Virus record (IMG/VR): IMGVR_UViG_3300026258_000006
Location: 1-47,659 of that record
Length of the DNA stretch: 47,659 nucleotides
Source of the DNA: a virus
Taxonomy: Duplodnaviria > Caudoviricetes
Reading direction: 5' to 3' (one strand)
Made by a program: the position numbers and the translations under genes. Every line of letters begins with the position of its first letter. Within the stretch, counting starts at the first letter, position 1. A model generated the notes under the pieces. The model made no database searches, was not told where the DNA came from, and saw only the letters and a program-made list of their open reading frames with translations. Positions 1 through 47,659 of this stretch are shown piece by piece.

Positions 1-2
1 GA

Positions 3-1166
3 GATATAATAAGTAACAGAAATGGTAATACCGGTAACTATAATGGTATTGATTTTGGTATTGTAACAGGAACAGGAAATTTATATACAAGATTTAGCGA
101 TGGCAGTAATCAAGGAAACACAAATAGTAATACAGTACCTCTTCTATCAGATGTTTGGACTCATGTTGCTTTTACAGTTGATACCTCGGCTGGAGAAGCT
201 AAAGTTTATAAAAATGGATCTTTAGAATATACAGTTAGTATTGGTACAGGATCTCAAATAGCTACTGGTAATGATTTTTATATTGGTAGATATTGGAATA
301 CTGCTAGTGATTTTTGGAACGGTAAAATAGATCAAGCAAGAATATTTAATACAGCTTTAAGTGCTTCTGAAGTTACTTCTTTATATAATGAAACTGCTTC
401 AAATAATGATATTCTTAATTTTCCAGCGGGCGCAGGATGTGTAGCTGCTTATACATTCAATAAAACAGCTAATGATCTTAGCGGGAATTATAATGGTACT
501 GCTTCTAATGTAACTTATGTAAAACCAGGTTATACAGGTAGAAATAATGATGGAAGCATAGAAAGTCAAGTATCAGCAAATCAAGATGCTGGATTTAGTA
601 TTGTAAGCTATAATGACAGTACGGGATCAGGCACAGTGGGGCATGGTCTCAAGTTAACCCCTCAGCTCATTATCCAAAAAGCTCTAGATATATCTCAAGA
701 TTGGTATGTTTATATACCACCTGGTATTATTGATGCAAATTATAATTATTTAGTTTTAAATAGCACTGCTGCTAAAAGTACTACGAGCTCTACGCCTCCA
801 ACAGCTACTACTTTTAATCCAGTATCAAGCGGAAGGTATATTGCATATTTATGGCATTCTGTAGCTAATTATAGTAAAATAGGGACATATACAGCTACAC
901 AAACTGCAGGTAGCCCTACTATTACTACAGATTTTGAACCAGCATGGGTAATGTTAAAAAATGTTGATAGAAATCAAGAATGGGTAATTATTGATAGCGA
1001 AAGAGGAAATAATCCTGGACAAACATTACGCCCTGAGAGCGATGCTGCTGAATATGCAGCTAACAGTATTATTTTTAATTCAACTGGATTTGTTATTAAT
1101 ACAACAGGGCAAGGTAACAATTATGCCACAGGAGAAACATTTATATATATGGCATTTGCTAAATAA
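3..1166 (+). CDS. tail fibre / LamG (concanavalin A-like) domain protein, 5' truncated by window edge
   Basis: Frame 3 reads open from position 3 (DIISNRNG...WTHVAFTVD...AKVYKNG...FWNGKIDQARIFNTALSASEVTSLYNE), a LamG-type signature, and is in frame with the listed 636..1166 ORF, whose GTG start is therefore internal. Confidence 0.8.
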   Translation, partial: DIISNRNGNTGNYNGIDFGIVTGTGNLYTRFSDGSNQGNTNSNTVPLLSDVWTHVAFTVDTSAGEAKVYKNGSLEYTVSIGTGSQIATGNDFYIGRYWNTASDFWNGKIDQARIFNTALSASEVTSLYNETASNNDILNFPAGAGCVAAYTFNKTANDLSGNYNGTASNVTYVKPGYTGRNNDGSIESQVSANQDAGFSIVSYNDSTGSGTVGHGLKLTPQLIIQKALDISQDWYVYIPPGIIDANYNYLVLNSTAAKSTTSSTPPTATTFNPVSSGRYIAYLWHSVANYSKIGTYTATQTAGSPTITTDFEPAWVMLKNVDRNQEWVIIDSERGNNPGQTLRPESDAAEYAANSIIFNSTGFVINTTGQGNNYATGETFIYMAFAK

Positions 1167-1176
1167 ATTTAATTAA

Positions 1177-1593
1177 ATGAGTAATAAAAAGAAATTTAAA
1201 GATACTGGCGTTGGAAAATTTTTGTTAAACAAAATTCCTGACGTTGTAGGAAAAATTGCTGGTGACACTCCAGTAGGGAGTGTTATTCAAGCAATAATAG
1301 GGGGTAGTGATATGTCTGAAGGAGATAAAGCTATTGCCCTTAAAAAATTAGAATTAGAACGTGCTGAAATTGATGGCACTACAAGACGTTGGGTAGCAGA
1401 TGCTAGATCAGGGAGTTGGCTTGCGGCTAATGTACGACCTTTAATATTAGTTTTCTTAACAGTAAGCTATGTTGTAGGTTGGTATTTAAAATATCCTCTT
1501 GATCAAATTACTGGCCTTCTTACTATCGTAATTGGAGGTTATTTTGGTTCACGTGGTGTGGAAAAAGTATTTGGAAATAATAAACATAAATAA
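1177..1593 (+). CDS. holin (3TM/GTA-holin-like)
   Basis: RW.AD..S.SWLAANVRP motif, two C-terminal hydrophobic helices, YFGSRGVEK tail; directly upstream of the amidase. Confidence 0.75.
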   Translation: MSNKKKFKDTGVGKFLLNKIPDVVGKIAGDTPVGSVIQAIIGGSDMSEGDKAIALKKLELERAEIDGTTRRWVADARSGSWLAANVRPLILVFLTVSYVVGWYLKYPLDQITGLLTIVIGGYFGSRGVEKVFGNNKHK

Positions 1594-1595
1594 TA

Positions 1596-2003
1596 ATGAG
1601 AGCAATAAACGAAGCAATTTTGCATTATAGTGCTACTCCAGAGGGTAAAGACTTCGATGTGGAGGATATTAGAAAGTGGCATGTAGATGGTAATGGATGG
1701 AGTGATGTTGGTTATCATTATGTAATAAAATTAGACGGAACAATTCAAGAAGGTAGACCACTTAGTAAAACAGGTGCTCATTGCAAAGGGCATAATAAAG
1801 GCACAGTAGGTATTTGTTATATAGGAGGAGGTATTACTGAGGGGAGAGATACAAGAACTGAGGAACAAAAAGAATCAATTAAAGAATTATTAACAGAATT
1901 AATTAATAATCATAGTATAACTAAAATATCTGGGCATAATCAATATTCAAGCAAAGATTGCCCTGGATTTGATGTTCCAAGTGAATATTCAGATTTAATA
2001 TAA
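1596..2003 (+). CDS. endolysin, N-acetylmuramoyl-L-alanine amidase (T7 lysozyme-like)
   Basis: ILHYSAT, GWSDVGYHYVI, GAHCKGHN, GICYIGG and GH...KDCP motifs of the Amidase_2 family. Confidence 0.92.
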   Translation: MRAINEAILHYSATPEGKDFDVEDIRKWHVDGNGWSDVGYHYVIKLDGTIQEGRPLSKTGAHCKGHNKGTVGICYIGGGITEGRDTRTEEQKESIKELLTELINNHSITKISGHNQYSSKDCPGFDVPSEYSDLI

Positions 2004-2014
2004 ATTTAAATTAA

Positions 2015-2233
2015 ATGAAATTAATTAGAAAAATTAGTATAGGTACTGATTATAAGAATGAAGCTATGCATTATTCTGTAGGTCAAGAAGTATATGGGGG
2101 TCATAAAATCTCAGATATATTAGAGGAGGATGGAGCTTATAAAATTTTTATAACTAAAAATAAAGAAATACTTCCTTGGAAGCACTTTAATGCCAATATG
2201 GCTATATCTGTTGAATATAATTTAGATTATTAA
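2015..2233 (+). CDS. hypothetical phage protein
   Basis: 72-aa ORF coupled to the next gene by a TAATG overlap. Confidence 0.7.
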   Translation: MKLIRKISIGTDYKNEAMHYSVGQEVYGGHKISDILEEDGAYKIFITKNKEILPWKHFNANMAISVEYNLDY

Positions 2234-2820
2234 TGCAATCTTTATTTGAATATATTATATCTACTGAAAATCGCTACAACAACACTGTTGATGTTGAAGG
2301 TAAGGAATTAGTTGTTAATACAGAAATAACAGAAAGAGATTATATGTTTGTTAATAGAATAGGTACTGTAGTACAAGTTCCTGCATATAATAATTCATTA
2401 ATAAAACCTGGTGACGAAGTAATAATACATCATAATGTTTTTAGGCGATGGTTTGATGTAAGGGGCAATGAAAAAAATTCTGCTAATTTTATTAGTGAAA
2501 ACAAATATTTTGTTGCAAAAGATCAAATATTTGCTTATAAAAAAAATAATAAATGGGAATGTTTTCCTGAATATTGCTTTGTAAAACCAATATATAAAAA
2601 TGATAAATGGGCTCTTAAAACAGACGAAAATTTATCGGGGATACTAACATATACTAACGATAGTTTAAGCTCATTAGGAGTCTCTATTGGAGACGTGGTG
2701 GGGTTTACACCTGATTCAGAATACGAATTTGAAATTGAAGGTGAAAAACTATATCGTATTTTATCAAATCATATAACAATTAATTATGGATCGAAGACAA
2801 AAAGTAATTTCAGCAGCTGA
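2233..2820 (+). CDS. GroES-like co-chaperonin with two tandem GroES-like segments
   Basis: GTVVQVP...IKPGDEVII and GIL...VSIGDVVGF...EFEIEGEKLYRI both resemble Cpn10 strands. Confidence 0.65.
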   Translation: MQSLFEYIISTENRYNNTVDVEGKELVVNTEITERDYMFVNRIGTVVQVPAYNNSLIKPGDEVIIHHNVFRRWFDVRGNEKNSANFISENKYFVAKDQIFAYKKNNKWECFPEYCFVKPIYKNDKWALKTDENLSGILTYTNDSLSSLGVSIGDVVGFTPDSEYEFEIEGEKLYRILSNHITINYGSKTKSNFSS

Positions 2821-3031
2821 TAAAGCTTTAGTAGAACTTGAAAAAGTTATTAGACAAACAATAGATTTAGTTGAGTTAGATCCAGAAAAAGCTAAAACAG
2901 CAGCTCAAGCAAAATGGGTAGCTATAGATGATTCTTTAAAAATTATTGATAAAATAGAAGAGTTAACAGAAAGTAAAAAAGATATAAAAGATTCTAAAAC
3001 ATTTTTAGGAGTTGAAAATCGGATTAAGTAA
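2786..3031 (+). CDS. possible terminase small subunit
   Basis: 81-aa helical ORF coupled (TAATG) to the terminase large subunit; positional inference only. Confidence 0.4.
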   Translation: MDRRQKVISAADKALVELEKVIRQTIDLVELDPEKAKTAAQAKWVAIDDSLKIIDKIEELTESKKDIKDSKTFLGVENRIK

Positions 3032-5265
3032 TGTATAAACAAACTTTATATAAAATACACGATAATCACCTTTCAAAAAAGAGTATTAAACATCATAATA
3101 AGCATAAAAAATTTCAACCAGGTTATAACCAAGAATTGGATTGTGTTATTATAAGTAGAGATGGTACATTAGGAGAGATTTATGAAATACAAGGTCTTAA
3201 GGTAGGTTTACCTAAAACTCCTAAAAAAATAGATGGGCAAGATTTAAAAAAATCTGAACAATATTTTAGAAAAAGAAATAAACCTAACTCTTTAACAAGA
3301 ATAAAAACATTATATGATTTTAAAGGGCAAGCTGAAAGTACTAAAGAATCTTATTACGAGTACATTGATAATGAATTTAATTATCGTAATGATGGTTACT
3401 GGTTCATGTGTAACGGGGATCCCTGTTACATTACAGGATCGCACTATATCTATCTCAACTGGACCAAAATCGACGTGGGATCACCGGATTTTAGACAAGC
3501 AAATAGAATTTTTTTCTACTTTTGGGAAGCGTGCAAATTGGATAGAAGATGTTACGGAATGTGCTATCTTAAGAATAGACGGTCTGGGTTTAGTTTCATG
3601 GCATCAGCTGAGTGTGTCAACCAGGCTACAACTTCAAAGGACTCTAGGTTTGGGATCCTATCTAAGACTGGAGCAGATGCTAAAAAGATGTTCACAGATA
3701 AGGTGGTACCGATCTCAACTAATTATCCCTTCTTCTTTAAACCAATACAAGATGGGATGGAAAGACCCAAAACAGAATTATCGTATAAAGTTCCGTCAAG
3801 AAGACTCACAAGAAGATCCATTGCCGCATCCGCCTATACCGAGGAAGAGATACAAGAAGGATTGGATACAACCATTGATTGGAAGAACACCGGGGACAAC
3901 TCATATGATGGGGAGAAGTTACAACTCCTCGTCCATGATGAATCGGGGAAATGGGAACGTCCCGATAATATCCTCAACAACTGGAGGGTCACAAAGACGT
4001 GTCTCAGGCTCGGATCCAAAATAGTTGGTAAATGTATGATGGGATCTACTTCTAACGCATTAGATAAAGGAGGGGATAATTTTAAAAAACTATATTATAA
4101 TTCAGATGTCACAAATAGAAATCGCAATGGCCAGACTACAAGTGGATTATATGCTTTGTTCATACCTATGGAATGGGGATTCGAAGGATTTATCGATAAG
4201 TATGGGTTCCCTGTATTCAATACACCATCAGAAGCGGTTGAGGGAATTGATGGTGAACTCATCTTTACGGGAGTCATTGACCATTGGGAAAATGAAGTTG
4301 AAGGTTTAAAAAATGATTCAGATGCTTTAAATGAATATTATAGGCAATTTCCAAGATCGGAAAAACATGCTTTCCGTGATGAAACTTTAAATTCATTATT
4401 TAATTTAACTAAAATATATGAACAAATAGATTTTAATGAAGAAATGGCGATGGCAGGGCATGTAGTGCGTGGAAATTTTGCGTGGAGAAAAGGTGTTAAA
4501 GATACGGATGTAATTTGGCAACCTGCAATAAATGGTAGGTTTCATGTATCTTGGCTTCCTCCCGTAGATTTGCAAAATAAAATAATAATAAAGAATGGTA
4601 TAAAATATCCTGGTAATGATGGATTGGGAGCTTTTGGTTGTGATTCATATGATATATCAGGAACAGTAGGAGGAGGGGGTTCAAATGGAGCCTTACATGG
4701 TCTTACAACATTTTCCATGGCTAGTGATATTCCAAATACTAAGTTTTTTTTAGAATATATTGCTAGGCCTCAAACTGCTGAAATATTTTTTGAAGATGTT
4801 CTTATGGCTTTGGTATTTTATGGAATGCCAATTTTGGCTGAAAATAATAAACCCAGACTTTTATATCATTTAAAAAGAAGAGGTTATAGAGGATTTTCTA
4901 TGAATCGTCCTGATAAAACTAGAAGTAATTTATCTAAATCAGAACTAGAACTTGGGGGAATACCTAATAGTTCAGAAGATATAAAACAAGCTCATGCAGC
5001 AGCAATTGAGTCTTATATAGAAGAATATGTAGGAAAAATTAATGAAAATCATGGCACTATGTTTTTTCAAAGAACTTTAGAAGATTGGGCAAGATTTGAT
5101 ATAAATAGAAGAACAGCTCACGACGCTTCAATTAGTAGTGGTTTAGCTATTATGGCATGCCGAAAACACATGTATAGGCCTCATGCTCAACGAGCAGTTA
5201 AAGAATTAGATTTTATGTTTTCTAAATATAATAATAAAGGAATAAGAAGTCAGTTAATAAAATAA
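3031..5265 (+). CDS. terL: terminase large subunit
   Basis: Walker A-like LKNRRSGFS, Walker B LLVHDESGKW, motif III MMGSTSN, nuclease FGCDSYD and C-terminal HDASISSG; upstream of portal. Confidence 0.93.
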   Translation: MYKQTLYKIHDNHLSKKSIKHHNKHKKFQPGYNQELDCVIISRDGTLGEIYEIQGLKVGLPKTPKKIDGQDLKKSEQYFRKRNKPNSLTRIKTLYDFKGQAESTKESYYEYIDNEFNYRNDGYWFMCNGDPCYITGSHYIYLNWTKIDVGSPDFRQANRIFFYFWEACKLDRRCYGMCYLKNRRSGFSFMASAECVNQATTSKDSRFGILSKTGADAKKMFTDKVVPISTNYPFFFKPIQDGMERPKTELSYKVPSRRLTRRSIAASAYTEEEIQEGLDTTIDWKNTGDNSYDGEKLQLLVHDESGKWERPDNILNNWRVTKTCLRLGSKIVGKCMMGSTSNALDKGGDNFKKLYYNSDVTNRNRNGQTTSGLYALFIPMEWGFEGFIDKYGFPVFNTPSEAVEGIDGELIFTGVIDHWENEVEGLKNDSDALNEYYRQFPRSEKHAFRDETLNSLFNLTKIYEQIDFNEEMAMAGHVVRGNFAWRKGVKDTDVIWQPAINGRFHVSWLPPVDLQNKIIIKNGIKYPGNDGLGAFGCDSYDISGTVGGGGSNGALHGLTTFSMASDIPNTKFFLEYIARPQTAEIFFEDVLMALVFYGMPILAENNKPRLLYHLKRRGYRGFSMNRPDKTRSNLSKSELELGGIPNSSEDIKQAHAAAIESYIEEYVGKINENHGTMFFQRTLEDWARFDINRRTAHDASISSGLAIMACRKHMYRPHAQRAVKELDFMFSKYNNKGIRSQLIK

Positions 5266-5267
5266 AT

Positions 5268-7694
5268 ATGGCACAACAATTAGGGCAAATTCCCACAGAA
5301 TTTCCGAGCCAAGCGGTTTCAGATGCTGTTAAAAGGACATATAAATATGGTCTTTCAGTAGCTAGAGCTATTGAACAAGAATGGTTCAATAAAGATAATA
5401 GTATAGGGAGATTTTGGCAGACAAGAGAAGAGTATCATAAACTTAGATTATATGCTAGAGGAGAACAATCTATTAGAAAATATAAGGATGAGTTTGCTAT
5501 TAATGGCGATTTATCTTATTTAAATTTAGATTGGAAACCAGTTCCAATAATACCTAAATTTGTAGATATTATAGTTAATGGGATGCAAGATAGGTTATTT
5601 AGCATTAAAGCTTTTGCTCAAGACCCAATAGCTACAGGAAAAAGAACAAAGTTTGTAGAAAATATACAAAGGGATTTACACGCTAAAGAACTTCTAGCTC
5701 AAATAGAAACCGAGCTTGGGGTAAATGCTAGAAATGTTCCCGAAGATAAATTGCCTGCAAATACTGAAGAATTAGAACTGTTTATGCAATTAAACTATAA
5801 ACAGGGAATTGAAATTGCTGAAGAACAAGCTATTAATAATGTATTACTGACTAATAAATATGAAGAGCTTAAAAGTAGAGTTGATTATGATTTAACAGTT
5901 TTAGGTATAGGGGCTGTTAAAAATACTTTTAACAATACTGATGGTATAAAATTAGATTATGTAGATCCAGCTAATTTAATATGGTCTTATACAGATGATC
6001 CAAACTTTCAAGATTGTTATTATTTTGGTGAGGTAAAGCGTATTCAATTAAATGAACTTAAAAAGCAATTTCCTAATTTAGATGATGAAGAAATAAAAGA
6101 ATTAACTAAAAAAGGATCTAATTGGACTGATTATAATACTGTTGGTACATTTAACAATAGAAGCCGACTAGATAACAATAATACTATTACAGTATTATAT
6201 TTTAATTGGAAAACATGGGAACATAATGTTTATAAAATAAAAGAAACTTCTACAGGGGCTTCTAAAGCAATTGAAAAAGATGATTCTTTTAATCCTCCTA
6301 AAGATAAAAGAACCCGATTTGAAAGAGTAGCTCAATCAAGGGAAGTGTTATATGAAGGTGCATTTGTATTAGGTACTAATACGTTACTTAAGTGGAAAAA
6401 AGCTGAAAATATGGTACGCCCAAATTCTAATACTAATAAAGTATATATGAATTATGTGGTAAGTGCTCCTAGAATGTATAAAGGAAATATAACATCTTTA
6501 GTATCTAAGATTACTCCTTATGCGGATTTAATACAACTAACTCATTTAAAATTACAACAAGCTATTCAAAGAATGACGCCTTCAGGTGTTTATTTAGATG
6601 CGGATGGATTAGCTGAAATAGATTTAGGAAATGGAACAAGTTATAATCCGCAAGAAGCCCTTAATATGTATTTTCAAACTGGTTCTATTATAGGTAGATC
6701 ATTAACAGTTGAAGGCGAACAAAACCCAGGAAAAGTTCCTATCCAAGAATTACCCGGCGGAGGCGGTGGGCAAATACAAGTTTTAATTGGAGCTTATAAT
6801 CAATATATCCAAATGATGAGGGATGTTACTGGATTAAACGAAGCTCGAGATGGCTCAGATCCAGACCCTAAGGCTTTAGTAGGGGTTCAAAAGTTAGCTG
6901 CCGCAAATAGCAATGTTGCAACAAGACATATTTTACAAGCAAGTATGTGTATTACTGCTACTTTAGCAGAATGTATTGCTTTAAGATTTAAAGATGTTCT
7001 TAATTTTCATCCAACAAAAGAAGCTTTTATAGGGGCTTTAGGTATGTTTTCTGTGGGATCTTTAGAAGAATTAAAAAATTTAAATTTACATGATTTTGGG
7101 ATATTTCTAGAGCTAGAGCCTGATGAAGAAGAAAAAACAATGCTCGAAAGCAACATCCAAACTGCTTTAAGCGCCGGTAGTATTTATTTGGAAGATGCAA
7201 TTGATATTAGAGAAATAAATAATATTAAACTAGCTAATCAGTTGTTAAAATTTAGAAGAATTAAAAAACAACAAGCTGATCAAGCTCAAGCAGAAGCCGC
7301 GAGTGCAGCGCAAGCTGAAGCACAAGGGCAAGCACAAATACAAATAGAAGAAGCTAAAGCTCAGGCTGAACAAGTTAAAACAGAATCTAAAATTCAATAC
7401 AGACAAGCGGATATTGAATTTGAAATTAAGAAAATGGAAGTTGAAGCTCGTACTAAACGAGAATTAATGCAATATGAATTTGAGTTAAATAAGCAATTAA
7501 AAGAAATGGAATTACAAGCTCAAAAAGAATTAGCAACTCAACAAAATGAAGCAAATATTGAAGTAGCAGAAGTTAAAAAAACCGCTAAAAACGTAGCTGG
7601 GCCGCCTTCAAGTGGCAAACCTATGAAGTCGTTTGAATCTAAAGGTAATGATGTCTTAGGTGGTATTGATTTATCAAGATTTGAACCAAAATAA
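5268..7694 (+). CDS. portal protein
   Basis: 808 aa directly after TerL; LDWKPVPIIPKFVDIIVNG and RDVTGLNEARDG motifs; long coiled-coil C-terminus. Confidence 0.88.
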   Translation: MAQQLGQIPTEFPSQAVSDAVKRTYKYGLSVARAIEQEWFNKDNSIGRFWQTREEYHKLRLYARGEQSIRKYKDEFAINGDLSYLNLDWKPVPIIPKFVDIIVNGMQDRLFSIKAFAQDPIATGKRTKFVENIQRDLHAKELLAQIETELGVNARNVPEDKLPANTEELELFMQLNYKQGIEIAEEQAINNVLLTNKYEELKSRVDYDLTVLGIGAVKNTFNNTDGIKLDYVDPANLIWSYTDDPNFQDCYYFGEVKRIQLNELKKQFPNLDDEEIKELTKKGSNWTDYNTVGTFNNRSRLDNNNTITVLYFNWKTWEHNVYKIKETSTGASKAIEKDDSFNPPKDKRTRFERVAQSREVLYEGAFVLGTNTLLKWKKAENMVRPNSNTNKVYMNYVVSAPRMYKGNITSLVSKITPYADLIQLTHLKLQQAIQRMTPSGVYLDADGLAEIDLGNGTSYNPQEALNMYFQTGSIIGRSLTVEGEQNPGKVPIQELPGGGGGQIQVLIGAYNQYIQMMRDVTGLNEARDGSDPDPKALVGVQKLAAANSNVATRHILQASMCITATLAECIALRFKDVLNFHPTKEAFIGALGMFSVGSLEELKNLNLHDFGIFLELEPDEEEKTMLESNIQTALSAGSIYLEDAIDIREINNIKLANQLLKFRRIKKQQADQAQAEAASAAQAEAQGQAQIQIEEAKAQAEQVKTESKIQYRQADIEFEIKKMEVEARTKRELMQYEFELNKQLKEMELQAQKELATQQNEANIEVAEVKKTAKNVAGPPSSGKPMKSFESKGNDVLGGIDLSRFEPK

Positions 7695-7726
7695 TTATTA
7701 TTTAAACTATTTTATTATATACAATT

Positions 7727-9043
7727 ATGGAAGAACAAGAAGTACAAGTAAAAGATGTCGGGGAAATTAACCCTGATGTAGTAACTCCTGAACAAAAAGA
7801 AGCTGCAGTAATTAATGATGCGGTCGATAAAGGCGAAGTTGCCGAGGAGTACAAGATTAAAGAAGAGGATGGGGTTTATAAAATTGACCTAGATAATCCT
7901 CCAAACCAATCTAAAGAAGTTAAGTCTAAAGAAGAATCTAAACCTAATAAAGATGCCATTCAAGAACCGAGCTCAAATGACAGCGATGTGCCTGTCAAAG
8001 AATCCGAAAACACGGAAAGTGTGCAAGGAGTGGATAAAAGCGTACGGAGTACCGAAGAAAAGGAAACCACTGAAAACAAGAAAGAATTATTAAAAGAAGA
8101 AAGTGTTCCTGATTCGCCATTAGAATTAATTACTGATGATGAAGAGTCTACTAAAAAAGTAGAAAAAGTTGCAGAAACTCCTGCAGCAAAAATACAAGAA
8201 AATATACAGGAAGAATCAAAACAAATACTTCCTGAAAATGTAGATAAACTAGTAAAGTTTATGGAAGAAACAGGTGGATCTGTTGAAGATTATGTTAATC
8301 TTAATAGAGATTTGTCTAAACTTGATAATACTACTTTACTTAGAGAATACTACAAAACAACAAAACCTCATTTAGATACAGATGATGTTGATTTTTTATT
8401 CAATAAAAACTTTGCATATGATGAGGAGGCGGATGATCCGTCGGAAATAAAGGCTAAAAAATTAGCTTTTAAAGAGGAGCTTTATAATGCTCAAAACTAC
8501 TTTAAAGGAGCTAAGGAAAAATATTATGCTGATCTTAAGTTAAGTAAGCAAAATAATATTGATCCTGAATACCAAAAAGCAATGGAGTTTTATCAAGAGT
8601 CTCAGCAACAAACAGAAAAACACGAAAATTTACAAAAAACATTTGTTGACAAAACTAATAAGGTTTTTGACGATGAGTTCAAAGGTTTTGATTTTAAGGT
8701 CGGAGAAAATAAGTATAGGTTTAAAGTGGACGATACAAAAAAAGTAAAAGAGTTCCAGTCAAACATAACTAATTTTGTTAATCAATTTTTAAATGAAAAA
8801 GGTGAAGTTGGTGACGCTAAAGGTTATCACAAAGCCTTGTTTTCTGCACAAAATGCAGATAAAATAGCTAACCACTTTTATGAGCAAGGCCGTGCCGATG
8901 CCATAAGGGACGCTGAAAAGAAGTCTAAAAATATTAACATGGAACCTCGAAAAGATGCTTCATCTATTGTAACATCTGGGGGTGAAAAAATTAGAGTTGT
9001 TTCAGGAACTACTTCTGATAAGTTGCGAATTAAATGGAAATAA
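7727..9043 (+). CDS. probable capsid scaffolding/assembly protein
   Basis: Acidic low-complexity N-terminal half and helical C-terminal half, located between portal and capsid genes. Confidence 0.6.
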   Translation: MEEQEVQVKDVGEINPDVVTPEQKEAAVINDAVDKGEVAEEYKIKEEDGVYKIDLDNPPNQSKEVKSKEESKPNKDAIQEPSSNDSDVPVKESENTESVQGVDKSVRSTEEKETTENKKELLKEESVPDSPLELITDDEESTKKVEKVAETPAAKIQENIQEESKQILPENVDKLVKFMEETGGSVEDYVNLNRDLSKLDNTTLLREYYKTTKPHLDTDDVDFLFNKNFAYDEEADDPSEIKAKKLAFKEELYNAQNYFKGAKEKYYADLKLSKQNNIDPEYQKAMEFYQESQQQTEKHENLQKTFVDKTNKVFDDEFKGFDFKVGENKYRFKVDDTKKVKEFQSNITNFVNQFLNEKGEVGDAKGYHKALFSAQNADKIANHFYEQGRADAIRDAEKKSKNINMEPRKDASSIVTSGGEKIRVVSGTTSDKLRIKWK

Positions 9044-9071
9044 ATAATTAATAACTTAAAATCAAACAATT

Positions 9072-10664
9072 ATGGCTTTTACGTCAGGCGTGCCAGCTGC
9101 TTTGCAACCATCGCAAACTAAAGCACTTTACGCCGGAAATTACATTGACTTTACAGCCGCTGGCTTTAGTCAATGGACACAACAATTTTTACCAGATGTA
9201 TACGAAAAAGAAGTAGAAAGATATGGAAACAGATCTATCGGTTCTTTCCTTCGTATGGTATCTGCTGAGATGCCTTCCACTTCAGATCAAATAATCTGGA
9301 CTGAGCAAGGAAGATTACACACAAGATATGCTAACTGTTTACCTCAAGGTAATGCGGGCGCTATGCCAGCTGCTGGGGCTGCAGGTGCTATTGCGGCTAA
9401 TGCTGCATCTGGAGGTGTACTTAACTTTAATGTACCTGCTGCTACTCAACCTACAAGCTTAGGTGTTAGCTCGCAAGCTACTACTCAATGTAACTTTAGA
9501 ATCGGACAAACAATTATGGTTCAAGTTCAAACTGGAGCTGCTACAGCTATGGGTGGAACTGGAGAAGTAATTAAAGGTGTTTGTACTAACGTTGGTGTTG
9601 GTGGTGGTGCTACAGGTGCTGGACAACAATTCCAAATTCAAGCTTATAAAGCTCACGGCGCTATTGGTGCTGGAGACTTTGTAACGGCTATTGCTTATGG
9701 ATCTGAATTTGCCAAAGGTACTGGAAACTTTACTGAAAAGCTAGATCCAGGATATGCTACATTTACTAATGCTCCAATTATTCTTAAAGAAAACTATCAA
9801 ATTAATGGTTCTGACACTGCTCAGATCGGTTGGATTGAAGTTACTTCTGAAAATGGAGCTAATGGTTATCTATGGTATATGAAATCAGAACATGAAACAA
9901 GATTACGTTGGGAAGACTATTTAGAAATGTCTATGGTTGAAGGCGTTAAATACACTGCTGGTGGTGCTGCTATTACATTAGGCACATTTGGTGGTAGTTT
10001 AGCTGCTCAAAACGCTAGAGGTACTGAAGGATTCTTTGCTGCTCTTGAATCAAGAGGAAACGTTTATACTGGATTCGGTGGGCAAGCTGCTGCTGGTGCA
10101 GGTAACGGATCTCTTACTGATTTCGACGCGGTACTTAAGCAATTAGACAAACAAGGTGCTATTGAAGAAAACATGCTTTTCCTTAATAGAGAGCTTTCTT
10201 TAGAAATTGATGATATCCTTGCAATGCAAAATGGTACTTACCCTGGAGCTGCTGGTGTTACTAAAGGTACTTCTTATGGAGTATTTAATAACAGCGAGGA
10301 TATGGCTCTTACATTAGGATTTACTGGTTATAGAAGAGGTTCTTATGACTTCTATAAAACTGACTGGAAATATCTTAATGACTGGTCTACAAGAGGAGGT
10401 TTCGGAGATATCGAAGGAGCATTAGTTCCTGCAGGTACTTCAACTGTTTATGATCAACAACTTGGTCAAAACATTAAGAGACCATTCTTACATGTTAGAT
10501 ATAGAGCTTCAGAAACTGAGAATAGAAAAAACAAATCTTGGGTTACAGGATCTGTTGGAACTGGTTCTCCAACTTCTGATATTGATGAGATGAAACTTAA
10601 CTACTTAAGTGAAAGATGTCTTATCACTCAGGCTGCTAATAATTTCGTATTATTTAAAGCTTAA
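9072..10664 (+). CDS. major capsid protein
   Basis: QQFLPDVYEKEVERYGNRS, IIWTEQGRLH, GYRRGSYDFYKTDWKYLND and LSERCL motifs; strongly biased codon use; followed by a terminator. Confidence 0.9.
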   Translation: MAFTSGVPAALQPSQTKALYAGNYIDFTAAGFSQWTQQFLPDVYEKEVERYGNRSIGSFLRMVSAEMPSTSDQIIWTEQGRLHTRYANCLPQGNAGAMPAAGAAGAIAANAASGGVLNFNVPAATQPTSLGVSSQATTQCNFRIGQTIMVQVQTGAATAMGGTGEVIKGVCTNVGVGGGATGAGQQFQIQAYKAHGAIGAGDFVTAIAYGSEFAKGTGNFTEKLDPGYATFTNAPIILKENYQINGSDTAQIGWIEVTSENGANGYLWYMKSEHETRLRWEDYLEMSMVEGVKYTAGGAAITLGTFGGSLAAQNARGTEGFFAALESRGNVYTGFGGQAAAGAGNGSLTDFDAVLKQLDKQGAIEENMLFLNRELSLEIDDILAMQNGTYPGAAGVTKGTSYGVFNNSEDMALTLGFTGYRRGSYDFYKTDWKYLNDWSTRGGFGDIEGALVPAGTSTVYDQQLGQNIKRPFLHVRYRASETENRKNKSWVTGSVGTGSPTSDIDEMKLNYLSERCLITQAANNFVLFKA

Positions 10665-10675
10665 TTTTTAATTAT

Positions 10676-10710
10676 AGAATACAGGCCCTTCGGGGCCTTG
10701 TGTTCTTATT
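10676..10710 (+). terminator. Rho-independent terminator after capsid gene
   Basis: AGAATACAGGCCC-TTCG-GGGCCTTGTGTTCT stem-loop with a UUCG tetraloop, followed by T-rich sequence. Confidence 0.85.
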
Positions 10711-10725
10711 TTATATTATTTTATT

Positions 10726-11511
10726 ATGACAACAACAACAAAAAAAATACAAAGTAGTGCTACTGAATTAGAAAAAAATTGGGTTTATAAAGATAGAACC
10801 TATTTATTAAAAAGTGAATTATCACCTGTTTCATACACTATACAAACAAGACATACTCCCAGAAAACCTTTAATGTGGTTTGATGAGAATTTAAAATTAA
10901 ATAGAGAAATAAGATTATCTACTAATCAAAAATCTTTATTTGTAGACGAGCAAGAAGGGTATACATCTTTGACTCATATAATGTTTCAAGATGGTGTGCT
11001 AAACGTGCCTCGTACTGATATTGTTACGCAAAAGCTTTTATCACTTTATCATCCTATGAAAGACAAACTATGGGAAGAAGTAGATGTCACTAAAAAAGCA
11101 GAAGATGAAGTTGATAAATTAGAATTTGAATTAAATGCTTTAAATTTAGTTCAAGAATTAGAAATTGAACATCTTGAAGCAATAATGCGTACAGAATTAG
11201 GGTCTGGTGTAAATGGTTTAAGTTCTAAAGAATTAAAAAGAGATGCTTATAGATTTGCACGTAAAAATCCAAAACTTTTTATGGAATTATCTCAAGATGA
11301 AGATATAACCTTAAGAAATTTAGCAAATAGAGCTGTTGAATCAGGTATACTTATGTTAACTGATGATAATACTGTATTCAAATTTGCTCATAATGGCAAA
11401 AAAATAATGACAGTTCCATTTGATCAAAATCCATATGGGGCATTAGCTCAATATTTTAAAACAGATAATGGAATAGATTTAATGAAATCATTATCTAAAA
11501 AACTTGCATAA
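10726..11511 (+). CDS. phage protein of the structural module, function unknown
   Basis: 261-aa ORF directly after the capsid gene. Confidence 0.7.
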   Translation: MTTTTKKIQSSATELEKNWVYKDRTYLLKSELSPVSYTIQTRHTPRKPLMWFDENLKLNREIRLSTNQKSLFVDEQEGYTSLTHIMFQDGVLNVPRTDIVTQKLLSLYHPMKDKLWEEVDVTKKAEDEVDKLEFELNALNLVQELEIEHLEAIMRTELGSGVNGLSSKELKRDAYRFARKNPKLFMELSQDEDITLRNLANRAVESGILMLTDDNTVFKFAHNGKKIMTVPFDQNPYGALAQYFKTDNGIDLMKSLSKKLA

Positions 11512-11517
11512 CTACTA

Positions 11518-11546
11518 GGTATAAGGTGAGAAATCAACCTTATACC
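11518..11546. other. intergenic hairpin
   Basis: GGTATAAGGT-N9-ACCTTATACC perfect 10-bp inverted repeat with no U-tract on the plus strand. Confidence 0.6.
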
Positions 11547-11571
11547 ATCTAAATAAATAAAAAATAAATTA

Positions 11572-12315
11572 ATGGTTAATATAGATAACGTATATAAAAC
11601 AGTTCTTGTTATAACCAACAAAGATAACAGAGGATATATAACGCCAGAAGAATTTAATCGTTTAGCCGACCAAGCGCAAAATGAAATATTTGCAAGTTAT
11701 TTCGCTAAAGAGGCTAGTTATGAATTAAATGCTTTTTTAGAAAGTGATTTTTCTGATCCTACTACATATTTAGCAGAAAAAATTAATGTATTTTATAAAT
11801 CAGCAGATTTAACATTAACTAATGGGGTGTTTACTTATCCAAGTGACTTATATAGAGTGGGTATTATATCTGTAGATAATGTAGTAGCGGATAGAGCTTC
11901 TCATGAAGAAGTCAAGTATATAAATCTTTCACCATTAACTTATCCCGTTAAAACTCAACCTATATATACATTAGGTGATTTAGGGGTTACAGTATATCCA
12001 AGTAGTATTACAACTGGGGTAAAAGCAGATTATTTAAAAAAGCCTGTTAGACCTAAATGGGGATATGTTATGCCTAGCGCGGCACAAATTGCAGCAGGGG
12101 TACCAAATGAACCTATTTATGATCCAACTGTTTTTGATCCTGCAACAGATAGTTATAACACTCCTGCTAAATCATATAATTTTGATTTGCATCCTTCGGA
12201 AGAAAATAATTTAGTTATTAGAATATTAACATATGCTGGAGTTGTTATAAAACAAGGGGATGTTACTGGATTCTCACAAAGTAAAGAACAACAAAACGCA
12301 GCAACTGAACAATAA
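11572..12315 (+). CDS. head-tail connector / tail ring protein
   Basis: NKDNRGYITPEEFNRLADQAQNEIF N-terminus, YPSDLYRVG, YLKKPVRPKWGY; positional and motif inference. Confidence 0.6.
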   Translation: MVNIDNVYKTVLVITNKDNRGYITPEEFNRLADQAQNEIFASYFAKEASYELNAFLESDFSDPTTYLAEKINVFYKSADLTLTNGVFTYPSDLYRVGIISVDNVVADRASHEEVKYINLSPLTYPVKTQPIYTLGDLGVTVYPSSITTGVKADYLKKPVRPKWGYVMPSAAQIAAGVPNEPIYDPTVFDPATDSYNTPAKSYNFDLHPSEENNLVIRILTYAGVVIKQGDVTGFSQSKEQQNAATEQ

Positions 12316-13238
12316 TGGCAATATCAAGAAAACCTTTAGACGTAGATAATTATTCCGCTTTAGACGGCGGCACTGGATTAGCGGTGCCTGGATATTATAG
12401 GAGAACTAACCTTAATGATATAATAAATAATTTTATAGTCGCTTATATTGGTGATGGTAAAGTTTTAACAAAAGTTCCAAGATACGAGGTTGCTTTTTGG
12501 GCGCAAAGGGCTGTTCAAGAATTTAGTTATGATATATTTCATTCTGAAAAAGCACTTGAAATACAATTAAGCTCTTTAAGACAAATGTCATTACCATCTG
12601 ATTATGTTAATTATATAAGTATTCAATATACAGATAATAATGGAGTCCAACGAACTATACTACCTAGCACAATAAGTCATGCAAATCAGGGCGTTGCTCA
12701 AGACGAAGATTATAAATATTTATACGATCAAGAAGGAAATATAGCTTTTGCTGAAACTTCTGAAACTATAGATAGATATCAACAACAAGATAAATTAGGC
12801 AATACTGAAATTGCTAATGATTATTATTACGGTTATTTTTATGGGGATGATTTTGGATATTATGGAAGACGTTACGGATTAACTCCACAATTTCAGAATA
12901 TAAATGGTACATGTCTTATAGATTTACATGCAGGTCAAATATATTTTGATGCATCAATCACACAGGACACATATATCACGCTAAATTATATATCTGATGG
13001 TTTAGGTAATAATGGTAATTTTGATAACGTATACGTACCTAAAATGGCCGAGGAAGCGGTTATGGCTAGTATTTTATATAATTTATCTAAAATTAGACCT
13101 TCTGCTGCTGGAGCAGCTTCATTATATAAGCAAGAAGCATTTGCAAAAATGCGTAATGCTAAAATCAGAATATCAAACATGAAGGTTGCTGAAATGGCTC
13201 AAATATTTAGAAATAAAGCTAAGTGGATTAAACACTAA
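12315..13238 (+). CDS. tail tubular/ring structural protein
   Basis: AQRAVQEFSYD, LPSDYVNY, LNYISDG and VPKMAEEA motifs; precedes the stabilisation protein. Confidence 0.6.
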   Translation: MAISRKPLDVDNYSALDGGTGLAVPGYYRRTNLNDIINNFIVAYIGDGKVLTKVPRYEVAFWAQRAVQEFSYDIFHSEKALEIQLSSLRQMSLPSDYVNYISIQYTDNNGVQRTILPSTISHANQGVAQDEDYKYLYDQEGNIAFAETSETIDRYQQQDKLGNTEIANDYYYGYFYGDDFGYYGRRYGLTPQFQNINGTCLIDLHAGQIYFDASITQDTYITLNYISDGLGNNGNFDNVYVPKMAEEAVMASILYNLSKIRPSAAGAASLYKQEAFAKMRNAKIRISNMKVAEMAQIFRNKAKWIKH

Positions 13239-13247
13239 TAACATTTT

Positions 13248-16200
13248 ATGCCAGAAATAAAAAGATTATTCAGCGCGGCCAAAATGAACCGCGATTTGGA
13301 TGCAAGATTAGTCCCTCAAGGAGAATATAGGGAAGCCCTTAATATAAATATTAGTAAATCAGAAGGATCTGATATGGGGGCTGTTGAAAATATTTTAGGC
13401 AATACACTAGTGGGTAATGCAAACATAACTAATGGGGAAGCTATAGGTGTGTATAGGGATACAGGTAATGAAATGATATATTTTTTTGTTACTAGTAATA
13501 GCTCATATGATGGAAGCAATGGAGGTACACATGGAATATTTGAATATGATCAAACTTCTAAACAATTACGAACTCTTATCTCTAATGCAGATTTAAATTT
13601 TCATAAAAACAACAAAATAACTGGAATAAATTTAGTTGATGAATTATTGTTTTGGACTGATGATAGAAATCCGCCTCGTAAAATAAATGTAGTAAGAGCA
13701 AGAAATGATGCAGCTTATTATACAGCAGGTGGGGCAGGGACATTTGATAATCTAGCATCAGTAGCTAAATTTGCGCCTTATGAATCTCCTACTATATTAG
13801 ATGTTGGGACTAATAATGAAGCAGGGTCTCCCATAGATTCTAATTTTTTAGAAAATAAAATAATACGATTTTCTTATAGATGGAAATTTGAAGACGGCGA
13901 ATATAGTACTTTAGCTCCTTTTTCAACTTCTTGTTTTTCTAGACTTGGAAACACTGATACTATTTCTGCGTCATTAGGAAATTTTGGAGAAATTGAAACT
14001 TTTGTTAATGCTATAAAATCTGTACAATTACAAATACCGACTCCTCCTGGATATGGTATAACTGAAGTTGAACTAGTTTATAAAGAAACAGGATCGTCAA
14101 CTTTGTATGTGGTTGAGGATAAGCCAGTTGCAGGAGAAAGCTTTATTAACTTTTGGTATGTGTCTCAAGATCCTTTTAGAACACTGCCGCCAGGGCAATT
14201 AACAAGGGTTTATGATGCTGTTCCTAGAGTAGCAAAATCCCAAGAATTAGTTGGAGGAAGATTAGTGTATGGTAACTTTTTACAAAATTACAATATTCCT
14301 AATATAGATTTTTCAGTAGTAAGAACAGGAGAAGATGATGCAAGACAAGACTGGGGCCCGGGTAAAAATAATTTATCTTTAAAGTCTAGAAGAACATATC
14401 AAGTTGGTATTGTATTAGCTGATAAATTTGGAAGACAATCACCGGTTATTCTTTCTAATTCAGGAGGGGACAGCGTGTATATTCCACCGGGATATGATGA
14501 TGCATCATCTACCCATGCTTTTAATGCTTTGAGAATTACTTTTGCTAATGTTAATCAAATTCCTAGTTGGGCTTATTCTTATAGGATTGTAGTTAAGCAA
14601 AGAGAACAAGAATATTACAATTGGATTTCTATTATATCATCTCAAGATAATATAGAAAGATTAGGTGATAGTATAAATAAAATTCCAAGAGATCAAACAG
14701 CAGTAATACCTCCAAGTACAGGTAGCACTATATCTCCTTGTAATGTTTCGGTATATCCTAAATATGTTAATGGTAGTAATGTTTATTTACCAGGGGCAAA
14801 TGCCTTAACATCAGTTCAATCTATTGCAAATCCATCAGGAGACGCAAAAGTTACTACAATTGACAATAGTGGCGCATCCGTAAACTCAGGATTATGTGTT
14901 TATGAAACTGAACCTGTAGAATCAGACTTAGATATATTTTATGAAACTTCTACGGGTGGATTAGTATCTGATATACCAGCTACAGCAATAAATATAGATT
15001 TTTTTAATTGTATATTATTAACTTTTGACCCAGGCGGAACCGGTAATGACCACATAGAAATTAACAGAATTAGGGCAGGTTATAATGAAACTGCATTTGA
15101 TTACGGCGTTAGAGCTTATGTAGTACAAGAAAATTTTGCTGAAGAAAGAAGGTTTAATACTTTAATACACTCAAGTGGATTATTTAATTCACGAACAGGA
15201 ATTAATTATGTTAATCAATTTAATGAATCTGAAGGTGGCTTAACTGTATCTTTAGATCCTCAAGATGGATCTATACAAAAATTAGGAGCAGACGATACAA
15301 GACTTTTAATATTCCAAGAAAGCAAAGTTTCTAATTCTCCTATTGATAAAGATTTTATATATTCCGCAGAAGGTGGAGCAGTTCCAGTTACGAGTAATAC
15401 TCAATTTTTAGGTACAATTGTACCATATGCTGGAAAATTTGGAATTGGACAAAATCCATCTTCTTATGCTGAATTTGGGTTTGCAAAGTATTTTGCAGAT
15501 AAAAACAACGGTGTTATTTTAAGATTATCTAGAGATGGAATTACTCAAATTTCAAATTATGGTATGAGTGACTTTTTTAGGGATGCACTTAAATCTGCTG
15601 ATAGTATGGTAGGTTCTTTTGACGAATATTCTGGATTATATAACTTAACTTTGTTAGGCACATGCTACGATAGTCAAGAGGATACTAATGTTGCTACTGC
15701 TGGTAGTAACTATGTCACCATATCTTTTGATGAATCAACTAACGGTTGGTGTAGTTTTAAATCCTTTAAACAAGAAAGAGGTATAAGTTTAAATAATACT
15801 TATTACTCGTTTTATATAGGTAATTTATGGCAACATGATGACCCCGTTGTTCAAAGAAATAATTTTTACAATTTAGGAGTACAACCTTCTTATATCGAAC
15901 CTATTTTAAATGATGCACCTTCTTTAATAAAACAATTTAATACCATAGGATATGAAGGGACTGAAGGATGGGAAATAGATTATATTGAAACTGATATAAC
16001 TAGTGTAGGAACAGTTCCAACACCTTCTATAAGTATAAACACTACTTTACAAATTGTAGGAACAGCAATTAATGCAAGTATTACCGGGGAAGCTAGTATA
16101 TGTGCTAACCAAGGAGAAACTATTTCTTGGGTTATTACAGCTTCGCCTATAAGTTTTGCTTATGAGTTTACTGCATTAAATAATGAATTTGTAAACCAAA

Positions 16201-17321
16201 TTACTCTTTCTGGCAACAATAATGTTACAGTGTCCGCACCAGTTTTAAATTCTGAAGGAAATATAGTATTCCAAGTTACTTACGTGGTAGGAAATTCTAA
16301 TACAATACAACAGCTTACTGTTGGGGGTACCGGTGCTGTATTAGCTAATTTACCAGCCTTATTAACAGTTAATGCAACTGATGCAGTAGCTTTAGCTAAT
16401 GTATCTCCAGCATCACAAATATTTAATACAGCTGGAAGCGCTAATGTAGTATTTACGGTAGTAGCAGATGCAGACTATTATATAGATCCAGCTAATATTA
16501 CAATTGATACAAGTGGATTGTCTTCATTTAATCCAGGCTCTCCAACAGATATACGAGTTACTGCAGCATCGCCGGCAGTATCAGGAAATTTAGACAATGT
16601 TCAATATACTGTTCCTTTAACTGTGCCCGCAACTGCGTCTTCGGGTGTTGTAGAAGTAGGAGTATCTGGGGTATCTACAGCAATTGCTAAAACAAATTTA
16701 ACATGGATAACGCCGGCAACAACAACCTATATGACATTTGCAGCGCCTCATGCAGGTACTTACAAAGTATCTAAATTTGATACTACAAATGTAAGCGCTA
16801 CTTATACATATAGTGGTATACCAGCTGATAAAACAATGACGCCGTCTAGCGTATCTTTTGCTATAACAGAAACTAATGGAGCTGGAGCTAGTATACCTAG
16901 CACCACAGGGGCTGCTATAGATGCGGGTTCTAGTTCTACGCCATTTAATGGAGTATTTACTGTTCAATTAACATCTCCAACAACTGACATAAATGCATTT
17001 ACTACTATAACAGGCGGGGTTGTTACAGCGGCTATAGGACCTTATGCACCTCCAACACCATTCCCGGCTACGCCTGGATCAAATGTAGTTATATCCGCAA
17101 CAAGTAATGTTGATGTAGAATTAACAAGATCTGATTCTTGGATATTAATTGATGGAGCAGCTGCAGATAAAACTTTACCTGTAGATACAGGATTTGAAAT
17201 TAATACTACAGCTAATACTAGTGGAGTACAAAGACAAGGTACAATTACTGTAACAAATTTAAATACTAGAATATCTCCTGCATTAGCTCCTGTACAAATA
17301 ACAATAATTCAAAACGGCTAA
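13248..17321 (+). CDS. tail stabilisation (P22 gp10-like, muzzle) protein with Ig-like/BACON-like C-terminal extension
   Basis: MNRDLDARLVPQGEYREALNI, LLFWTDDRNPPRKIN, RFSYRWKFEDGEYS and FGIGQNPSSYA motifs; the last ~440 aa are T/S/A/V-rich beta repeats. Confidence 0.8.
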   Translation: MPEIKRLFSAAKMNRDLDARLVPQGEYREALNINISKSEGSDMGAVENILGNTLVGNANITNGEAIGVYRDTGNEMIYFFVTSNSSYDGSNGGTHGIFEYDQTSKQLRTLISNADLNFHKNNKITGINLVDELLFWTDDRNPPRKINVVRARNDAAYYTAGGAGTFDNLASVAKFAPYESPTILDVGTNNEAGSPIDSNFLENKIIRFSYRWKFEDGEYSTLAPFSTSCFSRLGNTDTISASLGNFGEIETFVNAIKSVQLQIPTPPGYGITEVELVYKETGSSTLYVVEDKPVAGESFINFWYVSQDPFRTLPPGQLTRVYDAVPRVAKSQELVGGRLVYGNFLQNYNIPNIDFSVVRTGEDDARQDWGPGKNNLSLKSRRTYQVGIVLADKFGRQSPVILSNSGGDSVYIPPGYDDASSTHAFNALRITFANVNQIPSWAYSYRIVVKQREQEYYNWISIISSQDNIERLGDSINKIPRDQTAVIPPSTGSTISPCNVSVYPKYVNGSNVYLPGANALTSVQSIANPSGDAKVTTIDNSGASVNSGLCVYETEPVESDLDIFYETSTGGLVSDIPATAINIDFFNCILLTFDPGGTGNDHIEINRIRAGYNETAFDYGVRAYVVQENFAEERRFNTLIHSSGLFNSRTGINYVNQFNESEGGLTVSLDPQDGSIQKLGADDTRLLIFQESKVSNSPIDKDFIYSAEGGAVPVTSNTQFLGTIVPYAGKFGIGQNPSSYAEFGFAKYFADKNNGVILRLSRDGITQISNYGMSDFFRDALKSADSMVGSFDEYSGLYNLTLLGTCYDSQEDTNVATAGSNYVTISFDESTNGWCSFKSFKQERGISLNNTYYSFYIGNLWQHDDPVVQRNNFYNLGVQPSYIEPILNDAPSLIKQFNTIGYEGTEGWEIDYIETDITSVGTVPTPSISINTTLQIVGTAINASITGEASICANQGETISWVITASPISFAYEFTALNNEFVNQITLSGNNNVTVSAPVLNSEGNIVFQVTYVVGNSNTIQQLTVGGTGAVLANLPALLTVNATDAVALANVSPASQIFNTAGSANVVFTVVADADYYIDPANITIDTSGLSSFNPGSPTDIRVTAASPAVSGNLDNVQYTVPLTVPATASSGVVEVGVSGVSTAIAKTNLTWITPATTTYMTFAAPHAGTYKVSKFDTTNVSATYTYSGIPADKTMTPSSVSFAITETNGAGASIPSTTGAAIDAGSSSTPFNGVFTVQLTSPTTDINAFTTITGGVVTAAIGPYAPPTPFPATPGSNVVISATSNVDVELTRSDSWILIDGAAADKTLPVDTGFEINTTANTSGVQRQGTITVTNLNTRISPALAPVQITIIQNG

Positions 17322-17322
17322 C

Positions 17323-17562
17323 ATGAGCACAATTATAGATTTTCCTTTTCAAAAAAAGGAGGGCAAATATTTTGCACCTATAGTATCCCAAGAAACAACT
17401 TATAAAGTTGAAAATGGAGCTGTTGTTGTTGATTCAACAAAATTAGTATCAGGCATTAAAGGGGCTTATGCAAGCGTAAGATTAAAATTACCCGCGAGTT
17501 TTGCTTTGAATCCAACAGAATTATTTGCTGTAAATTCAGAGTCAGTTAACTCATCTAATTAA
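17323..17562 (+). CDS. detached C-terminal module of the tail stabilisation protein
   Basis: FQKKEGKYFA...GIKGAYASV...ELFAVNSESVNSS resembles, from memory, the usual C-terminus of this family; starts 1 nt after the upstream stop. Confidence 0.6.
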   Translation: MSTIIDFPFQKKEGKYFAPIVSQETTYKVENGAVVVDSTKLVSGIKGAYASVRLKLPASFALNPTELFAVNSESVNSSN

Positions 17563-17574
17563 ATTATATATATT

Positions 17575-18015
17575 ATGAAATTACAAGTACGAAAATTACT
17601 TGAATCCGATTGGGAATTCCTTCCTGATTGGTGGGAAGCTTATAAACAACCAGTATGGCCCAGGGATTTTTTGCCTGGAGCTTTTAGGGTTGGAGACGAA
17701 CAAGAAGAAAAACGCCAAGGTTTAGGTGGTTTTATGGTTTGCAAAGGAGAAGATCCTATTGCAGCTATGTGGCTTTGGATGACAAATAGTAAAGTTGCTT
17801 TTCCAGCTGTAGTAATAAGTGATAAATCTTATCGCGATACAGACAGAAGTGATGCATTGCAACTCTTAATAAATTTTACAACTGATTTTGCTAAAGATAT
17901 GGGTTATAAATATGCATTTTCTTGGGCAAAAGAAGGCGTGTTATTAGACAAATATAAAGAAGTGGGGTATTATCAAGACGAAACCCCCTCATATGAATTA
18001 ATAATGAGATATTAA
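17575..18015 (+). CDS. GNAT-fold-like protein of the virion module
   Basis: VRKLLESDW N-terminus, GGFMV...PIAAMWL, AKDMGYKYAF and KYKEVGY patterns resemble an acetyltransferase fold. Confidence 0.5.
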   Translation: MKLQVRKLLESDWEFLPDWWEAYKQPVWPRDFLPGAFRVGDEQEEKRQGLGGFMVCKGEDPIAAMWLWMTNSKVAFPAVVISDKSYRDTDRSDALQLLINFTTDFAKDMGYKYAFSWAKEGVLLDKYKEVGYYQDETPSYELIMRY

Positions 18016-19404
18016 ATGGGAAGCATAGTAAAAGGCGTCGCATCACTCTTTGGGGGTAAAAAAAGACGTAGAGAACAAAAACAAGCGGGAGATGCTTTGA
18101 AAACTCAATTGGGCAAGCAAGATGCATTTAAATGGGGCAACAACTGGGAAAACATGCAAGGTGTTAACTACGATGTTACACAAGGCCAGGTTGGTCAGCT
18201 AGGTGCTGCTGGACAAATTGAAGGGATTGCTAGTTTAGGACCAGCTCAAGGATATGATGCTCAAGGCTACCAATCACAAGGGTATGATGCAACTGGATAT
18301 GATGCTGCACAAACAAGTATAGGTGGATTAGCTAGAGGAGCAGATACCGGTTTAACCAACACAATGGCTAACTTACAGGTTTCTACAGCAGGCGCAGAAA
18401 TGGCGGCGCGAGAAGCAGATCAAGCATTAGCTGCATCACAAGATTTAGCTGCACAAGCAGGAACTGGAGCAGGGGGTGCTACCGCATTAGCGGCTCAAGC
18501 TGCAAAATCAAAAGCTGGAATCGCGGCTGATATAGACAAGCAAGTAAAACAAAATGAAATGATGCGAGCTCAAGGGGAATCAGAACTTCAAAGAGCTCAG
18601 TTAGCTCAAGGCAATTTAGCCTCACAGTTTGATTTAGGACAATCTCAATTTAATGTTGGAGCACAAAATCAAGCAGCGCAATTTGGAGCAAGTGCTCAAA
18701 ACCAAGCAGCACAATTTACAGCAGCAGCGGCTAATCAAGCTGCACAATTTGGAGCTCAAGCAAAAAATGAAGCCGCAAGGTTTGGTGCTCAAGCTGCAAA
18801 TCAATTTGCATTATCTAAGTTTGGCGCTGAAAACCAATTGAACCAGTTTAATATGGGTGCACAAAACGCATTTAAACAAGCTCAATGGAGCGCTGAAAAT
18901 GCTGCTTCTATGCAAAACGCCCAATTCCAAAATCAAGCGGCTAGAGATAGTGCTATGGCTGCATTTGATGCTGAAAAAATGGGTAGAGCCGCAATGGATC
19001 AACAACAACAGTTTGAATGGAATAAAATTCAAGATCAAACAGGTAGAGCTATGGCTAGGAAAAATGCTGCTGATGCAGCAAGAGCTTCCGCTAAAGCTGA
19101 TCTTATAGGTGGTATAGCTGGTATAGCTGATGCTGCTGTAAGTGCTGCTACAGGTGGAATGGGTGCTAAGGCTCAAAAGTGGATTACTAGTGATAGAAGG
19201 TTGAAAAAAGATATTAAACTTATAGGTTTATCACCATCAGGTCTTAAAGTATATAGTTTTAAATATAAAAACACTTCTTTTGGTAAAGGACTATTCCAAG
19301 GTGTTATGTCAGATGAAATCCCATCTTATGCTGTAATAAAAGGTAATGATGGCTTTGATAGAGTTGATTATAGTAAGATAGACGTTCAATTTAAAAATAT
19401 TTAA
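18016..19404 (+). CDS. probable ejection/pilot protein with Gln/Ala repeats and C-terminal peptidase S74-like chaperone domain
   Basis: G/A/Q-rich; 5-aa QGYDA and 11-aa NQAAQFGAQAA-type repeats; SDRRLKKDIKLIG...VYSFKY...GVMSDEI...VDYSKI. Confidence 0.7.
   Translation: MGSIVKGVASLFGGKKRRREQKQAGDALKTQLGKQDAFKWGNNWENMQGVNYDVTQGQVGQLGAAGQIEGIASLGPAQGYDAQGYQSQGYDATGYDAAQTSIGGLARGADTGLTNTMANLQVSTAGAEMAAREADQALAASQDLAAQAGTGAGGATALAAQAAKSKAGIAADIDKQVKQNEMMRAQGESELQRAQLAQGNLASQFDLGQSQFNVGAQNQAAQFGASAQNQAAQFTAAAANQAAQFGAQAKNEAARFGAQAANQFALSKFGAENQLNQFNMGAQNAFKQAQWSAENAASMQNAQFQNQAARDSAMAAFDAEKMGRAAMDQQQQFEWNKIQDQTGRAMARKNAADAARASAKADLIGGIAGIADAAVSAATGGMGAKAQKWITSDRRLKKDIKLIGLSPSGLKVYSFKYKNTSFGKGLFQGVMSDEIPSYAVIKGNDGFDRVDYSKIDVQFKNI
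18646..18880 (+). repeat. 33-bp-period degenerate coding tandem repeat (about 7 units)
   Basis: QFNVGAQNQAA/QFGASAQNQAA/QFTAAAANQAA/QFGAQAKNEAA/RFGAQAANQFA..., with matching DNA periodicity. Confidence 0.8.
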
Positions 19405-19407
19405 TCG

Positions 19408-20877
19408 ATGGCAAATTATAATTACGATTTTTGGTCTAAAGAACACGAGTGGAAAGGTGGGGGAATGAAAGATAGAGCCCTTACTAACCAGGCAATTGAT
19501 CAATCACTAGCTGAAAGACGTTTGCTTACAGATAGAACGAGAGCTGAGCAAGATAGACAGCTCAAAAGAAGCATCATGAACTATAATATGGGTCAAGCTA
19601 TAGTAAAAGATATGGATGATCTTACTATTGTAGGTGATAGTGGGGCTGGTGGGTTTGATGCTATCCTTCAACAAGGCTCTAGGGAAATGGCTGATTATGC
19701 AGCACATTTAACTAATGAATTACAGCGTACTGGAGATTATGCAACATATTCTAGAGAAATGGCCGCTTTAAAAGCTCAAGTAGGAGATATGAAAGCTTTA
19801 AAGGGTGATATTTCAAAAACATTAGTAGATTTCAATACAATGAATGAAGCTGGTAATTTGTCTGATTATGTATCTGCTGACTTAAGGGCTGCAATGCAAG
19901 ATATGCAAAGCTCTTCTCCTAGCGGTAGTTTTCAAACTGTAGATGGCCAACAAATGTGGGTTGGAACTACAGTTACAGGAAAACCTTATAGAATATCTGC
20001 ATCAGAATTTAAAAATTTAAGTAATAAATTAGTACCTAAGCAAGATGTAGATGGTATTTTAAATAATGCTATGCGAGTTCAAACAACTCCTCAAGGTAAT
20101 ATATTAGGTTTTGATGAGCCAGGTAGGGGTATTGATGGTAAACCAGGAATGTCAGCTGCAGATTATGCTCAAGATGCTTTAGATGATACTATAGATTCTA
20201 GAGGAAATGAAAATAGACATAGAATGGCTGGAGCTTTATTAACTGATAAATTTGGATATAGCGAAGAAGAGGCTAAAAATCTATTAGCTCAAGGATGGGA
20301 TAAAGCTTATGGGGTATTAAAACAAGAATGGACTGATCAAGCTCGATCTCAATATGGAGTAAATTCCGCCGCTGTACAAAAATATAAGCATAATGCTCAA
20401 GATCAATATGAAGAACATTTAGCTGTTAGAGATAACAGAAAAAGAATTGAAAACAATAAAAGGGAATTACCTAATTTACTTAGGAATAATAAAAATGCTG
20501 TATATCAAAACCCTGCAGCATATTTTGAAGCTAAAGACCCTGAAGCTTTTGTATCTAACGCTAAAGATGATTTAGTTGCTGCTGGATTAACTCAAGTACA
20601 ACCTTTAACACGAGAAACGGACACTGGTACAGAAGTAATTGGTTTCCAAGCATATAATCCACATTCTAGAATTAGAAAACCTCAAGATTTCTTATTTAAG
20701 GGATCAGCGGAGGATTGGAAAAATGGAATTTTTGCAGCAAACGATTTAGACCCTTATCAGTGGCAAGCAGAATATGAAAACCAAACATGGAACCCTAGAA
20801 CACAACAAAGGGATCTTCCTGGTTTTAGAAGAAGATATTCATCAAGAGAGAACAGAACTAACAGAATAAAATACTAA
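19408..20877 (+). CDS. probable internal virion/ejection protein
   Basis: 489-aa helical ORF between the pilot-like and giant virion genes. Confidence 0.55.
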   Translation: MANYNYDFWSKEHEWKGGGMKDRALTNQAIDQSLAERRLLTDRTRAEQDRQLKRSIMNYNMGQAIVKDMDDLTIVGDSGAGGFDAILQQGSREMADYAAHLTNELQRTGDYATYSREMAALKAQVGDMKALKGDISKTLVDFNTMNEAGNLSDYVSADLRAAMQDMQSSSPSGSFQTVDGQQMWVGTTVTGKPYRISASEFKNLSNKLVPKQDVDGILNNAMRVQTTPQGNILGFDEPGRGIDGKPGMSAADYAQDALDDTIDSRGNENRHRMAGALLTDKFGYSEEEAKNLLAQGWDKAYGVLKQEWTDQARSQYGVNSAAVQKYKHNAQDQYEEHLAVRDNRKRIENNKRELPNLLRNNKNAVYQNPAAYFEAKDPEAFVSNAKDDLVAAGLTQVQPLTRETDTGTEVIGFQAYNPHSRIRKPQDFLFKGSAEDWKNGIFAANDLDPYQWQAEYENQTWNPRTQQRDLPGFRRRYSSRENRTNRIKY

Positions 20878-20894
20878 TATTTATTTAATAAAAT

Positions 20895-23800
20895 ATGTTC
20901 AAAGTATATACAGTAAATGGACAAGAGTATGAAGTATCTAATGAAAAAGAGTCCAAATTTTTACAGGAATTTCCTGATGCTGAGCTTATAGAAGACACTG
21001 TTTCAACCCCTACTGAAACAGTTACACAAGATGAAGTTGTGTCTACTCCTGAGGCTTCTTGGGGGTCATCTAGTTCGGAATTTGAAGATGCTTTTTTATC
21101 TCCTGATTATGGGAATACTAATTTTGAAGAAAATGCAGCGGGCACTCAAGGTATTCCTACTAAAAACCCTGTAAATTTACCTTCATATGGGGGTAAAAAA
21201 GATTTAACACCAGAAGCTTTATATAACACAGCTTTAGACGCTTATTATGATAGTAAAGACCCTACGGGTATAGCTAAATATGTAGCCCCTCAAATCGCTG
21301 GGTTTATTGGTGGTGCAGCAGATATTGTTAATGGGGTTAGTGAAGATATCCCTAAAGGTCTTTTAAAAGCTGGCATCGGGTTTTTTATGGATGACGAAGA
21401 TATAGACGAAGAGCACGAAAGAGATGCTTTAACTGCGTCTGTAGATGCTATGTATGATAGGTTTGGTGGACCTTTAAAAGGGTTGGGTGATATTAGTGAA
21501 TGGATTAGCGAAAAGTCTAGTAAATTAACTCGAAAAGCAGAACAAGGAAAAGACTTTGTTGATAATTTTAAAGAAGGTAATTACGCAGAAGGAGCTAGAA
21601 TGCTAACCCAAGATGTAACGAGTGCAGTACCATCACTACTTACAGCAATGATTCCAGGTGGAATTGGTATTTTAGGTGGAATTGCAGCTGCTGATAAATT
21701 TGAACAAGGTTATGAAGGACTAGAGGGAAAAGAGGATGATTGGTCTAATGTTTATAAAGCCGCAGCGACCGCTGGGTTAGTAGAAAGTGTAACAGCTTTA
21801 ACTACAAGGGGATTAGGAAAATCCACTACATGGGTAGCTAATAAAATGGGTGTACCTGCTGCAAAAAGTGTAATTGGACACTACGCCACTAAAATGGGGG
21901 CTGGTGCGGTTCAAGAAGGAATAGAAGAATCAGCGGCGGCTTGGGCTGATAAAGCTATTGATAAATATATGTTAGGCGATGAAAAAGCCATGGACAATGT
22001 ATATAAGGAAATGCGAAGACAAGGAATTGTTGGTAGTATTTTAGGTGTATTAGGCGCTGGAGGCAGTAGATCAGGTGGTAAAAAATTTAGTGAATTAACT
22101 AAAGAAGAAAAAGAATTATTAACTAACGGTTTACAACCTAGAGATTTATCTAGAAAGCAACGCGAAAAAGAAAAACAGATTGTAAGTAATTCTTTAAAAT
22201 TAAAATCACTAAAAGATGATCCAATTTTATACAAGGCCAAAGAAGAAGAAATTTTAAATGATTACAGAAGTTTACAAGAATCTAAACAACAAATAAATAA
22301 TCAATTTTCTGAATTATCTGAACCTCAGATACAAAGAATGCAAGAAATTTCTAAAGAATTAGGAGAATTAGATCTTTATACTTCTGAAATATCTAATACA
22401 GAAAATCAAGTAGAAACGGCTAAAAATAAAATTAAGCAATTAGAGCAAGAGCAACAAGATATATTTTTAAATCCGGATGGATTAGATATACAAAGAGCTC
22501 AACCGGTTTTAGAAGAAAACATAAAATTATCTAATGACACCCAAAAATTATACGGAGTTCCCGCGGGCAAAGATTCTGAAAAAGCTGAATTAAATAATAC
22601 TCAAATTGATGGAATTATTGATAAGCAATTAGGCCTCATTAATAAAACCGCTATTGAAGCAGTAGGTTCTTTTGGAAAAGAAGGTGATATTGCTGAAATG
22701 GTGAGTCAATTAAAATATGGGAAAGGTGGAATGGTTGATATGATTAAAACATATAATCCTTCTACAGGAGTTCCATTATCAGCTTATTTGGCAAATCCAA
22801 GAACGGGATTACCTCAAAGAGCAAAAAGGTTAGTTAAAAATGTTACTCAACAAGATGTATCATTAGATGAACAGTTAGGCACTCCTGAAAGTTTAGTTCA
22901 AGAAGCATTTGATACTAATTTTGATGTAAGTGTAGGTTCTAAACTTTTAGCTGATAGAATAGGTTTAAAACCAGAAACAATAAATCAAGCTAAAGATATT
23001 GTAGAAAAAGGTTTATTTAAGGCTGAGTCTAGGTTAATGGATAAAAATTTAACGCCTAAAAAAAGAATATCAGAAGCTAATAAAGCTTTTACTAAACCTT
23101 TTAAAGATAGAATTGCTAAAGATATTAAGGAAGTAATTGGTAAAGGAAAAGATTTTGATAATTTTGTTGATAAAAATTGGAAACCTATTGCCCAAGCTTT
23201 TATAGCTCAAAACCAAGTTTCTAAAGGAACTGGGGTAAGCAAAGAATGGGCTAAATTTCCGCCATCAAAAGATCAAGTTGTAGATTATTTTACTGGAAAA
23301 GATTTAAAGGTCGGAGATATAAGCCCTAGAACCGGTCAACCATTAACGGAGGCTCAAATAGGGAGAGCTATATCTACTAGAAAGACAAGAGCTTTGACAG
23401 AAGCTTTAGCTAGTCACATTGGTATTGAAGCAAGAAATGAATTTTTTAAAGATAATCCACAAATAAGAAAACAGTTTCAAGAGGATACTAAAATTCAATG
23501 GAAAGCTGATGCTAATGCTGTAAATGAAAAAGTCCAGCAGGAGTATTACAACAAACAAAACATTGTAAAAAATATTACAGACCCTAAGCCTGGTGTAGTA
23601 GCAAAATTTAAAGAGTTGGGAAAACAAGGATTATCTGCTCTTAGAGGAGGGAAAAAACTTTGGACTACTAAAAAAGCTACCCAATCCGATCTTAACAACA
23701 ATCCCCAATGGGCTGAAGCTGGTATTGAAATAGGTCATAATGTTTATAATGAATCTGATATAGAAACTCTTAAAGAACAATTAGGGAGTACAATTTCAAA

Positions 23801-26800
23801 AATACCTAAAAATTTAAGCGATATATTAGGTATTAATAACGTTTATGCGTTAGTTGGTAAAAAAAATAGAGCTTTTGATCCAGCTAAAGTAACAAAACCT
23901 AGTGTTTTAGATATAACCCAAGAAGATGTAATTGCCGAATATCAAAGTAAATATGATAGTGATTTATTTGCGGAAGAATCTGCAGAGTCAATTAGAAAAA
24001 GTTTAGGGGGATCTCCTAAATGGTTAGTAAGCGCTGATGGATCAGTAAAAAGAATAAAACCTGGTGATCCGGGAGTGGGGTATGAATTTTTTAAAGACAA
24101 AGAATCTTTAGCTAAAGATGTACAAGAATTATTTGATAAAAAACAAATAAGTAAAGAAAGCTATAATGAATACAAAAAAATTAATCTTGATAACGTCCAA
24201 TTACAAAATACCCAATTTAAGAAAAAAGGCACTTTATTAGGAGACGCTATAGATATAGCTAAATCTGATAAGTATAAAACAAAAGAAGAAAGACAAGACG
24301 CTTTTAATGAATTATGGCCTTCTGCTAAAATAAAGGCTGTTGGTGATGCAAATCATCAATTAATGAAATTTTATGTAAGTCTTTTAAAAAATGAATATAA
24401 AAACGGCAATCTTTCTGCAGATGCTTTAACAACTTTATTACAATGGCAAAGCAGTATTGTGGAAGGTTTTAGAAGTTTAACTGGTTTTAACGCTGTTTAT
24501 TTTACAGATGGACCAAGTAAAATAAATAAAGGAGAACATTTAAAACCAAATGCTTTAAGCATGGCTCAGCTGAAAAATAATATTACAGGAGCTCCTAATG
24601 CTAAAACTTTGGATGCAATTGTTAAAGGACATATGCAGGCTTTTGGGCCGAGTAAGTTATTTGATCAGGTTGATAAATTAGGAAAAACTACCGCTATGCC
24701 AGGTCTTGAAAGAATAGTTTTTGGTATAGGCCCAAATGAAGCAAATAATTTTTGGGATCCTTATACTAAAAAGACATTCACTCAAATGCGATTGGAGGAA
24801 ATGGCTAAACAAAAAGGAGTGGGAATTAATGAAGCTTATGCTCAATTATGGAATGAATACCAAACAGATGGATCTCTTGCTAGAACTATAGAAAGCACTA
24901 TAGACGTTTCAAAAATGAAAATGTATAAAAAAGCGCTTGATGAAAAAGCACCTCAATTAAATCAAGAAGAAACTAGCAAAGCTTTTGTAGATATACTTCA
25001 AGGTAATTGGAATAAAGACGGTGAAACTATATTAGAAGCATTTACTGATCCTAATGAAATGGTAGATGTTTTAATGAATGAATATGGTCAAAGTGATATT
25101 CAAGCTAAAGAAGGTGTTAAGCATTTTGGGTTTAAAATAGGAAATAAAATATTTATTAATTTAAAAGCAGGTAAAGGAGTAGAGACGGCTGTTCATGAAG
25201 CTGGTCATTTATGGAACAGCATTGTTCGTAATGGAGCTCCAAAAGTTTGGAATGGTATTATGTCTAGAGTTAAAGGAGAAGGCTTATGGGATAAATATGT
25301 TCAACAAATAGAGAAAAGCCCTAGTACGTATAGTGATATATTACAGTCTTATAATGATGGATCTAATACATTTGATTTAGAAAATGAAGTATTTGCAAGA
25401 ATTTTAGAAGAATATGGAAGTAATAAGGGTATAAAATCTAAAAGCAGTATTAAAAAGATTAAAGATATTATTGGTAAATATTTTAATCAATTAAAAACAA
25501 TGCTCGGTTTTGATCCTACTACTAAAAACTTTGGAGATTTAACTGTTAAAGAAATGATTGATTTAGCAGTATCTGAAGTAGTAACAGGGAATCCATTAGC
25601 CAATTTTTCTCAATTAAAAGATTCTCAAAATGAACCGTGGTTTGTTAAAACTCATCAAGAGGTTAGTCCAACTTTTAGAGCAGAATCTAATCCAGAATTT
25701 CAAGCCTTAAAGCAACTCCAAAAAGAATATAGGGATAATAATTATGATTTAACTAAAGCTATAGAAAATTCTTATCAGCAAGTAAAAAATATTATGCCTT
25801 TTGAAGATTGGGCTCAATTTGTTCAAAATACTATATCTGAAACTGATATTAAAACTGGAGAAACAATATCTGGTAAAGCTTTATTAGTAGCTAAAAAAGA
25901 TGCTATAGAAAACGAAAGGACTAGAGTAAAACAACTTAAAGTCTTAAGAGAAGCTGGTTTATTTAGTGAAGGCGATCAATTTTTACCAACAGAATTACTA
26001 AATGAAAAATTAAGAAAAGCTGACGATAATATTATAAAAACCAATAAAGAAAATTTCCAAAAAGAAGGTTTAAATAAAAATTTTAGAAAAATTTTAAATA
26101 GCAAACCGGCTAGAAGTAGTAAACCTTCAAGTTGGTTTATTCCTCCAAATGCAGAAGACATACAAGGCTTATTGTATTCTTTTCTACCTAAAGGGGCTGA
26201 AGGTAATAAAGCTAAAGAATTTTTTAATTCTACTATTTTAAAACCATATTCTGAAGGGGTAGCTGCATCTAATGCTGAAATTATTCAAAAAACTAAATTA
26301 TATTCTAAAGTATCTAAAGGAATAGATGTTAACAAAAAAATAAAAGGCACTCCGTATAATATTGGAGATGCTATTAGAGTATATAATTGGGTAAAAAATG
26401 GAGAACAAGTCGATATAAAAAAGCAAGAATATATTGATACTTTAATAGACGCTGTTGATGGAGATGTGGATCTTAAAAGTTTTGCTAATATAATTAATAA
26501 AGATTTCCCTATAGATTATAATGCAGAATGGAGACATGATAGTTTTAATAAGGCCATCTATGAAACCATCAACAAAAATACTAGAAAGCGTCATTTAGAA
26601 GTATTTGCTAGTAATGTAGATTCTATTTTTGATAAAGATAACATGCGTGAAATAGAAAACGTATATGGTAAAAAATTTGCTAGAGCTTTAGAAAACAGTT
26701 TAAGAAGAATGAAAACTGGTAAGAATAGAGTAAGTACAGACGCTCAGTCTAATAAATTTCTTACATGGGTAAATAGAGCTGTGGCTACAACGATGTTTGT

Positions 26801-28520
26801 TAACACTAGATCTGCTGCTTTACAGTTATTATCTTCTTTAAATTTTATAGGTAAACCTAATAATAATATTTTTCAAGCAACAGCTGCTTTAGGTCCAGGT
26901 TGGAGAAAAGATTTTAAAAAATTATGGAATAGTGATTATTTAAAAAATCGTAGAGATGGTGCTAAATTTGATGTATTAGCTGATGAAATGGCTGAAGGTG
27001 ATGTCAAAGGATTAAATAAATTATTAAAAGCAGGATTTTTACCTACAAGATATGCAGATAGTTTTGCTATAGCTATGGGAGGTGCTTCTTTTTATAGAAA
27101 TACCAAAAAAGCATTAATGAAAGAAGGTTTGTCAGAAACAGAGGCAGAAAATAAGGCTATGCAAGAATGGATAAATGCAGCAGAAGAGTCTCAACAATCC
27201 GCAGATCCTTCTAAAATATCTGAAATACAATCTAGTAATTTAGGAAAAGTAATTTTTGCTTTTGCAAATACACCATTTCAATATGTTAGAAAACAAAAAA
27301 GACATTTACAAGATGTTATTTCTGGTAGATCAGCTGCAAAGGGTGGAATGAATCAAGTAAGAAAAGATTTGCAAAGTGTTTTATACTATTCAGCGGGGCA
27401 AGCTTTATTATTTAACGGTTTACAATCCGCTTTATTTGTTGCGGCTTTTGAAGATGAAGATGAAGAAAAAGAGCCAATTACTATGAGGAAAGGCTCTAAT
27501 GTTGAGCACCCTAAATATGGAACTGGAAAAATTCTTAACTTAGAAGGAAGAGGTAAAAATAGATTTGCTACTGTTAAATTTGGAAATGAAACAAGAAAAA
27601 TTAGAATGTCTTTAACTAAAATGAAAGGCATACATCCAGATAAAGTAAATAAATTATCTCAGAGGGAAATATTAGCTATTGAACGTGCTTTAACTTCATA
27701 TGCTAAAAGTTTAGGAAATCCAGGTGCAGTTACTGCCGCTTTATATAGCGTAATGGCTGAAGCAAGTGAACAAATAGAGAAAAAAGGAAGAATAGATAAC
27801 GCTTATAAAATAGCACTAGAGGCTACAGCAATCTCTCCTCCTTTAAATGCAAAACTAAAAGATTTAGTTGCTATTGGTAATATTGCAAAATATAACTATA
27901 AAACTATAGAAGAGGATCCATTTAAACCCTCTTTAAAAAATCCTGTATTAGAAATAACTGGTAATGCAGCTTCTTTTGGTGGAGTTCCTTTAGATAGGGT
28001 AATTAGAAAAGCCCAAAATCTTTCTGCTATTGCTAATGAAGAGGCAGAAAATTGGCAAAGATTATTCTTGTTATTAGGGTGGAGTGATTGGGAATTAGGT
28101 GTTCCTGATTTAGAAGCTCGAGCTAGAAAAGAAGAAAAAGCAAAGAAAAAGAAAAAATCAACTAAAGTAAATTATGGTTGGGGAACTTCAAGTAGAAAAA
28201 GAAAAGGATCAACACCTAGCTATAAAAAAGAAGGTGGGGTTAAAATTCTAGGTAAAGCCCATAAAGACGGTACTATTGAAATAGCCCCAGGTTTATCCCC
28301 TGAAAAAAGAAGACAAGTTGAAGCCCATGAAAAGAAACATTGGAAAGATATGCAGGCCGGTAAATTAGATTATTCTAAAGATTGGGTAAGATATGGTAAT
28401 AAACATTATAAAAGAACTCCTGATAAAAAAATAGTTTATAATGGTAAAAAATATATAGAAGGGCATCCCAAACTACCTTGGGAAATTGCCGCAAATAAAG
28501 CAGAAAGACAAGTCACTTAA
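20895..28520 (+). CDS. giant polyvalent virion/ejection protein (two zincin-like HExxH domains, Tudor-like insert)
   Basis: 2541 aa; HEAGH at 25194 with downstream ENEVFAR; HEKKH at 28326 with PWE; VEHPKYGTGKI Tudor-like segment at 27483. Confidence 0.75.
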   Translation: MFKVYTVNGQEYEVSNEKESKFLQEFPDAELIEDTVSTPTETVTQDEVVSTPEASWGSSSSEFEDAFLSPDYGNTNFEENAAGTQGIPTKNPVNLPSYGGKKDLTPEALYNTALDAYYDSKDPTGIAKYVAPQIAGFIGGAADIVNGVSEDIPKGLLKAGIGFFMDDEDIDEEHERDALTASVDAMYDRFGGPLKGLGDISEWISEKSSKLTRKAEQGKDFVDNFKEGNYAEGARMLTQDVTSAVPSLLTAMIPGGIGILGGIAAADKFEQGYEGLEGKEDDWSNVYKAAATAGLVESVTALTTRGLGKSTTWVANKMGVPAAKSVIGHYATKMGAGAVQEGIEESAAAWADKAIDKYMLGDEKAMDNVYKEMRRQGIVGSILGVLGAGGSRSGGKKFSELTKEEKELLTNGLQPRDLSRKQREKEKQIVSNSLKLKSLKDDPILYKAKEEEILNDYRSLQESKQQINNQFSELSEPQIQRMQEISKELGELDLYTSEISNTENQVETAKNKIKQLEQEQQDIFLNPDGLDIQRAQPVLEENIKLSNDTQKLYGVPAGKDSEKAELNNTQIDGIIDKQLGLINKTAIEAVGSFGKEGDIAEMVSQLKYGKGGMVDMIKTYNPSTGVPLSAYLANPRTGLPQRAKRLVKNVTQQDVSLDEQLGTPESLVQEAFDTNFDVSVGSKLLADRIGLKPETINQAKDIVEKGLFKAESRLMDKNLTPKKRISEANKAFTKPFKDRIAKDIKEVIGKGKDFDNFVDKNWKPIAQAFIAQNQVSKGTGVSKEWAKFPPSKDQVVDYFTGKDLKVGDISPRTGQPLTEAQIGRAISTRKTRALTEALASHIGIEARNEFFKDNPQIRKQFQEDTKIQWKADANAVNEKVQQEYYNKQNIVKNITDPKPGVVAKFKELGKQGLSALRGGKKLWTTKKATQSDLNNNPQWAEAGIEIGHNVYNESDIETLKEQLGSTISKIPKNLSDILGINNVYALVGKKNRAFDPAKVTKPSVLDITQEDVIAEYQSKYDSDLFAEESAESIRKSLGGSPKWLVSADGSVKRIKPGDPGVGYEFFKDKESLAKDVQELFDKKQISKESYNEYKKINLDNVQLQNTQFKKKGTLLGDAIDIAKSDKYKTKEERQDAFNELWPSAKIKAVGDANHQLMKFYVSLLKNEYKNGNLSADALTTLLQWQSSIVEGFRSLTGFNAVYFTDGPSKINKGEHLKPNALSMAQLKNNITGAPNAKTLDAIVKGHMQAFGPSKLFDQVDKLGKTTAMPGLERIVFGIGPNEANNFWDPYTKKTFTQMRLEEMAKQKGVGINEAYAQLWNEYQTDGSLARTIESTIDVSKMKMYKKALDEKAPQLNQEETSKAFVDILQGNWNKDGETILEAFTDPNEMVDVLMNEYGQSDIQAKEGVKHFGFKIGNKIFINLKAGKGVETAVHEAGHLWNSIVRNGAPKVWNGIMSRVKGEGLWDKYVQQIEKSPSTYSDILQSYNDGSNTFDLENEVFARILEEYGSNKGIKSKSSIKKIKDIIGKYFNQLKTMLGFDPTTKNFGDLTVKEMIDLAVSEVVTGNPLANFSQLKDSQNEPWFVKTHQEVSPTFRAESNPEFQALKQLQKEYRDNNYDLTKAIENSYQQVKNIMPFEDWAQFVQNTISETDIKTGETISGKALLVAKKDAIENERTRVKQLKVLREAGLFSEGDQFLPTELLNEKLRKADDNIIKTNKENFQKEGLNKNFRKILNSKPARSSKPSSWFIPPNAEDIQGLLYSFLPKGAEGNKAKEFFNSTILKPYSEGVAASNAEIIQKTKLYSKVSKGIDVNKKIKGTPYNIGDAIRVYNWVKNGEQVDIKKQEYIDTLIDAVDGDVDLKSFANIINKDFPIDYNAEWRHDSFNKAIYETINKNTRKRHLEVFASNVDSIFDKDNMREIENVYGKKFARALENSLRRMKTGKNRVSTDAQSNKFLTWVNRAVATTMFVNTRSAALQLLSSLNFIGKPNNNIFQATAALGPGWRKDFKKLWNSDYLKNRRDGAKFDVLADEMAEGDVKGLNKLLKAGFLPTRYADSFAIAMGGASFYRNTKKALMKEGLSETEAENKAMQEWINAAEESQQSADPSKISEIQSSNLGKVIFAFANTPFQYVRKQKRHLQDVISGRSAAKGGMNQVRKDLQSVLYYSAGQALLFNGLQSALFVAAFEDEDEEKEPITMRKGSNVEHPKYGTGKILNLEGRGKNRFATVKFGNETRKIRMSLTKMKGIHPDKVNKLSQREILAIERALTSYAKSLGNPGAVTAALYSVMAEASEQIEKKGRIDNAYKIALEATAISPPLNAKLKDLVAIGNIAKYNYKTIEEDPFKPSLKNPVLEITGNAASFGGVPLDRVIRKAQNLSAIANEEAENWQRLFLLLGWSDWELGVPDLEARARKEEKAKKKKKSTKVNYGWGTSSRKRKGSTPSYKKEGGVKILGKAHKDGTIEIAPGLSPEKRRQVEAHEKKHWKDMQAGKLDYSKDWVRYGNKHYKRTPDKKIVYNGKKYIEGHPKLPWEIAANKAERQVT

Positions 28521-28538
28521 TAATTAATATCAATAAAA

Positions 28539-29660
28539 ATGAAAGAGTTTTTAAAAAGCACCACTAATGGTTTAAACAAGCCCATTAAAAAAATTTCTCT
28601 TAAAGATTCTATGGGGAAAAAAGGCTGGAACAATGGGAAGGTCTCTAGTGTATTAACAAAAAAACAGTATAAACAAAAAGATGGCAGTTGGGGAGACGAA
28701 CCCGTACACCCGTCGCAACTCTCTAGATCTGAATTAGAAAAAAAGGGGTTAATACCAGATTCCTCTACTAAAACTAATAAACCTTCTAAGCCTACTTCAA
28801 AAACCGAGGGTGGTTTAAACGAAAGAGGCATATGGGTCAAAAAAGGGGGTACAGCTACAGGCAATATAAAAGATCTTGCTCATGGCAGTAAAGCTAGATA
28901 TGATGAATACGAGGCTAGAGGGTGGAAGCATGATGAAACTACCTCTGGTTATAAGCCTAACAAATCTAAAAAAGATTATAAAAGTACTTTTGAAAAAATG
29001 GCTTCAGGTGAAAACAAAGGTGGCTTAATGAGAGATGTTGCTCGAAGAAAAGCTAAAGAAAAAATTCAAGAAATAAATAATAGATTAGCTTCAGAAAAAA
29101 GTGACGAAAATAAACCTGTAGGTATTACCAGAAGTCAACAAAGAAAAGATAAGCGTACTAATAGAAGGGCAGAAAGAAGAGCTGCTAGAACTGCTAAAAA
29201 TACTATTGGAGGCGTTAGTGAAGAACAAAATCAAGCAAACATTCAAGCTGAAAAAGATAAAATAAACAGAAGAAGACAAAATAGAAATGATTTTTTAAGA
29301 AATTTTGGTTCTCAAATTACTAGAGGAGTACAAGCTGCGCCAAGAGAAGGTTTTGATGCTAATAGAAGTGGTCAAAACTTTTATAATGACCAAAAAAATC
29401 AAGTTCAAAAAGACTCAAAATCTGCAGAAGCTATAAAAAAAGATGCTGATGTAGAAATGAATAAATACCAAATTGACGGAACTTTTGGAGCTGATACAGA
29501 TTTTACAAACGCTTCTATGCGTGATAATTTATTTGGTAATTATAATCAACAATTTGGCCAAGCTGGAAACAATCCTTTTACAGCAGGTAATAATACTAAC
29601 AAAGACAAAGACAGAAACTCAATTACTGGCAATATGAGAGATCAATATTTGGGATTTTAA
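28539..29660 (+). CDS. basic low-complexity hypothetical protein
   Basis: 373-aa K/R/N/Q-rich ORF on the late strand. Confidence 0.65.
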   Translation: MKEFLKSTTNGLNKPIKKISLKDSMGKKGWNNGKVSSVLTKKQYKQKDGSWGDEPVHPSQLSRSELEKKGLIPDSSTKTNKPSKPTSKTEGGLNERGIWVKKGGTATGNIKDLAHGSKARYDEYEARGWKHDETTSGYKPNKSKKDYKSTFEKMASGENKGGLMRDVARRKAKEKIQEINNRLASEKSDENKPVGITRSQQRKDKRTNRRAERRAARTAKNTIGGVSEEQNQANIQAEKDKINRRRQNRNDFLRNFGSQITRGVQAAPREGFDANRSGQNFYNDQKNQVQKDSKSAEAIKKDADVEMNKYQIDGTFGADTDFTNASMRDNLFGNYNQQFGQAGNNPFTAGNNTNKDKDRNSITGNMRDQYLGF

Positions 29661-29689
29661 TTTTTAACCATAAACATATATAAATAACA

Positions 29690-29968
29690 ATGAGTGAACT
29701 TAGTGAAGACACTAAATTTCAAGTAAGCATTAAAACTTTAGCAGCAATCGGAGCTGGTATATTCGCATTAGTAGGTATGTATTTTGCGCTCCAGGCTGAT
29801 ATAGAAGAGGCTAAGCTTTTGCCCGAACCTCCGGTTTCGAGAACGGAATATGACCTTAAAGATGAATTAATTCGCGAATCTATAATGAATACAGAAGAAA
29901 AGGTTCAAGAAAATTCGCAAAAACTGGATAAAATAGATGAAAAATTATATGAAATAATTAAAAAATAA
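29690..29968 (+). CDS. membrane-anchored coiled-coil protein
   Basis: One N-terminal hydrophobic helix, a PEPP linker and a coiled-coil tail. Confidence 0.65.
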   Translation: MSELSEDTKFQVSIKTLAAIGAGIFALVGMYFALQADIEEAKLLPEPPVSRTEYDLKDELIRESIMNTEEKVQENSQKLDKIDEKLYEIIKK

Positions 29969-29972
29969 TGAA

Positions 29973-30317
29973 ATGAAATATATATTAACTTTAATTTTAC
30001 TTTTGAGTACTTATATTGGGTTTAGCCAAACTAAAGATATTCAATTATTACAAATTAATTCAAGTTGGAATTTAAAAAATGATATTCCAAGAGGTAATTT
30101 ACCTCAAAAATATATGGTGCATAGAATAAGAATAGATCATGCCACTATAGAAGACCAAGGCCCTAACTTTAAAGAAAGTTTTGCTGGTAAGCCTTTACCT
30201 ATATTAATTTTATATGTAGACGGCAAAATAAGATATCAATGGACAGCTGACTTGTCTTTCAAATTAGAGGTATCCAAAAGTGAAATTTTAGATGTTATAG
30301 AAAAAGTACTTGAATAA
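29973..30317 (+). CDS. exported protein, possible degenerate thioredoxin fold
   Basis: Signal peptide MKYILTLILLLSTYIGFSQ; QINSSWN and LPILILYVDGK resemble thioredoxin strands, but there is no CxxC. Confidence 0.5.
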   Translation: MKYILTLILLLSTYIGFSQTKDIQLLQINSSWNLKNDIPRGNLPQKYMVHRIRIDHATIEDQGPNFKESFAGKPLPILILYVDGKIRYQWTADLSFKLEVSKSEILDVIEKVLE

Positions 30318-30380
30318 TATGGAATTTGCATTATATATAGCTTGCTTAGTTTTAATGTGTTTATTTATTATTCGCAGGGT

Positions 30381-30429
30381 AAAATAAAAAAAAGGGTAAC
30401 CATTAGTTTGGCTACCCTTTATTTTTTTT
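30381..30429. terminator. bidirectional Rho-independent terminator at the convergence of the two gene blocks
   Basis: A-tract, AAAGGGTAACCA-loop-TGGCTACCCTTT, T-tract, between convergent ORFs. Confidence 0.88.
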
Positions 30430-30649
30430 ATAAAAACATTCCTATTAATACGCCTACAATTATACCAGCTATAGGCCCAATAATTGCCCAAAGTTCTAGA
30501 AATCTTATTTTTTCTAATTCTTTAGACGTAAAAACATTATCTTCAGTATTTAAAATTAAATTAGCAGCTTTCTTTTTAGACTCTTCTAATTTTTTTTCTA
30601 AATCATTAATTTTCTTTTTTGCATCTGCAAAAGTAAATCTTTTTGCCAT
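30428..30649 (-). CDS. small coiled-coil protein with C-terminal TM helix
   Basis: 73 aa with a hydrophobic C-terminus. Confidence 0.65.
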   Translation of the reverse strand: MAKRFTFADAKKKINDLEKKLEESKKKAANLILNTEDNVFTSKELEKIRFLELWAIIGPIAGIIVGVLIGMFL

Positions 30650-30666
30650 TTTGTTTATTTATTTAG

Positions 30667-32415
30667 TTATCCATCACATGACAAACAATCCGGATTCATT
30701 GCATTAGCCGCAATATCACCCCTTAATACTGATTCGGTTCTCATATAATAAAGGGTTTTAATTCCGTGTTTCCATGCCTCTATATGTATTTGGTTTATCC
30801 ATCGCGGTGGGGCTTCTGATGGAAACGCTAAATTTAAACTAACCGATTGGTCAATATAATCTTGTCTTATGCCAGCTTGATTAACTAACTCCAATTGATT
30901 AATTTCTTTAAACGTTTTAAATACATTCTTCACGGGCTCGCCGTTTCCATGATCTTGGGTTAACTTCCCTTTCTCAAAAAACCACCCATCAAGCTCTTTA
31001 ATATCTTGAACTGATCCCCCATCTTTTAAAATTTTATCCCAAATTTTAGGGGTGTCTATTTTAAGTCTCCTTAAAACTTTTTGTAATTCTTTATTTTTTC
31101 TTATAAAAGTTCCTTTAGCTGTTTGCTCAGTAAATACATTTGCAGCCCAAGGTTCAATTCCTGGAGATATATTTCCGCTTAATTTACTATTTGATACGGT
31201 TGGCGCTATCGCTCTTAAATGTGTATTTCGCATTCCAGTACCCACACACCATAAAGGTTCACCATATGTGTCCGCAAGAGCTCTAGAGGCGCGCTCGGTT
31301 TCTATTTTAAACTTAGAAAATATTTCTCTAGTTTTAAATTGAGCTAAAAGCCCTTCAAAAGCAATTCCGTTCTTTTGTAATAAAGTATGCCACCCTACAA
31401 CGCCTAATCCTAACGCTCTTCCTTTTTCAGCTGATCTTACAGAATTTTCAAACCCAACTCTTCCTTTGGCTTTATGTATAAATTCAGATAATACTCCATC
31501 TAAAAACCAAATAGAATCATAAACAAGATTAGTATTTTTCCATTCATCATATTTATCCAGATTAACTGAAGATAAGCAGCAAACAAAACTATGTGTTTCA
31601 TCTGTATGTAAAACTATTTCACTACAGATATTTGTCATATGTACTTTTAGGCTGTTCGACTTATAAGCTTTTGGATTAGCCTTGTTTGTATTTCCTTTAA
31701 AGAGGATATACGGCTCTCCAGTAGCTTTACGCTTTTGGAGGAGTTTTCCCCATTTTTTCCTTGCTTCGGGATCTCCTGCTTCAAGTTTTCGCATAAACTT
31801 GTCACCAACGACAGCACACTGATGTAAGTTAAGAGATTGTCTATTGACGTCCCCTTTAGGTTCTCTGATTTCCAACCATTCATCGAAATCAGGGTGCTCG
31901 ATGTTGATATTAACGGATGCAGCCCCTCTACGTACTGATCCTTGATTGGTTGCGAGTATAGTTGAGTCATAGATCTTGCAAAACGGTACAACTCCATCTG
32001 ATGTTCCATTACCTGTAATTTTAGCTCCGGCAGGACGAATCATATTAACTCCGATACCTACTCCCCCACCGTGTTTAGCAAGTAACATCATTTCTAAATT
32101 TTTATTACCTATATCCATAATACTATCTTCAACATCAATTCCAAAGCAACTTATAGGTAATCCTCTATCTGATCCAGTATTAGAAAGAACTGGAGATGCT
32201 AAACATAGCCACCCTTTCCATATATAATCAAAAAACTTTTGTTCTAATTCTGGTTTATATAATCTACGAGCTACTGCTTTAGCAACTCTTTGATAAGCTT
32301 CTTTTGGGGATTCACCATTTATTAAATATCCTCCAGAAATAGTTTTTTTATAAACATCATTATCTCCCCAAGTAGGATAATCAATACCGCGTTTCCAATT
32401 ACTGTTCCAGCTCAT
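30667..32415 (-). CDS. nrdA: ribonucleotide reductase class I alpha subunit (no ATP cone)
   Basis: LPISCF, GGGVG, TNICSE catalytic motif, AIAPTVS, DQSVSLN, KTLYY and C-terminal CLSCDG. Confidence 0.95.
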   Translation of the reverse strand: MSWNSNWKRGIDYPTWGDNDVYKKTISGGYLINGESPKEAYQRVAKAVARRLYKPELEQKFFDYIWKGWLCLASPVLSNTGSDRGLPISCFGIDVEDSIMDIGNKNLEMMLLAKHGGGVGIGVNMIRPAGAKITGNGTSDGVVPFCKIYDSTILATNQGSVRRGAASVNINIEHPDFDEWLEIREPKGDVNRQSLNLHQCAVVGDKFMRKLEAGDPEARKKWGKLLQKRKATGEPYILFKGNTNKANPKAYKSNSLKVHMTNICSEIVLHTDETHSFVCCLSSVNLDKYDEWKNTNLVYDSIWFLDGVLSEFIHKAKGRVGFENSVRSAEKGRALGLGVVGWHTLLQKNGIAFEGLLAQFKTREIFSKFKIETERASRALADTYGEPLWCVGTGMRNTHLRAIAPTVSNSKLSGNISPGIEPWAANVFTEQTAKGTFIRKNKELQKVLRRLKIDTPKIWDKILKDGGSVQDIKELDGWFFEKGKLTQDHGNGEPVKNVFKTFKEINQLELVNQAGIRQDYIDQSVSLNLAFPSEAPPRWINQIHIEAWKHGIKTLYYMRTESVLRGDIAANAMNPDCLSCDG

Positions 32416-32530
32416 TCTTTTCTTTTTTTAAAAATTCTTCTAAATGTTTTTCCCAATGCATTCTGTATTCAAACCCGTGTGAAAATGTTGCATCACATTG
32501 GCTGCATTTTATTGTATGTTTATTTACCAT
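32399..32530 (-). CDS. 43-aa C2H2 zinc-finger microprotein (not in ORF track)
   Basis: Hand translation MVNKHTIKCSQCDATFSHGFEYRMHWEKHLEEFLKKEKNELEQ; fills the gap and overlaps both neighbouring genes. Confidence 0.75.
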   Translation of the reverse strand: MVNKHTIKCSQCDATFSHGFEYRMHWEKHLEEFLKKEKNELEQ

Positions 32531-32874
32531 ATAAGATATATTAAATAACCAACAGTAACATTAATATTGATAGCTACTAAATTCCATTGCTTAGCAACCC
32601 AAACTTGAGGTATACATACAATACCTCCAATAATATATGTAATAGCTCCTATATTTCCATAAGATAATAAATATGGGCTGATCATTATGAAAGCAGTTCC
32701 AAAATACCCAAGTCTATTAGCTAATCTTTCTTTAGCTGATAATCTTCTATCTTGAATTAATAATCTGAAGAAACTAGTTTTCCATCTAAATTCACATCTT
32801 TTACAAGTTTTTTTGCCTGCATGTTTAAATTTAGAATCTTTTTTTTTCTTTTTACATATATTACAAGTTCTCAT
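32524..32874 (-). CDS. Zn-ribbon plus 3-TM membrane protein
   Basis: CNIC...CKRC followed by three hydrophobic helices containing IPQVW. Confidence 0.65.
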   Translation of the reverse strand: MRTCNICKKKKKDSKFKHAGKKTCKRCEFRWKTSFFRLLIQDRRLSAKERLANRLGYFGTAFIMISPYLLSYGNIGAITYIIGGIVCIPQVWVAKQWNLVAININVTVGYLIYLIW

Positions 32875-33029
32875 AACCTAATACATTCAATTAAATATGT
32901 ACATTCCTGTTGGGTTGAAGATATATTCTTACAAGCCTTACCTACATATTCACAGTTAATACCGTCTTCTTTATAACAACTTATTAACAATAATAGACTA
33001 CCAGATATCTTCAAAATCTTCGCCTTCAT
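32871..33029 (-). CDS. small Cys-rich putative lipoprotein
   Basis: MKAKILKISGSLLLLISC lipobox-like signal plus four further Cys; the start is internal to listed ORF 32871..33218. Confidence 0.5.
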   Translation of the reverse strand: MKAKILKISGSLLLLISCYKEDGINCEYVGKACKNISSTQQECTYLIECIRL

Positions 33030-33966
33030 TCGCTTTAGAATAATCGGTTGGTCGAACAGCAAAGAAATCAGTGTGAGTAAGACCACCAGTAAGATGATAA
33101 AACCAATCGAGATTGGAGGCGGCTGCTCTATCAAATTTAAAGTACTCCCGTTTGTCCCTGTAACCGAGCTCCACGAGCTTCTCATTAAGTCGTTTTGAAA
33201 TAAATTGTTTAAGATCATAAGCTTTTAAATTTTCTATATCACCTAATTCAAACATTTTATCAATATAATTATGTTCTGCTTTTAGCATTATTTCTGCAGC
33301 TTTAATTATATCTTTTTCACATTTAGCTTTTAATGATTTGTCTTCTTGGCACATATGCCTAAAAAGCTGACAACCCATTTTAGAATGAAGAGATTCGTCT
33401 CTTACGCTCCATTTCATTTGTTGCCCTATACCTTTTAAAAGGTTTCTCATTTGAAAGCTATAAAGAATAGCAAAGGCAGAATATAAACTAACCCCTTCAG
33501 CAAATGCTGAAAAGATGGCCAAACTTCTACCAATTCCTGTGGTGTTATTTCCATCATAACTAACTAAATTTTCAAAGCGCTTCATAGTAGCCTTGTCTTG
33601 AAGAAACGCTTCAAAATCTTCTAAGCCAAGTGTTTCATTTAAATAAGAATAAGCAACTGCATGAATGGTTTCTTGAGAACCAAACATCATCGCCATTTGT
33701 TGGATTTCATGCTTAGGAAACCACGATACAACTTTTTGCGTCCAATAATCAGATACCGCACACTCCGTTTGTGCAAATCCCAAAAGTATATTTCCAACCA
33801 AGTTCTTCTCTGCTTCGGTAAGTTTTTCATTCCAATCTTTGACGTCACCTGACATCGGAATCTCTGTATGAAGCCAAAAAGCTTGCGCCTGCTTAAGCCA
33901 ACCTTCTGTGTAATACTCAGGATACTCGAAGGGTTTGTAAGGTATCCTTTCATCAAATAATCCCAT
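32998..33966 (-). CDS. nrdB: ribonucleotide reductase class I beta subunit
   Basis: FWLHTEI, ETIHAVAY, AEGVSLYSAF, RDESLH and DFFAVRPTDY diiron/radical motifs. Confidence 0.95.
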   Translation of the reverse strand: MGLFDERIPYKPFEYPEYYTEGWLKQAQAFWLHTEIPMSGDVKDWNEKLTEAEKNLVGNILLGFAQTECAVSDYWTQKVVSWFPKHEIQQMAMMFGSQETIHAVAYSYLNETLGLEDFEAFLQDKATMKRFENLVSYDGNNTTGIGRSLAIFSAFAEGVSLYSAFAILYSFQMRNLLKGIGQQMKWSVRDESLHSKMGCQLFRHMCQEDKSLKAKCEKDIIKAAEIMLKAEHNYIDKMFELGDIENLKAYDLKQFISKRLNEKLVELGYRDKREYFKFDRAAASNLDWFYHLTGGLTHTDFFAVRPTDYSKANEGEDFEDIW

Positions 33967-33972
33967 ACTATT

Positions 33973-34191
33973 TTATTGTTCATTTTGTTTTTTGGATTTT
34001 TCTTCTTTTTTAGTAGTTAAATCCTTTTTTAATTTTTTTAATGCTTTTTCATAATCTGGTAAGCATTTCATTAATTCCATAGTTCCTATTGATAAATCTT
34101 TAAGATTAGTTAGCTCTTGGATTATCCTATTTAAAGCGGACCCCATAGATTCAATCTTGTTAGACATTTCAATTAATTTAGACTCTTTCAT
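33973..34191 (-). CDS. hypothetical protein
   Basis: 72-aa ORF in a tightly packed operon. Confidence 0.6.
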   Translation of the reverse strand: MKESKLIEMSNKIESMGSALNRIIQELTNLKDLSIGTMELMKCLPDYEKALKKLKKDLTTKKEEKSKKQNEQ

Positions 34192-34399
34192 TTAATATAT
34201 TTTTATTTAATATAATAGGGCTTGCGTCTTTATGATTTTTTACTTCTATATGAGTATTTTTAATAGATATAATAGGTTCTAAATCTAAATATTGTCTTTT
34301 AGTTATTTGCCCTTTAGCATCTCTAATAACTATTTTTTTAGTAAATAGTTTTTTATAGTTTTTTAAAACATATTCTTTTATTTTTTCCTCTTGTTCCAT
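34178..34399 (-). CDS. hypothetical protein
   Basis: 73-aa ORF in a tightly packed operon. Confidence 0.6.
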   Translation of the reverse strand: MEQEEKIKEYVLKNYKKLFTKKIVIRDAKGQITKRQYLDLEPIISIKNTHIEVKNHKDASPIILNKNILNERV

Positions 34400-34400
34400 T

Positions 34401-34550
34401 TTATTTGTAATAAATAGTTAAACATAATTCTACAAAAGGAATATATAAAACATGCTCCACAAATTCTTTCTCTGGGTAGCTTCTAATTCCTAAAAGTATT
34501 CCAGGATATAATGATACGCTAAGTTCCCACCCGGTTATTTTGTTGTTCAT
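34401..34550 (-). CDS. 49-aa hypothetical protein (not in ORF track)
   Basis: Hand translation MNNKITGWELSVSLYPGILLGIRSYPEKEFVEHVLYIPFVELCLTIYYK; fills the gap. Confidence 0.6.
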   Translation of the reverse strand: MNNKITGWELSVSLYPGILLGIRSYPEKEFVEHVLYIPFVELCLTIYYK

Positions 34551-34716
34551 CTAAGTAATATTTTAGCATTCTCATATGATGAGAAATTCTTTCTCTGTAA
34601 TGTTCAGGTAACGTAAATTCCGTGTTTTCTATGAATTCCGACAATTTCTTTATATTTTATAATCTTATTATTAATTAATTTTTTGATATCTTTTTCTAAT
34701 AATCTTTTAGCATACA

Positions 34717-35190
34717 TTATCCTCGCTTCTTTTTTCTGCCTTCTTTGATCAATATCATTGTCTGATCCACTTCCTTTTGGTTTTGCGGCTTGTAAAGCGT
34801 CTTTCCAATCTTGTTGTTTGTGAGCCATAATTTAAATAATTTCCATCTTATAGGGAAAGACTCATTAGCCCTTCCTTTACATTCTATTATATAATCTTTT
34901 CCAACAAAGTCAGGCGTATATTTAATTCCCAAAATTTTCTTTTCCCCTCGGTTAATATATTCACCTTTTCCATTTGCTTGTTTTTCAAAAGAAATATTTC
35001 TAAAATTAAAACTTTCGACCAAATGGAAAACTTCATTTTCATATCCTTCAAATAATTTATTTTCTTTTAAAGCTAAATAAGTATATTTTTCTAGCCCTGA
35101 TGCAAATGTTATTTTATCGCAAATTATTTTTTTTGATTGTACAGGACCTCTTTTTTTATACTTGCGTCTCATGAGTGGTCTTGTGTCCAC
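34717..35190 (-). CDS. T7 endonuclease I-like Holliday junction resolvase
   Basis: FASGLE, YTPDFV and IIECKG PD-(D/E)xK motifs. Confidence 0.8.
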   Translation of the reverse strand: MDTRPLMRRKYKKRGPVQSKKIICDKITFASGLEKYTYLALKENKLFEGYENEVFHLVESFNFRNISFEKQANGKGEYINRGEKKILGIKYTPDFVGKDYIIECKGRANESFPIRWKLFKLWLTNNKIGKTLYKPQNQKEVDQTMILIKEGRKKKRG

Positions 35191-35456
35191 ATTTCTGGTT
35201 CAGAATAAGTGCTTAAACGATCATCATCTTTATAATCTTTATAAATCTTTTCTTCTAAAGCGTCAGTGGTTTCCATTTTTAATTTTTCAATATAATTAAT
35301 AGCATCCATTAATTCTTCTTGAATATGATTTAACCATTTGTGTAAATTAGGTTCATCATCATGAAGCGTAACTCCATATTTTTTGTAGCCTGTATTGCTT
35401 CTTTCTACAAATTTATCTACAACTTTTTTTATAATCGGATCTCTAAATTTACTCAT
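35169..35456 (-). CDS. phage protein, possible all-alpha NTP pyrophosphatase-like
   Basis: GYKKYGVTL...WLNHIQEELMDAINYIEK; start reassigned to MSKFRD. Confidence 0.5.
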   Translation of the reverse strand: MSKFRDPIIKKVVDKFVERSNTGYKKYGVTLHDDEPNLHKWLNHIQEELMDAINYIEKLKMETTDALEEKIYKDYKDDDRLSTYSEPEMWTQDHS

Positions 35457-36240
35457 CTTTAACAAATGTTCCATTAATCATTTTACCTGTTCTGTTTGAT
35501 ATTTCCTGATATGCTTGATTTATACAGTCTTCAATCATAACATTTTCCAAAGAAGCTAAATTAGTTAAAACTACTATCATATCACCTATAGCATCTTTTA
35601 TTTCTTTTTTATCATTTTTTAATAAAGCTTGAGCTAACTCTCCAGCTTCTTCTATAAGCTTAATATATTGTGTTTTACTATCTCCATTTTGTATAATGCC
35701 TTTATCATGCCCCCACTGTCTAATATCTTTAAAACTTGTATGTTCTTTACCATGAATATCATCATATTTTTCAAATGGCCCAGCTTCTGCCATAGCTTTG
35801 TTATAAATATAGCATGTAGACGGTCCGTATTGGCTAGTATGTACATTATCCAATACCCAATCTATTTTATCTTGAGCATCTAATACAAAAGTTCCTCTTG
35901 TTGTTTTAATTACAAGGTCAGCCAAAAAGTTAGCATCTATATCTTTAATAGGGGTTTTAAATGTTGTAGTAGCTTCTGAAGACGAATGTGTTCTCATATA
36001 TTTTGATTTAAATAATTCTTTATAAGGTTTTAAATCCACTTTATAACCTAAGTCTTGCTGTAATGTTCTTTCAGCATTAGATGCTTCTTTAATATCATCT
36101 GTTTCAAATAATATTTCATATTCACCAGGTTTATACCCTTGCTCTTGTTGCACCCGTTTTTTTACATTAGTAGTGCACCCGATTTTTTTACCGGGTATAT
36201 GGTAAACTTTATATTTACCGTTTGTTAAGGTTGGTCTCAT
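35449..36240 (-). CDS. GIY-YIG-like domain fused to MazG-like nucleotide pyrophosphohydrolase
   Basis: N-terminal KVYHIPGKKIGCTTNVKKRV; C-terminal KLIEEAGELAQA...EIKDAIGDMIVVL. Confidence 0.75.
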   Translation of the reverse strand: MRPTLTNGKYKVYHIPGKKIGCTTNVKKRVQQEQGYKPGEYEILFETDDIKEASNAERTLQQDLGYKVDLKPYKELFKSKYMRTHSSSEATTTFKTPIKDIDANFLADLVIKTTRGTFVLDAQDKIDWVLDNVHTSQYGPSTCYIYNKAMAEAGPFEKYDDIHGKEHTSFKDIRQWGHDKGIIQNGDSKTQYIKLIEEAGELAQALLKNDKKEIKDAIGDMIVVLTNLASLENVMIEDCINQAYQEISNRTGKMINGTFVKDE

Positions 36241-36243
36241 TGC

Positions 36244-36609
36244 TTAATTTTTATATAAATCTACTTTATAATATCTACCGTCTTTTCCTCTAACAATAGC
36301 TTCTCCAATTTTTTCTTCTAAGAAATTATATTTTACTCTTGGCTTGTAGTCACTTTTATAGGAAGATTCTATTATAGCATTATTATCAGAAATAGATTCA
36401 AATGAATCAGTTATTCTTCCATATCGAGGTGTATCATATATATTATATTTTTTTTGAGCTATTATAACTCCATCTTGAACACGATTATTATATATATCTG
36501 GCTTTAAATTTAAATGTTGGCCTGAATATTCTAATGTATAAAAATCATAATTGTATTGAGCATTCACAAAGGATGTTATCAAAAATAATATTAGTGTTAT
36601 TGTTCTCAT
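36244..36609 (-). CDS. exported hypothetical protein
   Basis: Signal peptide MRTITLILFLITSFVNAQ. Confidence 0.6.
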   Translation of the reverse strand: MRTITLILFLITSFVNAQYNYDFYTLEYSGQHLNLKPDIYNNRVQDGVIIAQKKYNIYDTPRYGRITDSFESISDNNAIIESSYKSDYKPRVKYNFLEEKIGEAIVRGKDGRYYKVDLYKN

Positions 36610-36620
36610 AATTGTTAAAT

Positions 36621-37442
36621 TTAAGTTCCTACTGATAATTCAGCTTTTATAGTTGGGTGTGGATCATAATTATTTATATTTACATCTTTATGTTTAGGTA
36701 TAATTACTTTATCATATTTTAAAGTTATCCCTTTATTTAACGTAAGAGATGGTAATTTTTTTATAGATCGTGATAATTGCAATGTAGCTTGTTCTAAATG
36801 ATTGTTATATAAATGGCAATCTCCTAAATTACCAATCAATTGGCCTGCTTTTAAATTAGTGCCTTTAGCTAACATTTCTAATAACAATCCATACATAGCA
36901 ATGTCATAAGGAAGCCCTAAAAAAATATCCGCAGATCTTTGTTGCCACATTAAATCCATTCTATTCCCTCTGATATATATTTGAAAGCCGTAGTGGCAAG
37001 GAGGAAGTACCATATCAGACAAATCACTTGGGTTCCAAGCATTAACCAATAATCGACGTGAGGTTGGGTTTTCCTTGACATTTCTAAGTAAGATATGCAA
37101 TTGATCAACACCACCAGAATTCCTCCACTGATGACCGTAAACAGGGCCCAAAGATAAATCGGTTCGAGAAGATCTGTTATAATCTGCATCCCAATACCTA
37201 ACCCCGTGATTATGCAAATACTTAAGGTCGGTCCTACCGCTAAGTATCCAAATAAGTTCCGTAATCGCATGATTAAAGTATATTTTTTTAGTTGTTAAAA
37301 GGGGAAACCCTAGAGCCATATCATGTCTTATCGTTCTTCCAAACACTGCCGTTGTACCGGTACCTGTTCTATCATCAGCTTTTACGCCACAATGCAACAC
37401 TCCTGACATTAACCCTAGATATTCCTCTTCTATATTAATCAT
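36621..37442 (-). CDS. thyA: thymidylate synthase
   Basis: DRTGTGT, FPLLTTKK, LGPVYGHQWR, LPPCH, QRSADIFLGLPYD and GDCHLYNNH motifs. Confidence 0.95.
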   Translation of the reverse strand: MINIEEEYLGLMSGVLHCGVKADDRTGTGTTAVFGRTIRHDMALGFPLLTTKKIYFNHAITELIWILSGRTDLKYLHNHGVRYWDADYNRSSRTDLSLGPVYGHQWRNSGGVDQLHILLRNVKENPTSRRLLVNAWNPSDLSDMVLPPCHYGFQIYIRGNRMDLMWQQRSADIFLGLPYDIAMYGLLLEMLAKGTNLKAGQLIGNLGDCHLYNNHLEQATLQLSRSIKKLPSLTLNKGITLKYDKVIIPKHKDVNINNYDPHPTIKAELSVGT

Positions 37443-37737
37443 TATTTTTTCTTTTATCGTAATAATATTTTTTCATTCTTTCCATTTCCTGATATATATT
37501 ATCAACTGTATAAACATTAGGAGATACATAAGGTTTTTCTCCTCTTTTATATGGCCCTAAGCATATACCGATTCTCCATTCCTCAGGATACAGTCCTCTA
37601 GTTGTTGGAATAGGAAATATTCTTACATTATTATCTACACAATAAGAATTCCATTTATTATAATCTTTATGCGGAGACCATTCGCTAGTTGTAAGACCTC
37701 TATAGCCTTTCTTTTTTTTAGAATATAGTGATTTCAT
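37435..37737 (-). CDS. hypothetical protein
   Basis: 100-aa ORF in the operon. Confidence 0.6.
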   Translation of the reverse strand: MKSLYSKKKKGYRGLTTSEWSPHKDYNKWNSYCVDNNVRIFPIPTTRGLYPEEWRIGICLGPYKRGEKPYVSPNVYTVDNIYQEMERMKKYYYDKRKNND

Positions 37738-37738
37738 A

Positions 37739-39445
37739 TTATGCTTCCCAAGGCATTATCTCTTCTGTTATATCTTGTAATGGTAAATAATTACCGCTTA
37801 TTTTATCCCATTTAAAATGAGCTTCTGCTTGATTTTCTCCTAAATTTTGGAATTTAACTTTAAGCACTTTAACTTTTACGGTTCCTTTAGTGTAATCTCT
37901 ATGCACTAATAATCCATGATAAGATGCGTCATACCACTCTCCTCCCCCTTTTATATTATACATATTAGGCTCGTCTAATGTGCCGTCTTCTTTTTTATAC
38001 ATCTTAGTGGGGTGAGCTACAACTATAACTAGTACATCGTGTTTTTTAGCAAAAGCTTCAATTCGTGTTAAATATTCCATAGTTGCATCAGGTATACTCA
38101 TCTTTTCTGCACCTTTCATTTTAACTTTATTATAAGGATCAATAACTAAACATTTAATACCTTTTCTTTTAACTAATTCTGCTCCTTTATTTAAAACTGA
38201 ATCTAAATCATATCTTTCATTTTCAATGAAATAAAAATTATCATTAACAAGAGTTGTTACTTCATTCCACTTATTTGTATTAATGTCTACTTTTGAAGGC
38301 ATCCAATTACCTATTTTCCTCATCAGTTTATGAGCATGTAGAAATGTTGGTTTGTTTTCAGGAGAAGCAAATGCTGTTTTCCATCCATACTTTAAGTTGT
38401 ATCCCACCACCATTCTATCAACAAAATCAGACTTCCCACTGCTAGGAACTCCTGTAACGGTGATGAATTGTCCCGTATAAGTAGAGAATATGCTATCAAA
38501 GTTATCAAGGCCGACTTGATAACCCGGTTTAAAACCTTCTTGAATAAATTCTTGTAATTCATCATTTATATCATTTAGTGTTACAACATTTTCCAAAGGG
38601 ACAGGAACAGCTTGATCAGCAAGACGCTTAAGCATGCTAGGGCCGTAGCTAAGCAAATATTCGTTAGCATCCTTGTTATTACTAAAACTAAGTGTGTAAC
38701 AAACTTCCGCTCCAAACCGTCTGATGAGTTCCTGTTGTAAATTTTGTCCGGCTTCATCTCCATCAACTGCGATAATGATTTTGGACTTATCTTCGAAATA
38801 TTCAATGCAATTATCGAGGTAATCAAGGTTAAGCCTATTAAGAGTAGCTCCGTTTGGTACACTAACCACAGAGGCAACTCCTGCTTCAATAAAGGAGAGG
38901 GCGTCAATTTCGCCTTCGACAATAACCACACTATCGTGCCCCACGGTACTATCAAGATTATAGAATACTTTCTCTGCGCCCTTAACCAGTTTAAAATTTT
39001 TCCTTCCATCTCTATATTTTATGTTAATTAATTCATTGTTTATAAAATAATTGAATTGGATTGTATTTTCTATTTTATTTGTTTGAGGCATCCATTCTTG
39101 ACTTTCAGTTATTTTAGCTTTAACTAAAGTCTTTTGAGATATACCTCGTTTTTCGAACCATTTAACTGCTTTATCACTAAGCAATATATTGTTTTTCCAT
39201 TCGGGTTTAATATATTCTTTATCTGTATTACCCTTTCTTTTAAATGTATGCAATTGAAATACTTCATCGCAATTCATACATGTGCCGAGACCCCGTTCCC
39301 AATCGTACATAGCACATTTAGCTTTACGATTTTCAGGTTTGCGGTTGTGAGAGCAAAGAGGGCATACACCCTCTTTTTTCCCTACTTCCAAATCATACTG
39401 ATTGAACTGATCAATAATAAAACCGTTGATCTCTGTTGTATTCAT
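37739..39445 (-). CDS. primase-helicase (T7 gp4/Twinkle-like)
   Basis: Zn finger CPLC...CMNC, TOPRIM IVEGEIDALS/AVDGDEAG/KDANEYL, Walker A GVPSSGKS, LVIDPYN. Confidence 0.92.
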   Translation of the reverse strand: MNTTEINGFIIDQFNQYDLEVGKKEGVCPLCSHNRKPENRKAKCAMYDWERGLGTCMNCDEVFQLHTFKRKGNTDKEYIKPEWKNNILLSDKAVKWFEKRGISQKTLVKAKITESQEWMPQTNKIENTIQFNYFINNELINIKYRDGRKNFKLVKGAEKVFYNLDSTVGHDSVVIVEGEIDALSFIEAGVASVVSVPNGATLNRLNLDYLDNCIEYFEDKSKIIIAVDGDEAGQNLQQELIRRFGAEVCYTLSFSNNKDANEYLLSYGPSMLKRLADQAVPVPLENVVTLNDINDELQEFIQEGFKPGYQVGLDNFDSIFSTYTGQFITVTGVPSSGKSDFVDRMVVGYNLKYGWKTAFASPENKPTFLHAHKLMRKIGNWMPSKVDINTNKWNEVTTLVNDNFYFIENERYDLDSVLNKGAELVKRKGIKCLVIDPYNKVKMKGAEKMSIPDATMEYLTRIEAFAKKHDVLVIVVAHPTKMYKKEDGTLDEPNMYNIKGGGEWYDASYHGLLVHRDYTKGTVKVKVLKVKFQNLGENQAEAHFKWDKISGNYLPLQDITEEIMPWEA

Positions 39446-39448
39446 ATA

Positions 39449-39754
39449 TTAAAATGGTAAATCTGGTTCTGTTGGTGATACTGTTGGTGTTTCTGCTATA
39501 TTTTCTCTAGCAGCTACAGCCACATTTTGGCCATCAGTCCAAACAATTTTAACATTGCCTAAAAAAGTTTTCGGTTGCTTAGCATCTCTTTCTTCTTTAG
39601 TTTGTTCTGTTTGGATATATCCTGAGTCACCATATTGACCCAGTTCGTTGTTTAATACGACAGTAACAGGATAATATTTACCCTTTTTGCCTTCAAATAT
39701 TTTAGCTTTATCAATTTTATCTAAATTAATAGAGCCTGCTATAATACTTGCCAT
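39449..39754 (-). CDS. probable single-stranded DNA-binding protein
   Basis: GKKGKYY beta segment and C-terminal PDLPF tail; next to the primase gene. Confidence 0.65.
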   Translation of the reverse strand: MASIIAGSINLDKIDKAKIFEGKKGKYYPVTVVLNNELGQYGDSGYIQTEQTKEERDAKQPKTFLGNVKIVWTDGQNVAVAARENIAETPTVSPTEPDLPF

Positions 39755-39921
39755 TAGTATGAGGCTACTGCATTAAACATTCTACGCATTTGTGCTTTAG
39801 TAGCACCTGTAACTCTTCTTAAATTATCAACCGCTTTTACATGAGATTGATTAGTATAGAAGTTTCCTGTGCTTGTAGTTACTCCTGTAACATCACAGGT
39901 TCTTTTTTTAATTCTTGCCAT
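39754..39921 (-). CDS. hypothetical protein
   Basis: 55-aa ORF, start reassigned to MARIKK; TAATG coupling to SSB. Confidence 0.55.
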   Translation of the reverse strand: MARIKKRTCDVTGVTTSTGNFYTNQSHVKAVDNLRRVTGATKAQMRRMFNAVASY

Positions 39922-39937
39922 AATAATTAAATTTAAA

Positions 39938-40669
39938 TTAAAGTGTTTTAGAGATATAATATTGGCTAAAATCTCCATCGCTATTTACAAAAAAGTCATT
40001 ATATGCTTGTACTGCCAATGCAACCTTATTTTGTCCCGACTGCAAAAATTTATCGCTACAATCAAATAATCCTAATTGGTGAGTTTTCTTATCTACAACT
40101 ATAAATACCAAATCCATATTAAACATTTTAGAATAAATATAGGCTTGGCTATCATAGTTAAATTTATGAGCTGAACTTGCAAAAGTATTTATATTATTAG
40201 TTGTTTTAAGATCAATAATTAGCTGATTACTATGATTAACTATATCCGCTTTACCTTTCCATTGCATACCTTCTAATTCAACTAAACCGGGTTGCTCATA
40301 TTCTACAGCTCCATCTAAAATAAGATCTTTAAATAAATCAACTTCTAATACTTTTTCTCGCATTAACTCAATTTTGTCTACTTCGTGTTGAAGTAAACAT
40401 ATATCCTCTCCAGCTATTTCTTTATATTCTTTGGTATTTCGAGTTCTAGATTTAACTATTTTAAATTTCTCTAGTTTATCTGGTTCTAAAATACAAGTAT
40501 GAAAATAACTCCCCACAACAAATGCTGGGTTTGGTGGAGAGGGCTTTTTGAAATTTAAAGGATTTTCAAGTAATGATTTAATATCACTATTAGAAAGAAA
40601 TTGTTTACCAAATTCCCCATAATAATGTTCATCATCCTTTAATTTTTCTAATATGGGATTTTTATCCAT
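39938..40669 (-). CDS. PD-(D/E)xK exonuclease (RecE/exonuclease VIII-like)
   Basis: LSNSDIK, GSYFHTCILEP, KGKADIV, IIDLKTT and YDSQAYIY motifs. Confidence 0.85.
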   Translation of the reverse strand: MDKNPILEKLKDDEHYYGEFGKQFLSNSDIKSLLENPLNFKKPSPPNPAFVVGSYFHTCILEPDKLEKFKIVKSRTRNTKEYKEIAGEDICLLQHEVDKIELMREKVLEVDLFKDLILDGAVEYEQPGLVELEGMQWKGKADIVNHSNQLIIDLKTTNNINTFASSAHKFNYDSQAYIYSKMFNMDLVFIVVDKKTHQLGLFDCSDKFLQSGQNKVALAVQAYNDFFVNSDGDFSQYYISKTL

Positions 40670-41228
40670 TAATTAATTCTTCTCTTGCTTCTGAAGTTAT
40701 TGTATATTTATCTTCTAGCGTTTTCATTAACCCGCCATTAGATAAAAACTTTTTAGCTTGCTCAAGATTATCTTTGTTTATTACTGGTTTTTCAGTTTTC
40801 TTGAAATCATTAGAGCTTACTATATTAGTTTTTCCATGCGTGTTTGTTGCATCTGCATCAGCTGTATCATCTATCAATAATAAATTACCTAATGCATATT
40901 TTTTACCATAAGATGAAGCTGACCCAAATCTTTGAGGCATTTGCTGACCTTTAGCATTTAGATCTACTCCAACTATTGCAGTTGCAATTATTTCATCACC
41001 TGATTCATTATCTACAATTGTAGCTGTAGAATGAATTATAGGAAAATCATTTCCTAAAGTTAGGTTTTCTTTAACCGTAAAATGCACCTTATATTTGGTA
41101 TTCATTGGTTTAAGAGCTTCTAATATATCTTCTGCCGAGCGGAAGTTATATTTACCAAATGAATTAAAGCGGGATTTTTTAGCTTTAAATTCTTCTTGGA
41201 TTTTACTTAGTTTCTCTCGTATATTCAT
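40662..41228 (-). CDS. ERF-family single-strand annealing protein
   Basis: FGKYNFRSAEDILEALKP and GSASSYGKKYALGNLLLIDD..DAD motifs. Confidence 0.88.
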   Translation of the reverse strand: MNIREKLSKIQEEFKAKKSRFNSFGKYNFRSAEDILEALKPMNTKYKVHFTVKENLTLGNDFPIIHSTATIVDNESGDEIIATAIVGVDLNAKGQQMPQRFGSASSYGKKYALGNLLLIDDTADADATNTHGKTNIVSSNDFKKTEKPVINKDNLEQAKKFLSNGGLMKTLEDKYTITSEAREELING

Positions 41229-41321
41229 GTTGGTTTGTTATTTGGTATTTATAATATATTCCGTTTTTATAAAAAATCTTAAGACCATTTCCTTCTGTAA
41301 AAGTAATTTTATCTTTCATAT

Positions 41322-41678
41322 CTAATTTATTAAATCATAAATTATTCCATTCTTTTTAAAAACTCTTCTATTAGACCAATTGTTTACTTTGCCAAATAAT
41401 GTATAAGCATCTTTACAATTAATCTCATTTTCCTTATATATTTTTTTTGTTTTGTCTACACCTTTACCTGTTAGTTGTTCTTGGTTTATTGGTAAACATT
41501 TACCACCACCTATAGCTAACTTATCACTTATATTGTAATTAGCTTTTTTCTCACGTGGTGCATTCTCTTTAAATGGGTTTGGAGAAGAATCACATTGTTT
41601 TACATATTGTAATTCATCTGTTGTCGATAGACAACTTTTATATTTTGTTTTAAAGTTATACATAATATTATAGTGCAA
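41322..41678 (-). CDS. hypothetical protein
   Basis: 118-aa ORF; start uncertain. Confidence 0.55.
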   Translation of the reverse strand: MHYNIMYNFKTKYKSCLSTTDELQYVKQCDSSPNPFKENAPREKKANYNISDKLAIGGGKCLPINQEQLTGKGVDKTKKIYKENEINCKDAYTLFGKVNNWSNRRVFKKNGIIYDLIN

Positions 41679-41696
41679 TTTTTGTTAAAAGGGACC

Positions 41697-42479
41697 TTAA
41701 TCTTGATAAATTTTCAAATTTGTTGCTGCATAATTTAAAACATTAGACTGAGATTTAATATTATTAGTAGCAACAAAGAAAGCTAATTCATTAAGCGCGT
41801 CCTCGTTCATTTTAAGCTTATATAGAAGCCTTTGTTTTTGTTTTCTTACAGTTTCTACTCTAAGTCCAAAAAAGTGTGCTATATCGCGCATTTTTTTAGG
41901 TTTAGAATAAATGTCATCTAATCCATAGAACATTTGGAACATGACATAATGATTAGGCATATATTTTTTCAACCAGCCCTCTAAATATTCCCCTAACTTT
42001 TCATAATCATAATCGTATACTTCATCTTCTAAGATACTAAGTACATCGGAATCAAACCATTGAGGGAATAATACTGATATAAATCCAAAACCTGCAGAGT
42101 ATCTTTTTTTATCTTCGTTATTCCATATACCTTTAATTGGTTTACCAGATCCATCAATATTCATTTTGATTTGATCACTTAATAAGCCTTTGACGCTTAT
42201 AGCTAAGAATTTACTTATAGCTTTATCTTTATCTTCTTGAGACTCTAAAGTTTTAATATAATCCCAATTAATTTTACGCCAAGATCTTATTAATGCATAA
42301 TAAGCTTCTTGGTTAAGATCATTTATATTCATAATGCCAATTGCAGAATATTCTTTTGAAAAAGAATTTGCTATTTTACTAGCATTTTTAAAATAAACTT
42401 TAGGTATATTAGTTTCTTTAGAAATTTTCTCAAGTTCAAGCATATTAAGTTTATATATTTTTCTATTAAAATTCTTCAT
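41697..42479 (-). CDS. sigma-70-like transcription factor
   Basis: Region 2-like DLNQEAYYALIRSW; region 4 HTH FYGLDD...KKMRDIAHFFGLRVETVRKQKQRLLYKLK. Confidence 0.75.
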   Translation of the reverse strand: MKNFNRKIYKLNMLELEKISKETNIPKVYFKNASKIANSFSKEYSAIGIMNINDLNQEAYYALIRSWRKINWDYIKTLESQEDKDKAISKFLAISVKGLLSDQIKMNIDGSGKPIKGIWNNEDKKRYSAGFGFISVLFPQWFDSDVLSILEDEVYDYDYEKLGEYLEGWLKKYMPNHYVMFQMFYGLDDIYSKPKKMRDIAHFFGLRVETVRKQKQRLLYKLKMNEDALNELAFFVATNNIKSQSNVLNYAATNLKIYQD

Positions 42480-42691
42480 GTATTTAATAATTTTAATCTT
42501 CTACTATATTTTTTTATAAGCTTTGCTTTTGTCTTTAATAAATGTATAGGAATTCTATTTCTAGCTTCTCCTAATAATACTATATCTATTATTTCAGATC
42601 TATGTAACATTATTTGATCTATTAAATATTTTCTATGCTTAGAAGCTCTACTTTCAAAATCAATTCTTAGTTTTCCTATTTTTATTAGCAT
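42476..42691 (-). CDS. hypothetical protein
   Basis: 71-aa basic ORF overlapping the start of the sigma-like gene. Confidence 0.55.
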   Translation of the reverse strand: MLIKIGKLRIDFESRASKHRKYLIDQIMLHRSEIIDIVLLGEARNRIPIHLLKTKAKLIKKYSRRLKLLNT

Positions 42692-42784
42692 ATCTAGGAT
42701 TTTTTCTTAGTTCTTTTATTTTATCTGTAATACCAAATACATTATTTGATATTAAGTGTTTATATAATTTATATTGTGTCATAT

Positions 42785-42958
42785 TTAAAAGTTTTCCCAA
42801 AAGGGGTTATCAATTTTTTCTATCCAAGTTAAACCGTTTTTATTAAACCATAAATGCTTTTCTTTATCAAAGCTTTTAGGAATATTACTAATTGTATAAG
42901 ATTTAAACTTAATTCTTTTTACAGGTGCATCACCTATTTCTCTAAGAGTTTTTTCCAT
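42785..42958 (-). CDS. 57-aa hypothetical protein (not in ORF track)
   Basis: Hand translation MEKTLREIGDAPVKRIKFKSYTISNIPKSFDKEKHLWFNKNGLTWIEKIDNPFWENF. Confidence 0.55.
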   Translation of the reverse strand: MEKTLREIGDAPVKRIKFKSYTISNIPKSFDKEKHLWFNKNGLTWIEKIDNPFWENF

Positions 42959-43118
42959 TTTTCTTTTTTATAGTTAATCCTTGTTTACCGAAAACTTTAG
43001 TATATCCAAATTCATACCCGTCTTCTAATTCATATTTAATATTTTGTGCGCGTGGAATATTTGCTCCACCACCCATATACTTGGTTATCAAATATTTATG
43101 TATTGTTTTTTTATTCAT
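42942..43118 (-). CDS. hypothetical protein
   Basis: Start reassigned to MNKKTIH at the ligase stop; 58 aa. Confidence 0.5.
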   Translation of the reverse strand: MNKKTIHKYLITKYMGGGANIPRAQNIKYELEDGYEFGYTKVFGKQGLTIKKKNGKNS

Positions 43119-43974
43119 AATTTCTAACACATTTAAATAATGGGTGACGATAGGAGCCGGATGGAGTTCGTTGAAAATAAGTAAATGTGGCTTTTTTGCC
43201 AATGTACCATTCTGCAATATCATACATTGCAGCCATTATGGCGTAATCATCCATTACTGGCATCCCGAATTCTATACCGTGAGCGTCTCTCGCCAGAAAT
43301 TTTCCGATTGTGCCAGTTCTTTTGCCCTGACCTTCCACCCAGCCCGTGATCGTCGCCTCTGCGTCTTGGAAATCTTTAAATTTTTGTAAATTGTAACTTC
43401 TTTTTTGTTCATATGGTTTGTTTAATCTTATTATACTACCTTCATATCCTTGCTTAAGGAAATCTTCATGCCATAACTTAGCTGTTTCTATTATAGACAC
43501 TTCGTAAGTAGGTACTTGAACAATATGTCTTGAACTTAAATCTTCTATACTGCGTTTAATCATATCATTTCTATGTCTAAATACCGCCACATCATCTTCA
43601 AATCTAGTAAGAACGTAATCATACCAATGAAACTGAATATAGCGAGTTGCCTCATCAAGCTCTTTATTAGTTGGTTTTTGTTTTCTTACTAAAGATATAA
43701 TTTTATTAAAATTGTTTTTAAATTGATGATTATATAATTCCCCATCTACTATAAGATCAGGTAGTTTTTCAAATAAAGGTTTAAATGCATCTCTAATATG
43801 CTTTACAGTTTTAAATTCTTTATGGTTACGGCTAAATGCACCGTCTTTTGTAATATAGCATCTAACCCCATCAAGTTTTGGTTGTATAAAAGAATCTCTA
43901 TCAAATTCTTTTTTACCGTAAGGATGCGCTAGCATTACATTAAAGGTTGTCGTAGTCTTTTTTAATTTTGTCAT
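43111..43974 (-). CDS. ATP-dependent DNA ligase
   Basis: QPKLDGVRC (motif I), VDGELY, EGSIIR, KFKDF and YRHPLF motifs. Confidence 0.92.
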   Translation of the reverse strand: MTKLKKTTTTFNVMLAHPYGKKEFDRDSFIQPKLDGVRCYITKDGAFSRNHKEFKTVKHIRDAFKPLFEKLPDLIVDGELYNHQFKNNFNKIISLVRKQKPTNKELDEATRYIQFHWYDYVLTRFEDDVAVFRHRNDMIKRSIEDLSSRHIVQVPTYEVSIIETAKLWHEDFLKQGYEGSIIRLNKPYEQKRSYNLQKFKDFQDAEATITGWVEGQGKRTGTIGKFLARDAHGIEFGMPVMDDYAIMAAMYDIAEWYIGKKATFTYFQRTPSGSYRHPLFKCVRNYE

Positions 43975-44269
43975 ATATTTCTTTTAATTCTGATAATAAT
44001 TCGTATTTTTCTTCTTTTAATAATTCAGCCCATTTAATTTTGAGTTCGTGTAATTGGCCTGCTAATATTTCTTTTTTAGATGGTTTCCTTGGTGGTGTAT
44101 ATCTAATATTCCCGAATGCATCCACTTCTTTATCAAAAAATTCTTGGGGACCCATTGGTTCAAATGCAGTTAAAAACCCATTTTTAGTATTTTCAATATA
44201 TTCTTTAACTCTTGTAAAGACTTTATCTGCTATCATATCCGATAGCAATTCTAATTGATCATTCGTCAT
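43940..44269 (-). CDS. hypothetical protein (UVR-like C-terminal helix pair)
   Basis: 109 aa; LLKEEKYELLSELKE. Confidence 0.55.
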   Translation of the reverse strand: MTNDQLELLSDMIADKVFTRVKEYIENTKNGFLTAFEPMGPQEFFDKEVDAFGNIRYTPPRKPSKKEILAGQLHELKIKWAELLKEEKYELLSELKEIYDKIKKDYDNL

Positions 44270-44516
44270 ATTTATCTACTAATATTAAATTATACATATA
44301 GTCTAACATTTCTTGTTCGCGTTCGCATCCTTTAATTACTTGATCTATTTGCTCTTGTTGTAATCCAAATGTTGGGGATTTATCTTTCCATTTTATCCAA
44401 TCTTGATAAAGACTATGTTGTTTAGAGGAAACATGAGCTAAAGCTCGACCCCTTAAAGAGTCATATTCTTTAATATCCATTAATTGTTTTAATGCTTTAA
44501 TTTTTGCTTCTTTCAT
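44259..44516 (-). CDS. hypothetical protein
   Basis: 85-aa ORF overlapping its neighbours. Confidence 0.55.
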   Translation of the reverse strand: MKEAKIKALKQLMDIKEYDSLRGRALAHVSSKQHSLYQDWIKWKDKSPTFGLQQEQIDQVIKGCEREQEMLDYMYNLILVDKYDE

Positions 44517-44928
44517 CTGCTAATTTTAATAAAAGTTCTACTCCAGACATATCTTCTACAACATCTGGCTCATTATCTTCAAATGTTTCGTCATCTTCAT
44601 CTTCAATATCTGCTTCTATTTCTTTCCATTTATCTGCCCAATGGTAATTTTGAAATATTTCATCTATTGAGTCGATATACCACGTTTCATATGGTCTCTC
44701 TTGCATTTGTTTAAATAAAACTTCTGCAATAGTATCATTATACATATAAACGTCATGTTCCCAATCAATTTCATGGTTATGGTCTAAGCCACCATCATGA
44801 TTTATCATCCAAATGTCATAGCCATCTGAAGTAAGATTTTTATATACAGATAAACTACAGCCATTATGCCACGAGTCTTCTGTTAATTCTATATTATAGT
44901 GCTTTAGCACTTTCTCTTGGTAATTCAT
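44497..44928 (-). CDS. highly acidic early protein
   Basis: 143 aa, D/E-rich with many Trp/Tyr; first gene after promoter-like motif copy 1. Confidence 0.65.
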   Translation of the reverse strand: MNYQEKVLKHYNIELTEDSWHNGCSLSVYKNLTSDGYDIWMINHDGGLDHNHEIDWEHDVYMYNDTIAEVLFKQMQERPYETWYIDSIDEIFQNYHWADKWKEIEADIEDEDDETFEDNEPDVVEDMSGVELLLKLADERSKN

Positions 44929-44964
44929 TTTCTAATTCTCTAAATAATTCTTCTATTTCTTTTG

Positions 44965-45004
44965 TTATATTATCACTTTGTTCATCCATTTGTAACGTAT
45001 TTTT
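44965..45004 (-). promoter_or_regulatory. putative phage promoter, copy 1
   Basis: Minus strand AAAAATACGTTACAAA-N12-GTGATAATATAA, with identical boxes and spacing to 47367..47406. Confidence 0.7.
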
Positions 45005-45223
45005 ATAATTGATGATTTAAAATATGCATGACAATTTGTCGCGCATTTCCTGTTAGTGTCGTTTTGTCACCATATAAACCTGTGTATTTTAATTCATACT
45101 CTTTAGGTTGTAGTCTATCATATTCTATTGGGTTAAATTTATTTCCTGCCATAAAAAATTGTATATATTATTGTCATAAGTATTACTATGAACAATAGAG
45201 TTAATATTGCTTCTTTCATTGTT

Positions 45224-45382
45224 TTAACATATTACTTCAAAATCGAGTTCAACATCAGGTGGATAGTATTTAAGTATATTCTCTACTGCCGCATCCTGTA
45301 CATGAGGAGCAACTTGTGTATTTATCATATACTTTATTGTTTTACCTTTATGTTTTACTATTAGATATTCTAATACACTCAT
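45224..45382 (-). CDS. 52-aa hypothetical protein (not in ORF track)
   Basis: Hand translation MSVLEYLIVKHKGKTIKYMINTQVAPHVQDAAVENILKYYPPDVELDFEVIC. Confidence 0.5.
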   Translation of the reverse strand: MSVLEYLIVKHKGKTIKYMINTQVAPHVQDAAVENILKYYPPDVELDFEVIC

Positions 45383-45398
45383 ATTTTGATTTATTTAG

Positions 45399-45471
45399 TT
45401 GCGAGGGGAGGATTCGAACCTCCGACCTCAGGGTTATGAGCCCTGCGAGCTGGCCACTGCTCTACCTCGCT
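45399..45471 (-). tRNA. tRNA-Met(CAT), initiator (fMet) type
   Basis: AGCGAGG TA GAGC AGTGGCCA GCTC G CAGGG CTCATAA CCCTG AGGTC GGAGG TTCGAAT CCTCC CCTCGCA A; 1:72 mismatch, A11:U24 and three G:C pairs in the anticodon stem; no encoded CCA. Confidence 0.93.
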
Positions 45472-45477
45472 AAAAGT

Positions 45478-45612
45478 TAGGGGATTAACAGCCACGGTTT
45501 TCCATCCGATGGGAGTTACCTTAATTTGTTATCTCCAATATCACTGTTATCGCTTCAATGTCTGGCTTGCAGTCGTATTCTGATTCGCAAACATTACTTC
45601 ACTTTTCCCCTA
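45478..45612 (-). ncRNA. candidate structured ncRNA, about 135 nt
   Basis: Closed by a 7-bp terminal helix TAGGGGA/TCCCCTA; internal AGCCA/TGGCT, GGAG/CTCC, CCAT/ATGG and TTGC/GCAA complementarity; GC-richer than its flanks. Confidence 0.45.
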
Positions 45613-45618
45613 TATATT

Positions 45619-45677
45619 AAGGACCTCACCGGAGGTTTTATTCACCCGTGCACAGGTACACCGGTTTATTGGTCCTT
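45619..45677 (-). ncRNA. candidate 59-nt irregular hairpin RNA
   Basis: Nested helices AAGGACC/GGTCCTT, ACCGG/CCGGT and ACCTG/CGGGT. Confidence 0.5.
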
Positions 45678-45682
45678 TTTAG

Positions 45683-45760
45683 TGGACGTGGGAGGAGTCG
45701 AACCTCCGTTTGCTGATAGTGTACTTTCGAACTTTGTCAGCACTAACCAATTTCACGCCC
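45683..45760 (-). ncRNA. tRNA-like RNA resembling an isolated tmRNA tRNA-like domain (Ala identity)
   Basis: GGGCGTG/CACGTCC acceptor stem with G3:U70 and A73, stemless D-loop AAATTGGTTAG, helix TGCTGA/TCAGCA, AAC linker, T-arm GGAGG-TTCGACT-CCTCC. Confidence 0.75.
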
Positions 45761-45914
45761 TATTATATCTTATCCAATAATCTCTTTCAAATGCTTCAAT
45801 TTGAGCACTAGAAACTTTCATTATTTTAAATTTAGCTCTTTTTCTTGCTAAACCGTATAAGTCTTTTTTATTTACTATTTTATGTTCGTTTTCTATTATT
45901 TTATTTATATTCAT
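45753..45914 (-). CDS. 53-aa hypothetical protein whose stop overlaps the tRNA-like RNA
   Basis: Hand translation MNINKIIENEHK...DYWIRYNRA; the TGA stop lies in GGGCGTGA. Confidence 0.45.
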   Translation of the reverse strand: MNINKIIENEHKIVNKKDLYGLARKRAKFKIMKVSSAQIEAFERDYWIRYNRA

Positions 45915-45924
45915 TTTATTTATT

Positions 45925-46236
45925 TTAAGTTCCTGAATATGTCCAAGGATTATTTACACAATATTCGTTAATTGCTTTTTCTTGTTTTATTATATCAGGT
46001 AAATTTACTAATGTTTCTTGAATTGCATTTGCAGCTTCTGTTACATTATTCTGGTCTAAAATTTTAATTGTATGACCCATATTGTTTCTATATCTTAATA
46101 TTTTACCACCATAAAAATCACTATTTTCAAGTGAGAAATACCATTCGCCATTATGCTCTGCACTATAGCCAGTTATTTTATCATTTAGAAATTCTCTAAT
46201 GATATATTCATTTATTTTATTTCTTTTTACTGTCAT
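45925..46236 (-). CDS. hypothetical early protein
   Basis: 103-aa ORF. Confidence 0.6.
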   Translation of the reverse strand: MTVKRNKINEYIIREFLNDKITGYSAEHNGEWYFSLENSDFYGGKILRYRNNMGHTIKILDQNNVTEAANAIQETLVNLPDIIKQEKAINEYCVNNPWTYSGT

Positions 46237-46421
46237 AATTCTAAATTATCTGCTATTTTATATATTTCATCTAAATATTTAAGAGATTCATCTTTCCATT
46301 TGAAATTGTCTTGAACTTCAATGTTAGTTTTTACACATTTAGCTAATCCCATTATTTGTCCTATATTATATGCATTACTCATTTTAATATCTTTTTTTTG
46401 GTTCTTTTCCGTATAATTCAT
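46233..46421 (-). CDS. hypothetical early protein
   Basis: 62-aa ORF; the start may be the internal MSNAY. Confidence 0.5.
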   Translation of the reverse strand: MNYTEKNQKKDIKMSNAYNIGQIMGLAKCVKTNIEVQDNFKWKDESLKYLDEIYKIADNLEL

Positions 46422-46483
46422 CTAATAAAATATGAGCAACTTCGTCGCTTATCATATTTTCATTATATAATTTCCAAATTAAT

Positions 46484-46681
46484 TTACTCATTGTTTTCAA
46501 TTATATTAATTATTTTATCTTCCATTCCAACTATTTCATTGGCTAAATCAAGGATTTCATTTAATCCTCTTACTTCATAAGTACTTAATGCTTCACCACA
46601 ATCACTATCATGCAAAGCGTTTACTACATCACTTAAATCTCGTGCAGTATTTTCATATCTGCAATAACTCATATTTGCCAT
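46484..46681 (-). CDS. small phage protein
   Basis: MANMSYCRYENT N-terminus; acidic. Confidence 0.65.
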   Translation of the reverse strand: MANMSYCRYENTARDLSDVVNALHDSDCGEALSTYEVRGLNEILDLANEIVGMEDKIINIIENNE

Positions 46682-46693
46682 AATTTATTTATT

Positions 46694-46990
46694 TTATTTA
46701 TTTAAAAATTCTCTTGCCTCATTTTCATTAGAGACTTCTTCTTTAATATTTTCTAATATTTCATAATAATTAACTTCACTTAAAAAGGCATTTGCATAAG
46801 AATCTTTTAATAAATCTTCTTTTCTTTCATTACCTTCTCCAAATACAGCTTGTTCAACTAATTCTTCTAAATAACCAACAGTTAATTCATTAACAAATGG
46901 CTCTTCTACCCAATTATATTGGTCAATTATTTCTAAATTTACTCTCCAAGTGGCATAATTTGTCCACCCGTTGTATCCTTTATCACTCAT
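46694..46990 (-). CDS. small acidic phage protein
   Basis: YNGWTNYATWRVNL N-terminal motif; VNYYEI C-terminal motif. Confidence 0.65.
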   Translation of the reverse strand: MSDKGYNGWTNYATWRVNLEIIDQYNWVEEPFVNELTVGYLEELVEQAVFGEGNERKEDLLKDSYANAFLSEVNYYEILENIKEEVSNENEAREFLNK

Positions 46991-46996
46991 TTTTAT

Positions 46997-47266
46997 TTAT
47001 TTTAAATATTCTCTTGTATTTTTACTTTCATTTATAGTATATTCATGGAATAATTCTTCCATAATAGTCTTTTTTAAATAATTTGAAGCATCATTAAATA
47101 ATTCATTAAAAATTACTTTTTTACCACTAGCGGTTTTACTCATTCTATATAATTCTTGTACTAATTCAGATTCATCTAAATTCCATTCAACAATTCTGTC
47201 TATTTCTTTGACTAATTCCTTTTTGGTTTTGTCAACTAATAGTCTTAATTCTTTACTTTTACTCAT
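46997..47266 (-). CDS. hypothetical early protein
   Basis: Start reassigned to MSKSKEL (A-rich leader); the listed start at 47314 lies inside the minihelix RNA. Confidence 0.6.
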   Translation of the reverse strand: MSKSKELRLLVDKTKKELVKEIDRIVEWNLDESELVQELYRMSKTASGKKVIFNELFNDASNYLKKTIMEELFHEYTINESKNTREYLK

Positions 47267-47280
47267 TTTATTTATTTTAG

Positions 47281-47321
47281 TTGAGTAGGTGAGAATCGAA
47301 CTCACATTAACCATTTACTCA
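47281..47321 (-). ncRNA. tRNA minihelix (acceptor stem plus T-arm, no D or anticodon arm)
   Basis: TGAGTAA ATGGTTAAT GTGAG TTCGATT CTCAC CTACTCA A, followed by CTA. Confidence 0.7.
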
Positions 47322-47366
47322 TTTGTCTGTTCGTTTAAGGAAAAAACACACTTCAACACCTATTTA

Positions 47367-47406
47367 TTATATTATCACAAATTTATTTTATTTGTAACGT
47401 ATTTTT
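47367..47406 (-). promoter_or_regulatory. putative phage promoter, copy 2
   Basis: AAAAATACGTTACAAA-N12-GTGATAATATAA; lies about 45 nt upstream of the minihelix. Confidence 0.7.
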
Positions 47407-47659
47407 GTTAAAAAGTTTGAGACCATTCAAACATTCCAACTAACCATAATGGTACCACTATTAGTGAACCACCAATTTTTATAATTAATTCAGTCATATT
47501 TCTATTTTTAAGTTAAACATTTATTTTAATTCAAATTAAGTAGTTCATCCATTTTATTAACTACTTCATTTCTTATCCATTCTTTATTTCTTTCAGATAA
47601 TAAATCATAACCATCACAGTCAAAATTATTTCTTGCATATTCATATAAGAATAGACCTA

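Follow-up and report, generated by a model that had tools for sequence, protein, structure and literature searches.

What role could three tRNA-shaped elements, two of which have no anticodon arm, serve in a phage genome? The question is raised by a 47,659-nucleotide stretch of viral DNA (IMGVR_UViG_3300026258_000006, hereafter the window), an AT-rich phage contig with an estimated completeness of 74%. Virion, terminase and portal genes occupy its plus strand, and replication genes along with many small ORFs its minus strand. The terminase and portal matched 87 records (28-63% identity in the rows shown); because these come nearly all from phages of Flavobacterium (elemo), Cellulophaga, Tenacibaculum and Maribacter, and the closest cultured relatives infect flavobacteria, we infer a flavobacterial host. 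The three elements sit where the minus-strand block has its upstream end, among small ORFs; we read this part as the early region. Pfam comparisons of 13 proteins, mostly from ORFs of this region, gave no informative match, and BLAST against cultured phages, run with the region and with the single elements, matched only tRNA/T-arm fragments. No RNA dataset is listed as containing positions 45000-47659, and the two runs of unspecified kind are contigs of one sample that are uninformative on expression.

Both strands of the window were scanned for a TTC[GA]AN[TC] loop closed by a stem, keeping sites with at least 4 of 5 pairs. Ten sites were recovered, only three of them with all 5 pairs; these three lie on the minus strand, and in each the T-arm is followed by 7 nt, an A, CTA and an A-rich run. 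The initial annotation, which had noticed three co-oriented minus-strand acceptor/T-arm elements sharing a discriminator A-CTA and an A-run, is thereby borne out. The trio comprises an initiator-type tRNA-Met, a tag-less tmRNA head and an acceptor/T-arm minihelix. The linkers of the minihelix and the head read AAATGGTTAAT and AAATTGGTTAG respectively, just as the D-loop remnants attributed to the non-canonical elements had been read, and the stated loss of the anticodon arm holds for both. Acceptor stems are likewise present in all three, with two corrections: that of the minihelix has 6 bp and an A.C mismatch at 7:66, and that of the tRNA an A1.A72 mismatch.

The tRNA-Met(CAT) (45396-45471, minus strand) forms a cloverleaf with an anticodon arm, scores 65 bits against RF00005 (gathering score 29), is called as tRNA-Met by ARAGORN and ends in A-CTA. 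Besides A1.A72 it has A11:U24 and three G-C pairs in the anticodon stem, and we take a 1:72 mismatch, A11:U24 and three such pairs to be the marks of initiator tRNAs. It is an ordinary member of the phage-carried bacterial initiator tRNA-fMet genes covered by RF00005, differing from bacterial initiator tRNA-fMet in the A1.A72 mismatch and in CTA replacing CCA. The Rfam and ARAGORN searches that had been proposed as a check succeeded for this element, gave a match below the gathering score of RF00023 for the head, and returned no family beyond a T-arm fragment for the minihelix. The Y RNA models proposed alongside them drew a blank, no Rfam Y RNA family appearing at E <= 10 in 42000-47659 or at the gathering score in the window.

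The second element (45680-45760, minus strand) is recognized as a tag-less, TLD-only tmRNA head by its RF00023 alignment (34.6 bits, E 2.8e-11, under the gathering score of 47), by heads in relatives and by its fold z of -2.69. It aligns to both ends of tmRNA, with 33 nt between the halves as against the usual ~326. A 7-bp acceptor with G3:U70 is followed by discriminator A and CTA; the T-arm is preceded by AAC, the loop reads AAATTGGTTAG, and a P2 stem of 6-7 bp is capped by a 20-nt loop. The mRNA-like domain with its tag frame and the pseudoknots are absent, and ARAGORN reports no tmRNA here. A permuted two-piece tmRNA was considered and rejected, the halves being in standard order and RF04321 giving 16.3 bits against 47. 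As in TLD-only RNAs of the DS6A kind, then, a tRNA-like domain is closed by a short P2 and the tag frame is missing. A 53-aa ORF (45753-45914, minus strand) runs into the head, its TGA stop lying at nucleotides 6-8; the idea that cleavage of the head yields a conserved non-stop mRNA was rejected, this arrangement occurring in 1 of 44 scorable heads.

A pattern scan of viral loci for further heads gave 56 matches, from which seven 3' ends of full tmRNAs and one tRNA-Gln were left out after an exclusion check run on 15 loci, 8 of these being suspects. Across the window and loci L001-L202 we count 65 distinct heads, 46 in AT-rich loci like the window and 19 in GC-richer ones. The AT-rich heads, whose middle sections span 33-94 nt, retain G3:U70 in 43/46 (position 70 was restricted to C or T for loci taken from the pattern scan), A73 in 44/46 and a P2 of 5 bp or more in 42/46 (shuffles: mean 20, maximum 29). 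These relatives give the head the look of a sequence under selection rather than decay.

These retained features bear on one rival account of the locus, in which the head is the main point, inhibiting or rewiring trans-translation through SmpB titration or tag-less ribosome release, with the minihelix as a reduced relative. Mao et al. 2009 is reportedly the primary paper on inhibition of host tmRNA by a DS6A-type RNA. Such inhibition in E. coli is described in PMC4131195 and PMC11915505. The DS6A RNA and the CDS-less plastid and mitochondrial tmRNAs treated there resemble the window's head in that both tmRNA ends stand in standard order, G3:U70 and A73 are present, P2 is short and a tag frame is missing. 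One divergence lies in the region contacted by SmpB, which touches A15, U17, G19 and A334 of tmRNA according to PMC8363625. The loop is ACTGGTTTTGA with GAC before the T-arm in 29 of 29 host tmRNAs parsed (30 loci), and phi38:1 and most full-length phage tmRNAs keep ACTGGTTTTGA/GAC or a close variant; the AT-rich heads instead have a GG..AG loop in 39/46 and AAC before the T-arm in 41/46. In this lineage, the A before the final C was kept while GA/GAC became AG/AAC. Compared with DS6A (by description), the head thus has GG..AG/AAC in place of GG....GA/GAC, does not encode CCA, and sits in a cluster of other structured elements; it would be a drifted variant of the DS6A kind. Because SmpB touches the drifted loop region, SmpB titration is less secure here than for DS6A, and SmpB binding by heads of this lineage is uncertain. 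The earlier suggestion of a decoy for rescue factors accordingly keeps its DS6A precedent, for the head only, and meets a changed SmpB-contact loop. The head keeps alanine identity and is probably also charged, and it is therefore likely to have a further role, either on the ribosome or through rescue factors. As the main explanation of the locus, trans-translation interference seems to us rather unlikely; it faces, besides the altered loop, the lack of alanine identity in the minihelix, even though forms bridging head and minihelix exist in L016, L070, L018 and L082.

The third and most unusual element is the minihelix (47278-47321, minus strand), a 41-nt structure with a 6-bp acceptor stem, a 10-nt linker containing GG, a 5-bp T-arm with a TTCGATT loop, one unpaired C and discriminator A at 47281, followed by CTA. 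It has neither D-stem nor anticodon arm. Taken by itself, its fold energy does not reach significance (z = -1.30), and the case for its reality therefore depends on covariation in relatives. A scan of viral contigs that fixed the linker core, T-arm and tail and left acceptor pairing free gave 117 loci and, with the window copy, 74 distinct matches, 8 of them ARAGORN tRNAs. At the register of the window, 44 of the 66 distinct non-tRNA matches pair 6/6, as against 0-3 at each of 11 other registers; the paired set contains 22 different stems, and shuffling the 3' strands left 4.1 paired matches on average and 11 at most. In those 44 copies, a set chosen for pairing and hence biased, two-sided changes occur at all six acceptor pairs (covariation score 0.681 vs 0.159 shuffled). 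An independent metagenome scan, which did not demand pairing, found at least 119 loci (~840 stretches estimated for one strict pattern). Among the matches listed, 103 of 115 scorable copies show 6/6 pairing at that register, whereas 11 alternative registers give no such copy; the 61 distinct cores (38 of them new) comprise 53 perfect and 8 at 5/6, where shuffles gave 6.2 on average and 14 at most, and the stems fall into 18 types.

Covariation in relatives, whose lack would have told against the elements, was thus observed, all six acceptor pairs being compensated in the selected set and the unselected metagenome set agreeing, and with pairing, covariation and the G3:U70 of heads kept in relatives, the initial judgement of selection rather than decay stands. 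That the elements are decaying pseudogenes, or DNA leftovers such as an attachment site derived from a tRNA or tmRNA 3' end, we find barely credible: a full-length tmRNA in the distant relative phi38:1 and the insignificant fold of the minihelix are compatible with it, but decay is largely refuted by the viral and metagenome pairing counts. An attachment site, moreover, would not need a covarying 5' strand, and no integrase is present among 43 window proteins scanned (contig estimated 74% complete).

The minihelix has no anticodon arm, and G3:U70 is found in only 2/44 viral copies and 1/53 metagenome copies among the matches listed, so no amino-acid identity is kept. The family looks phage-borne, since a pattern search of cellular genomes gave 10 matches, 7 of them minihelices on short contigs whose proteins match phage loci (the others being two tRNA-Leu-like genes and one ambiguous case), and a minihelix model run on 101 Flavobacteriaceae genomes retrieved only a known contig. 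Among the phages examined no cultured carrier is known: the model found no convincing copy in phi38:1, phi18:3, Gundel_1, elemoF_6-3D or MW202828, its best match in these five (E 0.006) being the 3' end of the full tmRNA of phi38:1. Most loci have one or two copies. Minihelices with a GGACGT stem (L016, L070) and others with an inserted segment (L018, L082) suggest, as a candidate direction, that the minihelix may have arisen by shrinking a tmRNA head.

The identical CTA end, noted for the three elements at the outset, proves on comparison with host genes to be no special signature. A T-arm pattern forcing C-N-A gave 79 matches in four Flavobacteriaceae genomes, with ends read from the table as CAA 45, CGA 16, CCA 10 and CTA 8, and host tmRNA genes encode CCA in 1/29; host tRNA and tmRNA genes are thus mostly C-N-A without CCA. 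The shared CTA is apparently a habit of the phage group and not a sign of mimicry. As host genes mostly do not encode CCA, the host must trim and add it, and the phage RNAs, given their CTA ends, would need the same trimming and CCA addition as host tRNAs.

Nor is the trio a fixed set. Among 36 minihelix loci whose downstream sequence extends for 3.5 kb or more, a tmRNA head lies within 4 kb in 21, an initiator tRNA in 14 and both in 11. The elements are exchangeable with true tRNAs at one junction, which follows an orthologous gene and was compared among relatives, being absent from the window itself: its 22 distinct instances hold tRNA-Met in 7, tRNA-Gln in 2, a tmRNA head in 2, a head without G3:U70 in 1, a minihelix in 2 and nothing in 8.

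A promoter-like repeat (TACGTTACA..GTGATAATAT; 47363-47406, minus strand) lies ~44 nt before the minihelix, and a second copy, 80% identical, at 44961-45004 on the same strand. Similar repeats occur in relatives, six of them in L008, and we regard them as putative promoters; scanning for generic sigma-70 sites gave no excess over chance, with 33 sites against an expected 37.9. Between the repeat and the minihelix lies a leader (47322-47362, minus strand) at the position where most relatives have an H-type pseudoknot, which is absent or degenerate here (pseudoknot score 0, profile E = 42). Of 73 distinct contexts, 49 have such a pseudoknot ending at most 7 nt ahead of the minihelix, against 68 of 365 dinucleotide shuffles. 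From 34 of these leaders a profile was made, and 33 of its 42 distinct matches immediately precede a minihelix; of the remaining 9, judged by eye, 8 lead to a tRNA-shaped element either directly or via a second pseudoknot. This coupling comes from a biased sample, since minihelix leaders supplied the profile and the majority of loci had been retrieved by way of their minihelices. The profile also matches 59 of 90 distinct metagenome leaders among the matches listed. An Rfam search of the upstream pseudoknots returned no family. The idea that they are mimics of type III antitoxin RNAs found no support, ToxN, the one family searched, being over the cut-off in 0 of 301 Flavobacteriaceae genomes.

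On the other side, an 89-aa ORF with weak family matches and no assigned function (46997-47266, minus strand) starts 11 nt after the CTA of the minihelix. The spacing from CTA to ATG is most often 11-12 nt (11 nt in 17 of 82 contexts); among the metagenome matches listed, the ATG lies 11-12 nt after CTA in 29 of 93 contexts, and the first open ATG overlaps CTA in 9 of 93. Adenines at -12/-13 help initiation in Flavobacterium, as reported for F. johnsoniae in PMC6847099, and a spacing of 11-12 nt keeps them. This tight spacing, along with a promoter-proximal minihelix in the window, L004 and L107 (44-56 nt), could suit elements that act uncut in cis, through antitermination, pausing or holding the next start site open. 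We consider such a device quite improbable: a plain hairpin would need no invariant T-loop, linker GG, discriminator or C74, all of them features read by processing enzymes, even allowing that the scan patterns partly fixed these letters.

The two anticodon-less elements, with their covarying shapes, lie between genes or small structured elements, and we propose that they are marks at which the host's tRNA-trimming enzymes would divide the early phage transcript, a proposal whose chances of being right and wrong we judge about equal. Processing tags had been among the options of the initial annotation, and they turn out to be the best fit. As in a processing tag, a conserved acceptor/T-arm shape stands between two RNA units while its stem sequence is free, the acceptor stem staying paired as it varies in both the viral and the metagenome sets; the pseudoknot leaders, the junction exchange with tRNAs, the CTA-ATG spacing and the hosts' missing CCA point the same way. 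The GG of the linker would pair with the T-loop into a tRNA elbow, and RNase P would then cut at the 5' end, leaving an upstream RNA that ends in the pseudoknot in most relatives and releasing a short leader in the window. RNase Z, or trimming, would act after the discriminator, followed by CCA addition; the 3' cut would free a downstream mRNA with a 13-15-nt A-rich leader, or may instead free small RNAs between head and tRNA. The minihelix would be a pure shape tag, in the manner of mascRNA or the plant t-elements. RNase P is reported to cleave acceptor/T-stem hairpins (PMC11143913) and to measure from the elbow regardless of sequence (PMC4919913).

Several observations weigh against cutting marks. 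RNase P may cut the minihelix poorly or off register, because its helix falls short of the 12 bp of a tRNA, having 11 bp with or without an added mismatch, and because most copies begin with U or A. The cut seems dispensable at the junction, where 8 of 22 instances have no tRNA-shaped element, and the exchange there could be ordinary shuffling of early-region cassettes. In the window itself no recognisable pseudoknot precedes the minihelix. A trans-translation role of the head and its use as a cutting mark can hold together.

A sequence-free stem also fits a diversifying decoy, and this leads to the strongest rival to cutting marks, in which the released, CCA-tailed minihelix and head act in trans as decoys for acceptor-end toxins (toxSAS FaRel2/CapRel, GNAT, MenT), the variable stem tracking toxin specificity. 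FaRel2 accepts synthetic minihelices as pyrophosphorylation substrates and recognises acceptor pairs 1, 2, 4 and 5 (bioRxiv 2024.07.05.602228), and the early-region position and the diversity of stems (22 and 18 types) would suit such decoys. The stems, however, are mostly A-U rich with U1-A72 or A1-U72, whereas FaRel2 prefers G1-C72 (same source); the usual one or two copies per locus also tell against it, and it leaves unexplained how far the element lies from the pseudoknot before it and the ATG after it. We therefore hold this reading to be unlikely.

Decoys for anticodon nucleases, another of the initial options, fare worse. PrrC, RloC and AriB-type nucleases cut the anticodon stem-loop, precisely the part that both elements lack, and the option appears very remote even though phages are described as countering tRNA-targeting defences with tRNAs of their own (bioRxiv 2024.07.05.602228). 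A composite picture strikes us as doubtful: a widespread clade of flavobacterial phages would carry a MALAT1/mascRNA-like cassette of a 3'-protecting or independently active pseudoknot RNA and a 41-nt head-derived minihelix, with RNase P and RNase Z punctuating the early transcript and the CCA-tailed minihelices doubling as decoys for CCA-end toxins.

Comparison with known processing tags places the proposed cutting marks more closely. The mascRNA and menRNA of MALAT1 and MEN-beta, as presented in PMC4919922, are small tRNA-shaped tags cut by RNase P and RNase Z, and mascRNA, like the phage minihelix, lies directly 3' of the structured end of an upstream RNA. Unlike mascRNA, the minihelix is phage-borne and smaller (41 nt), with a predicted H-type pseudoknot upstream and an ORF directly after it, and its cleavage is a proposal. 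Plant mitochondrial t-elements are, by the account in PMC1920247, non-decoding tRNA-like mRNA ends proposed as cis-signals for RNase P and RNase Z, as we propose for the phage elements; they are organellar, whereas those of the phages constitute a family of conserved length in which covariation is seen. The synthetic acceptor/T-arm minihelices described as substrates of RNase P and toxSAS, in PMC11143913 and bioRxiv 2024.07.05.602228, share the geometry of the phage minihelix. The latter differs in that it occurs naturally, encoded in a genome, has a GG linker of 10-13 nt and a stem of 6 bp, and carries no amino-acid identity. On this reading the minihelix with its pseudoknot may work like mascRNA or t-elements, being a member of neither. 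Full-text literature searches, whose coverage leaves out most subscription papers, returned no description of a phage minihelix of this kind, and the T-arm motif, in DNA letters, was not found in the searched supplements of PMC10690425, a catalogue that may contain it elsewhere.

Were the proposal correct, phages would use very small tRNA shapes as cutting marks for host enzymes, a device that the literature searched reports from organelles and from long RNAs of mammals, and from no phage. The minihelix would then be a naturally occurring minimal substrate for RNase P, and its relatives would already supply a covariation series. The family is common (by the ~840 metagenome stretches estimated for one strict pattern) yet escapes both Rfam and ARAGORN. 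What DS6A-type RNAs do, an old question, becomes testable with the tag-less heads, of which there are more than 60.

Two further blocks lie between the head and the tRNA. A possible second structured block, weak (45478-45610, minus strand; fold z -1.18) and with no clear homologue among the fetched loci, ends 6 nt before the tRNA, and a structured hairpin (45621-45675, minus strand; fold z -2.26) begins a few nucleotides after the CTA of the head; with one following the head and the other preceding the tRNA, tRNA-type cuts would release both neatly. Elements related to the hairpin occur in L007, L008 and L014, and one pair of its outer stem is changed among them.

In the window, a 53-aa ORF terminates within the acceptor stem of the tag-less tmRNA head (stop codon within 45753-45760, minus strand), and a 5' cut of this head would hence yield a non-stop mRNA. 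The window head is the sole instance of this arrangement among the 44 heads compared. Tag-less heads from unrelated, GC-richer viral contigs (19 loci within L022-L071; L-numbers denote loci fetched from relatives or other contigs) retain a more host-like loop, and all 19 possess the G3:U70 pair; they are nearer to the type seen in the mycobacteriophage DS6A. Two loci contain paired heads: those of L013 (6977-7158) follow each other directly with zero spacer, while at L052 one has G3:U70 and the other G3-C70.

A conserved hairpin (window 45621-45675, minus strand; relatives L007:195, L008:8917 and L014:1), with an outer stem of GGACC/GGTCC or GGGCC/GGCCC, is situated either directly 5' of tRNA-Met or directly 3' of the head. 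A separate multi-stem element, unlike this hairpin, was found in the relatives L003:8027-8230, L005:4066 and L006:1469, with its 3' end a few bases 5' of tRNA-Met.

Within the promoter-like repeat preceding the minihelix, TAAATTTG (47378-47385, minus strand) fits the Bacteroidetes -7 consensus TANNTTTG (PMC6847099). The repeat copy at 44961-45004 (minus strand) has no match to this consensus. Searches of PHROGs and Pfam with a 2541-aa ORF (20895-28520, plus strand) recovered zero matches; its size and position are reminiscent of the virion RNA polymerases of related podophages.

Minihelix leaders contain a family of predicted H-type pseudoknots of ~48 nt with an A-rich last loop (L013:5077-5125, L104, L111, L134, L101 and ~45 further leaders), for which an Rfam search returned zero matches. 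Their 3' end immediately precedes a tRNA-shaped element, and some leaders carry tandem pairs. An additional tRNA-like family lacking the anticodon (L020:2889, L087, L099, L104, L109, L117, L125, L144, L148, L149 and L030) has AACTAG/CTAGTT as its acceptor stem, and its T-arm is preceded by the conserved sequence CTAC-YGACG-RGTA. Another tRNA-shaped family, with a GGGTAA/TTATCC stem and a long insert (L025:1208, L055:5772, L146:1015), also occurs in this same group of phages.

What the first reader, a model, noticed from the sequence alone, without database searches (positions are those of the whole stretch)
45683..45760. 78-nt tmRNA tRNA-like domain with alanine identity but no tag ORF or pseudoknots
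Seen: acceptor stem G1-C72, G2-C71, G3:U70 with A73; an 11-nt D-loop with GG and no D-stem; a 6-bp helix capped by about 20 irregular nucleotides; a 3-nt AAC linker; and a canonical T-arm. Established: G3:U70 is the AlaRS determinant, and a stemless D-loop, long helix 2 and short linker into the T-arm is the architecture of the tmRNA TLD bound by SmpB, but tmRNAs normally carry a few hundred nt of mRNA-like domain in between. Inference: a stand-alone TLD could titrate SmpB and block SsrA tagging of phage proteins, or add Ala to stalled chains without a degradation tag. Jakobid mitochondrial tmRNAs that lack the tag ORF are the nearest precedent I know of.
Basis: partly seen in the sequence, partly recalled or inferred. 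Interest (0 to 1): 0.85.

Follow-up and report, generated by a model that had tools for sequence, protein, structure and literature searches.

The report
Phage mini-tmRNA with swappable RNA cap
A marine phage carries a 78-base gene that copies only the tRNA-like end of the bacterial ribosome-rescue RNA (tmRNA), a form already known from one mycobacterial phage; here the missing message is replaced by a small RNA module that other phages also keep on its own, and the RNA likely competes with the host's rescue-and-tag system.

Summary
Window 45683-45760 (-) is a real short gene: alanine-type acceptor stem (G3:U70, A73), stemless D-loop, helix 2, AAC linker, T-arm, no tag frame. The idea is not new: mycobacteriophage DS6A has a published 'TLD only' tmRNA, and this scan noted the kind before on other DNA. 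This copy belongs to a subfamily found mostly in ~60-kb podoviruses related to Flavobacteriia phages (36 of 50 carriers share the terminase). G3:U70 held in 27 of 28 hits of a search that did not ask for it; stems covary; no anticodon is conserved. The elbow departs from host tmRNA (AAC for GAC, shorter D-loop), so SmpB binding is plausible but unproven. New here: the 20-nt 'irregular' cap is a mobile module. The same 20 bases occur in 20 other virus contigs: 9 in a TLD, 6 on plain stems, 5 in a T-arm-less shell in phages lacking that terminase. 11 of 34 cap families have such free copies. Best reading: an alanine-charged SmpB competitor that also displays an interchangeable RNA module. Function is inferred, not tested.

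The parts
45683..45760 (-). TLD-only mini-tmRNA gene, 78 nt to the discriminator A73 (followed by CUA at 45682-45680; CCA would have to be added by the host)
   Evidence: model R1 65.2 bits (the window was in the training set)
45754..45760 (-). Acceptor stem 5' strand (G1, G2, G3 at 45760-45758)
   Evidence: pairs 7 of 7 with 45684-45690, pair probabilities 0.99-1.0
45743..45753 (-). 11-nt stemless D-loop with GG (45748-45747) and a final G (45743), the likely counterpart of E. coli tmRNA G19
   Evidence: sequence; 'AG' within 1-4 nt after GG in 57 of 84 relatives; mapping to G19 is inference from PMC8363625
45737..45742 (-). Helix 2, 5' strand
   Evidence: 3 of 6 pairs change on both sides among 9 close relatives, 0 of 500 shuffles reach the covariation score
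45717..45736 (-). 20-nt cap: mobile RNA module that also occurs outside any TLD
   Evidence: exact match (one R position) in 20 IMG/VR contigs: 9 in a TLD, 6 on plain 8-9 bp stems, 5 in a T-arm-less shell
45711..45716 (-). Helix 2, 3' strand
45708..45710 (-). AAC linker (host tmRNA: GAC; DS6A: CAC)
   Evidence: NAC in 84 of 94 relatives without being asked for; GAC in 51 of 51 full-length tmRNAs
45691..45707 (-). T-arm, 5 bp with UUCGACU loop
   Evidence: outer three pairs 99% paired in 94 relatives against 55% with shuffled partners
45684..45690 (-). Acceptor stem 3' strand (U70 at 45686)
45619..45677 (-). Neighbouring structured RNA module 'A' (separate unit of the same RNA cluster, not a required partner)
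   Evidence: z -3.3; 7 homologous loci with covarying stems, 5 of 7 with a TLD within 1.5 kb, order varies
45478..45612 (-). Neighbouring RNA 'B'; its arm 45490-45545 is the cap of the TLD gene in another phage (L459)
   Evidence: 91% identity over 56 nt
45399..45471 (-). tRNA-Met(CAT), initiator type (1:72 mismatch, three G-C pairs in the anticodon stem; initiator features recalled)
45753..45914 (-). 53-aa upstream ORF whose stop codon lies inside the TLD (nt 6-8)
   Evidence: arrangement not conserved
47281..47321 (-). 41-nt tRNA top-half RNA (acceptor stem, 9-nt D-loop-like linker, T-arm); independent accessory unit, used here as control

Best explanation
This is a phage gene for a 78-base RNA that keeps both ends of tmRNA and carries, in place of the message, a 20-base module that phages of this group also keep outside it; the RNA is likely trimmed and charged with alanine by host enzymes and likely competes with host tmRNA for SmpB, which would dampen tagging of stalled proteins during infection. 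Shown: anatomy, conservation, covariation, absence of tag frame and anticodon, accessory distribution in a podovirus clade, mobility of the cap. From established knowledge: G3:U70 plus A73 are the AlaRS determinants, RNase P and CCA addition mature such ends, a TLD fragment alone binds SmpB, and a DS6A-like TLD inhibits tmRNA. Inferred: expression, alanylation, SmpB binding of this altered elbow, a flavobacterial host, and a second, separate job of the cap (probably binding a host protein as a decoy).
For: Both tmRNA ends in one short gene. G3:U70 and A73 in 27 of 28 hits of a pattern that left the acceptor stem free; the 28th has no acceptor stem. Control: the 41-nt top-half RNAs of the same and other phages vary their acceptor stem freely, G:U at 3:70 in 2 of 50, so fixed alanine identity is particular to the TLD. 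Linker NAC in 84 of 94, A73 in 92 of 94, perfect 5-bp helix 2 in 54 of 81 (shuffled partners 11.9), lengths 68-97 nt: the SmpB-facing joint (A334/C335 counterparts, a G at the D-loop end) is kept while the cap changes. 12 of 84 relatives keep a tmRNA-type YGAY D-loop end, among them L578 and L635, which lie in contigs of this clade, linking the subfamily to tmRNA. DS6A itself has CAC, not GAC. Published precedent for inhibition (PMC4131195, PMC11915505). A TLD fragment of 25 + 34 nt was crystallised with SmpB (PMC3985003 legend). No SmpB gene in this record, so the partner would be the host's (record 74% complete). A distant relative, phi38:1, carries a full-length tmRNA with its own tag, and Calle has one (PMC8776804).
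Against: The elbow departs from host-type tmRNA: GAC linker in 51 of 51 and GG-N4/5-GAC in 50 of 51 full-length genes, against GG-UUA-G and AAC here; G19, A15, U17 and A334 are SmpB contacts and G19C abolishes binding (PMC8363625). The D-loop also resembles that of the top-half RNAs and of ordinary tRNAs. All 27 acceptor stems are identical, so relatedness cannot be separated from selection on G3:U70 alone. Variants without alanine identity exist: G3:C70 with U73 in L235, A3:U70 in L478, U73 in L613. In 5 contigs the cap survives unchanged while T-arm and G3:U70 are gone. The gene is accessory: 0 of 18 records chosen by terminase alone had it, though only 2 of them are at least 90% complete. 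The primary paper on inhibition (Mao 2009) was not readable here.
Confidence: 0.45

Rival explanations
1. Natural tRNA scaffold: the TLD serves mainly as a stable, self-trimming carrier that displays interchangeable RNA modules (decoys for host RNA-binding proteins); SmpB binding is weak or lost.
For: Cap identical in 20 contigs in three settings; 11 of 34 cap families have free copies; L751 holds one module both free and in its TLD; an arm of the window's RNA B is the TLD cap in L459; complete ~34-kb phages without the related terminase keep cap and helix 2 but no T-arm; elbow differs from host tmRNA.
Against: A mere carrier need not keep G3:U70/A73 (27 of 28) or the NAC linker (84 of 94). 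The modules evidently work on plain stems too. No target of any module was identified.
Confidence: 0.25
2. Tag-less rescue: Ala-TLD with SmpB and EF-Tu enters stalled ribosomes, adds one alanine and ejects the broken mRNA, so that phage proteins escape the degradation tag.
For: All parts needed up to peptidyl transfer are kept (mechanism passages in PMC3985003); CDS-less mitochondrial tmRNAs persist with SmpB (PMC11915505).
Against: Without a stop codon the peptidyl-Ala-TLD needs another release route; none was identified in the window among 43 proteins scanned against PHROGs. Not separable from SmpB competition by sequence.
Confidence: 0.1
3. Processing mark (t-element-like): a tRNA shape that directs RNase P and 3' trimming so as to cut the early transcript and release neighbouring RNAs.
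For: It lies between an ORF and a cluster of small RNAs ending in tRNA-Met; the clade has other anticodon-less tRNA-like units. Reading taken from earlier scan notes on minihelices.
Against: Does not explain fixed alanine identity, unlike the freely varying top-half RNAs, nor helix 2 and the linker.
Confidence: 0.08
4. tRNA decoy: an anticodon-less alanyl-tRNA mimic that soaks up host defence enzymes acting on tRNA acceptor ends or elbows, or EF-Tu.
For: Several anticodon-less tRNA mimics sit in the early region of this clade; t(m)RNA fragments serve in an anti-CRISPR complex (PMC11662646 passages).
Against: No defence system tied to it; tmRNA-specific linker and helix 2 are kept.
Confidence: 0.08
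5. Decayed tRNA-Ala, integration-site remnant or assembly artefact without function.
For: Below both Rfam cut-offs; prophages often carry ssrA fragments (PMC9004378 passage).
Against: Both ends present, compensatory changes in helix 2 and T-stem, about 160 stretches estimated in IMG/VR for this acceptor type, independent contig identical, no integrase among the 43 proteins scanned.
Confidence: 0.02

Closest known systems
'TLD only' tmRNA of Mycobacterium phage DS6A (tmRNA Website tmID 11587 / Phage__Mycobacterium.9; JN698994 28478-28560)
   Same: Phage gene of about 80 nt with both tmRNA ends, G3:U70, A73, stemless D-loop, helix 2, 3-nt NAC linker, T-arm, CUA end, no tag frame; scores 49 bits on model R1, which included it in training.
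   Different: DS6A keeps the tmRNA-type GAC D-loop end and a cap of a type shared by 15 of 52 unique short genes; the window has a shorter UUAG D-loop end, AAC linker and a cap that is a mobile module. blastn with the DS6A gene finds no other full-length match among 50,697 phage records.
Standard one-piece bacterial tmRNA (RF00023), Bacteroidota type; full-length phage tmRNAs of phi38:1 and Calle
   Same: Acceptor stem with G3:U70/A73, stemless D-loop with GG, helix 2, T-arm; CCA often not encoded.
   Different: No mRNA-like domain, tag or pseudoknots; linker AAC instead of GAC (51 of 51); 3 instead of 4-5 nt between GG and the last G of the D-loop.
CDS-less organellar tmRNAs (jakobid and oomycete mt-tmRNA RF02544; ~65-bp Mallomonadaceae plastid genes)
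   Same: tRNA-like domain without tag frame (PMC11915505 passage).
   Different: RF02544 gives no hit; those are housekeeping organelle genes, usually permuted, with a dedicated SmpB.
Engineered tRNA scaffolds for RNA expression (recalled; not read here)
   Same: A tRNA top half that carries foreign RNA modules on one arm.
   Different: Here natural, built on a tmRNA end, with modules shuffled among phage RNA genes; the carrier role is inferred.

Membership tests
TLD-only (standard, no CDS) phage tmRNA, DS6A kind | Both tmRNA ends in one short unpermuted gene, 'little more than the TLD' | tested here: met
   definition from PMC4131195 and PMC11915505
TLD-only (standard, no CDS) phage tmRNA, DS6A kind | Alanine identity G3:U70 and A73 | tested here: met
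   window sequence; 27 of 28 unforced; A73 92 of 94
TLD-only (standard, no CDS) phage tmRNA, DS6A kind | Stemless D-loop with GG, helix 2 and 3-nt linker into the T-arm | tested here: met
TLD-only (standard, no CDS) phage tmRNA, DS6A kind | Closer to tmRNA than to tRNA | tested here: met
   RF00023 34.6 bits against RF00005 27.1 bits; 12 of 84 relatives with tmRNA-type D-loop end. Margin is modest.
TLD-only (standard, no CDS) phage tmRNA, DS6A kind | SmpB-contact nucleotides of the elbow kept | tested here: inconclusive
   A334/C335 counterparts and a terminal D-loop G kept; spacing and G333 differ from host
TLD-only (standard, no CDS) phage tmRNA, DS6A kind | Binds SmpB and inhibits endogenous tmRNA | not testable with these tools
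   needs binding and reporter assays
Standard tmRNA (RF00023) | mRNA-like domain with tag frame and pseudoknots | tested here: not met
   326 model positions replaced by 33 nt
Standard tmRNA (RF00023) | Rfam gathering score 47 bits | tested here: not met
   34.6 bits; DS6A also falls short, 43.2
Permuted / two-piece tmRNA | Permuted ends and a separate coding piece that pairs with the acceptor piece | tested here: not met
   RF04321 16.3 bits, E 1.6; cap does not pair with RNA A or B beyond chance (36 and 452 of 500 shuffles as good); neighbours differ among relatives
mt-tmRNA (RF02544) | Match to the model | tested here: not met
   no hit at E <= 1
Canonical tRNA-Ala | D-stem and 5-bp anticodon stem with 7-nt loop and an alanine anticodon | tested here: not met
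   best cloverleaf fit has 3 of 5 anticodon-stem pairs and no alanine anticodon; ARAGORN no call; caps vary freely
t-element-like processing mark | Cleavage by RNase P / 3' nuclease that defines neighbouring RNA ends | not testable with these tools
   needs RNA end mapping

The most novel reading that the evidence does not exclude
In this phage clade the tmRNA head has become a natural display scaffold: the message was replaced by a slot into which short structured RNA modules are swapped from a combinatorial non-coding RNA array in the early region. Each module is a decoy or ligand for a host protein, and the alanylated, SmpB-bound head delivers it to, or stabilises it near, stalled ribosomes. 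The array (TLD, top-half RNAs, nested hairpin modules) would be an uncatalogued RNA-based counter-defence kit of marine flavobacterial phages.
Probability: 0.3. Interest if true: 0.8.

Novelty: new variant of a known kind. Interest (0 to 1): 0.5.

Why it matters
The curated tmRNA database lists 9 'standard, no CDS' genes among 97,179 (PMC11915505), and ARAGORN and the Rfam cut-off miss this one, yet such genes are common in uncultured phages (63 of 120 loci of one scan pass a strict filter). If they inhibit trans-translation, phages routinely attack ribosome rescue with an RNA. The swappable cap adds a testable question: what do these 20-60-nt modules bind, and why mount them on a tmRNA head? 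The window supplies a minimal pair for the bench: the same cap with and without the TLD.

Tried and rejected
No RNA holder listed for the region; expression is open. blastn of the region or of the gene against cultured phages found only tRNA-Met and T-arm matches. A pattern scan of bacterial genomes returned almost only 3' ends of full-length tmRNAs, so it says little about prophage copies. Six named relatives (MW202828, elemoA, phi13:2, phi38:1, Gundel_1, phi46:3) gave no strong hit with model R1 (best 26.6 bits against 41-72 for members). Message in trans: RNA B has a short frame resembling a tag start, but it is not kept in the one homologue; a joint that skips RNA B was seen in two runs but with short sides, so weak. 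RNA A recalled a twister ribozyme; Rfam gave no hit at E <= 10. Identity of the modules: no Rfam family in 17 array-rich loci besides tRNA and tmRNA. The cap matches 15 of 16 bases of one Bacteroidota-phylum 23S rRNA (0 of 1500 shuffles), but this was the best of 94 tests, two other 23S genes differ there, and the folds differ: inconclusive. The one bacterial-genome hit of the cap (a MAG labelled Rickettsiales) is a typical TLD copy among phage-like ORFs and was not taken as host evidence. The sigma-70-like site at 45790-45762 ends 2 nt before G1, too close for a precursor start, and site counts are at chance (15 against 17.9). The stop codon inside the TLD is not conserved. The supplement of PMC11915505 gave no hit for 'Phage' or 'no CDS', so I could not check whether a clade member is among its 79 phage genes. 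Mao et al. 2009 is not held.

Full report
Observation. On the minus strand, window 45760-45683 reads as a 7-bp acceptor stem with G3:U70 and A73, an 11-nt loop with GG and no stem, a 6-bp helix closed by 20 nt, the linker AAC and a canonical T-arm. It folds better than 197 of 200 shuffles. The tmRNA model RF00023 aligns to both ends and drops 326 internal positions for 33 nt (34.6 bits, E 1.3e-11, cut-off 47); the tRNA model scores 27.1 bits, the mt-tmRNA model nothing, and ARAGORN does not call it. A brute-force search finds no cloverleaf with a real anticodon arm. A contig from an independent metagenome covers 45679-45911 without a difference. The E-value alone would not settle the matter, because 76-nt hits in bacterial genomes score alike; the relatives do.

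Setting. The window is a 47.7-kb virus record, 74% complete, with terminase, portal, GroES, primase-helicase, ribonucleotide reductase and thymidylate synthase. Its terminase matches 87 named phage records, 86 of them phages of Flavobacterium, Cellulophaga, Tenacibaculum or Maribacter (46% to Elemovirus, 37% to Pachyviridae), so a flavobacterial host is inferred. The gene lies in the early-type region of small ORFs, ahead of two structured RNAs and a tRNA-Met. No SmpB gene was found in the record.

Precedent. Hudson et al. 2014 (PMC4131195, passages seen) list mycobacteriophage DS6A as 'TLD only' and state that a similar molecule, chargeable or not, strongly inhibits tmRNA, perhaps by titrating SmpB. 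Nawrocki et al. 2025 (PMC11915505, passages seen) count 9 'standard, no CDS' genes among 97,179 and repeat the DS6A result. The primary paper (Mao 2009) was not held. The DS6A gene was located at 28478-28560 and has the same layout with a CAC linker. Earlier notes of this scan report the same kind on other genomes (8 notes shown). Ten literature searches showed no paper on a wide phage family of such genes or on swappable caps; subscription journals are mostly not covered.

Family. A strict pattern gave 120 loci (about 280 stretches estimated); 63 of 120 pass a filter for a full acceptor stem and T-stem without a tRNA-Tyr loop, 52 unique genes with 17 different acceptor 5' strands (G3:U70 was forced there). 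The window's own acceptor type gave 99 unique sequences (about 160 stretches estimated). After dropping 5 cloverleaf tRNA-Ala genes, 84 of 94 have a NAC linker (AAC 56), 92 of 94 A73, the free T-stem pairs are 99% paired against 55% with shuffled partners, and a perfect 5-bp helix 2 is found in 54 of 81 against a mean of 11.9. With the acceptor stem left free, 27 of 28 hits have G3:U70 and A73; the exception has no acceptor stem. Among 9 sequences with the window's cap, 3 of 6 helix-2 pairs change on both sides (0 of 500 shuffles reach the score; related sequences can exceed shuffles). 36 of 50 carrier records hold the related terminase, 14 of 17 among near-complete ones. The gene is accessory: 0 of 18 records picked by terminase alone had it, two of them near complete.

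A control comes from the same phages. The window has a second anticodon-less unit at 47281-47321: acceptor stem, 9-nt linker, T-arm. Of 121 pattern hits, 115 form both stems; in 52 unique ones the T-stem is 99.5% paired against 58% and the acceptor 96.8% against 55%, with G:U at 3:70 in only 2 of 50 (register chosen by best fit). These units change their acceptor freely, whereas the TLD keeps alanine identity. The two are independent: 7 of 40 records have the small unit, one of them without a TLD.

SmpB contact. In E. coli, G19 packs on SmpB, G19C prevents binding, and Trp122 sits in a pocket of A15, U17 and A334 (PMC8363625, passages). Full-length tmRNAs from the phylum of a Rikenellaceae genome have GAC as linker in 51 of 51 and four or five bases between GG and GAC in 50 of 51 (51 of 57 hits examined). 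The window has three bases between GG and its last D-loop G and AAC as linker. So the A334 and C335 counterparts and a terminal G are kept (AG in 57 of 84), but spacing and the G333 position differ; 12 of 84 relatives keep a tmRNA-type ending. Binding is plausible, not assured. Variants that lost alanine identity exist (L235, L478, L613).

The cap is a module. The 20 bases at 45717-45736 occur exactly (one position free) in 20 other IMG/VR contigs. In 8 they sit in a typical TLD and in 1 in a diverged TLD; in 6 they stand on a plain 8-9-bp stem of different sequence, and all 6 records belong to the clade and have a TLD elsewhere with another cap; in 5 they sit on helix 2 inside an acceptor-like stem with G:C in place of G3:U70 and no T-arm. 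Those 5 records lack the related terminase and any R1 hit; two are complete genomes of about 34 kb. Of 34 cap families among 47 unique clade-type caps, 11 have a copy outside a TLD in the loci held (families are over-split and flanks limited to 0.3-3 kb). L751 holds one module both free and as its TLD cap, modules nest in one another, and an arm of the window's RNA B is the TLD cap in L459 (91% over 56 nt). What the modules bind is unknown: no Rfam family, no convincing rRNA or genome match.

Mechanism. Most likely (0.45) the RNA is cut at G1 by RNase P, given CCA, alanylated and bound by host SmpB and EF-Tu, and so lowers the pool of SmpB for host tmRNA; the cap would add a second, separate activity. 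Maturation, AlaRS rules and TLD-SmpB binding follow from the tmRNA literature (PMC3968760, PMC3985003, PMC3022190, passages); their application here is inference. The main rival (0.25) is that the head is only a carrier for the module. Tag-less rescue, processing mark and tRNA decoy follow at about 0.1 each; decay is disfavoured by covariation. That this phage lineage meddles with trans-translation gains some support from phi38:1, which has an unannotated full-length tmRNA with its own tag, and from Calle (PMC8776804, passages). PMC9004378, PMC11662646 and PMC7162821 (passages) treat full-length or host tmRNA and do not describe this form in the passages seen.

Verdict. Real; a member of the published TLD-only kind by the features that could be tested; a new variant through its altered elbow and interchangeable cap. 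Interest 0.5.

Noticed in passing
window 47281-47321 (-); L457-L576: 41-45-nt tRNA top-half RNAs with a fixed 9-10-nt linker and freely covarying stems; about 160 stretches estimated in IMG/VR, including many 60-100-kb contigs from one large data set; no Rfam family. Earlier scan notes read such units as processing marks.
   Followed up: partly
window 45619-45677 (-); L736-L742: Structured RNA 'A' with covarying stems, an A-rich internal loop and often a self-complementary apical loop; no Rfam hit; 5 of 7 homologues lie near a TLD.
   Followed up: partly
window 45478-45612 (-): RNA 'B': three-way structure whose 3' arm is the TLD cap in L459; apparently absent in some population variants.
   Followed up: partly
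L751 ~960-1260, L517, L525, L687, L247: Dense arrays of short hairpin modules, some nested in each other, between early ORFs of this clade; uncatalogued.
   Followed up: partly
window 45753-45914 (-): 53-aa ORF of a small conserved family; here its stop codon lies in TLD nt 6-8, so 5' trimming of the TLD would leave a non-stop mRNA. Homologues have their own stop about 10 codons later.
   Followed up: yes
L711 1500-1859 (-) = KC821614 (Cellulophaga phage phi38:1) ~26805-27164: Full-length tmRNA not annotated in the record, with a long tag ending VAVGV rather than ALAA-type.
   Followed up: partly
L235 ~1444 (-); L224; L639: Second TLD copies in one genome; the L235 paralogue has G3:C70 and U73.
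   Followed up: no
L215, L216, L220, L225; L212, L240, L245: Two further families of anticodon-less RNAs that end in a T-arm and acceptor-like stem.
   Followed up: no
L398 1152-1228 (+) = Arthrobacter phage Reedo, between primase-helicase and DNA polymerase genes: Unannotated tRNA-like element with a T-arm, matched in dozens of Arthrobacter phage records; weak on model R1 (23.8 bits).
   Followed up: no
window 47397-47360 and 44995-44960 (-): Repeated promoter-like motif ahead of early units, also seen in relatives.
   Followed up: no
L363, L379: Two short TLD-like genes in bacterial genome assemblies that also hold full-length tmRNAs; context not examined.
   Followed up: no

Follow-up and report, generated by a model that had tools for sequence, protein, structure and literature searches.

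We identified a 44-nt mimic of the top half of a tRNA on the minus strand (47278..47321) of a virus record, and matched base changes across many phages confirmed, at the level of sequence comparison, that it is a real structure. The window, by which we mean the whole stretch of DNA that was analyzed, is 47.7 kb long with a GC content of 32%. The reading that we prefer, to which we assign a probability of roughly 0.55, is that the element would act in cis as a cutting signal for the host RNases P and Z, in the manner of the t-elements of plant mitochondria.

Genomic setting of the element

The window carries genes for a terminase, a portal, GroES, a primase/helicase, an RNR, a sigma-like protein and a ligase. 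Its terminase shows 63% identity to Manatee Spring podovirus and 46% to Elemovirus phages, and 86 of the 87 records that it matched bear names of Flavobacterium, Cellulophaga, Tenacibaculum or Maribacter. A passage of PMC8776804 places the portal and cpn10 in the Pervagoviridae core. From these comparisons we infer a Flavobacteria-type podophage with a Flavobacteriia host and a Pervagoviridae-like position. The element is surrounded by small minus-strand ORFs, and gene content points to an early region. Comparison with Pfam and PHROG gave no named family for the neighboring ORFs; the 89-aa ORF directly downstream (46997..47266, minus strand) matched no Pfam family and one faint PHROG of unknown function.

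On the same strand, a repeat (D4) and a consensus scan marked two promoter-like copies: copy 2 at 47363..47406, with GTTACA-16-GATAAT and an extended TG, and copy 1 at 44961..45004, 80% identical to it. The -10-like hexamer of copy 2 ends at 47371 and a start site is predicted near 47364. Across the window, the sigma-70 consensus scan gave 16 matches versus 20.4 in shuffles, that is, no excess. A related promoter-like motif (ATACG ... GATAATAT) recurs along the early strand in related phages; in the loci compared, it always lay on the strand of the element, with 0 occurrences on the opposite one. A tRNA-Met(CAT) detected by ARAGORN and Rfam (45396..45471, minus strand) and an 81-nt RNA described below both end in ACTA, as does the element, so the ACTA tail appears to be a general habit of this phage.

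Sequence and anatomy

Read from 47321 to 47278 on the minus strand, the element consists of TGAGTA, the linker AATGGTTAAT, GTGAG, TTCGATT, CTCAC, a single C, TACTCA, A and CTA. These blocks form six Watson-Crick acceptor pairs, an A7/C66 mismatch and a 5-bp T-stem with a TTCGATT loop (T-arm at 47289..47305), followed by the discriminator A at 47281 and CTA; the discriminator precedes the ATG of the 89-aa ORF, at 47266, by 14 nt. The minus-strand sequence agrees on all these points with the initial annotation, which had also foreseen that standard tRNA finders would probably miss the element: ARAGORN does not detect it, and Rfam at E<=10 gave no match at 47278-47321. The D-stem and the anticodon arm of a canonical tRNA are absent, and the helix stack measures 11 bp, one bp shorter than in tRNA.

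A strict Watson-Crick version of the element occurred in 3 of 1000 shuffled windows, and a loose version (G-U allowed, 6 of 7 pairs) in about 13% of 300 shuffles; the fold of the isolated element reached only z=-1.6 versus shuffles. Since the loose pattern is common in shuffles and the folding signal is weak, the case for the element rests on its homologues. Model R1, whose training set includes the window copy, gave 47278..47321 as its sole full-length significant match within the window.

A covarying family in phages

The pattern search of phage genomes that had been proposed as a check uncovered a wide family. A first IMG/VR scan, in which only the unpaired bases were fixed, returned 121 scorable matches at 120 loci. 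Both stems were perfect (T-stem 5/5, acceptor 6/6) in 108 of the 121 and, among the distinct cores, in 48 of 58, with differing sequences. When only 14 loop bases were fixed (second scan; pattern estimated in about 730 stored stretches), 60 of 127 matches were perfect and 64 reached at least 5/6. Among 94 distinct cores, a set pre-filtered for pairing, two-sided changes affect 10 of the 11 pairs (462 double-changed cells versus 141 in shuffles): the two acceptor strands covary at each of the six pairs, the closing G-C of the T-stem is present in 94/94 and its other four pairs covary. In 113 cores selected on Watson-Crick pairs alone, G-U cells outnumbered A-C cells 36 to 5, an excess that points to an RNA of the element's strand. 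Covariation, these strand-specific G-U pairs and the position at gene junctions (see below) support the idea, already voiced in the initial annotation, of a tRNA top half that could serve as a processing substrate.

The acceptor had been read as 6 of 7 pairs. The six pairs are upheld by covariation, and the seventh appears to lie outside the structure, with base 66 missing in 38 of the 94 distinct copies and a U facing A7 in only 7 of the other 56. We also considered a 7-bp acceptor shifted by one base, which proved not to be general, as N-1 pairs with N73 in 16/38 and 15/64. The first acceptor pair is variable (U-A 32, G-C 28, A-U 26) and G3-U70 occurs in 3 of 102 family cores, the window copy having A3-U70. 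Because acceptor identity varies freely and G3-U70 is rare, no single synthetase identity seems to be kept, and charging of the element by one synthetase is unlikely.

The 10-nt linker (47306..47315, minus strand) had been described simply as a linker. When it was left free, with T-arm and tail kept constant, the search returned 79 distinct sequences, 18 of them with no assignable 5' strand; the short-linker copies carried GG in 41/41 and were exactly 10 nt long in 32/41. By this comparison the linker is a stem-less D-loop mimic with a conserved GG, matching the D-loop pattern of tRNAs. By analogy with tRNA structure, the GG is predicted to form an elbow by pairing with the T-loop. We rejected the idea that the ATG of the linker is used for coding: it is missing in 10 of 113 cores, and 80 stop within 30 codons. 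Among 54 distinct tails gathered without selection, none was NCCA (0/54) and C74 was kept in 45. As a separate observation, the linker of L413, L427, L450, L486 and L102 carries an inserted short hairpin or D-stem-like pairing, as intermediates.

Regarding distribution, a narrower pattern occurred in only 14 places in 185,579 species genomes, 11 of which pair 6/6 by eye. A blastn search with the element found no full-length match among cultured phages; one partial match led to the cultured Flavobacterium phage FL-1 (host Flavobacterium sp. B183), which holds one copy at 7247-7290. The Crassvirales record cr53_1 has one copy before its primase gene; about 250 nt of non-coding DNA upstream of this minihelix (L635 2341-2649) may hold another structured RNA. 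Absence from relatives, together with a lack of processing, had been named beforehand as evidence against the element. We observed such an absence in Elemovirus elemoA, in MW202828 and in the four nearest relatives retrieved with the sigma-like protein, of which two are at least 90% complete, so early gene expression in this phage group does not require the element. Among the contigs of one sample, related ones have the element in common as far as its first base, and one variant is a base shorter at the stem junction.

Gene junctions and multi-copy arrays

Among 74 family contexts, which come from related phages and are not independent, the element lay inside a long ORF in only 3; an ORF started within 60 nt downstream in 48, and a stop codon was present within 100 nt upstream in 37. 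In one phage, record G005 (L183, 11772-16627), 8 copies stand at successive gene junctions within 6 kb, each beginning, by eye, within about 20 nt of the upstream stop codon. The same 7-bp inverted repeat directly follows six of these copies, ahead of the next gene, and other short hairpins follow two (by eye). Record G006 (L275, 19241-20090) contains 6 minihelices with A/C-rich low-complexity spacers of roughly 100-150 nt between them and a terminator-like hairpin after; in appearance, it looks like a processed small-RNA array.

Upstream pseudoknots and the window leader

An H-type pseudoknot ended within 8 nt upstream of the element in 60 of 135 contexts, compared to 7 of 135 downstream and 84 of 675 shuffles, although the contexts are related and some of these calls arise by chance. 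The folding energy of the 50 nt upstream was poorly separated from that downstream (z<-2 in 22 versus 15 of 135), and we therefore do not claim that plain hairpins are enriched. One class, type A, is an H-type pseudoknot whose stems covary and whose third loop is long and A-rich; it occurs in tandem in L168 and L198. In an HMM test whose loci were centered on the element and overlapped the training set, 21 of 27 type-A matches abutted a T-arm element and 26 of 27 lay within 120 nt of one. Type A had no Rfam match in the loci searched; L186, L155, L037, L044, L171 and others carry it directly upstream of the element. A second class, type B, with a covarying second stem, was seen upstream of the element in L017, L083, L087, L115 and L148, in a layout that we take to recall type III antitoxin pseudoknots.

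In the window, the leader of about 43 nt (47322..47366, minus strand) is, from its local alignment to the L186 leader, an eroded homologue of type A: the alignment score of 34 was reached by 1 of 1500 random window segments. This leader fails the pseudoknot descriptor, its stem 1 being down to 3 bp, and the HMM finds no match in it. In many relatives, a conserved 75-aa ORF (L158 4103-4330, minus strand, and homologues) precedes the pseudoknot-minihelix unit; that of L158 has no Pfam or PHROG family. A partner protein of the unit is a possible role for it.

A tmRNA-like sister RNA and the origin of the family

The window also encodes an 81-nt RNA (45680..45760, minus strand) that matches the Rfam tmRNA model with E 2.4e-10, below the gathering score. 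It comprises G3-U70, a D-loop, one arm, an AAC connector, a T-arm and ACTA, without an mRNA-like domain, and fits both ends of the tmRNA model, 326 model positions being replaced by 33 nt. Its IMG/VR family contains 87 distinct sequences, with G3 in 85, the AAC connector in 74 and very varied inserts on the single arm. It is likely, by analogy, an SmpB-binding RNA of the DS6A kind. An 11-of-12 match to the sigma-70 consensus (45762-45790, minus strand) ends 2 nt before this RNA, too close to be its promoter.

The acceptor 3' strand of the 81-nt RNA is common to three minihelices, and the middles in this shared-acceptor series measure 10, 34, 37-154 and 212 nt. From the sequences, at least some minihelices are likely to descend from tmRNA-like RNAs reduced to the tRNA-like domain (TLD), and the window copy may be one of them; in distant phages, minihelices may have been derived independently from tRNAs. 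In addition, a 37-nt cargo, identical at 33 of 37 positions, occupies two kinds of site: in L217 it precedes the minihelix, and in L598 it lies within the TLD arm. L551 and L592 score similarly for the cargo motif.

A candidate cis cutting signal and its alternatives

According to the proposed mechanism, RNase P would cut at or next to the first base of the element and so give the upstream RNA a defined 3' end, this RNA being the leader of about 43 nt in the window and an intact pseudoknot in many relatives. On the 3' side, RNase Z, or an endonuclease followed by trimming, would set free the mRNA, which would then begin with a short A-rich leader. Together, the cuts would liberate a 44-nt piece to which CCA might be added, as it must be to the ACTA-ended tRNA-Met of this phage. 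A cut defining the mRNA 5' end had been envisaged initially; the family context suggests that setting the 3' end of the upstream RNA is a further, or even the main, effect of the cut. Bacterial RNase P cleaves acceptor/T-arm hairpins and stacks on the elbow (PMC11143913, in part), and plant mitochondria have t-elements, for which a role in guiding cuts by RNase P and RNase Z has been proposed or shown (PMC1920247, in part). A cis signal is supported by stem sequences that are free while geometry is fixed, by the invariant GG, by junction placement, by the two arrays, by the abutting pseudoknots and by the shared 37-nt cargo. Against it count the lack of NCCA in the 54 tails, the preference reported for T4 precursors in the part of PMC11143913 that treats them (a CCA end is cut better than UAA), the 11-bp stack, the absence from close relatives and the failure of the window leader in the pseudoknot test.

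Two functions had been offered at the outset, a cutting signal and a released decoy, and the former is now the better supported. As a trans decoy, the released 44-nt RNA would mimic an uncharged tRNA elbow and tie up either a tRNA-binding factor of the host or a defence enzyme that targets tRNAs, processing being merely the way in which it is made. This reading, which we hold to be possible but rather doubtful, draws on the early-region location, on the patchy occurrence among relatives and on the retention of C74. Both loops are strongly conserved, beyond the needs of model RNase P substrates, a degree of conservation that would suit a trans ligand as well, and the element co-occurs with the TLD-only RNA, a form proposed to titrate SmpB in the relevant passage of PMC4131195. 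A decoy would need neither placement at successive junctions or between spacers nor coupling to an abutting upstream structure, and the element has no anticodon arm and lacks the P2 arm that SmpB occupies. Relative to the decoy, the cis signal gains from the multi-copy arrays at gene junctions and from the pseudoknots that abut the element.

Decay from a tmRNA-like or tRNA gene, leaving a relic that is still folded and of little current use in the window phage, is improbable. The length series joining TLD-only RNAs to same-acceptor minihelices (10, 34 and 37-154 nt), the eroded window leader and the absence from close relatives agree with decay, while the window copy is intact, most distinct cores pair perfectly with different sequences and most short linkers keep the same length. 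A translational switch, in which TACTCA would pair with the 5' strand or with the start region ATGAGTA and hide the start codon unless the tRNA-like fold forms, is very unlikely: the complementarity exists in the window, and folding the plus strand of 47230-47345 yields this pairing too, but by eye no matching complementarity is present at the downstream starts of other members. That the element is an att-site remnant of a host tRNA or tmRNA 3' end, or a chance hairpin, can be practically dismissed, since the resemblance of the T-arm to tRNA 3' halves and the frequency of the loose pattern in shuffles are outweighed by the covariation of the two acceptor strands, which also answers the earlier concern about an att remnant, by the rarity of the strict pattern and, for an att site, by the lack of an integrase family among the matches listed for 53 ORFs of this partial contig.

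We tentatively suggest a broader scheme, which we would not yet favor, in which the tRNA top halves of marine Flavobacteria phages serve as natural carriers, loaded with small structured effector RNAs. Such a cargo would sit directly upstream of the minihelix, in a MALAT1/mascRNA-like arrangement, or in the arm of a tmRNA devoid of the mRNA-like domain, and the host RNase P would release and stabilize it early, neutralizing host defences or factors.

Comparison with known systems

Like the t-elements described in the consulted text of Forner et al. 2007 (PMC1920247), the element is a non-canonical tRNA-like fold with a T-arm at RNA boundaries, here those of coding or structured RNA. The t-element of cox1 folds 74 nt, whereas the element has 44 nt, is phage-borne, has a fixed D-loop motif and covaries family-wide. 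MALAT1/mascRNA offers a second likeness, as a stabilizing structure abuts a tRNA-like RNase P site, so that cutting would leave a protected 3' end (PMC8457004, in part). In the family, a predicted pseudoknot ends just 5' of the element in the 60 of 135 contexts given above, the window pseudoknot being eroded; MALAT1 has an ENE triple helix and the family an H-type pseudoknot, in phages of bacteria. We consider that the element probably works like a t-element and resembles the MALAT1/mascRNA layout, and we file it as neither.

The TLD-only tmRNA of mycobacteriophage DS6A (PMC4131195 and PMC11915505, in part) is a phage tRNA-like domain without an anticodon, and the 81-nt RNA of the window fits this kind; the two sources, in the parts concerned, disagree as to which molecule was tested, the DS6A RNA itself or one similar to it. 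The element family shares its stem-less D-loop with GG (41/41). In contrast, the element is about half as long and lacks G3-U70 and the P2 arm between the D-loop and the connector, with no Rfam tmRNA match at 47278-47321; having neither G3-U70 nor P2, it was not filed as a TLD-only tmRNA. Stacked acceptor and T-arm are enough for cleavage of synthetic RNase P substrates (PMC11143913, in part), from which the element differs in being natural, in keeping the D-loop GG and in ending in ACTA rather than ACCA. The same source mentions the P1/P7 C4 RNA precursor as a phage non-tRNA substrate of RNase P.

In the openly accessible literature searched, we found no description of minimal tRNA mimics punctuating phage transcripts. 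A section of PMC10690425 refers to five tRNA-overlapping candidates; the element family may be among its unnamed ones, and a search by motif and contig identifier in its supplementary files from file 3 onwards found nothing. If the cis reading is true, the use of minimal tRNA mimics as transcript punctuation, described for organelles and for MALAT1, would extend to phages, and the element would be a natural counterpart of synthetic minihelix substrates of RNase P. The minihelix would also be a marker for unannotated phage small RNAs, since the adjoining sequence is often a conserved pseudoknot. The family is testable in the cultured phage FL-1.

Finally, a search of 20 loci with Rfam at the gathering score matched neither the element nor the motifs upstream of it, and in 18 loci at E<=10 there were only weak sub-threshold overlaps. 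For mascRNA-menRNA, there was no match in the window and one family member at E 9.9. One family member, L095, matched the tmRNA model at E 0.005 (15.7 bits). In L242 (219-256, minus strand), the Rfam DUF805b motif was detected above the gathering score, 45 nt downstream of the minihelix.
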